From: Xylographa opegraphella
Taxonomy: Eukaryota
DNA: 64,000 bases
Direction: 5' to 3'
Assembly: GCA_022813865.1 (NCBI GenBank)
Contig: JALDZX010000055.1
Coordinates: 62,001-126,000 of the forward strand
This document shows positions 1-64,000 of this stretch, in pieces. The notes under the pieces were generated by a model. The model saw only the letters and a list, made by a program, of their open reading frames with translations, made no database searches and was not told where the DNA came from. Each line of letters opens with the position of its first letter. Within the stretch, counting starts at the first letter, position 1. Both the position numbers and the translations under genes were made by a program.

Positions 1-666
1 TTTGGGGTTATACGGCAGCTCTCTCGTTCCCGAGAATTGCCCAACGCGCATATGTGGTTAGCAGTCTCTCCTTGACACATACGGAATAATACCACGAACG
101 AAACCGATACCGCAGCAACGACCACCCCGTTCATATCTCGCTCAACCCCTCTCCACCCATCCCCCATCAAATCCACCTCCCCCGAGAATCCGCACCACTA
201 GCAGCTTCCCCAAACGTCTTCCTCACCCCCGTGCAAGTCCTCGTACGAACCCCTCCCTGGCTCTCTTCAAGCGTGCAAGACTTTCTCTGCCCCTGAGTTG
301 GTATATAAGGACTCCCGCAGCCCATCTCCCCTTTCTTCCGCTCGAGCATCCAGCGTCCAGCGAGCAGCGGCAATTAAATCATATCCTCTTGAAATCCACC
401 AGCGTAGCAAGATAATGCTCACCATGCATGAAAGCTTCCTTCGGAGCACCATACCTTCCATACTACACCATCCTCATTCCTCCTCAACCCTCTCCCCTCG
501 CTCCCTCTCTCACCCACGCATCCACAACCTTCCTCCCTCCCCAGCACCACATCACCAACCCAGCAGCCATTCAACCCCACCCCCACCCAAGCCACACACC
601 ATCCACACATCGTGCACACATAATGCACTTAACTCCACCCCTTCCGCGCACGCCACGAGCCCATCT

Positions 667-700
667 CCAGCTCCAGATCCAGATCCAGATCCAGCTCCAG
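667..700. repeat. Short (CCAGAT/CCAGCT)n hexamer tandem repeat
   Basis: ccagctccagatccagatccagatccagctccag is directly visible. Confidence 0.8.
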
Positions 701-1654
701 CGCAGCTATTCGACCTTTCGTTCGTCCGTCCGTCGAAGAATTCCCTCGGCCCCGCTCCGCCCCGCTGCACTGTCCATGCTATGCCATACCATACGATGCC
801 ATGCCATGAGCCACTAAAAGTGAAAGGTGTGTGCCAGATCGACTTACCCTGCTCTACCATGCTCGCCATGCTGCCACCTCCCAATCGCCTCCCTCTCCAA
901 CCCCTCTCCCTCCCCCTCTCCCTCCCCCTCTCCCCTCTCCCTCCCATCTCCCCTCACCCACTCGACATATAAACAGAGAAAAAGAATCCATTCCCAAGAC
1001 TTTCCTAGCTAACCATTTATTTATCCACAAAAAAAAAAAGATTCCATCAACCTCCAACACCCAACACTCAGCAGCACGAAACCTCTGGACGTCAGACGGG
1101 GGCAAAAAAGTCGCTAGTTGTGAGCGCGAGTCGGAAGTGGTAAGCGCAGACGGGGCATCGGGGCGGGGAGAGGGGACGCCGGGTTTGGGAAGGGGGGGGG
1201 GGGAGGGGGCCCAGGGGAGCGATGGCAGGCAGGGTAATATGCCCCTGCAACAACACAAAGGAAAAGAGAAGAAAGACATTGGGCGTGTGTGCAAATCTCC
1301 AATCCGAGGGGGAAAAACATCATCAATACAGACATGCAACCAGTCACTCCCACCTAAAGCAAAGCGTCATGCCATCTACCCCATCACGCCCACAAGACCC
1401 ACGACAGCCCCAGGCCCACGACTACAATCACCGGCACGGGCAACAGCACAAGTCTATTAGTTAATGTGTATGCAAACTACTGCACCGTAAGCTTACGTAT
1501 ATGTACACGTCCTCGTCAACTTTTCACCGGCACAGGAGGGAAAGGAAAAACAAGGAGTCCGAGTTGAACCAGTTGTTCACAAGCCCAAGCCATGTAGTTG
1601 TACCAAGGAAAACACAATACACTCGGGGCCGTGTACGTCTGCCATCCCCACCGT

Positions 1655-4600
1655 CTAGTCATCCACCTCCGCCTCGTTGGCGCGAGCGGCCAAGTGCCAC
1701 CGCTTCTTGCCAGTATCATCCATCTCATGCTCAAGAGCCAATTTCGAGAGATGGCCGATGATGTTCTCCATCTGGGTGTCACCGGCGTTGCGGGTCTTAC
1801 GGCCGAGGTTGTCGAGCCACGAAATCTTGTTCAGGAGGAAATAGACAATCGCAATCACAATGATCACGGCCAAGGAGTAAATCCAGATGACAACCACAGT
1901 GACAATGCTCGTGTTGCCAACCTTTGGCGGGACGTCAGTGAGGTTCGTAGCCAGATCCGCGGGGTCACTTGGATTCTCGCCGCTCCCGGAGATCCATCCG
2001 AAGACACAGAAGAGAGTCGAGAGGATATCGACACCGAGGATGGCACCGACCAGCTGCCAAGAGGGCCAAGTTTCGCTACCGCGAGTGACGAAGATGAGCC
2101 AGTTCTCGGTCAGGGAGATTTCGAGGAAAAGGACTTCTTGGATTGAACCGTAGTTCTGGATGACACCGCCGTTGGGAAGGAACATCGAACCTCGGATGAC
2201 CCAGGTACCGAGCGCGAGTAAGATACCGAGTACGACACTGATGATCCAAATCTTGGGAAGTTGCCATTCCACAGGTCGGGCTTCATAATGAGCGTTATCG
2301 TAGGCCACAGCGATTGTCGCCAGATCAGCGAACAAGGCGAGGAAAACGACAAGATCGACACGCACGGTTTCGTTGATGATAACCATCGAAGTCACGAGAT
2401 AGATTTCGAGATGGAGACACAGGGCGATACGGTATTGGATATAAGCCTTCATGCGCTGGAAAATCTGGCGGGCGATCTTGATGGCGCTGACAATTGTGCT
2501 AAGACCTGGTGCGAGGAAAACAATGTCCGCGGCCGCTTGAGCTGCCTCGGAAGCACCTTCGACGGCGATACCGCAATCGGATTTCTTGAGCGAGGGAGCA
2601 TCGTTGACACCGTCACCAGTCATGGCAGTCAGATGTCCACGTTCCTGAAGCATTTCCACGACCTGGTACTTGTGTTCCGGGAAGACTTCCGCGAACCCAT
2701 CGGCACGCTCGACGAGGTCGTGTTGGGTCGAGCCTGAAAGACCGCTGTGGATGAGCTTCTCCGAGTTGTACACCTTGGAGCCGAGATTGAGCATGGTGCA
2801 GGTTTCCTTGGCGATCGCAATGGCATCACCAGTCAACATCTTCACCTTCAGCCCCAGGGTCTGAGCTTCAGTGATCGTCTGAGCCGTATCTTCACGCGGA
2901 GGGTCGAACATGGGCAACATGCCGAGCAGGATCCATTCCTTGTCGCCTTCCTTAACCGCAACACCTAGAGAACGGAAGCCACGACGAGCGAATTCGGCAG
3001 CTTTGGCCTTGAACAGGTCGGACGTCTCTTTGGAGCAGTTGGTCAAGCTCAAAATAGCCTTGGGCGCTCCTTTGGCGCAAGTAAACAGTTGCCCATTGTA
3101 CAGAGCTTCCGTGGTAATTCGCTTTGAGACTGGGTCGAACGGCGTGTATTTTTGAGTCTTCCATCCAGATTCGAGGATCTCCCTGGCCTTTGGGTATTTC
3201 TTGAGCGTCAGAATGGTGACCTTGTCAATGGGATCCAAGGACTTGGTGTTGTGCGACGAAGCCAGAGCGGCGACAGCCATCATCCAGTTGACATCTTGGC
3301 CTTCGGCAACGTAGGGTTCTCGAATACTCAGTTGATTAGCGGTCAGGGTTCCGGTCTTATCACTGCAGAGAACGTCGACACCCTAAACGATATTAGTGAG
3401 ATGAGATCACATCTTGCGAGGAGGACAGCATACAGCGAGGGATTCAATGGCAGTGAGCTTTTGAACAATTGCCTTCTCTGTCGCCAGGTAGGCAGCTCCG
3501 ACGGCCAGGGTCGTGGTGGTCACGACGGGCAGACCGACGGGGACACCGACGATCAACAAGATCAGGACATAATGCAAGAGATTGGTAGAGGAGTCCATGG
3601 GCGTGGCAATGTTGAGATGATGATAAAACCCACCGATCCACGCAATCAGAATCCATGCGACGACAAGAACAAGGAGTGCCGTTCCGATGGAGTTCATGAT
3701 AGCTTTGAAGTGACCTTGGTCCTTGGCACCTTGGACCAAACTCGCAGTCCTACCGACGAAGGAAGCTCTTGCAGATGCGGTGACGACGGCGTAAGCTTTG
3801 CCACGCTTGCAGCCAGTGGTATAGTACAGAGTGTCGCCCATGTACTTGTCGACGGCCAAGGACTCTCCAGTGATGGCAGATTGATCGGCTGCGACAACGG
3901 CATGACCGTGGTGCTGCTCTTCCGGTTCGCCATCCTCATCGACGTGCTTCTCAGCGATGTCACCGTCCAGTTCTTCGCGTTGCATTTGCTGGTACTCGGC
4001 AAAAGCCTCGGGTGTTTCGTAGTCGCAGATCAGTTTCGCGTCGGCCGGAATGACTTGGCCTTCTTCGACCAGGATCTGTGGTTATTAGCATCAGACGCGT
4101 CTCGACACATCGTCGGACTGCTTACAATATCACCGGGCACAAGCTCGCGAGCCTTGATTTCTTGCTCACTCCCGTCGCGGATCACGTAGGCTTTCATTGC
4201 AATGTCACCGCGAAGACTGGCGACCACGTCGGCGGCTTGCTTTTCCTGATACCATCCGACTCCGGCATTGAGCAGCAGGATGGCAATGATAACACCAAAA
4301 TCGATCCAATCCTGAAGACCGGCGGCGAGGAGGACAGCGATTTCCATGACTATGTACGCGTTAGGACGAAACTTCTGCTGCCGACGGGGCAAATCTTACC
4401 GTATAAAATGGGACCTTGGAAGTAACCGAGAAACTTGAGGAACATATTCTCCTTCTCCGTGGTCAATTCGTTCCAACCCGTCTTCTTGCGACGAGTTTCG
4501 ACTTCGGCATTGGTGATGCCTTTCTTGATGTCGGTCTCGATCCACTCATCCGGAACCTCAAACTCGTCACCACTCCCGGCCGCGGTCTTCTTCCCACCCC

Positions 4601-4880
4601 AGAATTTCCACCATGGTTTCTTCTTGGCCTCTGGGTCGTTGCCATCGTAGACCCCGGACGCGGTGGATTTCCGACGTCCGCCCTCACGGTAGGTGGAGAT
4701 GTACTTGACTAGGTTGGTGTACTCGTCCGTGGTGTCGCCGCCCTTGTTGTTGGGCTCGGCGAACATGCCCTGTTCCTTTTCGACGTCGCCATTTTCGAGG
4801 CTCTCGGTGTGGGTGTGACGGGCGGTGTCGGTGTTGTTGGGCGGGTGGAAGCTGTTACTGTTGAATTGCACGCTCGACAT
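1655..4880 (-). CDS. PMA1: Plasma-membrane H+-ATPase (P3A-type), 4 exons; introns 4350-4399, 4076-4125, 3383-3433
   Basis: Spliced translation gives DQSAITGESL, IVGVPVGLP, LCSDKTGT (phosphorylation site), KGAP, MLTGD and TGDGVNDAPSLKK. All three introns are GT-AG, 50-51 nt, and restore the frame. Confidence 0.97.
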
Positions 4881-5025
4881 GTTTACAGCATACTAGGGAA
4901 AACGATTAAAAAGTAGTAATGACCCCGGACCGACAATTGATAGATCTAAGAATGAATCAATTGACGATACAGAGATCCAAGAAGGGTAGGGTAATGCACA
5001 GGAAGAACAGGGCACGACGGGAGAA

Positions 5026-5059
5026 GGAGGAGGAGGAGGAGGAGGAGGAGGAAGAGGAG
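5026..5059. repeat. (GGA)n microsatellite, (TCC)n on the PMA1 strand, in the PMA1 upstream/5' UTR region
   Basis: Directly visible ggaggaggagga run; a poly-G tract follows at about 5208-5221. Confidence 0.9.
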
Positions 5060-6722
5060 TGGAGATGTTTGGGGTGCGATGATGAAAGAGAAGAAGAAGA
5101 AGAGAAACGAGGATGTGGGAGGGGGAACAAGAGCTCTGTCTTAGCCGGGGCGCCGTTACCTTTATTAGTAGTTTTGGCTGGACTAGTCCGAATTGCAATT
5201 GGGCCTTTGGGGGGGGGGGGGTGTGAAGTGATGGAAGGCGCGAGAGATAAGGCGCGGGCGCTGGCTGGGTGACGGAGGGGAGAAGGGAAGAGGGAAGAGG
5301 GAAGAGGGACGAGGGAAAATGAGTGATGAGTGATTTTCGAGCCTTTTAGTGCGCCAATCGAAATCCCGAGAGCGAAAAGGAAGTCGTCGTCTAAGTTTTT
5401 TGGGGGGAGCGAGATAGCAAAGAAGGCAAGAAGGAAAAGGTCGGGTGGGCCAGGTCGCAAATGACGTACGTCGGAAGCAAGCTTGAGAGGTTTGCGGAGG
5501 CCAGGGTCCCTGCTCATGTGTTTCCTACGTAGGACTGCTTTGCTCGCTGCTCGCTGCTACGGCTCACGGCTCACAGTCCTGATCTCATCTGCGACTCCTC
5601 ACCAATCGCTCTATACGACTACCGTGCTACGTGTACTCTGTAAGAAGCAGCTTCAATTGAACGATGACGCCGTAATCAATGCCTTTTGCACTCACCTGCC
5701 TGTGAGCAGAAGCAGTCCTTCGTCCAAACCCCCGCACCAAGAAGCTCGGCTTGGCTTTTGCGTCTGTTCTGTACCGCCATACGACGCTAGGCTAGTGTCA
5801 GCAAACTGCAGTCAGCAGCTGCAGCATTAGCGGTTCGGAAAAGCTTGTGTGGAGAGCGGTGATTGGTCAATCGCGACCAGCATCGCAAAGCAAATGCCAC
5901 CACCCAACGGATCGCCGTCATTGTCCCCGATCGGCCCGTTTCTCAATCGTTGTCGAGTCAAGAGGTGAGCAGCAGGCGAACCAAGAGGTCATCGGTCAAG
6001 ATAATTACTCAATTCCTACTCCGTACTGCAGTTGCCGCTGCTGTCTGTCTGCGTCTACGAGCCGCATACTCACTATCTGAATTGTTTACTTTATGTTTGT
6101 TGTGGACACTACCCGCAATCTGGCATTCCGTGGAAATTGGCAATCATACTAATCGTGAAACATTTCTCGCGCTCGCCCTCCAACGGTATCCCATCTCACC
6201 TCCCTAACTCTGCGAAATATGTCGCGCAACTGGGGCCGGGTGCCGCCGCTTCCGATGCCAAATTCTGACATACCGAGAGCACACGTCGGCGCTGACTCTG
6301 CTGCCCTTCCCATAAATGCCTCGCATCTCACCTTTCGAGCCTTCGAGGGCCCATCCAGCACGGCAAGGGCCGGCCACGCTAAGCTGGGATGCTCCTACGC
6401 TAGTCCTCGCATCCACGACCCCGCTAGCAGGGGAGCAGGCACGAGAGGTTGAGGCAATTCGGTCATCGCAGACAGGGATGGCGCCGGCAACGCTCAGAGG
6501 CATCACGCTTTGATACAGTACCTTACTGTGTGGTACGGAGTATAACTCGTACACGTACCTCCGTAGCATAGTGGTAGATCTAGAATGATGGCGATTCGGG
6601 CGACTGAGGCATAAATTGACCGTCCCACCCACCCCCGGAAAGCCGATACACCGACCCCCAGAAGTGGAACGCCAGGCCTAGAACCGAAGATAAAGGATTT
6701 TTTTCCGCATCTTCGAAAAGCC

Positions 6723-8093
6723 TCATCTTATTTCTGCGTTCCCACCCCTCGGACGACGCTCCCTCTTGCCAAAGAAATCGCTCATCTTCCTCATCCCCGA
6801 CGTATCCACCTTCTGCAAATCCCGCACCCCGCGGGACTGCCCGGCCTTCCTCCTCCGCTCCTCCTCCTCCTGCTTCCGCTTCTTCGCCGCCCGCGACTCC
6901 GCGCCCCCCTCGTCCTCCGCCATGCCGCGTTTCCAGCTGAAGTCGCCGACCGAGCGCGACGCCAGGGCCTCGGCCCGCAGCTCGGCCACGTGCGCGAGCT
7001 GGCGCGTGCACGCTCCGAAATCAATGGGGCTCGTGTGGGAGTCGAGCAGGTGGGTGAGCGCGGTGGCAAGATGGGCTGGCACGTACGTCGATACCAGATA
7101 GGTCACGGCCACCCGGAGGCGCAGAAGGCCCAGCACCTCCGCTGGCGTTTCGGCTGCGATCGCGGTCGCATCCAGCGTTTCTGGTATGGTGATGGTCGTG
7201 TGGTCGGACGACCTGGTGTCCGGCGTGGAAGCAGTGCCAGTGCTGGTCTGGGAGTCGGATGCGTCCACACTGATTTCGTCGCGAACTGCCTCGTCCTCGC
7301 CCGACGGCTCGCTCACCACCGTCCTTTCCCGCTTGAGACCAACGACCGGCACCTCCAGCGCCTTCCGGACAAATCTCTCGTCCATGCTCTGCGGAAGGCC
7401 GGCGACGACCATCCTCCTCGCTTTCTGGCACAGTTCCTGCAACAGCTTGCCTTCGCTCAGTCGATACATCTGCTCATCGCCCGCCTGCACGACGTCACAG
7501 ACACTCGCCATGCGGTCCCGGATGCGCTCTCGAATCGGCTCATGCTTCAAAGCGTAGTTCAGATGCCTGGACGATTCCGCCAGTCTCTCCAAATGATCAT
7601 CGAACGCCAGAAACGGTTCCTTCGACGAACCCTCCTTCGCCGCATGCCTCGGGCTCAAGCCCGGAAGGAGCAGGAAAAGCGGATCCATGCGCGTAGCCGC
7701 GAACACCTCCGCCTTTCTCACCACGTAGCCTCCACTCCATCCATTATTATACATCTCATCCTCCCCCGTCACGTCTCCCTCCGTCCCAGCACCCCCATCG
7801 GTACGAGCCCTTGCGACTTCCGTAGCCCCCGCCTTCTTCGCGCTCAGGAGCCAGCTCCGATGCAACGACTTCGGCGCCGCGATCCTCGTGAACTCGAAGA
7901 TGCCCGCCTCCGGGCAGAAGTAGTAGCGCGTCGGGAACGAGCTTCGCGGGTGGGCGAGCGTGATGATCGAGGCGTGCTGGCTCGCCGATTTGGGCAGGAT
8001 GAACAGTCGGGGTGACGGTGCGGTGGTGGTGGTGGTGGTGGTGGTGGAGGCCATGTTGTCGGAAGCCAAGGACGCTGCAGCGCGGGTTCTCAT
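6723..8093 (-). CDS. RNH202: Ribonuclease H2 subunit B (Rnh202/Ydr279 family), intronless
   Basis: N-terminal PRLFILP..IITLAHPR..RYYFCPEAGIFEFTRIAAPK..RSWLL, DPLFLLLP, and the C-terminal PIP-box-like KVDTSGMRKMSDFFGK. Start taken at ATG 8093 (next in-frame ATG about 8055). Confidence 0.88.
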   Translation of the reverse strand: MRTRAAASLASDNMASTTTTTTTTAPSPRLFILPKSASQHASIITLAHPRSSFPTRYYFCPEAGIFEFTRIAAPKSLHRSWLLSAKKAGATEVARARTDGGAGTEGDVTGEDEMYNNGWSGGYVVRKAEVFAATRMDPLFLLLPGLSPRHAAKEGSSKEPFLAFDDHLERLAESSRHLNYALKHEPIRERIRDRMASVCDVVQAGDEQMYRLSEGKLLQELCQKARRMVVAGLPQSMDERFVRKALEVPVVGLKRERTVVSEPSGEDEAVRDEISVDASDSQTSTGTASTPDTRSSDHTTITIPETLDATAIAAETPAEVLGLLRLRVAVTYLVSTYVPAHLATALTHLLDSHTSPIDFGACTRQLAHVAELRAEALASRSVGDFSWKRGMAEDEGGAESRAAKKRKQEEEERRRKAGQSRGVRDLQKVDTSGMRKMSDFFGKRERRPRGGNAEIR

Positions 8094-8219
8094 GCCGGTA
8101 GCTTCAGGTTGGGCAAAGCGCCTCTGAGCTTCTGTAGATATGCCTGCTCGGCGCGTTTGAATAAAAATTGAATTGTAGTCTGCTCCTGATCGAATTCCGC
8201 AGAAGCATTTCTTTGCGAG

Positions 8220-8264
8220 ACGCGTCAAAAAAGGCTAGCCCGCGCGTGGGAACGCGAAAGCGCG
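8220..8264. promoter_or_regulatory. Cluster of MCB/SCB-like G1/S elements in the divergent RNH202-MCM10 promoter
   Basis: ACGCGT 8220-8225, CGCGCGT 8241-8247, ACGCGAAA 8252-8259 and CGCG 8261-8264 lie within 45 nt between two DNA-replication genes. Confidence 0.6.
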
Positions 8265-8596
8265 GCTTCCACGTCGAACGGAACGACAGGACACCAGCAT
8301 CAAATTTGCAAGCATCGCTCACTAACAACCATACGTCCATCACGACCCCACCACTACTTGCTCCAGAAAATGCCGCTGCCGCTCCCTTCGAGCGCGCATG
8401 AACAGTCCTCATCCCTTTCACCACCACCGCGGCAACAACGGACCAAGCACACCCACGCATAATATAACCTCACCTCAACCCCATCTCAACGCAATCCCCT
8501 AGCTCACAAGCAGGCAAGCTCTCCCCCTTCTCTTCCTCCCCTCCCCCTCCCTTTTCCTCTCCCCTCCCCCTCCACAGCTGACCCCCAACCACAGCA

Positions 8597-8752
8597 ATGC
8601 CCCCCCCCCACTGGCCCCCCCGCTCCCCCTACGAAGCCCTCCTCAGCTCTCCCACCGCGCGCCAAAACCAAACCACCCACCACCGCCACCGCCGCTCCGA
8701 GCACACCTCGCCCTCGCCCTCGCCCCTCAAACGGCGCCGCAACACCAACAAT

Positions 8753-8810
<58 letters not shown>

Positions 8811-11011
8811 GCCCCCCCCCCTCCACCCAGCACTTCTCCCCCTCCTCCTCCGAAGACGAAGAAACCCTCCACCTCCGCCTCCAAGCCCTCGAAGCGAAAC
8901 TCAAACTACGAGCACTACGGACCCGCCGCCGCCAGCATGCGGACCCTACTTCCGGACTAGCGAGGGATACCCCCAAAATGCCACCTCGCCCACAACCACC
9001 GCCCCCTACCGCGCTACAGCAACAAGAACAAGCCCAAACACAAGTCCAAGCCCAGATCCAAATCCCCCTCTCCCCCACCCGCACTACCACCACCACCACC
9101 GCCGAAGCCCCCTCACCAGGCCGCGTCCGCCTCGGCATCGACAAGGGCCTGCGCGGGCGCAACGTCTCGCTACGGCGAGCGCCCGCGCCCGCGCCCGCTC
9201 CGCTCGACGACCCCTTCACAAGCGACGCGCGCGCGAGCGGGCAGCCGTCGTTCAGCCAGCGCATGGCGGCCGCGCGGCAGCTGGAGCGGGAGCGCGCGGC
9301 GCGCTCGCACACGCTCGAGAGGATGCGGGGGAGGCGCAGTGTGGGGTTTGGGGTCGCGAGGGAGGAGGTTGAGGGGTTTAGGAGGGAGGCGGAGGGGAGG
9401 GGGACGGGGGCGAGGGTGGAGGAGGGGGAAGGGGGGAGGGCGTTTTCTCGCGAGGAGGTCGTGCGGGCTTATCAGTCGGGGAAGAAGGAGGGGGGAGGGC
9501 ACAGGAGCGGTACTGCAGTGGCAAGCGTGCGTGCTTCGCGCCCGCTCGACAGCGCCGCGGGTGTGTGCTCGGAGCGGGCAACGGCTCGGTCTACACCTGC
9601 GGCTTCTGCTCGCACGACACACCGCATGCGGGAAGCGGAGCACGCGACTACGCGGTCAACGGGCACGGCGGTTGCGGACGAAGCGGCAGAGCCATCGTTG
9701 CAGACGCCGGAGCTCTACGAAAGTTTCTCAGACACCCACCTGTCGCGGCGCATCCTGCCGCACACGTTCCTCGCGCGCACGCTCGAGGCCAAGCGCGTGG
9801 TGCTCATCCCAGACCTGCTGCGAGAGATCAAAGCGCCCGACTTCTGCCTGCCGGCGTCGCTCGAAGCAAGCGACTTCGTCGTCCTCGGCAGCATAGCGTC
9901 CAAATCCGCGCCGCTGAGCCACAAAGGCTCCTACGCGACCGGCAGCAGCAGCGGGCTGCAAGCAGCGACGACCTCGTGCGCACAGGCGGCGGAGTCGGAC
10001 GCCAACGTGCACGGCAAGTACATGGTCTTCACGCTCACGGACCTCCGCTGGACGCTGGACCTCTACCTCTTCACGACGGCCTACACGCGCTTCTGGAAAC
10101 TGACGCCCGGCACCGTGATTGCCATCCTCAACCCCAGCGTCATGCCGCCGCCGCGCGGCAAGGAGGACACCGGCCGCTGGTCGCTCGTCCTCAGCTCCAG
10201 CGACGACACCGTCCTCGAGATCGGCACCGCGCGCGACCTCGGCTTCTGCAAGGCCACCAAGCGCGACGGCAAGGCCTGCGCCAGCTGGGTCGACGCGCGC
10301 AAAACCGCCTTCTGCGAGTGGCACGTCGATCGCGGGGTCGAGAACTGCCGCCGCGGACGCATGGAGGTGCAGGGCATGAGCGCGCCGTTTGCGCCCGGCG
10401 GGAGAAGAGGTGGGCGGACGGGCTTCTTCGGGGGCAAGGGGGGGAGGAGGGGGAAGGGTGACGAGGGCCAGGGATTGCTGAAGGAGGGGCGCCAGTACGA
10501 TCGCGAGTCGCGCTCCACGTACTTCATCGCTCCGAGCTTCGGCCGAGGCAATGCCGCCAGCCTGCTGGACGCCGATGAGACCGGGGCCGGGAGGGGTATG
10601 AGTCGGGAAGAAGCGCTGCGGAAGCGGCTTGCGGAGCGGGAGAAGGAGAAGGACGTGGCGAAGAAGCTAGGGGAGATGGGCAACGGAACGGGAGCGGAAT
10701 ACCTGCGGCTGAGACATGGCGATGGTCAGAGCAGAGGCGTGGACGACAGGGCCGCCAGCGGTGTCCCGGTCGACGCTGGCGCGCTGGGGTTGCTTGGAAA
10801 CAGCGCGCGGAACGTGCAGCTGAGCCCGCTGAAGAGGAAGGCGAGCGGTGGGAGTATGTCTGCGTCGCGGAAGAAGACACGCTTTGTCACGGCGAAGGGG
10901 ATCAGAGAGGCTGGGAGGGAGAGTTTGGGAGTCGAGACGGGTCTGGTGGAAGATGGTGGGTTGGGACGTGGACTTCGGTTGCCGGACGAAGACGATCTAG
11001 ATATTGTCTGA
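8597..11011 (+). CDS. MCM10: DNA replication protein Mcm10 (OB fold plus CCCH primase zinc finger), intronless
   Basis: N-terminal WPPRSPYEALLSSP, OB-fold GKYMVFTLTDL..LYLF..FWKLTPGTVIAILNP, and zinc finger LEIGTARDLGFCKATKRDGKACASWVDARKTAFCEWH. Confidence 0.92.
8748..8809 (+). repeat. (AAC)n coding microsatellite encoding poly-Asn (about 21 N) in MCM10
   Basis: Nearly perfect aacaacaac run with one aat interruption. Confidence 0.95.
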
Positions 11012-11131
11012 GGCTTTGCGACTGTCTCGTGTTTGAGAGAATAGGCGTTGACAGAAAAAATGGGTCTTTCGCTTTCATCTTCCACGTTTGGTTTCTAAGG
11101 GGTCTGAAACAATCGTGACAATTGGAAGTTT

Positions 11132-12738
11132 TCATTCGCATTCAACGCTAATCAATGTGTCAGCCGTGAAATCTCGGATTAGCAAAGGCAGCGAGTAACT
11201 CACATCACCGAACCCTGTCCGGGCTCACTTGCAACAATAGCTTCCGCCAGCTTCTCATCACCGATATCCGGAAATTTGACGCGGTAGTACTTCTCTTCCC
11301 AGGCTTTCCGTACCTCAGCTACCTTTCCCATCGACACCAGGTGCACTGTACAGCCACCCCATCCGGCCCCCGTCAACCGGCTTCCATAAGCCCCTGCTTC
11401 TCTTGCTATGGTGCACAGCGCGTCCAATTCGGGACAGCTACATTCGTAAACCTCACGGCAGGAGGTCTGTGTCTCGTTCATCAACGTTCCTAGACTCCTC
11501 AAGAGATCATCATGGCTGCCTTCTGGGGGTGGTGCTTTCAACAAGGCCTTGAATCGGGCGACTCGAATGGCTTCCTGGAAGACGTGTAGTGCTCGTTGGC
11601 GGAGCATGAAATATGAAGCTCGGACTGGGAATTTCGTCATGTAACGCTCCTGGAGCTCGGGAACTTTTATGCTTAGTGACTCGGCGATGGTTTCCCTCGT
11701 GTAGCCTTTCTCATCGCCGAGCGTTTCTTCAACCACTTCCACCATATGGGTTAGCTTTTCTTCTTCGCTCCAGCTGGAGCTCTCTGGCGTTGCAAGTTTG
11801 CTGGTATAATATGCATTTTGCAACCCGCGCAGGCTTTGGCTCAATGGGGACGAGTCACTTCCCAGATGGAGACGTAGACTTGCGGCGATGACCTCCGCGG
11901 CCAACGTGCATTCGACAACGCGGAGGTTGTAGCATTCCGGCGCAGTGACATGCTTGTCCGCGGCGACGAAACTCTGGGCGATCATGAATGTAATGGGGGG
12001 TTCTGTTTTGGGGAAAGCAATGGGCTCGGCGTAGAGTTCGGGGGAGAAAGAGACGCTAACCGCGTCTCCGCGTACCGAGAAGACCGAGGCTGTTTGGTCC
12101 ATGCCGCCAGAATTTACACCGACTGCTCGCTCAGACACGATGGCTAGCTCTACCAGCTCCTTTTTCGAAACTGGCATTGGCCGATGTGCATGTAAGACAG
12201 CTAGAGCGGAGGAGCAGACAAAGGCGGCAGAGCTTGAGAGACCACCTCCAGACGGTACGTTGCCGTCGACGAGCACGAACATGCTCCTCGGAGTGACAGA
12301 GGCATCTCCAGCTTTGAGGAGACCGAGAGCCCCCTTCACGCCAGCTTTGAAGTAATTGGTCCATTCGTGGGTTGAAGCATCTATGTCAAGCTCCCCGTCT
12401 TCTGGGATCAAAAATTCGTTGGGTTTGAATTTTTGGCTATTGACGTTCGATATCGACACCTTGGCTTCTGGGGCTGCGGAAGTGGCGATTGCAATGATGA
12501 CATCCGCCTCGATGGCCATGGGGAGCACTTCGTAAAGGGAGTAGTCGATATGCTCGCCGATGATGTTGACTCTGCCCGGGCTCCGGGCGACAAAGTCCGG
12601 CTCTTGTCCGTACAGGCTGGAGAAGCGGCTGCGCAATGCGTCCCATCGCTTCTGTTGGTTTGGCAGAGATGCGGCTTCATACACGAAGTCGAGTGATTTG
12701 ATTATCGGTACCGACTCGTGCATCGACTGGGGAGCCAT
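11132..12738 (-). CDS. GAL1: Galactokinase (GHMP kinase); probable short terminal exon after an intron near 11148-11203
   Basis: RSPGRVNIIGEHIDYS, VPSGGGLSSSAA, SGGMDQ and GSRLTGAGWGGC motifs. A GTGAGT donor overlaps the ORF stop, and a terminal exon gives ...GSVIVECE*. Confidence 0.95.
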
Positions 12739-13245
12739 GGTGAATACACTGGTCTGCCTTTGCTTCGATCAGATATAATGAATGCAGGGTAGCATGTGCA
12801 GAGCAAGTATGACTTGCAGTAGGAGTGGCGAGTTCTCGTTACACAAGGTATCAGTGACCAAACAGATATATGAGTATTAAATTCGGTATATCAGACAATT
12901 GAAGCTTAAAGCATCATGCAGTACTATTATCAAAATATATAGAGTGACAGCAAGTGTTCCTTCCCGGCAATGCCTCCTATTGGGTGTGTTCGCGACAGGA
13001 TGAACAAACGCATTATTGCCGACGTTAGGGTTCGGCACAGCCAGACGAGAAAGAAAAGAAAAAGCCAAGGCTTGCCTCCCCCGCAAAATAATGCAGCTGC
13101 GATGAGCCGATGTCGGCAAATCGGGGCTAGTGCCGCCTAGAACTGTGTCGATATCTTACTTGCGTTTGTTCTTTTCGCCTTTGACTCATTGCATATAGCC
13201 AATCTTCAATTACCGTTGCTTGACCGTGCAACTGATCGAGGAACA

Positions 13246-15570
13246 ATGATGCTCAGACCTCAATCGGCGCGAAGCACTCTTCGTGCGGTGAAGCGCCACC
13301 CTCCAATATGTGCATCATCTCAGCACTTCTCTTCGACGCCGTCCGCGGCCGCCCTCTCACCGCACCGAAATCCATCTCAATCTTCTTCTCCTTCCTCGAA
13401 GCCAGCGAAAGATGTCACGAAACGAGGCCAGAGTACCACAGCTGCTGCGACCGCCACGTAATTCTTCACATGTACCTGAAGGGGAGAGGGGCTAACTGGT
13501 GTGTGCCAGTCAAACTAGAGCGGTACCGAGTCCTGCCTTCAACCAGGAGTCACGGCGGAATGAAGTACACCCCCTTCAAAATGTCTATCGGCCAGAGATG
13601 GATGATTCGTACGTCACCGTCTTGCTCTATACGGCCTTTGCTGATCCCAACACTTGTAGTTTCGTGGGGCTCACCGGAGGAGAGATCTTCCATGAGATGA
13701 TGCTTCGACAAGGCGTCAAGCATATTTGTTCGTGACATACTTACTTCATGTAGCTTACTGAATTGTTAACGTCGATCTAGTCGGCTACCCTGGTGGTGCC
13801 ATTCTTCCCGTCTTCGATGCCATCTACAATTCCAAGCACTTCGAATTCATTCTTCCCAGACACGAACAAGGTGCAGGACATATGGCGCAGGGCTACGCAA
13901 GAGCCTCAGGTAAGCCTGGTGTTGTGCTTGTCACATCTGGCCCCGGGGCAACGAACGTCATCACGCCGATGCAGGATGCCTTTTCTGATGGTACACCTCT
14001 TGTTGTTTTTTCTGGTCAGGTCCCCACCAGCGCAATCGGGACGGACGCTTTCCAGGAAGCAGATATTCTTGGTATTTCGAGAGCGTGCACGAAGTGGAAT
14101 GTTATGGTTAAGAACGTGGCGGAGTTGCCCAAACGCATCAAGGAGGCTTTCGAGATTGCCACGAGTGGAAGGCCTGGACCGGTCCTCGTCGACCTTCCGA
14201 AAGATGTCACGGCTGGCATTCTTCGACACGCTATCCCAATGGCCAGCACATTACCGTCACATCCAAGTGCGGCTACCTTGGCTGCACGCACCCACAGCAA
14301 GCGGCAATTGGACGGTGCCATCAAACGTGTTGCCGACTTGATCAACATAGCCAAGAAACCAATCCTTTATGCAGGTCAGGGGCTCCTCGCACTACCAGAG
14401 GGTCCTGTGCTTCTAAAGGAGCTGGCAGATAAGGCTTCCATACCCGTGACTACCACGTTACAGGGTCTTGGTGGATTTGATGAACTGGACGAGAAATCAT
14501 TACATATGCTTGGAATGCACGGCTCTGCATATGCTAATATGGCTATGCAAGAAGCAGACCTAATTATCGCTCTTGGAGCACGCTTTGATGACCGTGTTAC
14601 TCTCAACATAGCAAAGTTTGCTCCCCAAGCCAAGGCAGCTGCAGCTGAAAAACGAGGAGGTATTGTCCATTTCGAGATACAGCCAAAGAACATCAACAAA
14701 GTCGTGCAAGCTACCGAAGCCGTAGAAGGTGATGTCGCTGCCAGTTTGGCACTACTCCTCCCACTCATCAAGGAGAAAGCCGAACGACCTGAATGGTTCA
14801 GCCAAATTAACGATTGGAAGTCTCGGTTCCCATTTAATTATGAGAAAGAAACTCCAGACGGACTCATCAAACCGCAGACGGTGATAGAGAAGTTAAGTAA
14901 GATGACCGAAAACATGAAGGAAAAGACAATCATCACTACAGGCGTCGGACAACATCAAATGTGGACTGCTCAACATTTTAGATGGCGATATCCACGGACA
15001 ATGATTACTTCTGGTGGTCTCGGTACCATGGGTTTTGGCTTACCATCCGCCATTGGCGCCAAGGTCGCACAGCCAAACTCTCTTGTGATTGATATTGATG
15101 GTGACGCTTCGTTTAACATGACCTTGACGGAGCTCTCGACTGCTGCTCAGTTCAACATCGGAGTGAAGATCATCATTTTGAACAATGAAGAGCAGGGTAT
15201 GGTGACACAGTGGCAAGCACTATTCTACGAAGACCGATACGCCCACACTCACCAGAAGAATCCCGACTTCGTCAAGCTGGCGGAGGCTATGGGAGTGCAA
15301 GCGGATCGCTGTATTGCTCCTGGTGACGTCGACAGTAAGTTGGAGTGGCTGATCAATAGCGACGGCCCAGCTTTACTTGAGGTTGTCACCGACAAGAAAG
15401 TACCAGTGTTGCCCATGGTGCCATCCGGAAAGGGCTTACACGAGTTTCTTGTATATGACGAAGGTAAGCACAACACCTTTTCATCCGAAGCGACTCATCA
15501 CTGATATGTCATAGCGAAAGAGAAAGAGCGAAAGATCCAGCGAAACAAGCGGACTGGTGGATTGCATTGA
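13246..15570 (+). CDS. ILV2: Acetolactate synthase catalytic subunit, mitochondrial; 5 exons
   Basis: Mitochondrial presequence, GYPGGAILP, RHEQGAGHMAQGYAR, TSGPGATN, TGVGQHQMW and the TPP-binding DGDASFNM..NN motif. Introns at about 13458-13509, 13609-13659, 13728-13780 and 15464-15514. Confidence 0.97.
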
Positions 15571-15915
15571 GAGCTTTCTGATAATTGCATATGACATGGC
15601 ATGGCGTTATGATTCGGGAAGGGCGCACATTGACATTTTGGAGTGGAATACTCCCAGGGCATGCGCCTGATCACATGGCAAAAAGTTGGGTGCATATCCA
15701 GACTTGAAATTCCTTCAATGTAATATACTTGAAATTCAACGACAGAGTACTTTCTCGTGCACCCAATCTAAGAGGACCAGATTTTATAGAGTATAAAGCT
15801 TTGAGATGACCTTGGAAGTGAAGTGGTCGTACATGTATTTGTATAACATTCCAATCTCCAATACCAAGCCCTAAGCACCAAGTCTGAGATTCTTCATATC
15901 CCACTCCCCAGACCA

Positions 15916-16567
15916 TCATCGTCTCCATTCATGATCCCAGCCGTCCCTCGGCGGTGTATCCGTCTGCGCTCTCGTATATTCAATCGGCACACCACCTTCC
16001 CGGCCCTTCTCCGCCTTCAAGCCACCATAGATCCCCTTCTTCACCATCGCCTGCCGATACAGTCTCCCTCCATCGCCGCACCCAAGCCGCAGCTCCTCGC
16101 ACGCGTTCCGCATACTGAAGTACTGGCGCTCGAGCTCCAGGTTCTCCGCAGCCCGCAGCTTGAAATTGTACAGCTGCCACGCTCGGTGGATGGTCCAGTG
16201 GCGAAGTGATCGCAGTCGCGAAAGGCGCAGCGGCCGCGGGGTGATGGGGTGTTGCAGAAAGTACCGGATTAGAGCTATGAGGAGTTGAAAGTTAGCGGGA
16301 TTTTCTCGCGCGGTGGGTGTGGAAGGGTGGAGGTGTAGATTCTGGCCGGCCATTGAGAGTGGGGGATGAGTACGTACTGATTCTTTGGTCAATCTTGGGT
16401 TGGTTCTTGCCACGAGCGAGAGTACGCGATGTTGAGGAGAAAGAGGATGATTGTTGCCAGAGCGAGTTGAGTCGGGGGCCCGAGCCCACGATTCGGGCGG
16501 TGGCAATTGATTTTAGGGGGATTTGGAATACATGGGCTAGAGAGGTGAAGATGGAGGAGTGTGACAT
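15916..16567 (-). CDS. MRPL28: Mitochondrial large ribosomal subunit protein mL40 (MRP-L28 family), 2 exons
   Basis: Presequence, then DQRI / LIRYFLQHPITPRPLRLSRLRSLRHWTIHRAWQLY..ELERQYFSMRNACEEL..PIEYTRAQTDTPP. Confidence 0.82.
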
Positions 16568-17416
16568 TCTGGTATGCGTGGTACCTGTAACGGAAAATAT
16601 TTCTTGAAATGGAGACCTTCACGACGAGGGAAGTCCCAATTGCATGTCTGATATATGTTATTCCGTCCCGAACCCTCATATTGTGTTTTCAGTCCGCCAT
16701 CTTCGTCGACCCAAAGCATGGTCTATCTCCTATACTTAATAACTCTGTCATTAGCTATAGAACATGAGATAGACTATGGATCCGCGCTTACTTGTGTATG
16801 AATGATTGTGATATGAACTTCTCGCTTGAGAACTGCATACCGTGCACTCTTTGGTTTACAACCCTCCCTACACTGCATATTCATCCTTCAGGACATTACC
16901 CAATCATGAATAATGTCAGATTGCATTGAAGTTCGATCATCTAAGGCAGTGATATAGCACTCGCAATCGACGCCATCCATGAGCTTTCAAGCACAGCCGT
17001 GTTGCGTGGCTTTACGGACTACCTGTGCACTTTGCCGCTTGAAGCGTGCGATACAAATTCTATTCACGAATTTGGGACTCGGAGCTTTGCTTCTAGAATC
17101 ATTGTACTACTTCCCCATATTTCCGTCAAGTGCACCTCATAGAAGCGAAACTGTAGTTGAAACACTGGGTTTCGGGTTCTTCTGCCGATAACTAAGCGCA
17201 GCTTTCGCGTCGTTCAGCATAGCCCCATGGACACCATTGTACGATGGCGCATGGTTCATGTCGTAGATTTACCAATGCTCTGGAACTTGGTGGGACTGCT
17301 CAAGGGTTGAACGTTGTCATGTTGTTCTCTTTTGTTTTGCTTGATCTTGCCTGTGCACATGCTGTTCTTTGCAAACTTCGTATCAGGATTTTCACATATC
17401 GTCGTTGTTGGTATTC

Positions 17417-18679
17417 ATGGTTTGCATACATTATCGACCCTGTTTAGGGTTCGTTATTTCAGTCCTTTCACTGTTCGCTGGAATATCTACCGCATCTAAT
17501 GATGGTTATATCCTTCCTTCATCGGGCAATGCTTCCACAACGCAATTCTTCCTTGGGCCCGAATTAGCCTCAGGTACCTCATGCGGCGTCAATGCCTGGG
17601 CCAGTAGGGCGAGCTATGAAAGTCCACCAGCTGGCGGCGGTCCCGGGTTTCTATATGCAGCAATGAACCAGTTAGCGTTCGGTGCAAACCCATCGGGTAC
17701 GTGACGATGCCATGATGAATCTGGAAAACTCCCATACTGATAGAAGGGGGATGCAATAGCTCCGAACGGCGGTGGACCGGGTGGAGCCTGTGGTGTTTGT
17801 TACCAGCTTACACCAATCTCCGCCACAGGCGTCTCCCTGGACAAGCAAGCCCTGACATTTATGATTATCGACGAATGCCCCGCTGGAAACGCCAGTAGCC
17901 GGACTGCACACTGTGGAATGTGTGGCGCTGGTGAAGTGAATGATTACGGACAAGAATGGCATTTTGATCTTGCCGTCGATGCCATGAACAAGGAACAGTA
18001 CACATCGTTTTTCAGTAACGTCACGGACGGCTCGTAAGTTCGCCATCCGTCATTTCCCCCGCTGTCTTCTCCTAGGGCAGGGAAAGATAGGTAAGCCTTG
18101 GCCTAGAGTACATAGCTAATCTTCCGCCCCTCCAGGAATTGGAAAGCTGTTTCCTTCACCAAAACGTGCTGCACCGATTCAAATCCCGAACCCCCTCTTG
18201 CTGACTGGGGCTGCTTGCAAAACTGCACCAACAACGATCGCGCTCCAGTGTGCAGCAATCCCTTACCTTTCGGATCCAATAGTACCTCGGTCACGTCAAC
18301 TTGTGGCCTCATGACCTCCACAGCCACCTCTGGAAGCCTGACAATGCTCAACGCGTCGGCGACTGTGAGCGCTCTGAGCGACCGCAGCAGCATGCTTAGC
18401 GCCAACGGCAATCATACCTGTGGCTGCACACTCAACAGAACTGCAAGCGCCAGTCTAAATCCTGCTTCGTCAGCGACCAGCACATCGTCTGCAACCAGTG
18501 GGGATATTATAAGCGGTCAGACTTCGGTCAGATATCCACCCATCTATACAGCGTCCCCGACTGCGAAGCCCACTTCTCAGCCTACTTCCGCAGCTGTTGT
18601 GTTTAGCGGAGAAGGCAGACTCCCTGTTTCGATCATTTTGAGTGGGATCATTGGCTTTGGAATGGTGTATATAATATGA
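17417..18679 (+). CDS. Secreted GH45 (subfamily C-like)/expansin-like double-psi beta-barrel protein with Ser/Thr stalk and probable GPI signal; introns 17697-17759 and 18034-18135
   Basis: Hydrophobic N-terminus, YAAMNQLAFG, GPGGACGVCYQLT, IIDECP and HFDLA motifs, a Cys-rich linker, an S/T-rich tail and a hydrophobic C-terminus. Confidence 0.78.
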
Positions 18680-18942
18680 AGTCAGATGCTGGGGTCTAGA
18701 CAAGTACATAGCACTTCTATCGAACAGTTACACGAATAGTTCACGTTGGCTTGTGGATTTGATGCAGCGGCTTACAGACGTCTCTAGTTTGCAAATTGTC
18801 TACCCAGAGCCCTTATCAAATGTCGCGTCAGGTCGCAGAGAAACATGAAGAAGAGAGAATGCTGAAGGAACCCTAGACCGAACGTGCCACGCAATGCCAA
18901 TACCCGCTCAATCATTAATGTGACAAATAATAGCCAAACCTG

Positions 18943-20397
18943 TCACCGAGAGGCCGCTTTCCCCTTGCTCCGATCGTAGTCCACCACTCTCCGTTTCCGA
19001 TGGTCTTGCGCGATCCTGTACCGGGAGTAAAGCAGAAGGGTGTCCTTCATGACTACAAACAAGCAACCGCCGATGATGCTGCGGCCCCATCTCGTCTGCA
19101 ACAAGCCCGGCCGGTGTCGAACCCCGGAGGGCACGGTCCACGATCTGGGCAGGCCGACCTCTATCAGTTTACCCATTACCGAAGCAATCACCGGGAAGCA
19201 TAGAGCACCGACGACGGCGTCTGCCACTCGGTTCGTAGATATCAGAAGGTTGGGTGCTTGCGGTGCTGGTCTTTGATTCTGGCCCTGGTCCGCATTCACC
19301 TCGCCACCTTCCTGCGCCGCTCCCTGACCGGGCTGCTGGGGTTGCGGCTCTTCTTCCTCGAAGATCTGTAATTCGAGGTCCAGTTGGAAAGCAATGTTCG
19401 CGTCATCGTGATCGCCGTCGTTGTCTCTCCCTGGTCCGTCGTTCTGGACGCCATCGTTGGTTTCACCAGCACGCGGCTGGACCTCTTTTAACCATCTCTG
19501 TTCTCTCGCTGCAAATACTCTCTTGTAAAATTCGTTGTAGGCACCTCGAACATAGGGTAAGGTGGCTATTGTCATTGCCGCACTGGGCGGCCAGAGCTCC
19601 ATAGGCCCCGCATGACCATCAGGTAGCTGAGTTGCGAAAAAGAGGATCGGTAGCACAGGGAGGATGTTGTCCGCGATCGAAGTTCTTGACAAAACAAGAA
19701 CCACAGGCACTAGAGGGAGTCCTATTCCCCATTTCGCAGAAATACCTTCACCGGAATCCACACCCATGAGATACTTGAAATCATCCCGGCCGAAGATCAA
19801 GTAGACCGAGGAGAGGCCATGTATCCAGCATCCTGTGAAGAGACTGCCCGCCAAGGTAGCAAAAATTCCAGGCAACACCAGCTTTCCCGCAACCCGCTCT
19901 GCGGCGTTGACACCTTCAACGACGTAGGATCGTGGCCGAGCTATGGTAAGGTCTTTCTTACACTGCGGACATTGTATTTTTGTCGGTGCTCCTAATCGTT
20001 TCCGTGACGTGGGCGCTTCAAGATCCGCCACCCAGTCCAACAAACAGCTCTCATGCGCTACCAAGGCGCATGGACAGGGAGACCGCCAGGCCGACGACTC
20101 GGGTGTATCCTCGGTCTCGTCCGCGAAACATATCCAGCACTTCCTGGGCTCGTCCTCGGGCGGTAGTTGTTGACCTTGAGAAGACCGTGGGGCTGCCGTT
20201 TCAGCTAAGCCGGAGGTGGAGGACGTTATGTCCAGTATTACGGTCTGAGAATCTTCCGAGTGCTCAGATGTTGGGGAGCTTTGTGGTTCCGCATTAAGAT
20301 GCGCGTAGTCGTCAGAAGTGGAAGTGGACGAGTCTTGGCGATGGGAAGAGGCTCGTCGTGGTTGCGTTGCAGCTTGTTGAGGAGGTACAGAGGCCAT
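18943..20397 (-). CDS. RING-CH (MARCH5/MITOL-like) membrane E3 ubiquitin ligase
   Basis: CWICF..WRSPCPCALVAHESCLLDWV..CPQC (C4HC3 RING-variant) followed by several transmembrane segments. Confidence 0.88.
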   Translation of the reverse strand: MASVPPQQAATQPRRASSHRQDSSTSTSDDYAHLNAEPQSSPTSEHSEDSQTVILDITSSTSGLAETAAPRSSQGQQLPPEDEPRKCWICFADETEDTPESSAWRSPCPCALVAHESCLLDWVADLEAPTSRKRLGAPTKIQCPQCKKDLTIARPRSYVVEGVNAAERVAGKLVLPGIFATLAGSLFTGCWIHGLSSVYLIFGRDDFKYLMGVDSGEGISAKWGIGLPLVPVVLVLSRTSIADNILPVLPILFFATQLPDGHAGPMELWPPSAAMTIATLPYVRGAYNEFYKRVFAAREQRWLKEVQPRAGETNDGVQNDGPGRDNDGDHDDANIAFQLDLELQIFEEEEPQPQQPGQGAAQEGGEVNADQGQNQRPAPQAPNLLISTNRVADAVVGALCFPVIASVMGKLIEVGLPRSWTVPSGVRHRPGLLQTRWGRSIIGGCLFVVMKDTLLLYSRYRIAQDHRKRRVVDYDRSKGKAASR

Positions 20398-20868
20398 GGA
20401 GATAGGTCTCTTCCTTCCGCGCGTAGTTTCGAGTAAGTACCTTATGCAAGTGGGTGGGATTAGGATCCGAATCAGAGCTGCTATTGCCAGGTGATCGCTG
20501 ATCGCAGGGCAGAAGTGATCAAAAGCATCTCGGTGACGCTAAACCCAATGCGTGCGAGTATTTACAGCACGATGCCACAAAGATCCTCCCCACATTTCGA
20601 GTACCACTTAAGGTTTTAAACTAGTATACGATGTCTACGGATCTTGAGGAAGTTTATATCTTCCGATGGAGACCAATGAGAAGCACGTTGGCTGGGTCCT
20701 CCAGGAAACAGCTTCGTTGGAAGGGAACTGATTATGTTTGAATTCATGTTCATGTTTCGGTACCTTCAATATTTGTACATAACACAATTCCCAACTTTTC
20801 CAGATCTTTTGACTTGTTTCTTTCTCGTTTCCGATGAATGACCAAATTAGATCAACTTTCTTCTTATC

Positions 20869-23180
20869 ATGGCAGATTCGCCACCAACTCGCAGATCTGC
20901 GAGGAGCAGAGTACCCAATAAAAAGTACAGCGCCGATACTTTTGAGACACTAGACATACTCGAATTGGACTCCGATGTGCCAGCTGAGCCGATACCCGAA
21001 TTCGATGATCCCGATGTGGATGAGGATTTCGAATCTGACAGAGTAGCGGAGGAACATGAAGATGAGGATAGCGTTGTTACCTCCAACGAAGGATCCGATG
21101 ATACAGATATTGATACACCGGTGGAGGTGTTTGAGGATGCGCTCTCCTATGCCAGTGAACCCGACATGCTGGAAAACGGAGAAGATTTGAAGCGTCGCGG
21201 AAGTACTTTTGAGAAATCAAAAAAGGTTAGAGTAGTAAAGATACCGGAAGGAAATTGGCATTCCCGTGGCATTAATTGGAATGGAAAAACAAAAGATTCG
21301 CTCATGAAGTATCTTGTCGGAACCAACCCGCAAGATATGGCCGATTTCGTACAAGCAAGAGACAAATGGGTTCAGCTTGCTACACTTCCAACTCGTGTAG
21401 CTGATAAGCAGGGATCTGGTGGAATGGCCTTCCCTTTTGTCTCTTCGGACTCAAGCCCCTTCACCCAAGCTTCCGCTGACTGGGACTGGTATTACAAGCA
21501 AGGTGGAAAACGAAAGCTGGAGGAACGACAACGAGCATGTTCATTGAGGCTGAACAATACTTCCAAATATATTTCTTGGTCTCAGAGAAAGCACGATTTC
21601 TTGATGGGTTCTTATGGGAACCAGAGGGTACATAGCCTGGCTTCTCTAGAAACACTTTCCGTCAATGAGGCTTGGAACTCCACATCAATGTTGGGTCCCC
21701 ATAGCAAGCAGCAAAATCGCACTTCAAAGGAGCGCAATGGCTGGATGCTGAACGCAGGAGCAAAGATTTCCTGTTTGGACTGGGCTCCAAATCATCCAGG
21801 CCGCACACAGTATTTGGCAATATCCACCGGTCCGAGCCCACCACCAGGTACCAAGCAACACACGCCTTTTGAGCCTTCAGAACTGTACTCGGCATCGTCT
21901 CATTTATGGGCTTTCCAAGCTGCAACTACGTCTGGAAGCGAAGGCTTGATGGACACGACTCAAGCACCCGAGTTGGTTCAATTTATCTGTACTGACTGGG
22001 GTGCTCTCAGGCAGTTCCGCTGGTGTCCGTCGCCCATGGAAGCCCGGCGATCTGACTCCGGCAACACTCATGTTGGACTTTTGGCCGGTGTGTGGAGTGA
22101 TGGCTATGTGCGCGTGCTTGATATACACCTGGAAACTGCCCCTTCATCTCCTTCCATCTATGGTAAGCAGCTGTTTCGCATTCGTGAGCCATTATTCGAA
22201 TTAATCAAGGCCCAATAGTGAAATATCAAGGGGCTGCCTTTGAATCGAGGCCCCCGGACACCGTCTGCACATGTTTAACATGGCTGTCCGCCACTGAACT
22301 TGCCGTGGGCTGCGCAAATGGCTTTGTTGCTATCTGGGATATTGCTGAGTCGATACTGTCGATGCCTACCACTAACATGGATGCACCAGTGTCGCAGGTG
22401 CCACGCACGCCTTCTTCGTCGAACTCACCGCCTCGCCCATGGTTTTACCATTACCTACACCACTCCTACGTTCTCTCCTTAGCTTCCACATACCCCTCAC
22501 ACCGTCATTTCCTCGTCTCCGCCTCGATTGACGGCTATCTTCGCCTCACCGACGTCCGCAATCCAGTAGTCGATTCCGTCCTCTCTCCACGTTCCCGCAT
22601 GCTCAACTCCGCCGTAGATTTCCACCCCTACACCCAAAGCTTCCTGCACTCCGAGGATAACGACTACCTCCGCGCACTGCCCCTGCGCAGATTCTTCACG
22701 GTAATCATGTTCGGGAAAGTGGAGGGCACAGTGCTGAGCATGGCCGTGGGGAAGGTGCATCCGTGTGTGCTGGTTGCGAGCGCGGACGGCACGGTCCTCA
22801 CGACGAACCCGATGCGCAAGGTCATGGGTTTCAAGCAAGCGCAGTATCAGCAGATTTGGTTTCGCCATGAATGGGTTCCGAAACCGCAGCCCTTGCCAAG
22901 CGAGAGTGACGGAGGGACGCAAGGGGTACCTGCCACGAATCAGGACCGACAATTTGTACGCGAGGGGATGAGCAGGATTACCGAGGGCTACAAGGTTGAG
23001 GCTGTAGAACTGCAAAGGTCTAACAAAGCGAGGTCCAAAAGTGGAACTGTCCTGGCGACTATATACGAAGAAGAGTCTGGCGTAACCCAAGTAGCGTGGA
23101 ATCCTAATCTGCATTGTGGGGGGTGGGCCGCCGCAGGAATGGGTTGTGGACTGTTGAGGATTGAGGATTTAGCTATCTAA
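20869..23180 (+). CDS. TFC6: TFIIIC WD40 subunit (Tfc6/tau91-like); intron 22163-22218
   Basis: Acidic N-terminus, GWMLNAGAKISCLDWAPN..QYLAI, LAGVWSDG, LAVGCANGFVAIWD, and C-terminal VAWNPNLHCGGWAAAGMGCGLLRIEDL. Confidence 0.8.
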
Positions 23181-23291
23181 GGGAATGGCCGCAGTGGCTA
23201 GTCGTGATGTACAATAATGAAACAAAAAACACTTGTGATATACAGGCCAGAGCTTATTCTTACTCCATGAGTGACCAAGATTCATCTCCTT

Positions 23292-26200
23292 CTAAGTTTC
23301 CGTATGCCCAGTGTCGATGCTCGCTCGTACCGTTTCAGATGTTCCTGGAGTACCCTTCCTTGAGTCGTTTATGATAGGTAAGTCGCTTCTAACGTCCTCT
23401 TCAGCCTCCGCGTCGTCCTCTAGATCGTCCTCGGTCGTATCACCCTCTTGATCTTCGAAACCTCTACTCATCAGCCCCGGGAACATGGCGTCTCTGTCGG
23501 ATATTGCCGTCCCAATTCCCTGCTCCTCTATTTCCTCTCCGTCCTCTTCTTCAACTATATCACTAAGCTCGCTCTCATCATCTGCGCTGTCGTGGACGCT
23601 TCCTGGCACACTACTTGCCACCTCCTTGCCTAAATTTTCGTGATCATCGGTCGCCCTTTCAATGGTCAAGGAGGTCATCTTTTCCTCCGAGGTCAAAGAA
23701 GTGGATCCTGCTGCATTGGACTTGGTTCTGCTTGTAGCTGGAGGAGGTGGTGGCTTAGCAATTAATGCCTCTGCTCTTCGTGCTATTTCTCGACGGCCTA
23801 CACTCTTTAGGCGGGTCTTTATGATGGGTTCGTAAGGTCCTAACGAAGGCGTTTCAGGTATTAAGGCGTCGGAATATTGGACGTTACTGCTCATCAACAA
23901 ATGATCCACTCGCATACGGTCCCTGTTCTCCTCGTCGTTCGACTTGGCCACTAGTTCTGGGACCACGATTTCATAGAGCCGCGCATATGCATCACAAATC
24001 AGGTCATCAACAAGGATTGACTTCACAAGGCTGGCGTTTGTCCTCCTGAGTTCAATCGTTTCTCGGATAAGATCAACAAGCTTAATGGTGTTCACTGATT
24101 GTGCAGCCGGAGATTGAGATTGTGCCCATTGCTCAAGACGATCGGCATTAGTTATAAAGACCTCCACTAAAATGTTCTTGAAAATTGCATCTTCATGTCC
24201 CTCAGGGATTGCACCTTGAAAGCGTAGGAGCTGCGTCCGGTAAGTGTGGGCTAATTTGTATTACATGGAACATTGGAATACCTTGAGGTGAGTCATGTAT
24301 ACTTCTGACCATACTGATTGATGATTAAGAAACTCGCCGGGTTTCTTGCGGACACGCTTTCCAAGTGCCTCGAGGCTCACTCGATCTCCAAGCTGAAAAA
24401 GGAGATAAACGAAGAAACTAACATATCTGCTTGTGTATACAAAATGTCTTCCAGCACGTTCATTTTCTGGTTTCCATACCTGTATACTCATTGTCTTTGT
24501 GAAGATCTGTTGGGTCAATTCGTGCTTGGCACCATGAGCGGCCATTAAATCCGTAGAAGAGTCATCGTATATGACGTGGGCAGCCTGTAGCTTATCAACA
24601 AAACATGTATCGCAATACCTCTAGAGTTGACATACTCTGGCCACCATACGATGATGCCAATTGGTCTTGTCCGCAGCTCTAAGAGACTTCAGAACTGACA
24701 GAATATAGCCCTCCCAATCATCTGCATCTTGAACATGTGGCACTTTCGCGGCATAAGGCGTAACGTCCAGATATCGACAACCATCTTCAGGCTATTTCAT
24801 TGATCAGCTACTTGAATATGAAGATGGAGGAATACAAATACTGAGACGAATTTCCGTTGTACCAACTTGTGAACAAACGAAACAAGTTTGTAATGCGGAT
24901 CTAACAATGGATCTTTATCCGGGTGTCTACTGTCTTTCTTCTCAGGAACGCAACGTATGGCTCTAGTATACGCATCTAGAACTTCTTGAAACATAGCGTG
25001 TGGGTCCGTTGTAGTGGAAGAGCAGCTTAGTTTCCACAGGCATTTGCCGAGCATATACCAATTTCTAGAATCTTTAGTGTGTCACCCAGCAGTAGGAGAG
25101 GAAGAAATACATACAACCAATAGCCCGGCTTGTGAAGCAGTGCCTGTCGATAGAGTATGCTTGCGAATCGCCATGCTGCACGGACTTGAAGCTGTCTGAA
25201 CGGCAAGCGCTCGTATGTACCCCTGTGATTATTACAAAATCGCTTGTAGTCTTGTAAATTAAAAGCTGCCATCGAGAACGGTTCCCTCGATGATGAATAA
25301 ATTCTGTTCGCAAAGTCAGTGTACATATCTGACATTTTCGCTGCAGTTTCAAACGAGTTATCCGCGCAACGGACAGCGACAGCAACAGCCATCATGTAAC
25401 ACCGTATGGCATTTCTCTGCTGCAGAACAATCTCGCCCATCTGTTCATTTAGTTTATCAGCGCTCCAGGTTGTGTTCTCTTCGATCTTTGCGTCATAAAC
25501 TTGTGCAATTCGATACCACGTCTCCCACTTTTCGGTATTGAACTCGAGATCATGCCTGAAGAAGACGATAGCAATGTCGAGATCATCGGTTGGACCAGGG
25601 CTTGACCGCTTTTGTGAACGGAATTTAGCAAACGTTGTGAAACCTAGAAGAAAATACCAGCCCTTTTCGGCGATTACGGCATGCTCAGTACTGATCAAAG
25701 TACTTGAAACTGCACCAATTCCACGCAGTGATCTGTACATATCGAGTGGATTGATGGGTGCTTTCAGATAAGCGTTCAGAACTCGTCTATTAAACACTAA
25801 AGTCTTGGGATCCGGTGCCCCTAGTACACCTTGCATCTTATCAATCGAACCTTTCAGGTCAGTTTTTAGTAGATCTTTAACGCTGATCCTTTCTGCTTGT
25901 GTCATGACAAAGCCAACAAGCTCAACCGCGCTTGCTCGGTCCAAGGGATCCGGAGTACAACCGTGCTCAACCAAAGCGAGGCTATTGGAACAGATCTTTA
26001 GGCCGTAGAGATCAAAAAGGATTTGACTCATAGCGGAATCCCACTCCTCGAAAGCTTGCAGACCGAGGAACTCGGATTTCGCAAATTTGAGGAAGAGCCT
26101 TTTAGCAAGTTCGCAGTAGCCTCGGAGAGCAAGCGCACAATGAAGTTTCTTTACATAGTCGACGAGATCCTCCTTCAAGGCGGGAAAGTGATTTTGATCT

Positions 26201-29200
26201 TGAGATGCAGCTTCTTTCAGTACCAGGTACTGTAATATCCACGATTTTACGTGCATGTCACGAAGTTCGTTCATGGCTGTCTTGTAGGCAGAAGCAGCAG
26301 ACCCAGCAGGTTGAGATGGTGCAGCATAGTAACCCACGCCTATAGAGTCTTCTTGTAGCACAAACACATACAGTAATTGGGTCAAGTCCACACATGCCTG
26401 TATCGCAACTCTAAGATTCTTCTCGTCCATGCAGTCAAAAGCAGACTTTTTGTCCAGAGCAAGTCTCAGCGCTCTGATCAGCAGATCGTCAAGATTGCTA
26501 AGCCATTGAATCAAGCGTACAACTCGAGTTTCGCGTGTTTCACTGCAGTAGGACGGACTTCTCAACTCTTTGAAGATAAGTTGCATACTTTGCATGATAC
26601 ATAGAAACACCATCGGAGGATATTCGATCGACTCGTATGCCGTCCGTAACTTTTGCCAAAGCATAAGATGTAAAGATATAGTGGCCTTGTCGAGAAACTC
26701 GATTACTTGCTGCATAGCAGGAGTTGTGGAATAAACTGGAGTCTCTTCAAGATATCTCGCGGATAGATGATTCTTGGATTCATCGTTCGTGATGGCAGGA
26801 GCAATCGGCCCGCCGCTGTCCGAGTCAAGCTGATCGGCAGAGGTCACATGGGTGTTGCCAAGCTGAGATCGCACGAGGATGGGCTCGAGGCTCTCGATTA
26901 CGAGTAGCGGATCCTGTTGCATTGGATCGAAGATACTAGAGAAGAAATCCATGGTCATCAACCTGGATATCTCTCGATCGGCAGCCCGTGCCGAGATTTC
27001 AGGCATAATGGCGTTGTTTTGAAGTTCGATATTGAGGGATCCCGCCTCCAGTGACAACTTCAGCTCACGGAGACACAGAATGATATGGTCGCGAGATGTC
27101 GGTTCAATGAGATGAACGTAGACAACGGAAGCCCAGAGATACCTATAAGTAATTGATTGCGGAAGTTCGGCCTTTCCGGTCAGAGATTTATGAATAGCCA
27201 TCGCGCTACTGGAGAGCCCAGCCCACCTTTCAAGTCGATCTCGCTGCAGCATTCTAGTATCATTGTCGACCATACTATTGGGGTTTGTGATACTGCCGTA
27301 TATATCGAGATGAAGCTCAAATATGGCCTGAATCAGTTCTAGTAGCGAGCTATCTTCATTGCGGCACTGGTAAGACAATAACGGCGTATGGCTTTTGGAT
27401 CGATGAAAAAGCTCGTCTTGTCGACTTCTAAGCTTCTTGAAAATGTATGCGTCTTGATTCACCAACATTTGTACAACGGTTTCCTTGAGGTTGTCCGGCC
27501 ACGCGCAATCGAGATACTTTGAGCTTGAGGTAGTATCTGCGTCCTCTTGATCTTCACGGCTGTTCTCGCGAGGCTGCAACAAAGACGTTATCCATAGCAT
27601 TGAACAGTCTTCAAGTGACGTCCATGAGGAGTTCACAGTGGTTACAAGTTCTAGCATATCGCGGTCAGTAGAAAGAGCTTGTCTGGGTGTAGGTCGTGAT
27701 ATTCCCTCGTTTGAGTACTCTGAAAATTTGGCAAATGAAGAATCGCTGCTTCCAAGAGCTCCTGGATGTGAGTCATCAAGAGGAGTTCGCTGAAGCAGCA
27801 TTTGGCTTTTGTGGATGTCCCAAGTCAAGACTGCAGCTTTGAGGTCGCGCCAAGCAATGTGCATTGAGGCGGCGGTGTTTGTTTCTACCGAAGATTCTTC
27901 TGGCTCTGATAAAAACAGCGTGGACTTGATCTCTTCAAGTAGACTCAATGGATGAAATCCTAATTTGGCAAAGAGACCATTTGTTAAGTTGTTCAGCCCA
28001 CGGTCCGCTTGTTGATATTCTTGGAGACGATCTTGATAATACCTAGCAAGTTCCGCCGCTTCAATTTCTTCGTCGGCCGCTGTCTCGACTCTAGCACGGA
28101 TACGCTTACTTCTGATCCTTCCGCTATCAGCAGCTTCCGGTAAGCCTGCCAATTCTACAGTTCTCTTACGTGTGGGAAGGTTAATAGTTGTCGGATTCGA
28201 GAGTGAAAGATTACCCACTGCAACCATAGACATTGTTCTGCTAAGCTCGGCAGGTGTGATCTGATCATAGCTGTGGTAGACTCGAGCTTCGGTATGGTGA
28301 GTATTAGGGACAATGGCGTTGTTGGTCATGGTAGCATCATCCGCTGTATCATTTAGGATAGAATTCGGATAAAGTAGTGGAGCAGTATCCTCTACCGTTT
28401 GTGCATGTCCATCGCCACAAGTCTGATCCTGTAACACCGCTGATAGGGAGGAAGGGGTCAAACGAATTTCGCTATCATCCGAAGGCTTCCCGTTGTTGAT
28501 CTTCTCAGTTTTGGTGCTCGAATCGACCAAAGGTAGACTATGCTTAGGCAAGACAAGAACATAGTTAGTGCCGAATCCAATTTCTTCACTACCTTGCAGC
28601 TCCGTTATGTTCTGCTGCAATATAGCTCTCCCTACGCTTGCCCACGTGCTGACAGGGACGCAAATCTCAATCGTTGTTGAAGGAGGCAAGGCTGCTAGAT
28701 CTGGGACTCGAGAAGTTTTAGGTAGACAATGGTAAGTATCCATAATGTTTCTTAACGGAGATGAAATCCGCCTTCCGTTTTGAATGAGCCCTGGGAGTTG
28801 TTCTTCAGATAGTTGATCACGGAGCAGTATTATCATCTCTTTGAGATCTTCTGCAGCAAAGTTCGCCTCGAGGCTTTTAGGGCCCGAAACTGTCTGAGGG
28901 TTATGACTATCCGCTTGAATGGCCGCTTCGAGGCAAAATCGTGCTATTCGTTGACTTCCAACATAGCCTCCAATATGTGAAGCACGTCGCCATAGATCTA
29001 TGTCCTTGTCGTCTCGCGCAAGCGCCTCAGCAAATAGCTCCAGACTATCCATGGCAGTCCCGAGCGATTCTGGCTGAATTCCCACTGCCAGAGTATCTTG
29101 ATTATCTGCCTTATTACTCCTGAGCGATATATGATGCATTAGTCGATCCAATAAAAACTGTGCGTGATTCTTGTAGGACAAGTATAGCAATTGCGGTAAC

Positions 29201-29636
29201 GCGCTGGGCGTTCCATCCGAGGAACTCGTAGGCATAGCAGATTGAGCATGCAAGGATGCAGAGAAAAGATCGCCATCGTTCTCAAGTGGATCTCCGTAAA
29301 GTTCTAATCGCTTGGACTCCGAAAGAGATTCTGGATAAGTGAAGATTTCGGACTCGAACAAGGCTTCGTATGCGGCATCCGCCTCGTCATAGAAATCGGA
29401 TCCTTGCGAATGTAGTCTGAGGGCGTTCTGGTAGAGCTTCAGACCTTCTTCAATCTGATCTTGATTTAGTTCTGCTGATCCTCATACGGCGTCATGAACA
29501 ACTCACCTGGATTTCTTTCGTATCATCAACCTCTTCCTCGCTATCCTCCTCCAGCTCAACATTTAAAGCTACAAAGCTAGCCTACAGATTTCGATCAGAC
29601 ACACTACCACGGGCATTCAATTGTCCTACATACCAT
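23292..29636 (-). CDS. HIR3: Histone transcription regulator 3 (Hir3/Cabin1, HIRA complex), multi-exon; first exon is ATG only
   Basis: Spliced N-terminus M/ASFVALNVELEEDSEEEVDDTKEIQ/IEEGLKLYQNALRLH, a large TPR-like helical body (WETWYRIAQVYD), and NWHHRMV and TMSIQVWKPENERAGRHFVYT motifs. Confidence 0.9.
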
Positions 29637-30187
29637 TATCTGTGACTACTTCTCTCTAGTTATATAAGCTAGAACTAATCTGCTACCGCTCGAGCCCTCG
29701 GCTTTATACGTTGGGGATGTTTACGAAACCTCAGCTCCATCGGCAGGAGATGTAATTCCCGCTAGTAAAAGACTTTGCCGCAACTCGATCCTCTGATACT
29801 CTCTTGTTAGGCACCGAGTCGTACTGACTTGAGCCTGTCACAAGACGTAAGGCTATTAGTGAAGTACGGGGCAGGTTGTCCTAAGGTACCGTAGTCTAGC
29901 ATGGTCTCACGGACCGTTTGACGCGCCAAGACGCCAAGAGATACTGTAACGCGAGACACTAGCGCGCCCAGTGCAAACTAGTGGCCAAATTCCAGCAACC
30001 GCTGATGATTTACGGAGAATTCAATTGTGTAAAAGGCAACATGCCTCTTTCTGCCATTGTTCTACCTGACATTTCAATTGTTTGCTCCGAATCACAGCGT
30101 TCAAAGTAGCAAACCCGAACCATCCATTCAAAGTATATACATCATATAAAGTACCTCCTTAGCCCTGCAAGCTTTAACAAGCTTGGC

Positions 30188-32767
30188 ATGATGGTTGCGC
30201 CAGCCATTCCGGAGTAAGACGTTACTTTCAGTCATTTCTGATTATTGTTTCTCACAGATGAGACATGCCTGTGTGCTAGACCTGTGTAAAAGCTCTTGCT
30301 GAAAATCCTCCTTTGACCTTGAATAGCGAACTTGCTTCTGGGTCATGTTTCGATTTTCTTCTTTATGCTGATTGGACTTATCCAGGGTGATCGAGCAGGA
30401 GATAGAATCTGCGATCGAAAGTCGCAATGAAGCTTTGCCCAGTTTACGAGAACTAGGTCCTCCCGACCTTGTGCATCTCATTAAGCAGTCTGCCAAGTCT
30501 GGAGGCCGTCAGGTGAGTCCTTGAAAATTGCTGTCAGCTATCCTCTTCTAATACTAAGCATGACAGACGGGAGTCTACCATCACGTGACTGGCATTGATG
30601 CTTCTTCATCCGCCAGTCTAGCCGCCTATATCAACACTCTAACTCAAACCGCGCAGGACAAGAGCAATAAAGTGATATCCGGTCTCTACTGGTTTGCCAT
30701 AATTGCTTGAATATACGGCAAACGCTAATCTACCACAGCTGTTACAATGCATTTTCACGACTTGATATGCGAGTAGAAGTCAAGATTCCCGGCGGCGTTG
30801 AAAGTTACTGTATTGATGAACGAGGAGATAAGCGAGTAGCATCTGACAGTCTTTGGCTTGAGACCTTTCTTTGCGGTGTGCTCAGGGCATATTCTTATGC
30901 TGACGATGGGAGTGGAGACACCATTAAGAAGATCATCGCAGTGAGGAGATTCGATCCTGTAACGAGCACTGATGTCGAACACAAATTCCTTGACGCAGCG
31001 GAACGATTGTTTTTCAAAGGTGACCTGTTTTGTCCCACCCGTCGTCCAAGGATGCTGATATGGCGAAGGGTGGCAACTTGGATCTGACCCCGAAATACAA
31101 GTCCCAAACCTCGTCTCGAACCATCTTACGACTGGGCTTCTGAACTACGTGCATACTACTGGACGATATGCCTCCGGGCAGAATCTTTTTGAGAAGCTTA
31201 GGTCGCGAGATCCTGAGATATCCTCGCTTCTGGCACGGGTTCTAATCTCTGGTGACGAGGAGGTGAAGGCTGTTCGTCTACTCAAGGAAGCTATAGAGAT
31301 GCTGCCAATGGACTATTCCTTGTTAAACTGCCAAGCAGCGTTTCTACAAAGTAAAGGCAAATTGGAGTGGGCTTCACCACTCGCACAACGCGCTGTGATA
31401 GCCGCGCCAAGCGAGTTTGGAACGTGGTCAAAGCTCGCAGAAATCTACGTAGGTCTCGAGCAATGGGACCTAGCTCTTCTGACACTCAACTCCTGTCCAA
31501 TGTTCACATATGTCGATAAAGATGCCCCTCGTATGCCGGAACCTGCTCGTGTCATACTACCCGTGCTTTCAAATACTGCTTTAGACGAGATTGACGAGTC
31601 AGTGCAAGGCTACGACACGGAAATGGTGCACCCCAACCTTCGAAAACTCAGTGCCGCGGGGTATAAAGGCACATTCTTAAAAGCATACAGCCTGCTTACA
31701 GACATCACCTCAAAGATCGGATGGGATCAATTGTTGCGGATAAGGAGTCAGGTCTTCGTTATGGAAGAAGAATACCGCAGTGAGAAAAGTCAACCAGGAA
31801 CTGGACGGACTACAGGCCAAGTGACCGGGCGAAATTCAAGCACAACCGCCCTGAGAGCTCCAAGCCCCGACACCAATTGGCAGAAAGCGAATGGTGACGA
31901 GTCTGGGTCCGTCAAAAACGAAAATGAGGAAGAGCCTTCATCCCCGACTGAACAGCCAGACGTAGGAGCACCAAATGGTAATGTCAATTGCGGCGCAGCA
32001 GGAGGGGACTTGGCCATCGAAAAACCTGAACACACCGTAGCCTCGACCGAGGTCAAGTCTGGCAGCGAAGATGTGAGCCAAACTCCGATCAGGAGACCGT
32101 CATATTACTCCAAAGTTCATAACTGACTTGATTTAGCCTGACCCCAGTCATGCGAATTACACTCATTTTCAACACAAACGTCTATGTGAACGATGGTTGG
32201 ATAATCTGTTCATGGTTCTCTATGAAGATCTGCGGATTTACACGATATGGCGAACGGACATGGCCCGCGCCAAAGCTTCGAATGACTCTAGCGCTTCATC
32301 GCCAAGCACGAGCAACACAATATACAGTAAAAGTGCCGAGGAGTGGGAGATTCTGGGCGAGCTGGCGGAGCGTCTCCATCATGTCCCGGAAGCCATTGAG
32401 GCATACCAAAGCTGCTTGAGGATTCGGTTCAGCCCAAAGGCCATGAGGGCGGTGGTGAAAATGTGGGAGGAGGATAAGAAGACGGAGAATGTGCTGCAGG
32501 GCATGATTCGATTGATCGCCTGGCAATATCGGTGGTATTCCGAAGTATGTCCCCTGCCAGCTCTCAACCTGAGTGAGAAGTAGCTAATGCCATACATAGT
32601 TCTCGCCCGAGCTACTTCGAAGCATTCGAAAGCTCATCGAGGATGAAGGCGCAGTCAAGGTGAGAAGTATTGTGCAGGCTACGAGTCTGCCGCAGCCAGT
32701 GTTGGATCTCACACATCGATATGTCGAGCTATGTGCTACATTCCGAAGTAGTGGCAGTGACGGCTAG
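30188..32767 (+). CDS. BUD7: ChAPs family exomer cargo adaptor (Bud7/Bch1/Chs6-like), multi-exon
   Basis: LRELGPPDLVHL, GVYHHVTGIDASSSASLAAYIN, CYNAFSR, ALLTLNSCPM, KRLCERWLDNLFMVLYEDLR and WQYRWYSEFSP. Confidence 0.92.
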
Positions 32768-33773
32768 GATAGCAGCCGCCTTTCGTAGTTTGAAATAAAA
32801 CCGTTCTGAAAACACCGAAATATCCGGAGGCCTCTGCAATAATTGAAGTAATTGGACAAGTGGTCAGGATCAAGGTGGACTGCCTTAACAATATCAAGAT
32901 TACCACCTACACGAGAGACAATCAAACAGTCATAGATCGACTTCCGTTCGAAAGTCAGAACCCTATCGTCCGGTCGTCTCGCAGATAGGTCTCAACGTCG
33001 TTTTCAATGCGCAAACTGAGGCCTACAATATAGAGCGTCGGAGTACATGTGGACACAGCGAAAGTGATTCAGATTAGTCCCAGAGTAGAAAAAGCATAAA
33101 ATTGGTCGGAGATACAGCCACACACATAGGTCTTCGGCTTAAACGCTCCATTAATTTCCCTTCCTGCTGAGGCAGAGCACGCGTGCGTATAGATGGCCAC
33201 GCGTATGTATAATGGGTACTGCTCGCATTAAGTTCTTTCGCGGACCACGCTAGACCAAGTTGAGCCTTCGCAATAAACTGAAAGTCCTTTAGAACTACCG
33301 CCAGCAAGGCTCGGACATCGCGAAGTAAAGGCCATCGAGTTGGAGATTGCTCGAGAAGTCTCTGAGTTGAGATTTGTAATGTACAGCCGTCACAGCTTGT
33401 GAGGAGTAGTGCTTACTGTCACTCTGCGGGTTTTGTGCGGATGATTGACCTACATCATAGGTTTGAGCGACTTGTGCGTGATCGCCACTTATAAACAATC
33501 TACATTCTAGAGTTACTGTTCTCTTTGCCTGTACTACATATCATCTTACCCCACGTTGCTTCCTCGTCTGAGATCTCTGACCCTTTCTCCTTGCTTTGCC
33601 CAGCTGGAATTTCACCATTAGGCTGTTGGTTCGTCCTACTATTGCAAATACATTTCTTATTCTGCTTCAACGAACAACGTTGTCGCTATAGCCGTTGATC
33701 TGCGCTCCTAAGCTTCCATCCAATCCAGATTGCAACGTTTGACTTTGACCGCTCGTTATCCCACCCTTTCGAG

Positions 33774-36700
33774 ATGGACGCTGCAGATGAGGAAGCGCAT
33801 AGTATGAAGGTCTCGGAACCGGCAAACCGAAAAACTGCAGCCTCAGCCGTGATCTTGTCTCGCGCCAACCACAGCTTTGCGACAACCGTATTAGTCAACA
33901 ACATCCACTGTGCATCATGTGTTACACACATCGAAGAAGTCCTGGCGGCTATATCTATACCTACAGCTAAGGTCAGCATTAGCGTGATCAATCAGGAGAT
34001 CCTGGTATGGCATGCATCGCCTACTGACGCTTCAGTCATCTGTGAAGCGCTCCTGGAAGCGGCATTTGAGGTTCATAGCGTATCCACCGTGGATGAGAGC
34101 GGCCGGATTGTATATGAGCTGAACCTTCCCATCAAACCTGAAGGATGGATCGAGTCTGCCGCAGACGTATGGAAACAAACGCCATCCAAGAAGTCGAGGC
34201 CAAAAGATTCAATGTCTATGGCCAAACGAAGCATGACCAAGAAACACTTAGACAACTGCACTGCCTGCAGGGAAGAAGCGGCTCGTTCTTTGGGGGACCA
34301 GGAAAAGCACACCAGCTATTCGGAAGCCCACAAGTCAGTGGAGCGGAAAGGGTCATCTACCATACCATTGTGGAGAACAGAAGACAAGCAGTCGCAGAAC
34401 AGCTCAGCGACAGAGGTGCACCATACAGGTGCTAACAATAGTCCAAGCAACATCGAGAGGATGGAAGACGTTTCGACATCATCTGGCCTGAAAATTAGCT
34501 CCAAAAATGATATATATGCATTAGCATTAAGTATTGGTGGCATGACTTGTGCTTCGTGTACCGGTGCTATAAAGCATGCTCTCGAGGATTTGGATTACGT
34601 CAAGTCTGCTGATGTTGACCTCTTGACAAATAGTGCTCGCGTCAAATTCTCAGGAGATAAGAGCAATGCAGATCTTATCGTCCGCGTTGTTGAGGATATC
34701 GGCTATGATGCGGAGATATTTTCATGCGAAGCTTCTGCGTCGAGCCACGATGATAAAAATCGTCGACTCGGGGACCTAACAATCTACCGAGCAACCTTGA
34801 GTATTGCGGGCATGACGTGCGTAGCATGCCCTAATGCTATTACACGAGGTCTTTGGGAGCTCCCTTTCATGAAGAGCGTCAACATCACTTTGATGACTGG
34901 CGGTGGTGAAGTCACCTTCGAAGGAGAAGAAAATCTCGAGAAAATCATTGAGAAAATTGACGACACTGGCTACGATGTGAGTGTTGTGGAGTCAAGTCGA
35001 GTCGAACCTCTTCAAGATTTGAAAACAGATTCCTGTCCAGCTTCAAGAACCCTTCAAATCAAAGTCGAGGGCATGTTCTGCAGCCATTGTCCAGATCGAG
35101 TCGTTGAGGTTCTTCAGTCAACATTTCCATGCAAGGTTGTGGTTGATAAGCGGCCCACATTGAAGGATCCCGTGCTCCGGATTACCTATGAACCTCGTCC
35201 CTCTGAGTTCACCATAAGAGATATTGTTTCGTGCATAGACTCGTCAAACGATTTATTCCGGACCACGGTCTACCATCCACCATCCATGGAAGATCGTTCA
35301 CGAGATATGCAGATTCACGAACGGAACAGAATGCTGAAACGCCTACTTCTCAGTTTTTTGACAGCCATCCCTACATTGCTCATAGGCGTGGTATGGATGA
35401 GCCTCGTTCCTAGCTCAAATCAGATCAGGCTTTTTTTCGAGCAGCCCTTTTGGTCTGGAAACGCTACACGTGCTGAATGGGCACTTTTCATTCTGGCAAC
35501 TCCTGTGATGTTCTTCGCAGCGGATGTATTTCATATCCGCGCTATCAAGGAAATCCGAGCTCTGTGGCGAAAAGGCAGTAAAGTTCCTATTTTCCAGAGG
35601 TTTTATCGCTTTGGAAGTATGAATCTTCTCATCTCGGCGGGAACTTCTGTTGCCTATGTTGCGTCTTTGGGTCTTCTGATTTCCGATGCGACAGCGAAAA
35701 CAGGCAAATCCGATACCTCAACGTACTTCGACACCGTGGTATTTCTCACCTTTTTCATACTCATTGGACGGAATCTCGAGGCATACAGCAAGTCAAAGAC
35801 GGGCGACGCCGTGGCAATGCTTGGTCGGCTAAAGCCCCAAGAGGCTCTCCTTGTCAATATATCTGCTGCTCATGAAAATCCATCCGAGAAAGACAATACT
35901 ACTACTCAACCAACCAGGACAGAAACCATCAATGCTGACCTTCTCGAAATTGGCGACGTCGTTATTGTGCCTCACGGATCGTCTCCTCCAGCCGATGGCA
36001 CCATCGTGTCCGGATTAGCGCGATTCGATGAAAGCTCTCTGACCGGTGAATCTCGAACCGTCCACAAAGGTCCTGGAGAGACTGTATATGTTGGTACGAT
36101 CAATACCGGAGATCCAATCACCGTTGAGATTACGGAGACAGGCGGCACGTCCATGCTGGATCAGATAGTGTCTGTTGTTCGAGAAGGACAGACCAAACGG
36201 GCGCCGGTCGAACGAATTGCTGATGTCTTGACGGGGTACTTTGTCCCTGTCATTACCGCTCTGGCCATCATGACTTTCTTTGTGTGGTTCGCCATTGGAC
36301 AATCGGGGTCGCTCAACCCGAAGTATCTAGATGGCCAAGCGGGAGGCTGGGCTTTCTGGAGCCTCGAGTTCGCTATTGCTGTATTCGTCGTTGCGTGCCC
36401 TTGCGGCATTGGTCTCGCAGCCCCTACAGCCCTGTTCGTGGGAGGTGGTCTTGCAGCCAAGCACGGGATCCTTGTTCGAGGCGGTGGAGAAGCATTTCAA
36501 GAGGCTGGAGGCCTTGATGCTATTGTATTCGACAAGACAGGAACCTTGACAGAAGGTGGAGCTTTGAAGGTCACAGACCACGAGATGCTTGTTCCAGATC
36601 CAGAGGATGCAAAACACACTTGGTCCATCATTCGATCTTTGGAAGAGCAAAGCTCCCATCCAATTGCACGTGCTGTACTTGAACTTGCATCGACGAAGAT

Positions 36701-37700
36701 TGTAGCGACTGTCACAACAGAGTCCATCAACGAGACTCCGGGATTAGGTGTTCATGGCACTTTCAAGTTCGATTCGACATTCGATGGCAAGGCTGTTCTC
36801 TACGAATCAGCGCTCGGGTCCGAAACGCTGATATCCCAGTTAGAGCCACCGCCAACGCTATCTTACTTCACTTCCCAAACTCTCTCACAGTGGAAGACCC
36901 AGGCCAAGTCCGTCGCAATCCTGGCTACACGACGTATTACGGCTTCTCCCGAGGTTCAGGCAGCCGGTACCAGCACCGAAGCGCCGCCATGGACGATCGC
37001 CGCTGTGTTTGCTACGACAGACCCCGTCCGACAGACCGCAGGGCCTACAGTCCAAGTCTTGCAAGCTCGCGGAATAGCCGTGTATATGTTATCCGGCGAC
37101 AACCAAACGACCGCTCTCGCCGTTGCCTCCTCGCTCGGCATTCCCGCCGCAAACGTCTTCGCCGGCGTCCTCCCCGCCCAGAAAGCGGAAAAGATCGAAT
37201 GGCTGCAGAGCCACGCCCCCAGACGCGCATCCGCCAGCAAATGGCTCCGCCGCCTCGGCCTCAAGGCCCAGCGCCCCCCAAGCCACAAAGCAAAAATCGG
37301 CTTCGTCGGCGACGGCATCAACGACACTCCCGCTCTGCACGCCGCCGACGTCTCCGTCTCCCTGTCCAGCGGCTCTCCCATCGCCATGTCCTCCTCGGCC
37401 TTCATCCTCCTCACCCCCTCGCTGCTCACCATTCCCCTCCTGCTCGACCTCTCCGCCCGCGTCTTCCGCCGCATCCAGTTCAATTTCGCCTGGGCCCTCG
37501 CCTACAACGTCGTGCTCGTCCCCGTCGCGGCTGGGGTGCTCTTCGAGGTTGCAGGCGGCGGCTGGAGGCTCGGCCCCGTGTGGGCGAGCGCCGCTATGGC
37601 GCTGAGTAGCGTGAGTGTCGTGACTAGTAGTTTGGCGTTGAGGTGGGAGGGCGGTTGGAGGCTTTGGCAGCGGAAGGCAGGTGGGGATGGGCCCGCGTGA
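33774..37700 (+). CDS. P1B-type Cu(I)-exporting ATPase, CrpA-like (copper resistance), intronless
   Basis: Metal-binding motifs NIHCASC, GMTCASC, GMTCVAC and GMFCSHC; LTGES; transmembrane CPC; DKTGT; SSHP; GDGIND; YN and MALSS Cu-ligand motifs. Confidence 0.93.
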   Translation: MDAADEEAHSMKVSEPANRKTAASAVILSRANHSFATTVLVNNIHCASCVTHIEEVLAAISIPTAKVSISVINQEILVWHASPTDASVICEALLEAAFEVHSVSTVDESGRIVYELNLPIKPEGWIESAADVWKQTPSKKSRPKDSMSMAKRSMTKKHLDNCTACREEAARSLGDQEKHTSYSEAHKSVERKGSSTIPLWRTEDKQSQNSSATEVHHTGANNSPSNIERMEDVSTSSGLKISSKNDIYALALSIGGMTCASCTGAIKHALEDLDYVKSADVDLLTNSARVKFSGDKSNADLIVRVVEDIGYDAEIFSCEASASSHDDKNRRLGDLTIYRATLSIAGMTCVACPNAITRGLWELPFMKSVNITLMTGGGEVTFEGEENLEKIIEKIDDTGYDVSVVESSRVEPLQDLKTDSCPASRTLQIKVEGMFCSHCPDRVVEVLQSTFPCKVVVDKRPTLKDPVLRITYEPRPSEFTIRDIVSCIDSSNDLFRTTVYHPPSMEDRSRDMQIHERNRMLKRLLLSFLTAIPTLLIGVVWMSLVPSSNQIRLFFEQPFWSGNATRAEWALFILATPVMFFAADVFHIRAIKEIRALWRKGSKVPIFQRFYRFGSMNLLISAGTSVAYVASLGLLISDATAKTGKSDTSTYFDTVVFLTFFILIGRNLEAYSKSKTGDAVAMLGRLKPQEALLVNISAAHENPSEKDNTTTQPTRTETINADLLEIGDVVIVPHGSSPPADGTIVSGLARFDESSLTGESRTVHKGPGETVYVGTINTGDPITVEITETGGTSMLDQIVSVVREGQTKRAPVERIADVLTGYFVPVITALAIMTFFVWFAIGQSGSLNPKYLDGQAGGWAFWSLEFAIAVFVVACPCGIGLAAPTALFVGGGLAAKHGILVRGGGEAFQEAGGLDAIVFDKTGTLTEGGALKVTDHEMLVPDPEDAKHTWSIIRSLEEQSSHPIARAVLELASTKIVATVTTESINETPGLGVHGTFKFDSTFDGKAVLYESALGSETLISQLEPPPTLSYFTSQTLSQWKTQAKSVAILATRRITASPEVQAAGTSTEAPPWTIAAVFATTDPVRQTAGPTVQVLQARGIAVYMLSGDNQTTALAVASSLGIPAANVFAGVLPAQKAEKIEWLQSHAPRRASASKWLRRLGLKAQRPPSHKAKIGFVGDGINDTPALHAADVSVSLSSGSPIAMSSSAFILLTPSLLTIPLLLDLSARVFRRIQFNFAWALAYNVVLVPVAAGVLFEVAGGGWRLGPVWASAAMALSSVSVVTSSLALRWEGGWRLWQRKAGGDGPA

Positions 37701-38054
37701 TGGTGAGTGAAGCGGCGAGGACGGTATGCGTGGTCGGTTATGCTTATGGGGATGCGGGACAGGGAAAAGAAATGCGGAGTTTCTTGGGGATATGTATTGT
37801 AGGACTTGTTAGGCGTATCAAGGACGTTTAATACTGCGGTCTGGGGTCTCCGGGGGCTTGGTTCTCCGCTGTGCCGCGAACGGGGTATATCACTCCTGCA
37901 CTTCTCCGGGAGTTACATGTAGATATGCCATGCCATGCCGTGGAGGGTAGAGTCCTTACCACCCCCACTACGCAAATATATATACATATGTATACAAGAA
38001 TGAGGTTTAAAGTACGCAAAACATCTGCACCCTCCCTCCCTCCCGTCCCACCGC

Positions 38055-40215
38055 TCACGGCTCCCCCCAGATCTCCGCCACCTTCGCCCCCACCGCTTTG
38101 CCGATTTTCCTCGGGCCCACAAACCCCCCGGCGACCTTCCACACCAGCTCCCTCCTGCGCTTCGCTCTCGCCTCGGCATCCATCGCGAGGCCCAAGTCGG
38201 CGCCCCGGGCGTACCCTTGGAGGGCTTCTACGAACGCGCATGGGGTCTGCCAGTGCCGCTGGATCTCGACGGCCTTGTCGCCGGTGATACCGCGGGTGCA
38301 CATGAGCATCTTGAGGAAGACGTCGCGGAGGGTGAGGGAGTCGGATTTGGAGACGAGGGAGGCGAAGGAGGCGTAGGTGATGTGGTGCGGGGTCGGGAGG
38401 GAGGAGAGGAGGGGGAGGTAGGTGGTTGGGGAGAGGGCGGGGGAGGGGATGAGGAGGAGGGGTTTCGACTGGTGGATGTTAGTGCCCAATGCCGGTGGGA
38501 GATGAAGATCAGCAAGACTCACCTCGTACAGCGTCTTCAGCAACATTGTCATGCGCGCGAGGTAGCGGATCGTGTCGTCCAGCTGGCGTGTCCTCTTTAC
38601 GAAATATCCATTGACAACCTGCGTGGAGCTGATGGCCGACCTGACGTGCTCGTGGTGGTTCTGCGTATTGTCTGAATTCATTGCGAAATCTTCAATCACG
38701 TAGATGACGTTCTTGATCCCCGACTTGTGCATTCGGAACTTTTGCTCGAGGAAGCGGCCGTCCTTGATACTGCTGATCAAGTCGTCGAGTCGTTTACGCT
38801 CGACAATCCAGTCGAGGATCACTTCGTCGCCCTCTTCCCCTAGGCGTGGTAACAGCTGCGGATCCTTACACTTTGCGACCCATAAGGCATCTCCAAGATC
38901 CAGAGGCCGGACGATGGGCTGTATCTTACGAATACGCAGTTCTTCCTGGATATAGTCTCGATCAGTCTTGGTGCGAACCTCTCGGTTGTCTAGAACAAGC
39001 TCCACGGTGAAAGTGCCAGGCGCTACACGTAGCGGTTGGAAAGGTAGCGTACTATCTGGATATGCATTTGGCTTCGATCGTGTAGCTGCATGACTGACAA
39101 TAGGCTTTTGCCCCCTCCGCAATGAGGTATCGTGGACGTCTGTACCGCTACCCGCCCAGGCTCGAGATTGACGACTGCGGCCATTTTCGGGGCTTGAGAG
39201 GAGTTCGAGGAAGTCAGTGCTGCCCGCAGTCTGAGATGGAATCAACGACGGTCGTGATCGTGAGCGGGCCTCGTTGGATGAGGTCCGGCGGGGCATCGCT
39301 ACGGCCAGCTGTCCTTTCGAGGCTTGGTCTTCAAGAGAAGCACGTATCGCTCGCTCAAGTGATGTATCTTCATCGTCATAAACATCTTCAAGGTCCACAA
39401 CGTTATTCAGCGTCCGCTCTGTAGGTTCTACAAGTACGGGCCCATCCGTATGCAAAGCAGGGGGCACAGCATCGCCCGCTGTAGCCTTGATCTTTTTCGC
39501 CACATCCCAGCCCTCTTCGGACAGCCTGTATCTCTTGGTGGGACGGCCCCACTCGTATACCAAGTCTTTGTCCTGCAATGTCTTCATCGAGGCCCATGCC
39601 GTGTAGAACTTTGTCGGGTCGCTTGGTAGTGTGAAGCTGGAGTCGCAGTGTGGTTGGGCATTCTCTATCAGGTGCGGCTTGGTCATACCATCGGACGAGG
39701 CATGCTCCCGAAGAGCTGACAAGGCAAGCACTATGGCATAGGCACCGGATCGTAGAGCTGGAATGTATGGTTTGGGTTTTCTTGCTTTCTTCGCAGGCGC
39801 TTCTGGGTTAGCACTCGGATCTGGCTGATCATCGGGCAATGAGCGTTTCTTCTCTGTGACACATCATCAGCATTTTCCTGACAGGACGCCTCAGGCGCAA
39901 CCCACTTTTTCGAGACAGCGTGGGCATTGGTAAGCCATTGTCGGTGCAATGCTCCCGCAGCCTGTCGGTCAGTCTCGCGCAGACCTTAGGACCAAGGCCG
40001 CGCAATGCTTGTGCTTCGTTGGGATGTGTCCAAACAATAGGACATGCTTTCATGGACTCGTAGGCATTTTTATACCTGAGCAGTTCAGTAGGTGGCAACA
40101 AAAAACAAGGCTCAAGATTCCCTCACACGGTAACGCCCTTGGTATTCCGTTGTCGTGCTTCATCGAGAAATTCCTTCAGCCATTGCACCAGCAGGGGATT
40201 GGCGCATTCCGCCAT
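38055..40215 (-). CDS. MUS81: Crossover junction endonuclease Mus81, 4 exons
   Basis: N-terminal MAECANPLL..WL, helix-hairpin-helix GLGPK, winged helix YIPALRSGAYA, ERCC4 nuclease LVLDNRE..GDALW..IVERKRLDDL..SIKDGRF.EQK, and C-terminal HhH. Confidence 0.95.
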
Positions 40216-41397
40216 AGCTACTGTTCAAAAGAACCGCCCGAGTAATGAAGGGCAACAAGCAACCATTGACGTAGTGTCATAAGCCGAGCGCCATAGACAT
40301 ATCTCTGGGGAAGTGTTTCACCCAAAGCTTTGGGCCGAGGGAGGCCCGTTTCGCGGCTTTTCATCGTCGGGGGTTCTAGCGCGCGTAGGAACGCGAGCTA
40401 TCCTAGATGATCGTCCGGTCGTTTCACTCACGTGGGCAGTTGGGGAATCTATACTCAGAGCCAAATTGGACGAAACGACTCATACCGTGCTGGCCGTCTA
40501 TCGCCGTGTTGCTCGAGGATAGATTCTGACTCGAGCTCATTGGCTTTCCCATTCCCACCCTGCGCTTTCACGATTGATTCATTCCATATCAGACGTGTGC
40601 CTGTGGGTTACAGCAACAAGTCCGAGTCCATTATCTGTGGACTATAAGATGTATGGCGTTTTTATTGGAGCTCTATCCGCGAAATGTTTGCTATCATCCA
40701 TGATAATAATTATACTCTTGCAGCGTTGAGGATTTTCTGCATCTTCGCTTATCCCGCTTCCCCACAATGTACTCCGTACGGAACGATATTACAAAGCCAT
40801 GAACATGTGGCAGAATAATACAGAGCGTGCTTCCACGGTGCCCAGCTCATCCAGCTATATGTGTTGTTCCGCACTCTCATCATCCAAAGACACGACCAAC
40901 GTCTTTTGAGTCTGAGCCTGTCTCCCAACCAAATAGCGGAGCAGGAGCGCAAGTGAGGGACGGCCCCATCCGGCCTTAGCGGGTGCGGCGCGTGATGACG
41001 TCGCCGAGCGGGATGGCGAAAGTGCTTTTTCCTCACGCATTTAAGCGGGCGCGCAGGCGGGTGCCAGAATCAAGATCGCAGTGAAAGTGCCCTTTGTCTT
41101 GCCCTGAGACACAGCGGACGGGGGGGGCGTGGCTGACCTACCCGCCGCCTCCCACCCCCCCTATTCCATCAACTGCAGCACACCCTCCCTCTGCTTGTTT
41201 TTCGTCACCCCCGTGCCCTCGGCCAGGGCACCAAAAGCTTGGTCGACCTCACCTCCCTCCCTCCCTCCCTCCCTCAACTCCTCTCCTCCCTTCCCCCCCC
41301 CCTCACTCCCCATTTCCCATTCTTTCCAAACTCCTTCATCCACGCACCCTCCATATTGTTCCCATCCCATCTGTGACTCTTACACCACTCAATTGCT

Positions 41398-42080
41398 ATG
41401 TCTACACGCAAGCGAAAGCAGGATGCCGATGAGGAGGAAGAGCTCCAAGCCCTACCCAGCGATGAAAGTGACGAAGAAGAAGAAGAGTGAGCCACCACCT
41501 GTTTGACATCCCCGCGTTGGCCAATGCTTCTCGACATGGTCGAACTGTCTTGCCAGCATCGTGTCGCACCTCAACGCGCTTGGATTGCGCCTTCGGCCAT
41601 TTGGTGGCGCTTGTTCCTTTGAGTTGCCCATCGAACGAGGCTGGTAGCTGAACCGCTTTCCATAGATACCAAGAATCCGATGCGTCCGACGTAGACGAAG
41701 AAGAAGATGACGAGGACGATGACGCTGCCCCTGCCCAAGGTAATTCACAAGAGCGCTGTCGCTGGTTGGAGCTCGAAGCTGATGAGATCGATGTAGCGCC
41801 GCCAGCTGCGAAGAAGCGCAAGACTGCGCCGCAGACCTCCAAGGTCACAAAGGCCGATCCGGAAAACGAAGATGGGGAGGAAGAGCCTGAGGACGAGGAG
41901 GACGATGAGGTAGCTGAACCGCCGGAGGAGGAATACGACGAGGAGGACGGCGAAGGGGAGGATGAGGAGGCAGAGGAAACTGCCAAGACTACTGGGCCTG
42001 CGGCCGCGGCTAAGAAACCCAAGGGCGACGTTGTCCCGAAGGAGGACAATCTCTCCGAGGTAGAAGATGTGGAGGATTGA
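41398..42080 (+). CDS. Small highly acidic protein with basic NLS-like motifs (unknown function); introns 41487-41665 and 41740-41796
   Basis: Spliced translation MSTRKRKQDADEEEELQALPSDESDEEEE/EYQESDASDVDEEEDDEDDDAAPAQ/APPAAKKRKT... Canonical donors and acceptors keep the frame. Confidence 0.75.
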
Positions 42081-42980
42081 CAAAAGTCAGGTCTGACAGC
42101 GACGAAGAGGGCGTCAGGTCAAGGACCCATCTCGAATGCCTTCAAAAGATTTCATCCAATCATCTATCGCTATTTCTCAGCCTTTAGAGTAGGACACACG
42201 TTGACCGAAGCTACCTCTCGCACGCTTCACATCCTTGCCCTCTAGTAATAATGACCCTGATCCACTAACTTGGCAGCAAAAAGTGTTCTGAACTTCCGAG
42301 TGGATGACACACCACATACTCCTTTCGAGCAGATTTGTTGTAGTCCATCTTGGGAGACTCGTCTGCTGCAACATCATTGCACTGACGTAAAGTCGCCGAG
42401 CCCGTCTACCGTCAGCTGAATAACAGCTGACCTTCTCTCGATCCGACATTCTCGTCCCTACTCCTACCACAGACGAAATAAGGTAAGGGTGCTACAGCAG
42501 GGTCAAGAGGGGCAGATTTGTAACAGGGGCACCAATGGGCTGTCCACGCCTCTGATCGCAGCAGCTGAACCTCTCTATTTGATGATCCCCGACTTCGACT
42601 CTGTGTAATCTGATCGCTTGCGGAAACAGAAGAGCAAGATCATCGCCATGAGTTCCGTTCCAGATCCCATTCAGTGCGTGTACGGTAGTCTGCTACTTTT
42701 CTCTCACATCAGCGCGCTTATAGTTGCTGTTGCCCGATGGCGCCTCGCGTGCAATCCCCTGTCATTTTCCTACTCGGATGCTGCCGTTGCCGGCTGAGAG
42801 AAGGCATCTCACGATAGCTGCTCGCGTGAAGTCGGAGACATTCGCCCGTGCCTTACAGACGTATATTGTCCTTCATCCGTTTCGTTTTTCTTCTATCGTT
42901 TCAAAAGAAGTGACCGCGCTGGGGAGCATGATATAGGAAATCAAGAGTGAACTGTACGGAATAGGTTTCGCTGGAAACAC

Positions 42981-45198
42981 ATGGCGCACGTTCAGGGATC
43001 AACGGCATCTCCCGTGGACAAAGTGGGACCAACCACTGTCGCGACGCCGCTCTCCTCCACCTCCCGCGATCTTTCAGAGATACCCGTGGATGTTGAGGAT
43101 GAAGGGCCCGCGGATAGAGCTTCGGTGCTGCAAAAGGACGCCGCGGTGATTGCGCCCAGTGCGACAATCACTGCCGCCACTCGCAAGCCAAACGACATAC
43201 CCGGGGGTGATCCCACCATTGGACAGTTGCACGATACCACCAACGAGAAAGACGAGCACATCGCAGTTGATCCTGCCTACGCAGTGAACTCCGAGAACAC
43301 CTCCGCAGAAGTTGTTGCTGCCAAGGAGAGCGACGATGAAGTTGAAGTCCAAGATGATCGGGACTACCCGAACGGCTTTACCTTGGGGACCTTGACCTTT
43401 GGTTTATGTCTGGCAACCTTCGTAATAGCTCTGGACAACACCATTATCGGTATGTCGTTCCCATCTGAAGACACCTTTGCCGTGCACTGATGTCTCTTAG
43501 CAACCGCCATACCAAAAATTACGACTGTGTTCAACTCCCTCAATGATGTTGGATGGTATGGATCGTCCTATCTGCTGACTACTACATCCCTTCAACCATC
43601 GCTCGGCAAGGTCTATACCTACTTCAACATCAAATGGACATATATTGGAGCTATTGTGGTTTTCGAGATCGGCTCCTTGGTTTGCGCCTTGGCTCAGAAT
43701 TCGGTAATGCTCATTGTGGGCAGAGCCATCGCGGGAGCAGGAGCCGCTGGCCTCTTTTCGGGTGGTATGACAATCATCGGTTATACAGTACCTCTCAAGA
43801 AACGCCCCATCTACATTGCCATGTTGTCCAGCATGTTCGGTATTTTTTGCCCCGTGGAATCCGAAATAAAATAAGAGTATTGGCTAACCTCGAGGTACGA
43901 AGGTATTTCTTCCGTTGTGGGACCCATCCTTGGAGGTGTCCTCACAGATAAGGCTTCGTGGAGATGGTGCTTCTGGTATGCATGTGAACCTCTACAGAGA
44001 TGGATAACGCTGAACGGTATTTCAGGATCAATCTTCCTATTGGTGGCATTGCTGTCGCTACGGTCTTCTTTTTCTTCAAGAATCCTCGCCGCGAAATCAG
44101 TAGTCTTACCTTCCGACAAAAGATTGATCAAATGGACCTCGTGGGTGCTTTCTTTCTGATTTGCGCCATTGTCTGCCTACTGCTCGCCTTGCAGTGGGGA
44201 GGCAGTACGTACGCGTGGAGTAACTCCAAGGTGTGGGGTTGTCTCCTCGGGTTCGTCCTGATCATCTCAATATTCATCACATTGCAATTCAAACGCGGAG
44301 ATCGGTAAGTATTTCATGCTCTGCTACCTTGCCTTCTCTAATTTGGGCAGAGCCACGATTCCTCCTCGAATCATGACCCAGAGGACAGTAGCAGCTGGCA
44401 CCACCTTTTCCGCCTTCCTCTCCATGGGACTTTACGTGTAAGTCACATCCATTTTCATCGGTAGCAGACGCTGACTATCTGGTAGACATATTTTCTTCCT
44501 TCCATTTTATTTCCAAGCTGTCAAAGGTACTACAGCAGAAGGCTCTGGCATCAGAACCATCCCTTATCTGGTCAGCATCACCATTGCTTCCATCGTTATT
44601 GGCGGTAGTATCACCTCGTTCGGGTGGTATGTACCTTTCATGTGGTTCGGGGCCGCGGTTTTCACCGTCGGAGCCGGCTTGCTGTACACATTAAAGGTCA
44701 ACTCTGGGGCTGGGATGTGGATTGGCTACCAGATCCTGACCGGAATCGGTGCTGGTGCGAGTGTGCAGATTCCGTTCATTTCTGTTCAGGTTGTCCTGAA
44801 CGCGAAGGACATGCCGACCGGGAGTGAGTTCCCCAATGTACGCACTGCGATAGTGGTCTCTAATCTTCCTAGACGCTTTAACCATTTTCTTCAACTCCCT
44901 CGGCGGCGCCTTGGCTATATCCGTAGCGCAGAATATCTTCTCCAACACCCTCGCTCAACAGCTCGTCAAGCTCGCGCCGACCCTCAACCCAGCCACCATC
45001 ATCGCCGCGGGTGCTACGCACGTTGCCGACGTCACTCCGCCCGCGCAGCTGCCCGCCGTGCTGCAGGCCTACAACATCGCTGTTACCAGAACGTACACTC
45101 TCTCGATTGCCACCGGGTGTATCGCTTTCATCTGCAGTCTGTTCATGGAGTGGAAGAGTGTCAAGGGTAAGAAGTTGTCTATGGGTGGCGCTGCTTAG
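42981..45198 (+). CDS. MFS drug:H+ antiporter-2 (14-TMS, AflT/ToxA-like), multi-exon
   Basis: [60 protein letters not shown] and [12 protein letters not shown]. Confidence 0.93.
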
Positions 45199-46504
45199 AG
45201 CTTCGCGAGCTGGGATCGTAGTGCTGGAATGCTCTCACTTTTTTGCACAAGCATGGCGAGGCGTTGCTTCTACAGCATCGTTCACCTGTTGGAGTCATAA
45301 CATTCCTCTCGGTTCCCTTAGTATACAGGGCTTTGCATGTACAGATTTACTGTTTTTAATGGATCGGGACGTCACCGCCACGCCACGGTGGACATGCTCT
45401 TCCGAGGCGAAATCTGGTATTCTCAGCTAGTACAGAGTATGTTGGATTGTATATAAGCCGGGGACGGGATCCTCCACGGTCTGCTTGTCGAGAACTGTAC
45501 AATGGGCCCTATCGTCCTTCCCGAAGCTGGCTGAGCTATATACACACGGTACGAATCGCTGTTCTATGCATCTTTGGCATTTCGCATAGGGATGGGGGCG
45601 GGGGCCTCACGGCTCGTAATGTATCCTCAGGTCTGGCCACAAAGGTTTGGCGGCCTGTGGGGCTTGATAGATAGGTAGGATAGATAGGACGGAATTGAGT
45701 TCTTCTGTGTACAGAGGTAGTTTGGTCATAATGCAACAGCCATTTATATGTAATTGCGATTGCTTTTGTTGTATAAAAGTCTAATGTTAAAAGTCGACCG
45801 CGAATGCAATATGTGTACTGGTATCTGTTTACGAGAGCTTGGCTGTACGAACATCGATCGCGTGAAGAGCAAAATCTACAGATGAAACTACGTCCGTCCG
45901 GTGAGGAGCATAGCTTATTGCTGAGTTGGGGTATCCCGAGGACTATGCTTCAGCCTTCTCGACTCCTGCCGCGATGCGTAACAGGTCACTTTCCAGGCAG
46001 TCTTTGAGAATTGAGGGTCGGATGTATGATAACAGATGGAAACACCATTATAGACCGGTGGCGGCGTTGTCAGTGTCGTTTGCACGTGCATGGATTGATA
46101 GAATGCTAGAGATAGCATTGTCCCTCAAGCATCTACTAAGATTCATGGCACCGTGAGGTAGCTAAGGTACCATACAGCACGCACAAATCGGGTACATAGA
46201 CTAGACACTAATGGCCCTGAGAAGACGGTGTTGCGCCAAGCTCACTGGCAGCCTTGCCAGAGGTGTTGACCTTCCCGCGCACGAATTCACGCTCCGTCTC
46301 AGGGCCCTGGTGACTTGCTCATCTCCGCGACTGGCTTCGAAGTACATTCACGGTGACGCACACCGTAAATTATCCTCATTTGCGGTGGCGCGCTGTCACC
46401 GAGCTATTTGCTGGGCTTGTGAGCGCAGCAGCAAGCTTTCATCCATCCATCAACATCCTCGAGAGCGATTCTCAAACAATACCCCTGGGTACCGAACAGC
46501 CAAA

Positions 46505-47497
46505 ATGGTCACGTTCACTCTCGATAACGACCGTAAGGTGTCCATTGGTATACTTGAGGGGGTTTTGATGCCGGGCGGTCGTACCTTGCGTCGGTCGAAG
46601 AAAAGAATTTCTGGGAATTCAGTGAGACCGTGACCCCTGTTGTTGACGCTCAGTGTTTTGAGTGGTTCTGATCATGTGGCTGATGTCTTTGAAGGTCCAA
46701 GCAGCGTCTCAGGAGGTTCTGCCCGTGGCACCTCCGCCTGCTCCGAAGGCCGCGTCGCCCATACCAGTGACGGAGCCAGGACCAGCCATCGAGACGGCAC
46801 CTGGATGGACGGCTGAGGAAGACCAGCAGCTACTAGAAGTTCACCGAATTGGGATCGCCTTGGCTGGCAAGCAAGGTATCAAGGAAAGGTACAAGCAACT
46901 TACCAAGAATGATACCGCAAGAGTAAGTGATGTTACCGAGGCAATGGAAGAGAAAGTACCCGGGGCGGAGACGGTCACCGAATGGACCGCGAAAGACGAT
47001 GAGCAAATGGCGAAATTGAAGGAAGAGAAGAAGTCCTTGAAAGAGATTGAGGCTGCTTTGGGCAAGAAAGGTGCCAAAGCGCGGTACAACGAAGTGAACA
47101 AGAATGCGGCCACGGCTGGACATGACACTGATAATGAAGGAGAAGACAAAAGCAACGGGACTTCAATGTCAAACAGCGTCGTCATGACCGATGTTGAGCT
47201 GAAGAGTACCCCGAGTTTCTCCGGGCAGAGCATCAAACCCGTCGTCAGACTTGGAGATGGGGAAGAGTTGAATCATGAAGAAGTAACCCTCAGCATCCTT
47301 CCCTGGCCCTAGTTTACGGCTTGCTGACAATAGAATAGATGATCTACCTCTGCCGCCTGCAGGAATACTTCGAGGCACAGAAATGGGTGAGCGTTGCATC
47401 CAAATTCTTCGATAAGACGGGCAAACGGATTGAAGCCACCGAGCTGAGAGCCAAACTGAGCTGCCTTTGGACAGAGCCTCTCCCGGTGCCCGGGTGA
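46505..47497 (+). CDS. Myb/SANT-like repeat protein (5' exon structure uncertain)
   Basis: Two internal repeats WTAEEDQQLL..GKQGIKERY and WTAKDDEQMAKLKEEKKSLKEIEAALGKKGAKARY. The spliced last exon is KWVSVASKFFDKTGKRI. Confidence 0.65.
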
Positions 47498-49696
47498 GGA
47501 CACATTCAGCGTTCAGTCAGTGGGGCCATGCTCGATGTACAGATATGGTTGCCGGAGGACGTGCACGGTCTGTCTGGTATTGTACCATGCTCGTGGACGA
47601 GGGAGTCAGAGCTCCAGATTGCGCGAATTGAGCTTTAGGAGTGGCGAAGTAGGAGAAAGGAGATTTGTTCTGCATCTTCTGTACCTAGGCTACCACACCT
47701 AACGATATGCCGTGAACCGGTTGAGTGCATGCTGCTTGCTAAGGTGCCACTGACTATGTTTAGTGCGTCTTGACCGCTATTTCGTAGTCTGGCAGGACCA
47801 GCATTACCGTCATTCAGACTTTGGTTCTGCTCATAGTCTCTGCTGCTATACAGCCGGATGCCGTTTCTCTACCCAGCTAAAATGGGAGGCCCACAGACTG
47901 ATATAGGCAGACTTTGAACTTTGGGTAGATAGTTCCAGTTGTGGCAGTAGAATTGCTCCTGTGATGGTCCGTGATCGGCCCAGTCTTTAGCCAGTGAAAG
48001 CCCTTCGTTTAGGACGGCATCTTTGATCCCGCTCCGCGTTCATTCCAGCCCGAACTGCCTTGCTGTACATCATGCCCCGCACTTGTTTTGTTTTCTTCTT
48101 CCTCAGCCGCAGCTTCAAACACAAGTGGTCTTTGGTTTGACTTTCCAGCTACCTCCTCACAGCTCCCTCGAGGCCAGCTCAGATGATGCCCAAGACTATT
48201 CTAGTCCTCGCCAGCTGGCCTTCGTGAAGCTTGCAAGCAGCCTCCGGCGTGACGATGGCGGTGTCGTCGACACGCCACGGAGAGCCGCCTCGTCCCTTGG
48301 CTGGCCAGCTCACGAACCCGCGATCGACGGGCCAGAGATGGGTTTTGACACGTACCATATGCAGCCCTCATGCAGGACCACCGCAACCACACTTCATCCT
48401 GGCTCCAACGGACATGCTATGAGTTGTTCGCAGGCACGGTGCATAAGGAGGCCATTGACCCTCGAGACTCGGCGCTCGGTTTGTGTGCGCCCACGATCCT
48501 AGCATTCTTCATTAGTGCAAGTTGGAATTCTTGGTGTGGCTTTCTGTTCAAGCGTTTCCGACACTCACTTGCGTTCCTTATATGCCAAAAACTCGACGCG
48601 ACTCGACTCGAGATATCATATACTCTGTACATATGACCGCGACTGTGAGGCGGGAAGCTGTCTGACCAGACACGATTTCGTCGCGGCACTTGTGTGGGCG
48701 CATTGACCACCCTCGACTTCACCGCTTAAGCTACGGAACAAAAGTCCACCAGAGCTCTCGATTATTGCACACCCACCACAAACAGCATGTTTACCACCTT
48801 TGCTAAGCGACTGCAACCCTAGCCACCATCTTGCACTGTACGCCCTTCAAGTGGGCGTGAGCACTCGCAACTCAATGGCCTGATCCGATTGGCACAGATG
48901 CGCAATTGACTGGCAATTGGATGTTGTGCGCGATCTTGTAATTATTGCATCTAGTCAGTTATCTAACTGCTCTACAGGCAGAGAATCCGCTACAACACCC
49001 GACATCAACAACCCCAGGCCCACCCACAAAAAGCGATCTCCATCGCTTCGAAATCACATCCTCGGGTCCTGTTTACACCTGACCTTGGTCACTATTTCCT
49101 TGATCGTCATCCAGAAGTTTTGCTACGAGATATTGAACAAGAATCGGGCTGCGGGGTGCTCGATAATGCTATTGTACAAAAGACAAGTGGATTTTTATTA
49201 CATGCTGAACACAAGTGGCGCGGACAACATTTTTGCAACCGGGGTTATTGAATTGTTTAAAAAAACAAAAACAAAATACCTGTGAATCGGGCTTCGTGGT
49301 ACGGCCTTAGCACACTAGTCGATCTCGAAACAACGTTTCATAAACATCATCTTTCGCAAGGTGGTTTGGTAGCATTTGGTGGTCGGCTTTTGCTGGGGAA
49401 CCGGGATAAAGCGCGCGGCAATCTGTAAGTACCCCGGTTATTCCAGGTTACCTTACGTTTCAACCATCCGCCTCGACCAGAAGCATGTGTCGAGAAGATG
49501 ATGTTGTGATGGCTTGGGAAACTATTTTGTCATATACTGCTTGTTGCTTTCCCATTTCGTTTTCTACAATCATCTCATGGTCAGGCCCTGATCGCCTCAA
49601 AACAAACTCACGATGGAAAGCTCGTCCTCTACAAGTCCTGAACTAATCTTTCCTTTGCGATATCAGGAGTTGGAAGATTTCTTTTTCACTGTTTTA

Positions 49697-50650
49697 ATGG
49701 CCACTGTCGATGTCGACCAAAAGTTTCTCGGACGCTCCGCAAAGCGAGCCGGCTACGATAATCCCTTCCTCTCCTCCATGCTCTACAAAGTCCTGGGGTT
49801 GTCCGTCATTTTGACGAAAAAGCTTGTGCGCGCGAGAAAGTTGCGTAGACTCGACACTACCAGAGACACCAAGTCACTGCAGCTGTATCACCATATCATC
49901 TGGCTGTCACGAGAATGCTTGGTGCTAGTTGAGCAGTACATTCTCCCGATGGTAGCGAGTCACGTGGAGTTAAAGGTACTCGCATACAAGCTCCGTGCCA
50001 GTCTCTATCACAATTTCGTTCTCTACCACAACCAGCCAAGTATCAATCGAACCGCTATACCCAGCTATACGGCAACATCCAATAAAGGGAAGGATCCGGA
50101 ACGAAGCTCTCTGAGGTCGTCACCCATATTCAACGATTCAGTGGAAGGTGGCCCCGTGCGCCAGCAAGGCAGTTTGCCGCCTGGCCTCACACGCATCTCC
50201 GTACCAAAACCATCGGCAAGCTTCCTCCTACCCGCGGTTGACTACATTCCCACTGCGTCCTCTTGCTTCACAATGGCCGCTGCTTTGGCGGATGAACTAC
50301 TGCCAGGATCACATCCATTACGTCTCTCCGTGAAACTGGAGTATGCGGCTTACCTCTACGACTGTCTTCATGATGGAGATGCATCACGAAGCTTAGCACG
50401 GCAGAGCATTCGGGATGTCTACGAAGCTGAGGAAGGGATGAACGATGACATGTTTGACGATGCTGCATTTTTGGTTGGTTACCTTGGGAAGATGATGAGG
50501 AGGGGCATGAGCGCGAGTGGGACATCTGGGAGCACACCTCGGAATGGAAGCGTAGCAGCACCGAGTACGCCACTGGTCAGAGACACACCCTATTCCGATA
50601 ATGGCATTCCGCCTGCGAGACCGAACCCGGGGACCCAGAACCAGATATGA
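49697..50650 (+). CDS. Divergent 14-3-3 domain protein
   Basis: ELKVLAYKLRASLYH, LPGSHPLRLSVKLEYAAYLYDCL and SRSLARQSI resemble 14-3-3 helices (YK.[27 protein letters not shown]). Start ATG 49697, or in-frame 49613. Confidence 0.78.
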   Translation: MATVDVDQKFLGRSAKRAGYDNPFLSSMLYKVLGLSVILTKKLVRARKLRRLDTTRDTKSLQLYHHIIWLSRECLVLVEQYILPMVASHVELKVLAYKLRASLYHNFVLYHNQPSINRTAIPSYTATSNKGKDPERSSLRSSPIFNDSVEGGPVRQQGSLPPGLTRISVPKPSASFLLPAVDYIPTASSCFTMAAALADELLPGSHPLRLSVKLEYAAYLYDCLHDGDASRSLARQSIRDVYEAEEGMNDDMFDDAAFLVGYLGKMMRRGMSASGTSGSTPRNGSVAAPSTPLVRDTPYSDNGIPPARPNPGTQNQI

Positions 50651-51163
50651 CGGCCTGCGTAAGCAAGTGCTCCGATAGAAAAGGATGATCTGCTGGTTGG
50701 TAACGGCAAGTCATCGCAAACGACGAACTACGAATGATGGGCCAAGGGTGAACCCTTGTCAAAAAGCGTTGCATTGTACGATGGAGGTCTGTACCATAAA
50801 AGTGCCTGCATTGTTGAGCGGATACCCTTCTTGTTGGTGGATAATTTCAATTTTTTGAGGATTGGCACCATGTAATAATTGAACAATTCGGACGCATTTG
50901 TATGCACCATTGCGCGAAACAACTCCTTGGTACACCACAAGGTGCTTTGATTCCACTTCGCAATAACACTCTCGTAAGCCGTAATCCTTTCGAAGCGCTT
51001 CCCACCCTCGCATGTATCAAGCCAAAAATAGCGGCGACGAAAGCCCAGCGGCTCCAAAACAGCCACACCACCTGTGGCTGGACACCGCTTTCCTCCTCCG
51101 CCCTCGTCCCTCCACCCAGCATGCAGACCGCCCTCGCCGCCGCCGCCGCCGTAGCTCGCAAGC

Positions 51164-51696
51164 ATGGCTTACCTCCCCAGGCCCAACGACTCCGACCCCG
51201 ACGCCCTCCTCTACGCCTGCTGGCGCATCCAAGACTGCGGCTCCTGCCTGCACTCCCCCCACCCCTGCAGCTGGTGCCCTGTTGTACGTTTCCCTTTCCC
51301 CCCTCCCCCCCCATTCTCCTCAACCACTCTCCACTAAACCCCCCACCCCCCCTTACACAGTCCTCCACCTGCGTCCCCAACCCCACCCCCTTCTTCCCGC
51401 TCCTCGCCCCGTGCGCCAACCCCGGTATCTGCCCGCTCTGGTTCGAGCGCTATGAGCTGCGCGCGCGCGGGCTGGGCTGTCATGTGAGCACGATTACTTT
51501 TTTGGCTTGTGTCGGGAGCGTGCTGGTGGTGGCGGGGCTGGGGGGGGTGGGGTACGGGGGGTGGAGGGTCGGGAGGTGGGGATGGAGGGTGTGGAGGCGG
51601 AGGGGGGAGGGGTGGTGGCGGGTTTGGAGGTGGAGGGTTGGGTGGGTGGATGTTAGGGAGGGGGAGGGGTGGGAGGGGAGGTGGTTGTTTGGGTAG
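51164..51696 (+). CDS. PSI (plexin-like) Cys-rich single-pass membrane protein; intron 51284-51360
   Basis: CWRIQDCGSCLHSPHPCSWCPV/SSTCVP..ICPLWFERYELRARGLGCHVSTITFL followed by a transmembrane helix. Confidence 0.72.
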
Positions 51697-52871
51697 GGTG
51701 GGGGATGGGGAGTTGGTTTACTTGGGCTTTGGTGAGGGGAGGGGAAGGGGTTGAGGGGGATTTGATCATAGAGGGCGAATACTTTGGGATGGTGAGACTG
51801 CAGGTACGAAGCGCGTTTGCACGAGTAAGGATTACCAGCCAGGGATTCCGTTGCCTCAGCTGATCCGCACCGGACGGGGTGGTTCCATGGAAGTCGATTC
51901 GGGTATTGGTGATACATCAGCTCCTAAGGTTTTTGACTGTGGCGGTTGAAGATTCTTTATATGTATTCCGAACATCACCGGTGAAATGAAGCGCCACCAG
52001 TGTAACCACTGACGCAGAAAAAGCAGGTGTACCAGGAGCGGGACATCTTGTCAAGGCTTGATGAGAACAAGTAATGGTTAAGGAGGGAGTTGCCAATTGG
52101 ATATAAGCCTAAGTTTCCCTTACACAGCCCCGGAGTGCTTTACGGTCACAGGAAGTTACATCCGTACGCTTTCCGTTTGCAATCCGAGACTTGGTGCTCG
52201 ATCCATTGAGAGCTCTTCTATTCAACGTGGATGTCGAAGACGAATCTTCTGAGTTGGGGACTGAAGTGTCGTGAGTCTGGTTAATTGAATTCGAGTACGA
52301 TTGTACGATATAAAGTACACATGAACAATTCACGAGCAAAGCGCGCTCGGGGCACAGAGATTTGACGAAATAAGTCCTTCGAAAAGGACGCCCTTATTAT
52401 ATATATATAGGATAGCAAACACCGGACAGGATCTTAGAGATCGATTTTGAAACAAGAAAGCAATAAGAACGATCGGTGAGCAAGAATATGTATGTCAAAA
52501 AGTAAAAGTATCTGTAGACCGAGTACAGGCATAACGCGAGCAAGGTATAGGGAGGTAGTAGACATCTCTCTAAAAGGAATTTTCCTCCATCAAACATGTA
52601 CTGTAGTATTCCCGGATAAGCCCCAAGTGGTCCTACGTCAGGTTACCTTTAGGTTATTGAGCTCAACAAGCCCAAAGCCTCGTGAAATCTTGGCACTTCC
52701 CCCCTGAGTGCTTCAGCCCTATCCCAAGTCCTAACAATCCCATTCTTAAATCCCCGAATAGTCGGCAAGGTAGACAGCCAAACCGCATCGTCCAGACGCA
52801 CCCTCCCCGATCCCTCAACCACTCTCCTTCAAGACCCATCACCGGGGCCTAACCCGCCCATCTCATCCACG

Positions 52872-53778
52872 ATGCGCCTCCCCACCCTTTCCGCCTTCGC
52901 ACTCCTCCTCGGCTCCGCCCTCGCGCATAACATCCAATTGGGCGCCCACTCGCGCGAGTGCTTCCACGAAGAACTACACAAAGATGATAAAATGACGGTG
53001 ACTTTCCAGGTCGCCGACCGCGAGTTCGGCGGCAGCGGCAACCTCGACATCGATTTCTTCGTACGTCACACTCTCTATCTCACTGCGCATTTCCCTCCAG
53101 GAGGGAAACCTCAAGCCCCCTCCCTCCCAAGTCCCGCCTTGCAAATACGTATTCTACGATCGATGAGGCCTAGGAAGGAGTCGCTGGCTAATTCCTTTTG
53201 CTTTTGGTGGGGGCGATGTAGATCCAAAACCCCTCGGGCGGCTACCAGGTACACACGCGCTCCGTCTCGTCGGGCGACCACTCCTTCGAGGCGCCCCTCG
53301 ACGGCAAGTACCTCTACTGCTTCAGCAACGAGCACTGGTCCGCCAGCAGCAAGGAGGTCTCCTTCAACGTGCACGGCATCATCTACGTCCCGGAGTCGGA
53401 CGCGCCGAGCGATCCGTTGGAGGCCGAAGGTACGTTTCCCCACAGCTGCACCACCAAATCACGGCTGCCCGGATCTGTTGGGGCACACGTTGAGCTGACG
53501 GGGCTATGGGTGCAACTACAGTGCGGCAGCTGAGCGAGCTGCTGGCGCAGGTCAAGGACGAGCAGTCGTATATCGTCGTCCGGGAGCGGACGCATCGCAA
53601 TACGGCCGAGAGCACGAACGGCAGGGTCAAGTGGTGGAGTATCTTCCAGCTGGGCGTGCTGATTGGGGAAGGAGTGTTTCAGGTGTGGTGGTTGAAGCGG
53701 TTCTTCGAGGTAAGAGTGTTTCGTGGAGACTATGGACAGCTGTGCTGATATGGGCGACAGGTCAAGCGTGTGGTTTAG
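52872..53778 (+). CDS. EMP24: p24 family cargo receptor (GOLD domain), 4 exons
   Basis: Signal peptide, HSRECFHEEL, YCFSNE, VSFNVHG, EQSYIVVRERTHRNTAESTNGRVKWWS, and C-terminal LKRFFE/VKRVV*. Confidence 0.95.
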
Positions 53779-54253
53779 AGGTGCTTGGGAGATTCGGAGC
53801 AGTATTGTAGGCTGGAGTTGCTAGATGGGGGGACACATGAAATTCCGTATACTTAAAAGCATATAGTGGCTGCGGAATGAGTTTTCTAACCCTGTACGTT
53901 GCTTTCGTCCAGAGCTTGGATCCTGCTAGAGGCATGGGTGTGATTGTATCAATAGCTAGGTAGTTTATGTCAATCAAGACGTCACAGACTCTGTTCGGCG
54001 ATGCGGATGTGCAAATGCCTCTTTTACAACTAGGGAGACGTGGGCCTGCAAGAATAGGGGTAGAACAGTAGTTTCGAAACAATATCATCATTGTGTTACC
54101 AGGCTTGCACCGTAACCCGGGGAGCATTAAACGACGAAGGAGCAAGTATTCAACGCGATTTCTCGAATACTCGGATTATAGGCTATATACATTTATTTCA
54201 TCAGTCGTCTAGAAGACCGCTTTTATAAGACATGCACACCTCGTCCGCCCATA

Positions 54254-55488
54254 CTAATAGTATGTCGCATAGCTCGAGTTGCCGTTGAGAACGTCCACGA
54301 AGTTCCTGGCAATGATTCTATCAGTTTGTTCCGAGGGATGGAGCTCATCGTAGAAGAGAAATGAGTCTGGGGAGCTTGGTTCGTAGTCGTAACATACGCT
54401 GCCGTTCATCGAGCAGTGATGTTGGAATCCAGTGACGTTGGCAGGAGCGGAGCCGTTGAGGTACACCGTTGGGTTCGTGAAGATGTCGTAGATCTACGGT
54501 GCATTAGTAAGATATGAAAGAAAAGGGGTGACGAAGGGCAATCTTACGAGGCTGTAGACATCGAAAAGGGCAAAGTTCGCACCGGGGTACCGGTTGGCAA
54601 GCATCACATCGTATGGGATCTGATACTTGAACACGTTGTCTACCGTGGTAGCGTATTCTTTCATTTGCTCAGAGATGGCGGTATGGTTGCTTCCCTTATC
54701 AGGCCAATAGTGATTTGGGCCCGCCTCTCCATAGGTATCGTTTGCATACAGTCGGGCCAGTTGGAGCGGGATGACGTTGTTCACGACGAAATATCGGGCC
54801 CCGGTGGCATATATTTCGTCCAATGCCTGGAAGACGCAGTCCGTGTAGTCGGTCAGGGTGTTGCCCGGGACTTGACTGTCGGTCAGGAAGGCATAGCTTC
54901 CGAGATCGTTGGTTCCAATCCACATGACATAGACGGCATTGTTGGCAGTCAACGCGGGGGTGAAGAGCGGCTTGCCAGTGGCGTTATTCGTGCTGTTGAG
55001 ATCAGCGATGAAAGCGGGGACCTCGTAGTCGATCACCGAAGGGAAATTGGCATTGATCGTCGACCAGATACGGGGAGTGATTTCGTTCGAGCACACCGCT
55101 CCACTGACGGCGTAGTTGTACAGAGTCATCTGAGGCTCGAATTGGTTGTTCACTTCCGAGCCCGTGTACTGGATCACATAGCGTGGCCAGGTCCGCCCAC
55201 CACCAGGTGTGCTAAAGCTCTGTACACATTTGTTCTTAGCTTGGGCATAAACCAGATTTGGAGAGGACAGTCGAGTACCTCTGGAAGCAAAGTCCCTGGC
55301 GGAGGGGCTGATCCGTTATGTGAACCGAAGTAACCCAGCCGGCTCTCATCGGTGTAGCTGTCCCCGAAGGTTATCAAGCTCGAGAAGCGCTCGACGACCC
55401 AGGCATCGCTCGCATTGGCTCGTTTGTGCAGACTCGAACACTCGATTGCGGTGCCCAGGAACAGCGCGGCAAGAAGAGAGGACCACAT
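54254..55488 (-). CDS. Secreted GDSL/SGNH esterase (CE16-like acetylesterase), 3 exons
   Basis: Signal peptide, block I FGDSYTDE, NYAVSGAVC, WIGTNDLG, and block V FYDELHPS. Confidence 0.9.
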
Positions 55489-56596
55489 CTCGAAATACAG
55501 CAGAAAGAGCAGCAGCGGGGGAAAGTGACGAGATGAGAGACTGCAGAAAGGCAGACGACAAGCGGTTCATTATATGCTAATGCATCCGGGGAAACGGAGA
55601 AGCAACGTCATCAGGTACAGCTCCAGCAGGTGTGCCGAAGCTCCTCTCCTCCTCCTCTCCAACGCCAGTATATCCGGCAATAAAGCTTAAGGTACATTTG
55701 GTGAAGAACATGGTTAAATGATACCTAGAGGTACCTTAGCTCCCCCCGGGACGACTAGTATGGAGAGCTGCAGGTATCTCGGTATCTTCCAGCGAGGCGG
55801 TCTGTCTCTCCACAGGACTCTGTTCAGCACGGAGGCCATCGAGTGGAAGCTCCGGCCGAAGCATCACAGCTATTCGGGACATTTCTCGTCGAAGCTCCCG
55901 CCGATGGTCAGGAACAGCCTTGGCGTGGACAGACGGTCGACTTCGACTTCGAGCAGGTTTAGCCGGAGACCGGCGAGGGGAAATCACGTCATAGCGTCAT
56001 GTTAAGGCTGGATGTGTGCGTGCCAAGAGAGCTTAGCGAGGTGGGGAAGGACCCCGCGAGATACCCGATGCAGACTAGCGAGAAGAGGTACAGCTCTACT
56101 CGATTCCTCACCTACCTACCTTACGTAGTACAAAAGAGTATTTCCCTCATCGTCCCACTCGCGTTATACTCGAGCCTTAAGGTATTCACGACTTCTCCAT
56201 GGCACGGCATCGTGATGGTGTCAATGCCACCTTCTGGCCCAGGATGGAACCCCAGATCCATGCTGTGCTTCAGCCAATCCTGTCCAATGACCAAACAGCA
56301 TTAGTCCGTCCCGAGCGCTGTAAATCCGAAACATGAAACATGACAGCCGGAGGAGGGAATGCAACGAGCCACGATGTCCGCTGCATCAAAACACATGCTC
56401 TCCAATGACAGTGAGCCATTCGTGCAGTAATGCCACCCCTTCATCCTATCATTTCCTCCTTGCACTACTTTGCTGTCAATTTCCCTCACTGATGCTGCAT
56501 TGTCCACTTCAGTGAACATGTCTGGTTACCCACAGCTCATATCGGACTCCGATCGCCATTGTCTTGGCTACCAAACTCTCAATACTACCGTATACG

Positions 56597-57446
56597 ATGT
56601 GGTTCGATCTCTTTGTCTGTGCAACGTTGGTATCCCTCGCGCGCCTCTCCTCGGCTCAAGTTTTCTCGAATCTCCCTTCATGTCTTCAGCATTGCGTTGA
56701 CAAGTATGATTCTCCATGCGGCAAAGCAGACATGAACTGTGAGTGTTCGAGCATTGGGGCGGCCCCGTCCGGCTGCGAGACTGACACGTCTAGGTCTATG
56801 CCGATTAGCTGGCGTAAGCTTCCTTACCAAAGTGGCCCAATGCTTCGAGAACTCTTGCGACGATACAGCAGATCTCGATTACCTTCTCACTGCTCTGGAG
56901 TCTGAGTGCCAGCTCTTGGGTAGCTCTATCCCAAGCGCCGTGATGGCAAGCGCGGAAGCTGTTGCCTCTGGTTCCAGTCCTTCGAGCGCGGGGACGGAGA
57001 CAGATAACGGCCCGGGAGCGTCCCTAGCAACCGCAATGGCATCTAGGACTACGCAGACTGTCACGATAACAGAAACAAACAGTTCGGGGCAAGTGACAGC
57101 CGTCGAGGTGCCTGAAGTCTTTGATGGGACGACAACTAGGATCGGTGACCTCTCGACCATGGGCTCGATGATGGTTAGTACTTCAGGAAGTCTGACGCTT
57201 GCCCCGCCAACATCGTTCGCTTTATCGGCCACATTCGCCGACACAACTCTGGAGCCGTCAAGCTTAGCTTCTTTGTCACTCGGCGCGTTGTCAACAGCAA
57301 GTACGAGTACGTCGAGTGCTGCCGCTGCGGCGCCAAGCGAAGGGAACGGCTCGCTCTTCACATCACAGAACGCCGCGAGGCAGGAAAGAGCCAGTGCACT
57401 CCTAGGGCTGACACTTGGCCTCGTGGCCGGAATTGTGTGGGTTTGA
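56597..57446 (+). CDS. CFEM-domain GPI-anchored cell-surface protein, 2 exons
   Basis: Signal peptide, LPSCLQHC..C...DMNC/LC......CFENSC......LESEC eight-Cys pattern, S/T-rich stalk and hydrophobic C-terminus. Confidence 0.85.
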
Positions 57447-57899
57447 GTCACTGGTTGTACAAAAAGGAGGGTACTCTTCGATGGGGCCGTACTGTAGACA
57501 AGGAATCTGATCAGATGAGCAACGATCCTGAATTTAGATACCCAATGATATCTTTCACTTCCAGTTCCTATTAGTTATCTTGCGTAAACGACGAAGACAA
57601 ATGTGGACAACAATTGATCGCAACACTTGTCATCGCCTTTGCTCCAGTCAACCGTGTTTAGTACCTATCAAGCAGCTAAATAGTGGGTCGACCATTCATC
57701 CGGCCGCGAGGGGCAGATCTCCCGATGTAGCCTCTTCTGCCCCGCATCACCATCCAGCAATTACGATATGGGCCAAACACCGGTAGGACGACCTCGCCGG
57801 CGCCAATCATGGGCGACCTTTGTTTTCGAGTGCGACCGGTGATGCAAGTCCTCGATTTTATGCTCACCAGCCAGAACTTGCCTCCCAACATTGGACAAC

Positions 57900-58803
57900 A
57901 TGTCTCAGCTGAAAGGAAACAAAGCGATCAGCATCCTGGATGCTGCGGCCAAGGGAAAGTATGGAGTGCCGGCAGTGGTCGTGGTGAGTTCTGGCGGTTG
58001 AATATTCCTTCTATCCTGATGTGCGTCCACAGTATAACATGGAGGCCATTATCGCCACCGTGCGAGCGGCGGAAGCCAAACGCTCGCCAGCGATGCTGCT
58101 GTTGTTCCCATGGGCTCAAACATACTCGTCCACATGCCTAGCTGCGCTTTGCGCACACGCTGCCCGAAGCGCCAAGGTGCCCATCACCCTACACCTGGAT
58201 CATGCCCAAGATCCGCAAGCCATCCGCGAGGCGGCTGACATGGGCTTCTACGACAGTATCATGGTGGACATGTCTCACCATGAGAAGGCGGACAATTTGC
58301 GGTTGACCAAGGAGCTGGTGGCGTACTGCCATGAGCGAGGTATCGCTACAGAAGCGGAGCCTGGTCGGATTGAGGGTGGAGAGGACGGAATCTCCGACAC
58401 AGCGGACCTCGCAGGTCTCCTCACATCCCCCGAAGAAGCACGCGAGTTCGTGGACACCGGCATCACCTGGCTTGCTCCCGCTTTCGGGAACGTGCATGGC
58501 AACTACGGCAGCCGGGGGATCCAGCTGGAATACGAACGGCTCGATGCTATCAACAAAGAGGTGGGAGACGAGACTCGGCTGGTGTTGCACGGGACCGACG
58601 GGTTTGACGAAGACATCTTCAAGCGTTGCATCCAGCATGGGATCACCAAGGTGAATGTCAACAAGTCCGTCAACCGCTGCTATATGGACATGCAGAAAGA
58701 GGGCAAGCTGGGCTTGACACAGTTGATCGAGCAAGGCACGAAAGCGATGCAGGAGAAGGTCGAGAACATAATGGACCAGCTTGGCTCCACTGGCAAAGCG
58801 TAG
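57900..58803 (+). CDS. Class II (Zn) ketose-bisphosphate aldolase, short type; intron about 57984-58032
   Basis: YGVPAVVV/YNME, ITLHLDH, SIMVDMS, EAEPGRIEGGEDG, AFGNVHG, LVLHG and KVNVN. Confidence 0.9.
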
Positions 58804-59183
58804 ATAATCATGCAACTTGGATGACTGCGCAATGGACCAAAGCTTGTTTGACTCCAGTCAGACATTGGCGTGTTCTTCGGAACAAGTGACTTGGGCATTA
58901 CCTCGCAAATACCCCACCGGAAGAGCCGGTTCATGTATATAGTGTAGATAGTGGGGTTACTGACCCCACCATCTACTCGTCTTCTTTCTCTTCATCCCAA
59001 CTCTCTATTCTCACAACTCCTTTCAGGCATCATATTTCTGTCCATCGGGTCAAAGAAACTGCCGTTCTTATTCACGTGTATCGTCCCATCCCCCAAGAAG
59101 ACCAACTTGAACGGTATGGCTGCCATGTTGGCATCAGCTGTCTTTCCGGGGGTCTTATTCCACGATCAAGGTATTTATCAAAT

Positions 59184-59274
59184 AGCATACGGGTGTTCAT
59201 TGCTGTTTCGGCAGCTTTGATCTGAGATTATACCGTTGAACTTGATCTGGATAATTCCAGCGAAAGGACTTGCT
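59184..59274 (+). promoter_or_regulatory. TPP (THI-box) riboswitch aptamer in the NMT1 5' UTR intron
   Basis: Consensus elements GGGTG..CTGAGA..ATACCG.TGAACTTGATCTGGATAATTCCAGCGAAAGGA. P3 hairpin gctg-tttcgg-cagc and P5 CTGGA/TCCAG. Located just upstream of the NMT1 start. Confidence 0.95.
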
Positions 59275-59334
59275 TCATCCTTCCCCTAACCCTCTCCGTT
59301 CAGACTAATGATCTAGCAGCAACGTGGAACAATC

Positions 59335-60655
59335 ATGTCGACTGACAAGATCACATTTTTGACCAATTGGTGGGCTATGGTGTAGTTTGTCTTGTTATAG
59401 TGCACTAAATTGATAAAGGCATGCTACGCCATACCACGCTCCACTTTATCTTGCTCAGCACAAAGGATATTTTGCCGAGGAGGGTATCAAAGTCGCTCTT
59501 CTCGAGCCCAATGACCCGAGCGTGAGTGTGACAGCGTGGAACGCCTGTCAAATACTGTGCTTAAACATCTCTCCAGGATGTTACCGAGATAATTGGGAGC
59601 GGAAAGGTTGATCTCGGCTTCAAAGCTATGATTCATACCTTAGCGGTCAGTCGTTGCTGGTAGATCATATATCTCAATAGCCGCTGAATAGTATCCTAGG
59701 CCAAAGCTCGCAACTTCCCTGTCACTTCGATCGGTTCTCTTCTCGACGAGCCCTTCACCGGAGTCGTCTATTTAAAGGACAGCGGCATCACGACTGACTT
59801 CCATTCTCTCAAGGGCAAGCGAATCGGCTACGTTGGGGAGTTCGGCAAGATTCAGATCGATGAATTGACCAGCCACTATGGGATGACCCCCGATGAGTAT
59901 ACCGCCATCCGATGCGGTATGAACGTCTCGAAGGCCATCATCAACGGCGAGATCGATGCCGGCATTGGCTTGGAGAATGTACAAATGGTTGAGCTGGAAG
60001 AGTGGTTGGCTGGGCAGGGCCGACCCAAGGATGACGTTCAGATGCTCCGTATCGACGAACTCGCAGAACTCGGTTGCTGCTGCTTCTGTTCGATTCTCTA
60101 TATTGGTGAGATATCATTCCCAGGCGTTCTGTATACAACAGAACATGCTCTAAAGAGACACTATTCACACCATCTGTAGGCAACGACAAGTTCATTGCAG
60201 AGAATCCCGAGAGAGTGACCAAGTTCATGCGAGCATGTAAGAAGGCTACCGACTATGTGCTCGCCGAGCCAGAAAAGGCCTTGGCCGATTACATCGACAT
60301 GAAGCCCATTATGGGAACAACTCTGAACAGGAAGATCTTCGAGCGCTCGTATGCTTATTTTTCGAAGGATTTGCAGAACGTCAAGCGTGACTGGGTATGT
60401 TCAATTCAACGACGTAATTGAGCCTCATCTGACACTGCTCAGCAAAAAGTTACAAAGTACGGCAAGCGTCTGGGTGTTCTCAACGAGAGTTTCGAGCCCA
60501 ATTATACCAACGAGTTCCTTACCTGGAGCCTGGATGGTGAATCTCCCGACCCAAACGGCGACCAGAAACGTATGGTGCAGCTGCAGGCAGAGGTCGCCAC
60601 CCAGGGTGGCTTTCACCGTCTCCAGGCGTCTCATGCCCAGACTGTTTCCGCTTAG
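59335..60655 (+). CDS. NMT1: HMP-P synthase (thiamine pyrimidine biosynthesis), multi-exon
   Basis: [27 protein letters not shown] (PLP Lys and substrate His), GYVGEFG and [14 protein letters not shown]. Confidence 0.97.
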
Positions 60656-61238
60656 AATTGGCGGCCATTAACATGGGCACTGAAAGCGGTGTGACGGGGA
60701 TGAAAGATTTTCTTTCGCTGTCGGTGAAGCATGGTATCATTGGCTGTACATTCACTCATAGATAGACATCTATATTAGCCGGCCATTTATGAAATTGTAG
60801 CACAAGAATGATGACCTATATCCACAATTGAGTTTACGTCCACACGAAAGCGAGGAACATCGCTCTCGCCGACAAGTCAGAGGGAAACTATTCCAGCTAC
60901 CTCGTCACAACATACTCTGGCCTCGGGCTATCCCACTCTGGAATTCCACCACAAGGAAGAGTGCCTGGCCCCCTCCAACGGAAAATGGACGATGCCGTTC
61001 TAAAATATCCAATATCTCTAGGTGACGGGCTCCTGGTTGAATGCCTGATTGCCTCCGGTGCCCGGTACAGACCTTCGACCGATCCCGTCCGTCTCCACTA
61101 GTATATTTCGAGACTAGCGCTTGTTCGTGGGCCATCGGTGCATCGGAGTCCTAATTGGCGGAGCACGAGGCAAAAGTGTAGTCACTCTCTCCCATTGCTC
61201 AATAATCGTAGCGGACGCTCTCATTCTCGATTTCGCAA

Positions 61239-61647
61239 ATGCGTCACACCCTCTCTTTGCTACAACACTCGGCACGTCTGACGCTGTTCACGCGTGCCAA
61301 TTGCTCGCTCTGCTCGTCTGCAAAGACCGTGCTTGAGAGTCTAGGGAAACGGCGCAGCTTCGAGTACAATGAAGTTGACGTGATGGCTGAAGGGCAGAAG
61401 GAGTGGAAAGACATGTACGAGTTTGATGTGCCCGTGGTAGGTGAATCTTGACCCTGGATACTGAGAGGATGAGTGGGTGCCAGGAGGTCGCTGTGCTGAT
61501 CTTTTGCAATTCCTTCAGGTTCATGTGCAGCGGGTCTTCCATACTTATTCGAAGCCAAACATTGTTACAGAAGCACGAAAGCTGATGCACCGCTTTCAAG
61601 AGGAGGAAGTGGAGGCCCTGATTGATGAGGCCGAAGGACACACCTGA
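61239..61647 (+). CDS. Glutaredoxin-like protein (DUF836, YDR286C-like), 2 exons
   Basis: RLTLFTRANCSLC..YEFDVPV/VHV..KLMHRF, with a short presequence-like N-terminus. Confidence 0.85.
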
Positions 61648-61765
61648 GAGAACATTGATGGTTGTTACTACGTGGGAGTCCCCCTCCCGCTGACCACGCC
61701 ATATGATCTGGATCAACGCTTCGGATCCGCTACGCCAGGCTTGTACTGCTTAACAGCATGGCTAT

Positions 61766-62825
61766 CTACCTTCCATAAGGGCCAGTCATCTTTGCTGCAG
61801 CCCCTTTCGCGATATTTAGAGCGGAGTGGACATATGAGCCTTTTGCGGTTGTTAATGCGGAGGTCAAATAGGTTGGGAGAGCGATCATGTCGGCAGCAAC
61901 AGAGACCTTGAAAAGGGTCAGTAAAGTACCACACAATGAGCTGCAACGGTTACCATGTGAAATCCCTGATCCGCATAATGTCTGGCCTGGTCCCCCGACG
62001 TGCAGTATATACCAGTGCTTTTGTTATGCTCCTTGGCCGAGCGTTGGATCGTGGCAATAGCCTCGTGCAACTCATCGTCCATTTTCCCGTCTATTATGGG
62101 ATGTCCGATATTGTTACCCAGGTCAAAAGGACCAATGAAGAGGCAATCGACGGCCGTTTGCGCAATGGCATCAATCTAAGCAGACAAGAAATCAACATGG
62201 TGTCAGGATAATGATCATGGACTAGTCTTCAGCCTACGTTCTGTAAAGCCTCCTTCGTCTCAATCTGCACAATTGTGAGTAAGGCGTCGTTGGCTTGGTG
62301 CAGATATTCGGTGGTTGTTTCAATCCCAAACTTATCCATCGGAAACGGGGATCCAAATCCTCTTTGACCTTGTGGGGGGAATTTGGCAGATTTGAGAAGT
62401 TTGATTGTGTCGTTGGCAGTATATATGAGGGGGACTATGATGCCGTGCGCTCCAGAATCAAGAGCTCCTTGGTGTCTCAGTCAGCTTCCAGATCCTGTCG
62501 TTGCAGGTTTACACCTTACTCTTCACCATCCATCCTTCATTGGCTGGAATTCTGACGATGGGACTGACACCACATCCAGCAATTGCTGCCACAGCTTCAT
62601 GCATCGCGGCATCTGATAAGGAATTGATTCAGTTTCTCAAATTAGGGTAACAGCGAGCACGCGTATACCATCAATGTTACCATGCTCGGTGTCCACGCAT
62701 ATCCAATCAAATCCACATCTTGCTATCGTTCGGGAGTGGTTGCTCCCAGGAAGCATCTGCCATGCGCCGAAAGTCAAACCAGAGCCTGTGCGTAGAGCTT
62801 TCTGCAATCGATTGGCGGCCTGCAT
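61766..62825 (-). CDS. HpcH/HpaI family pyruvate aldolase (2-keto-3-deoxy sugar-acid aldolase-like), 5 exons
   Basis: GAWQMLPG, FDWICVDTEHG, PIVRIP, RALDSGAHGIIVP, FPPQGQRGFG, VQIET and LFIGPFDL. Confidence 0.92.
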
Positions 62826-63286
62826 GGCTGTCCGTCAAGTTTAGGGGAATGATAGACTGCTCTGAGGGAATCTTCAGTTTGTCTATCAATTGGCCATTCA
62901 TTGCGGCGTGCCGGATGAATGTTTGCGGGGTGTTTCGTTGACATTATGCCATGACGCAGGAACCCCCACCATCAGCACGCCGAACTCGGCCCTATATAAA
63001 ACAGGCATTTATAGAGCTAGTCTCGAGTACAGTACTAGATATTTATCTTCCATTCGATAATACTCAAAACTATACCAGCCTCGCCAAATATAAAGTATTG
63101 TAAAGAAGAAACGATAGCAACATCCTCCGTCAACTCCTTTGCGAGCGCCCTTTCAAACAATGCAACATGGAAAATAACTGCATAGCTCTCATGTTGGTTG
63201 GACCACACCATTGTGCGATCCTCCTTGGGTATTTTTCCTCGTGTAGCTAGAGTGACAGGTCGTGCTCGTTTGAGTTTCATGCTGTC

Positions 63287-64000
63287 TTAATGAGTGGATT
63301 GGTGCACGGGTGGCTCAATGAGTGTTGGTCTTTGAAGAGAAACCCGCTGATCCTCCAGAGGTGTTCCCCGTCCCGAAATGTATGGTGCGAATATTTCTCC
63401 GGGTTGATTCGACGGCTCGTAGGATGACTGCGAGTCCCACGAGGACGATACATGCCAGGAGAGCGCTGCATATGGAATTGATCGAACCTCTTCCGACTGC
63501 GAAAACGAGCCCCGTCCGTGAAACTCTGGCAGCACGCGTTGGCACCACAGACAGATCTGACGGCACATCTCCCGCGATCCCTTCTCTAGCCCACATCCAT
63601 CGCATTTCTTTAATTTTCTTTTCAAATCAGAATTTTGTTTCTCCTTGCATGTCCGACATAAGATTCCCTGTTTTGCTGTACACACACATAATCCTATGGC
63701 ACCATAATCTATCGTTGAAGGGCTCGTGCTGTCATGCTGCAGACGCCGTGCTCGAGGATAACGAACCAGCCAGCATTTCCGACATAGGTTCCGCCGTCGA
63801 TTTCCGAAGGTATTCTCGGATTTTCCAAATGACTGCTTTACGACGCAAGCCTCGCACACAAGCAGAGCGCATAAACGACATGGCTTCGGGTTCTTGCCTC
63901 TGGTGTGACCAGTCTCAGAACAACTGTCGATAGATAATGACTTGAGCCGACGCCACAGATCTGTTTCATGACAAACAAGATATGAAGGCGTTATCTTTGG
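63287..64000 (-). CDS. Partial Cys-rich (zinc-finger-like) protein; 5' end lies outside the window
   Basis: The frame is open from the window edge: CRLCALLVCEAC, LCRKC, CVC..LCRTC, CDGC and ICLWC. Confidence 0.55.
   Translation of the reverse strand, partial: PKITPSYLVCHETDLWRRLKSLSIDSCSETGHTRGKNPKPCRLCALLVCEACVVKQSFGKSENTFGNRRRNLCRKCWLVRYPRARRLQHDSTSPSTIDYGAIGLCVCTAKQGILCRTCKEKQNSDLKRKLKKCDGCGLEKGSREMCRQICLWCQRVLPEFHGRGSFSQSEEVRSIPYAALSWHVSSSWDSQSSYEPSNQPGEIFAPYISGRGTPLEDQRVSLQRPTLIEPPVHQSTH

Follow-up and report, generated by a model that had tools for sequence, protein, structure and literature searches.

TPP riboswitch in the 5'-leader intron of a filamentous ascomycete NMT1/THI5 gene: a probable OFF switch acting through 5' splice-site choice

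Results

The NMT1 gene and its leader

The window, i.e., the whole 64,000-nt stretch of DNA that was analysed, carries a copy of NMT1, the fungal gene for vitamin B1 pyrimidine synthesis. Exon borders were placed by three-frame translation combined with a reading of GT..AG intron ends, and gave a six-exon reading frame that is complete from the ATG at 59335-59337 (Table 1). The translations of exons 2, 4 and 5 match the Pfam family PF09084 (NMT1/THI5-like) with E values of 3.2e-11, 2.6e-36 and 2.7e-7, respectively. Upstream on this strand lies a gene for a class-II fructose-bisphosphate aldolase (Pfam PF01116) that ends at 58803, and the NMT1 promoter and leader are therefore confined to 58804-59334, the spacer between the two genes being 530 nt long. 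A TATATA sequence within the spacer may be the TATA box of the NMT1 promoter, and TATA-like motifs were seen by eye at comparable sites, upstream of the distal splice donor, in several of the metagenomic orthologues described below.

The TPP aptamer

A single Rfam family reached its gathering threshold when the whole 64-kb window was searched with cmscan (Rfam 15), and this was the TPP aptamer, RF00059. The match lies upstream of the NMT1 start and on the same strand, at 59179-59286 (+), spans the full model (positions 1-105) and scores 57.0 bits (E 1.6e-8) against a gathering score of 54.3; the main ATG is 49 nt past its end. This agrees with a preliminary description of the DNA, in which a full TPP aptamer had been proposed at 59184-59274, the outer limits of helix P1 in the Rfam alignment. 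All the aptamer pairs listed in Table 1 are canonical when checked base by base, and the CUGAGA, P4/P5 and UAAU loop elements are intact. The window aptamer passes the gathering score because its P3 is short, but among the loci listed in the comparison below the same score was reached by only 2 of the 12 NMT1 orthologues, the other 10 giving 37.7-52.3 bits. With so many orthologous aptamers below the threshold, scans that rely on the gathering score will under-call fungal TPP riboswitches.

Table 1. Coordinates of the NMT1 gene, the aptamer and the elements of the leader intron, numbered from the first base of the window.
Feature	Position	Strand	Description	Basis
Candidate TATA box	58936..58941	+	TATATA, NMT1 promoter	Sequence; inference only
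Donor 1 (distal 5' splice site)	59114..59119	+	GTATGG; use would remove both uATGs and the aptamer	Sequence
Upstream start codons	59116..59127	+	ATG 59116-59118 and ATG 59125-59127, in frame, 9 nt apart	Sequence
Anti-aptamer segment	59155..59170	+	TTATTCCACGATCAAG; reaches up to the final exon base ahead of donor 2	Pairs with the P4/P5 5' strand
Donor 2 (proximal 5' splice site)	59171..59176	+	GTATTT; use would keep the uATGs in the mRNA	Sequence
TPP aptamer	59179..59286	+	RF00059	cmscan; paired bases checked one by one
P1	59184-59187 with 59271-59274	+		Rfam alignment
P2	59189-59194 with 59230-59236	+		Rfam alignment
P3	59195-59222	+	Short hairpin	Rfam alignment
CUGAGA junction	59222-59227	+		Rfam alignment
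P4	59241-59243 with 59264-59266	+		Rfam alignment
P5	59247-59250 with 59257-59260	+		Rfam alignment
P4/J/P5/L5 5' strand	59241..59254	+	CTTGATCTGGATAA	Strand common to two mutually exclusive structures
Candidate upstream 3' splice site	59286..59303	+	CTAAC branch-like motif (59286-59290), pyrimidine tract, CAG (59301-59303)	Sequence; window only
Candidate downstream 3' splice site	59304..59319	+	ACTAAT branch-like motif (59304-59309), TAG 59314-59316, CAG 59317-59319; contains ATGATCTAG	Homologous to the site in the orthologues
NMT1/THI5 (HMP-P synthase) coding region	59335..60655	+	346 codons plus stop, six exons	Frame translations
NMT1 exons	59335-59369, 59419-59521, 59577-59645, 59700-60105, 60180-60394, 60443-60655	+		GT..AG borders and reading frame

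Splice sites, upstream start codons and predicted isoforms

Two candidate 5' splice sites precede the aptamer, with two upstream start codons (uATGs) in a common frame between them, and all four were found where the preliminary description had placed them. The first uATG falls on donor 1 itself, at intron positions +3 to +5. Only 8 nt lie between donor 2 and the Rfam match, with P1 12 nt away. Both donors deviate from the consensus GTRAGT, donor 2 lacking a G at +5, and the donors of the orthologues are weak as well.

Candidate 3' splice sites, each a branch motif with an AG, follow the aptamer and precede the main ATG; three acceptors are possible, at 59303, 59316 and 59319. The CTAAC motif of the first begins 12 nt after P1. 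In the 12 orthologues, a CTGAY branch-like motif is followed 5-10 nt later by a YAG, placed 15-30 nt before the ATG, and five of them align with the ACTAAT-TAG site of the window as ACTGAT, CTGAT or ACTGAC followed by 5-6 nt and TAG. Since the ACTAAT-gatc-TAG of the window (59304-59316) aligns with the CTGAY-YAG of the orthologues, the homologous acceptor should be 59316 or 59319, and not 59303. By eye, the orthologues of group B show no AG equivalent to 59303 in the interval from P1 to the conserved branch motif.

The possible isoforms were assembled in silico. Use of donor 1 takes out both uATGs and leaves no long upstream open reading frame (uORF). Joining donor 2 to acceptor 59316 or 59319 gives uORFs of 27 and 26 codons, respectively, both of which extend across the main ATG in another frame and stop at 59345, and joining it to acceptor 59303 gives a uORF of 19 codons that stops at TAA 59306-59308. 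The unspliced RNA has a uORF of 34 codons that ends at 59220. It had been claimed beforehand that the uORF is out of frame with the NMT1 ATG at every acceptor; this is correct for 59316 and 59319 but not for 59303, where the uORF ends upstream of that ATG. An extra ATG at 59308 opens an ORF of just two codons, ATGATCTAG (59308-59316), which acceptor 59303 would retain in every isoform, the ON form included. Conservation of the uORF peptide was also considered and rejected: by eye, it shows no likeness to the uORFs of the orthologues beyond the residues encoded by the GATCAAG element described below.

A helix that could mask donor 2

The segment immediately 5' of donor 2 had been noted as nearly the reverse complement of the P4/P5 strand, and the two can indeed form a helix of 14 bp with two 1-nt bulges. 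The reverse complement of CTTGATCTGGATAA (59241-59254) is TTATCCAGATCAAG, which, apart from the two bulged nucleotides, is identical to TTATTCCACGATCAAG (59155-59170). When the P4/P5 5' strand was paired by RNAduplex with every 20-mer of 58900-59800 outside the aptamer, its best partner was 59152-59171, at -14.6 kcal/mol, and the runner-up gave -11.7. Dinucleotide-preserving shuffles of 58980-59178 reached -14.6 kcal/mol anywhere in 11 of 1000 cases and at the fixed position by the donor in 4 of 1000; the position-specific result is significant, not extreme. The motif GATCAAGGTA, at 59164, is the only one on either strand of the 64-kb window.

In ligand-free folding of 59100-59340, the masking helix is part of the unconstrained minimum free energy (MFE) structure (-61.3 kcal/mol). 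Enforcing the aptamer gives -49.9 kcal/mol, a cost of 11.4 kcal/mol relative to the MFE, these energies being those of secondary structure alone, exclusive of ligand and tertiary terms. The mean predicted probability of being unpaired rises from 0.30 to 0.65 over donor 2 (-3 to +6) when the aptamer is enforced, and that of donor 1 changes little (0.29 to 0.21). A long-range helix seen in the same MFE structure, between UUGAACGG in the donor-1 region (59108-59115) and CCGUUCA (59296-59302), was discarded as a candidate element; it is not significant in the window, where 26 of 300 shuffles reach it, and is inconsistent among the orthologues.

Comparison with metagenomic loci

A degenerate pattern describing the core of the aptamer was run against metagenome contigs and gave at least 119 loci. 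Using the translations of the window's six exons in tblastn, NMT1 exons were found downstream of the aptamer in 13 of the loci listed (L002, L021, L035, L038, L043, L046, L049, L052, L071, L077, L079, L106 and L109). Locus L054 was not counted, its only match being one of 18 residues that lies upstream and in the wrong orientation. L002, which has only 55 nt upstream, was left out of the leader analysis, giving 12 loci, and two of these (L035 and L038) are identical across the region shown. When the window and 10 orthologous leaders were aligned globally with MAFFT, the 3' half of the aptamer and the ATG came into register, but the donor/anti-aptamer half was misaligned between lineages because P3 varies in length. 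For the scoring of pairs this alignment was set aside, and RNAduplex was applied locus by locus in its place.

A common plan is shared by all 12 NMT1-linked loci among those listed: a weak distal donor, one or more uATGs, and a GATCAAG-like element at the proximal GT. The homologue of the distal donor is GGTACGATG or GTACGA in 11 of these 12 listed loci, and in 10 of the 12 the donor reads GTACGATG, with an embedded uATG at +6 to +8. In L049 the distal donor is GTACGAAC and the uATGs are farther on, and in L079 it is tentatively GTACGC. The core that is complementary to P4 reads GATCAAG in eight of the 12 among the loci listed, GGTCAAG in two, GGTCGAG in one and AATCAAG in one. The purine changes in GGTCAAG and GGTCGAG all retain G-U pairing, and the locus with AATCAAG (L046) has one A-C mismatch. 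The GT follows the core directly (CAAG/GTA) in 7 of the 12, overlaps its last G (CAA/GT) in four, and is 4 nt off in L109. Since the search pattern fixed the P4/P5 strand, what the anti-aptamer shows is conservation with G-U-compatible changes, and not covariation.

The pairing was then scored by RNAduplex for every sequence that had 230 nt or more upstream, 105 in all with the window included. Among these listed loci, the best partner of P4/P5 ended between -2 and +3 of a GT in 63 of 105, compared to 22 of 105 in a control with reversed targets, and a duplex energy of -12 or lower was obtained for 42 of the listed loci compared to 3 in the same control. Of 104 listed loci (94 distinct sequences), 35 have the motif GATCAAGGTA upstream of the aptamer; the looser RRTCRAGGTR is found there in 40 of the 104 when the sense strand is read and in 0 of 104 when the opposite strand is.

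Of the 84 loci with a non-NMT1 downstream ORF of at least 70 aa, 55 (from L001-L080) were scanned for protein families. Among these listed loci, the ORFs specified 26 Thi4 proteins, four bacterial TonB-receptor plugs, three NCS1 permeases, three HSP20 proteins, two zinc ADHs, two DUF326 proteins and one peptidase M1, and the remaining 14 were without a family. As Thi4 is encoded downstream of many of the aptamer loci, the masking element is also common to switches of the THI4 type.

Discussion

The 5'-leader intron of this filamentous ascomycete NMT1/THI5 gene probably contains a TPP riboswitch that acts as an OFF switch through the choice of 5' splice site, a reading to which we assign a probability of about 0.85. 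The preliminary description had suggested a switch of the Neurospora type, and this is supported, in that no component readable from the sequence is missing and all are conserved in orthologous loci linked to NMT1. At that level, the locus has all the features of the NMT1-type ('Type I') switch.

Ligand binding, thiamine-responsive splicing, and the sites that would be spliced are here modelled on Neurospora by analogy. At low TPP, the 5' strand of P4/P5 (59241-59254) would pair with 59155-59170, burying positions -16 to -1 of the donor at 59171. Donor 59114 would then be spliced to an acceptor that precedes the ATG by 15-30 nt, the likeliest being TAG 59316 or CAG 59319; the uATGs would be lost together with the aptamer, and NMT1 would be translated. 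At high TPP, the aptamer would close on its ligand and reclaim P4/P5, leaving donor 2 free. Both the mRNA spliced from donor 2 and the unspliced RNA would retain the uATGs at 59116 and 59125, and a uORF of 19-34 codons, which either ends just before the main ATG or overlaps it in a different frame, would be expected to reduce NMT1 translation.

It could be argued that the aptamer is functional but that the main regulated step is a block of the branch or 3' splice site, or retention of the intron, in which case the retained-intron RNA with its uORF would be the OFF product and donor 2 a minor site. Unspliced RNA would carry the 34-codon uORF, and the CTAAC that lies just 3' of P1 becomes slightly less accessible in prediction when the aptamer is enforced (0.90 to 0.73). 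Nonetheless, the changes predicted at the branch motifs are small, with ACTAAT going only from 0.57 to 0.59, and the strong conservation and directionality of GATCAAG/GT speak for selection on masking of the proximal donor. We regard this alternative as unlikely. In the available text of a review, TPP binding is stated to repress a branch site as well (PMC7404189), and since the published model has branch and donor effects acting jointly, the alternative is more a matter of emphasis than a true competitor of donor masking.

That the aptamer is conserved but no longer regulatory in this species, or that the intron is constitutively spliced from one donor and NMT1 is controlled by transcription only, is very unlikely. 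The non-consensus sequences of both donors would be compatible with such a state, but the aptamer scores above the gathering threshold with CUGAGA, P4/P5 and UAAU all in place, the accessory parts are likewise intact and match those of the orthologues, and a decaying element would not be expected to retain a 14-bp alternative helix abutting a GT. Coincidence of the complementarity and the GT and ATG motifs beside a genuine aptamer is effectively refuted by the comparative data. In its favour it may be said that such short motifs are frequent and that the duplex energy is equalled in 4-11 of 1000 shuffles, but each of the 12 NMT1 orthologues and many THI4-linked loci among those listed show the same arrangement, and the opposite-strand motif control gave 0 of 104 among the same loci.

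Alongside the proposed masking of donor 2, it could be speculated, with little expectation of its being correct, that the tandem branch/acceptor pairs of the window (59303 versus 59316/59319) offer a second riboswitch-controlled step, in which closure of P1 upon TPP binding could shift use between the acceptors. If this were true, acceptor 59303 would keep the 2-codon uORF (59308-59316) and the long uORF would terminate before the main ATG, whereas acceptors 59316/59319 would give a long uORF that overlaps the main ATG. The element would then be a dual 5'/3' splice-site switch, which is not described for NMT1 in the available text of the accounts cited here.

The locus is a well-preserved copy of a known system, and there is little in it that is new. 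It has a canonical eukaryotic riboswitch mechanism in a canonical gene, and the published surveys, in the parts available, call such control ubiquitous in filamentous ascomycetes. What it does allow is clean annotation of the 5' leader of NMT1, including an upstream non-coding exon, the alternative donors and the uORF, all of which are usually missed by gene callers. It is also compact, its intron measuring about 200 nt and its P3 being short, and its aptamer scores above the Rfam threshold; a possible use would be as a small thiamine-repressible cassette.

Comparison with known systems

The original account of the TPP riboswitch in NMT1 of Neurospora crassa was reportedly that of Cheah et al. 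in 2007. According to the available text of later work on fungal NMT1, the P4-P5 region pairs with nucleotides flanking a splice site when TPP is lacking, and the product formed at high TPP carries uORFs that prevent the main ORF from being expressed, making it an OFF switch (Li & Breaker 2013, PMC3597705). The arrangement was generalised as 'Type I', which is described, in the portion of the survey available, as having two donors, S1 and S2, around a short uORF within a 5'UTR intron, and an AG before exon 1; the same survey text gives riboswitch control of THI4 or NMT1 as ubiquitous in the classes of Ascomycota except for Saccharomycetes, Schizosaccharomycetes and Pneumocystidomycetes (Mukherjee et al. 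2018, PMC5882874). The preliminary description had called the mechanism already known, and the available text of these sources bears this out (PMC3597705, PMC5882874, PMC7404189).

By its published description, the N. crassa NMT1 switch shares with the window the gene family, the placing of the aptamer in an intron of the 5' leader, uATGs flanked by two alternative 5' splice sites, a P4/P5 5' strand complementary to bases by the proximal donor, a 3' splice site a short way upstream of the main ATG, and an OFF logic based on uORF retention. Between the window and 'Type I' regulation, as far as the available text of PMC5882874 describes it, no difference was found. A different use of a TPP aptamer is seen in N. 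crassa NCU01977, where, in the available text of PMC3597705, it likewise controls the choice among alternative 5' splice sites, but through an alpha-alpha' pairing of P1' with a distant element in an internal intron of 650-900 nt, whereas the intron of the window is about 200 nt long.

The introns of fungal THI4 and of Aspergillus oryzae thiA carry the same GATCAAG/GTA anti-aptamer/donor element as the window and differ in the downstream gene, and many of the 26 Thi4-encoding loci among those listed carry GATCAAGGTATTT, as does the window. Compared with the metagenomic NMT1 orthologues, donor 1 of the window is GTATGG with its uATG at +3 to +5, whereas theirs is GTACGATG with the uATG at +6 to +8. 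Within the NMT1-type switch, the particulars of the window are its short P3, the very short spacer that separates donor 2 from the aptamer, and the extra CTAAC...CAG acceptor candidate at 59303.

Neighbouring genes and the acceptor region

NMT1 is preceded on its own strand by a class-II fructose-bisphosphate aldolase gene whose last exon ends at 58803, 530 nt before the NMT1 ATG, so that the NMT1 promoter and the aldolase 3′ end share a compact intergenic region. The two-codon ORF at the NMT1 acceptor region, ATGATCTAG, would be kept in the mRNA only if splicing used the upstream CAG acceptor (59303).

Features near the NMT1 switch in the window
Feature	Position	Strand	Remarks
ORF, weak GDSL-lipase match	54494–55315	−	PF00657, E 3.6e-6; unrelated to riboswitch
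Class-II fructose-bisphosphate aldolase, last exon	57988–58803	+	PF01116, E 1.3e-77
Two-codon ORF ATGATCTAG	59308–59316		Overlaps ACTAAT branch-like motif and TAG acceptor

Aptamers in metagenome loci

Among the matches listed, only 2 of the 12 NMT1-linked aptamers (orthologues within metagenome loci L002–L109) reached the RF00059 gathering score of 54.3 bits; the remaining ten scored 37.7–52.3 bits, a shortfall due mainly to long insertions in P3, and Rfam scans at the gathering score would overlook most fungal NMT1 riboswitches.

Genes that would not be expected there were also encoded downstream of some matches to the degenerate aptamer-core pattern, including HSP20 at three loci (L042, L061 and L073) and a zinc-type alcohol dehydrogenase at two (L018 and L058). 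Four further pattern-matching loci (L006, L050, L075 and L080) encode TonB-dependent receptor plugs downstream, and since these are bacterial, the pattern is not strictly fungal.

A possible three-donor variant in one lineage

Five of the NMT1-linked metagenomic loci listed, L021, L043, L046, L071 and L109, form a single lineage. In their leaders, 5′ of the aptamer, the P4 complement reaches across the GT itself, with GATCAA/GT (slash, candidate splice boundary) pairing with ACUUGAUC. The following 25–30 nt or so hold a small hairpin and an additional uATG, after which a third donor-like site (CAG/GTACC or GTATTT) lies directly 5′ of the aptamer. These leaders may represent a three-donor variant of the NMT1 switch. 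The window differs from this lineage in that its anti-aptamer is joined directly to the aptamer-proximal donor.
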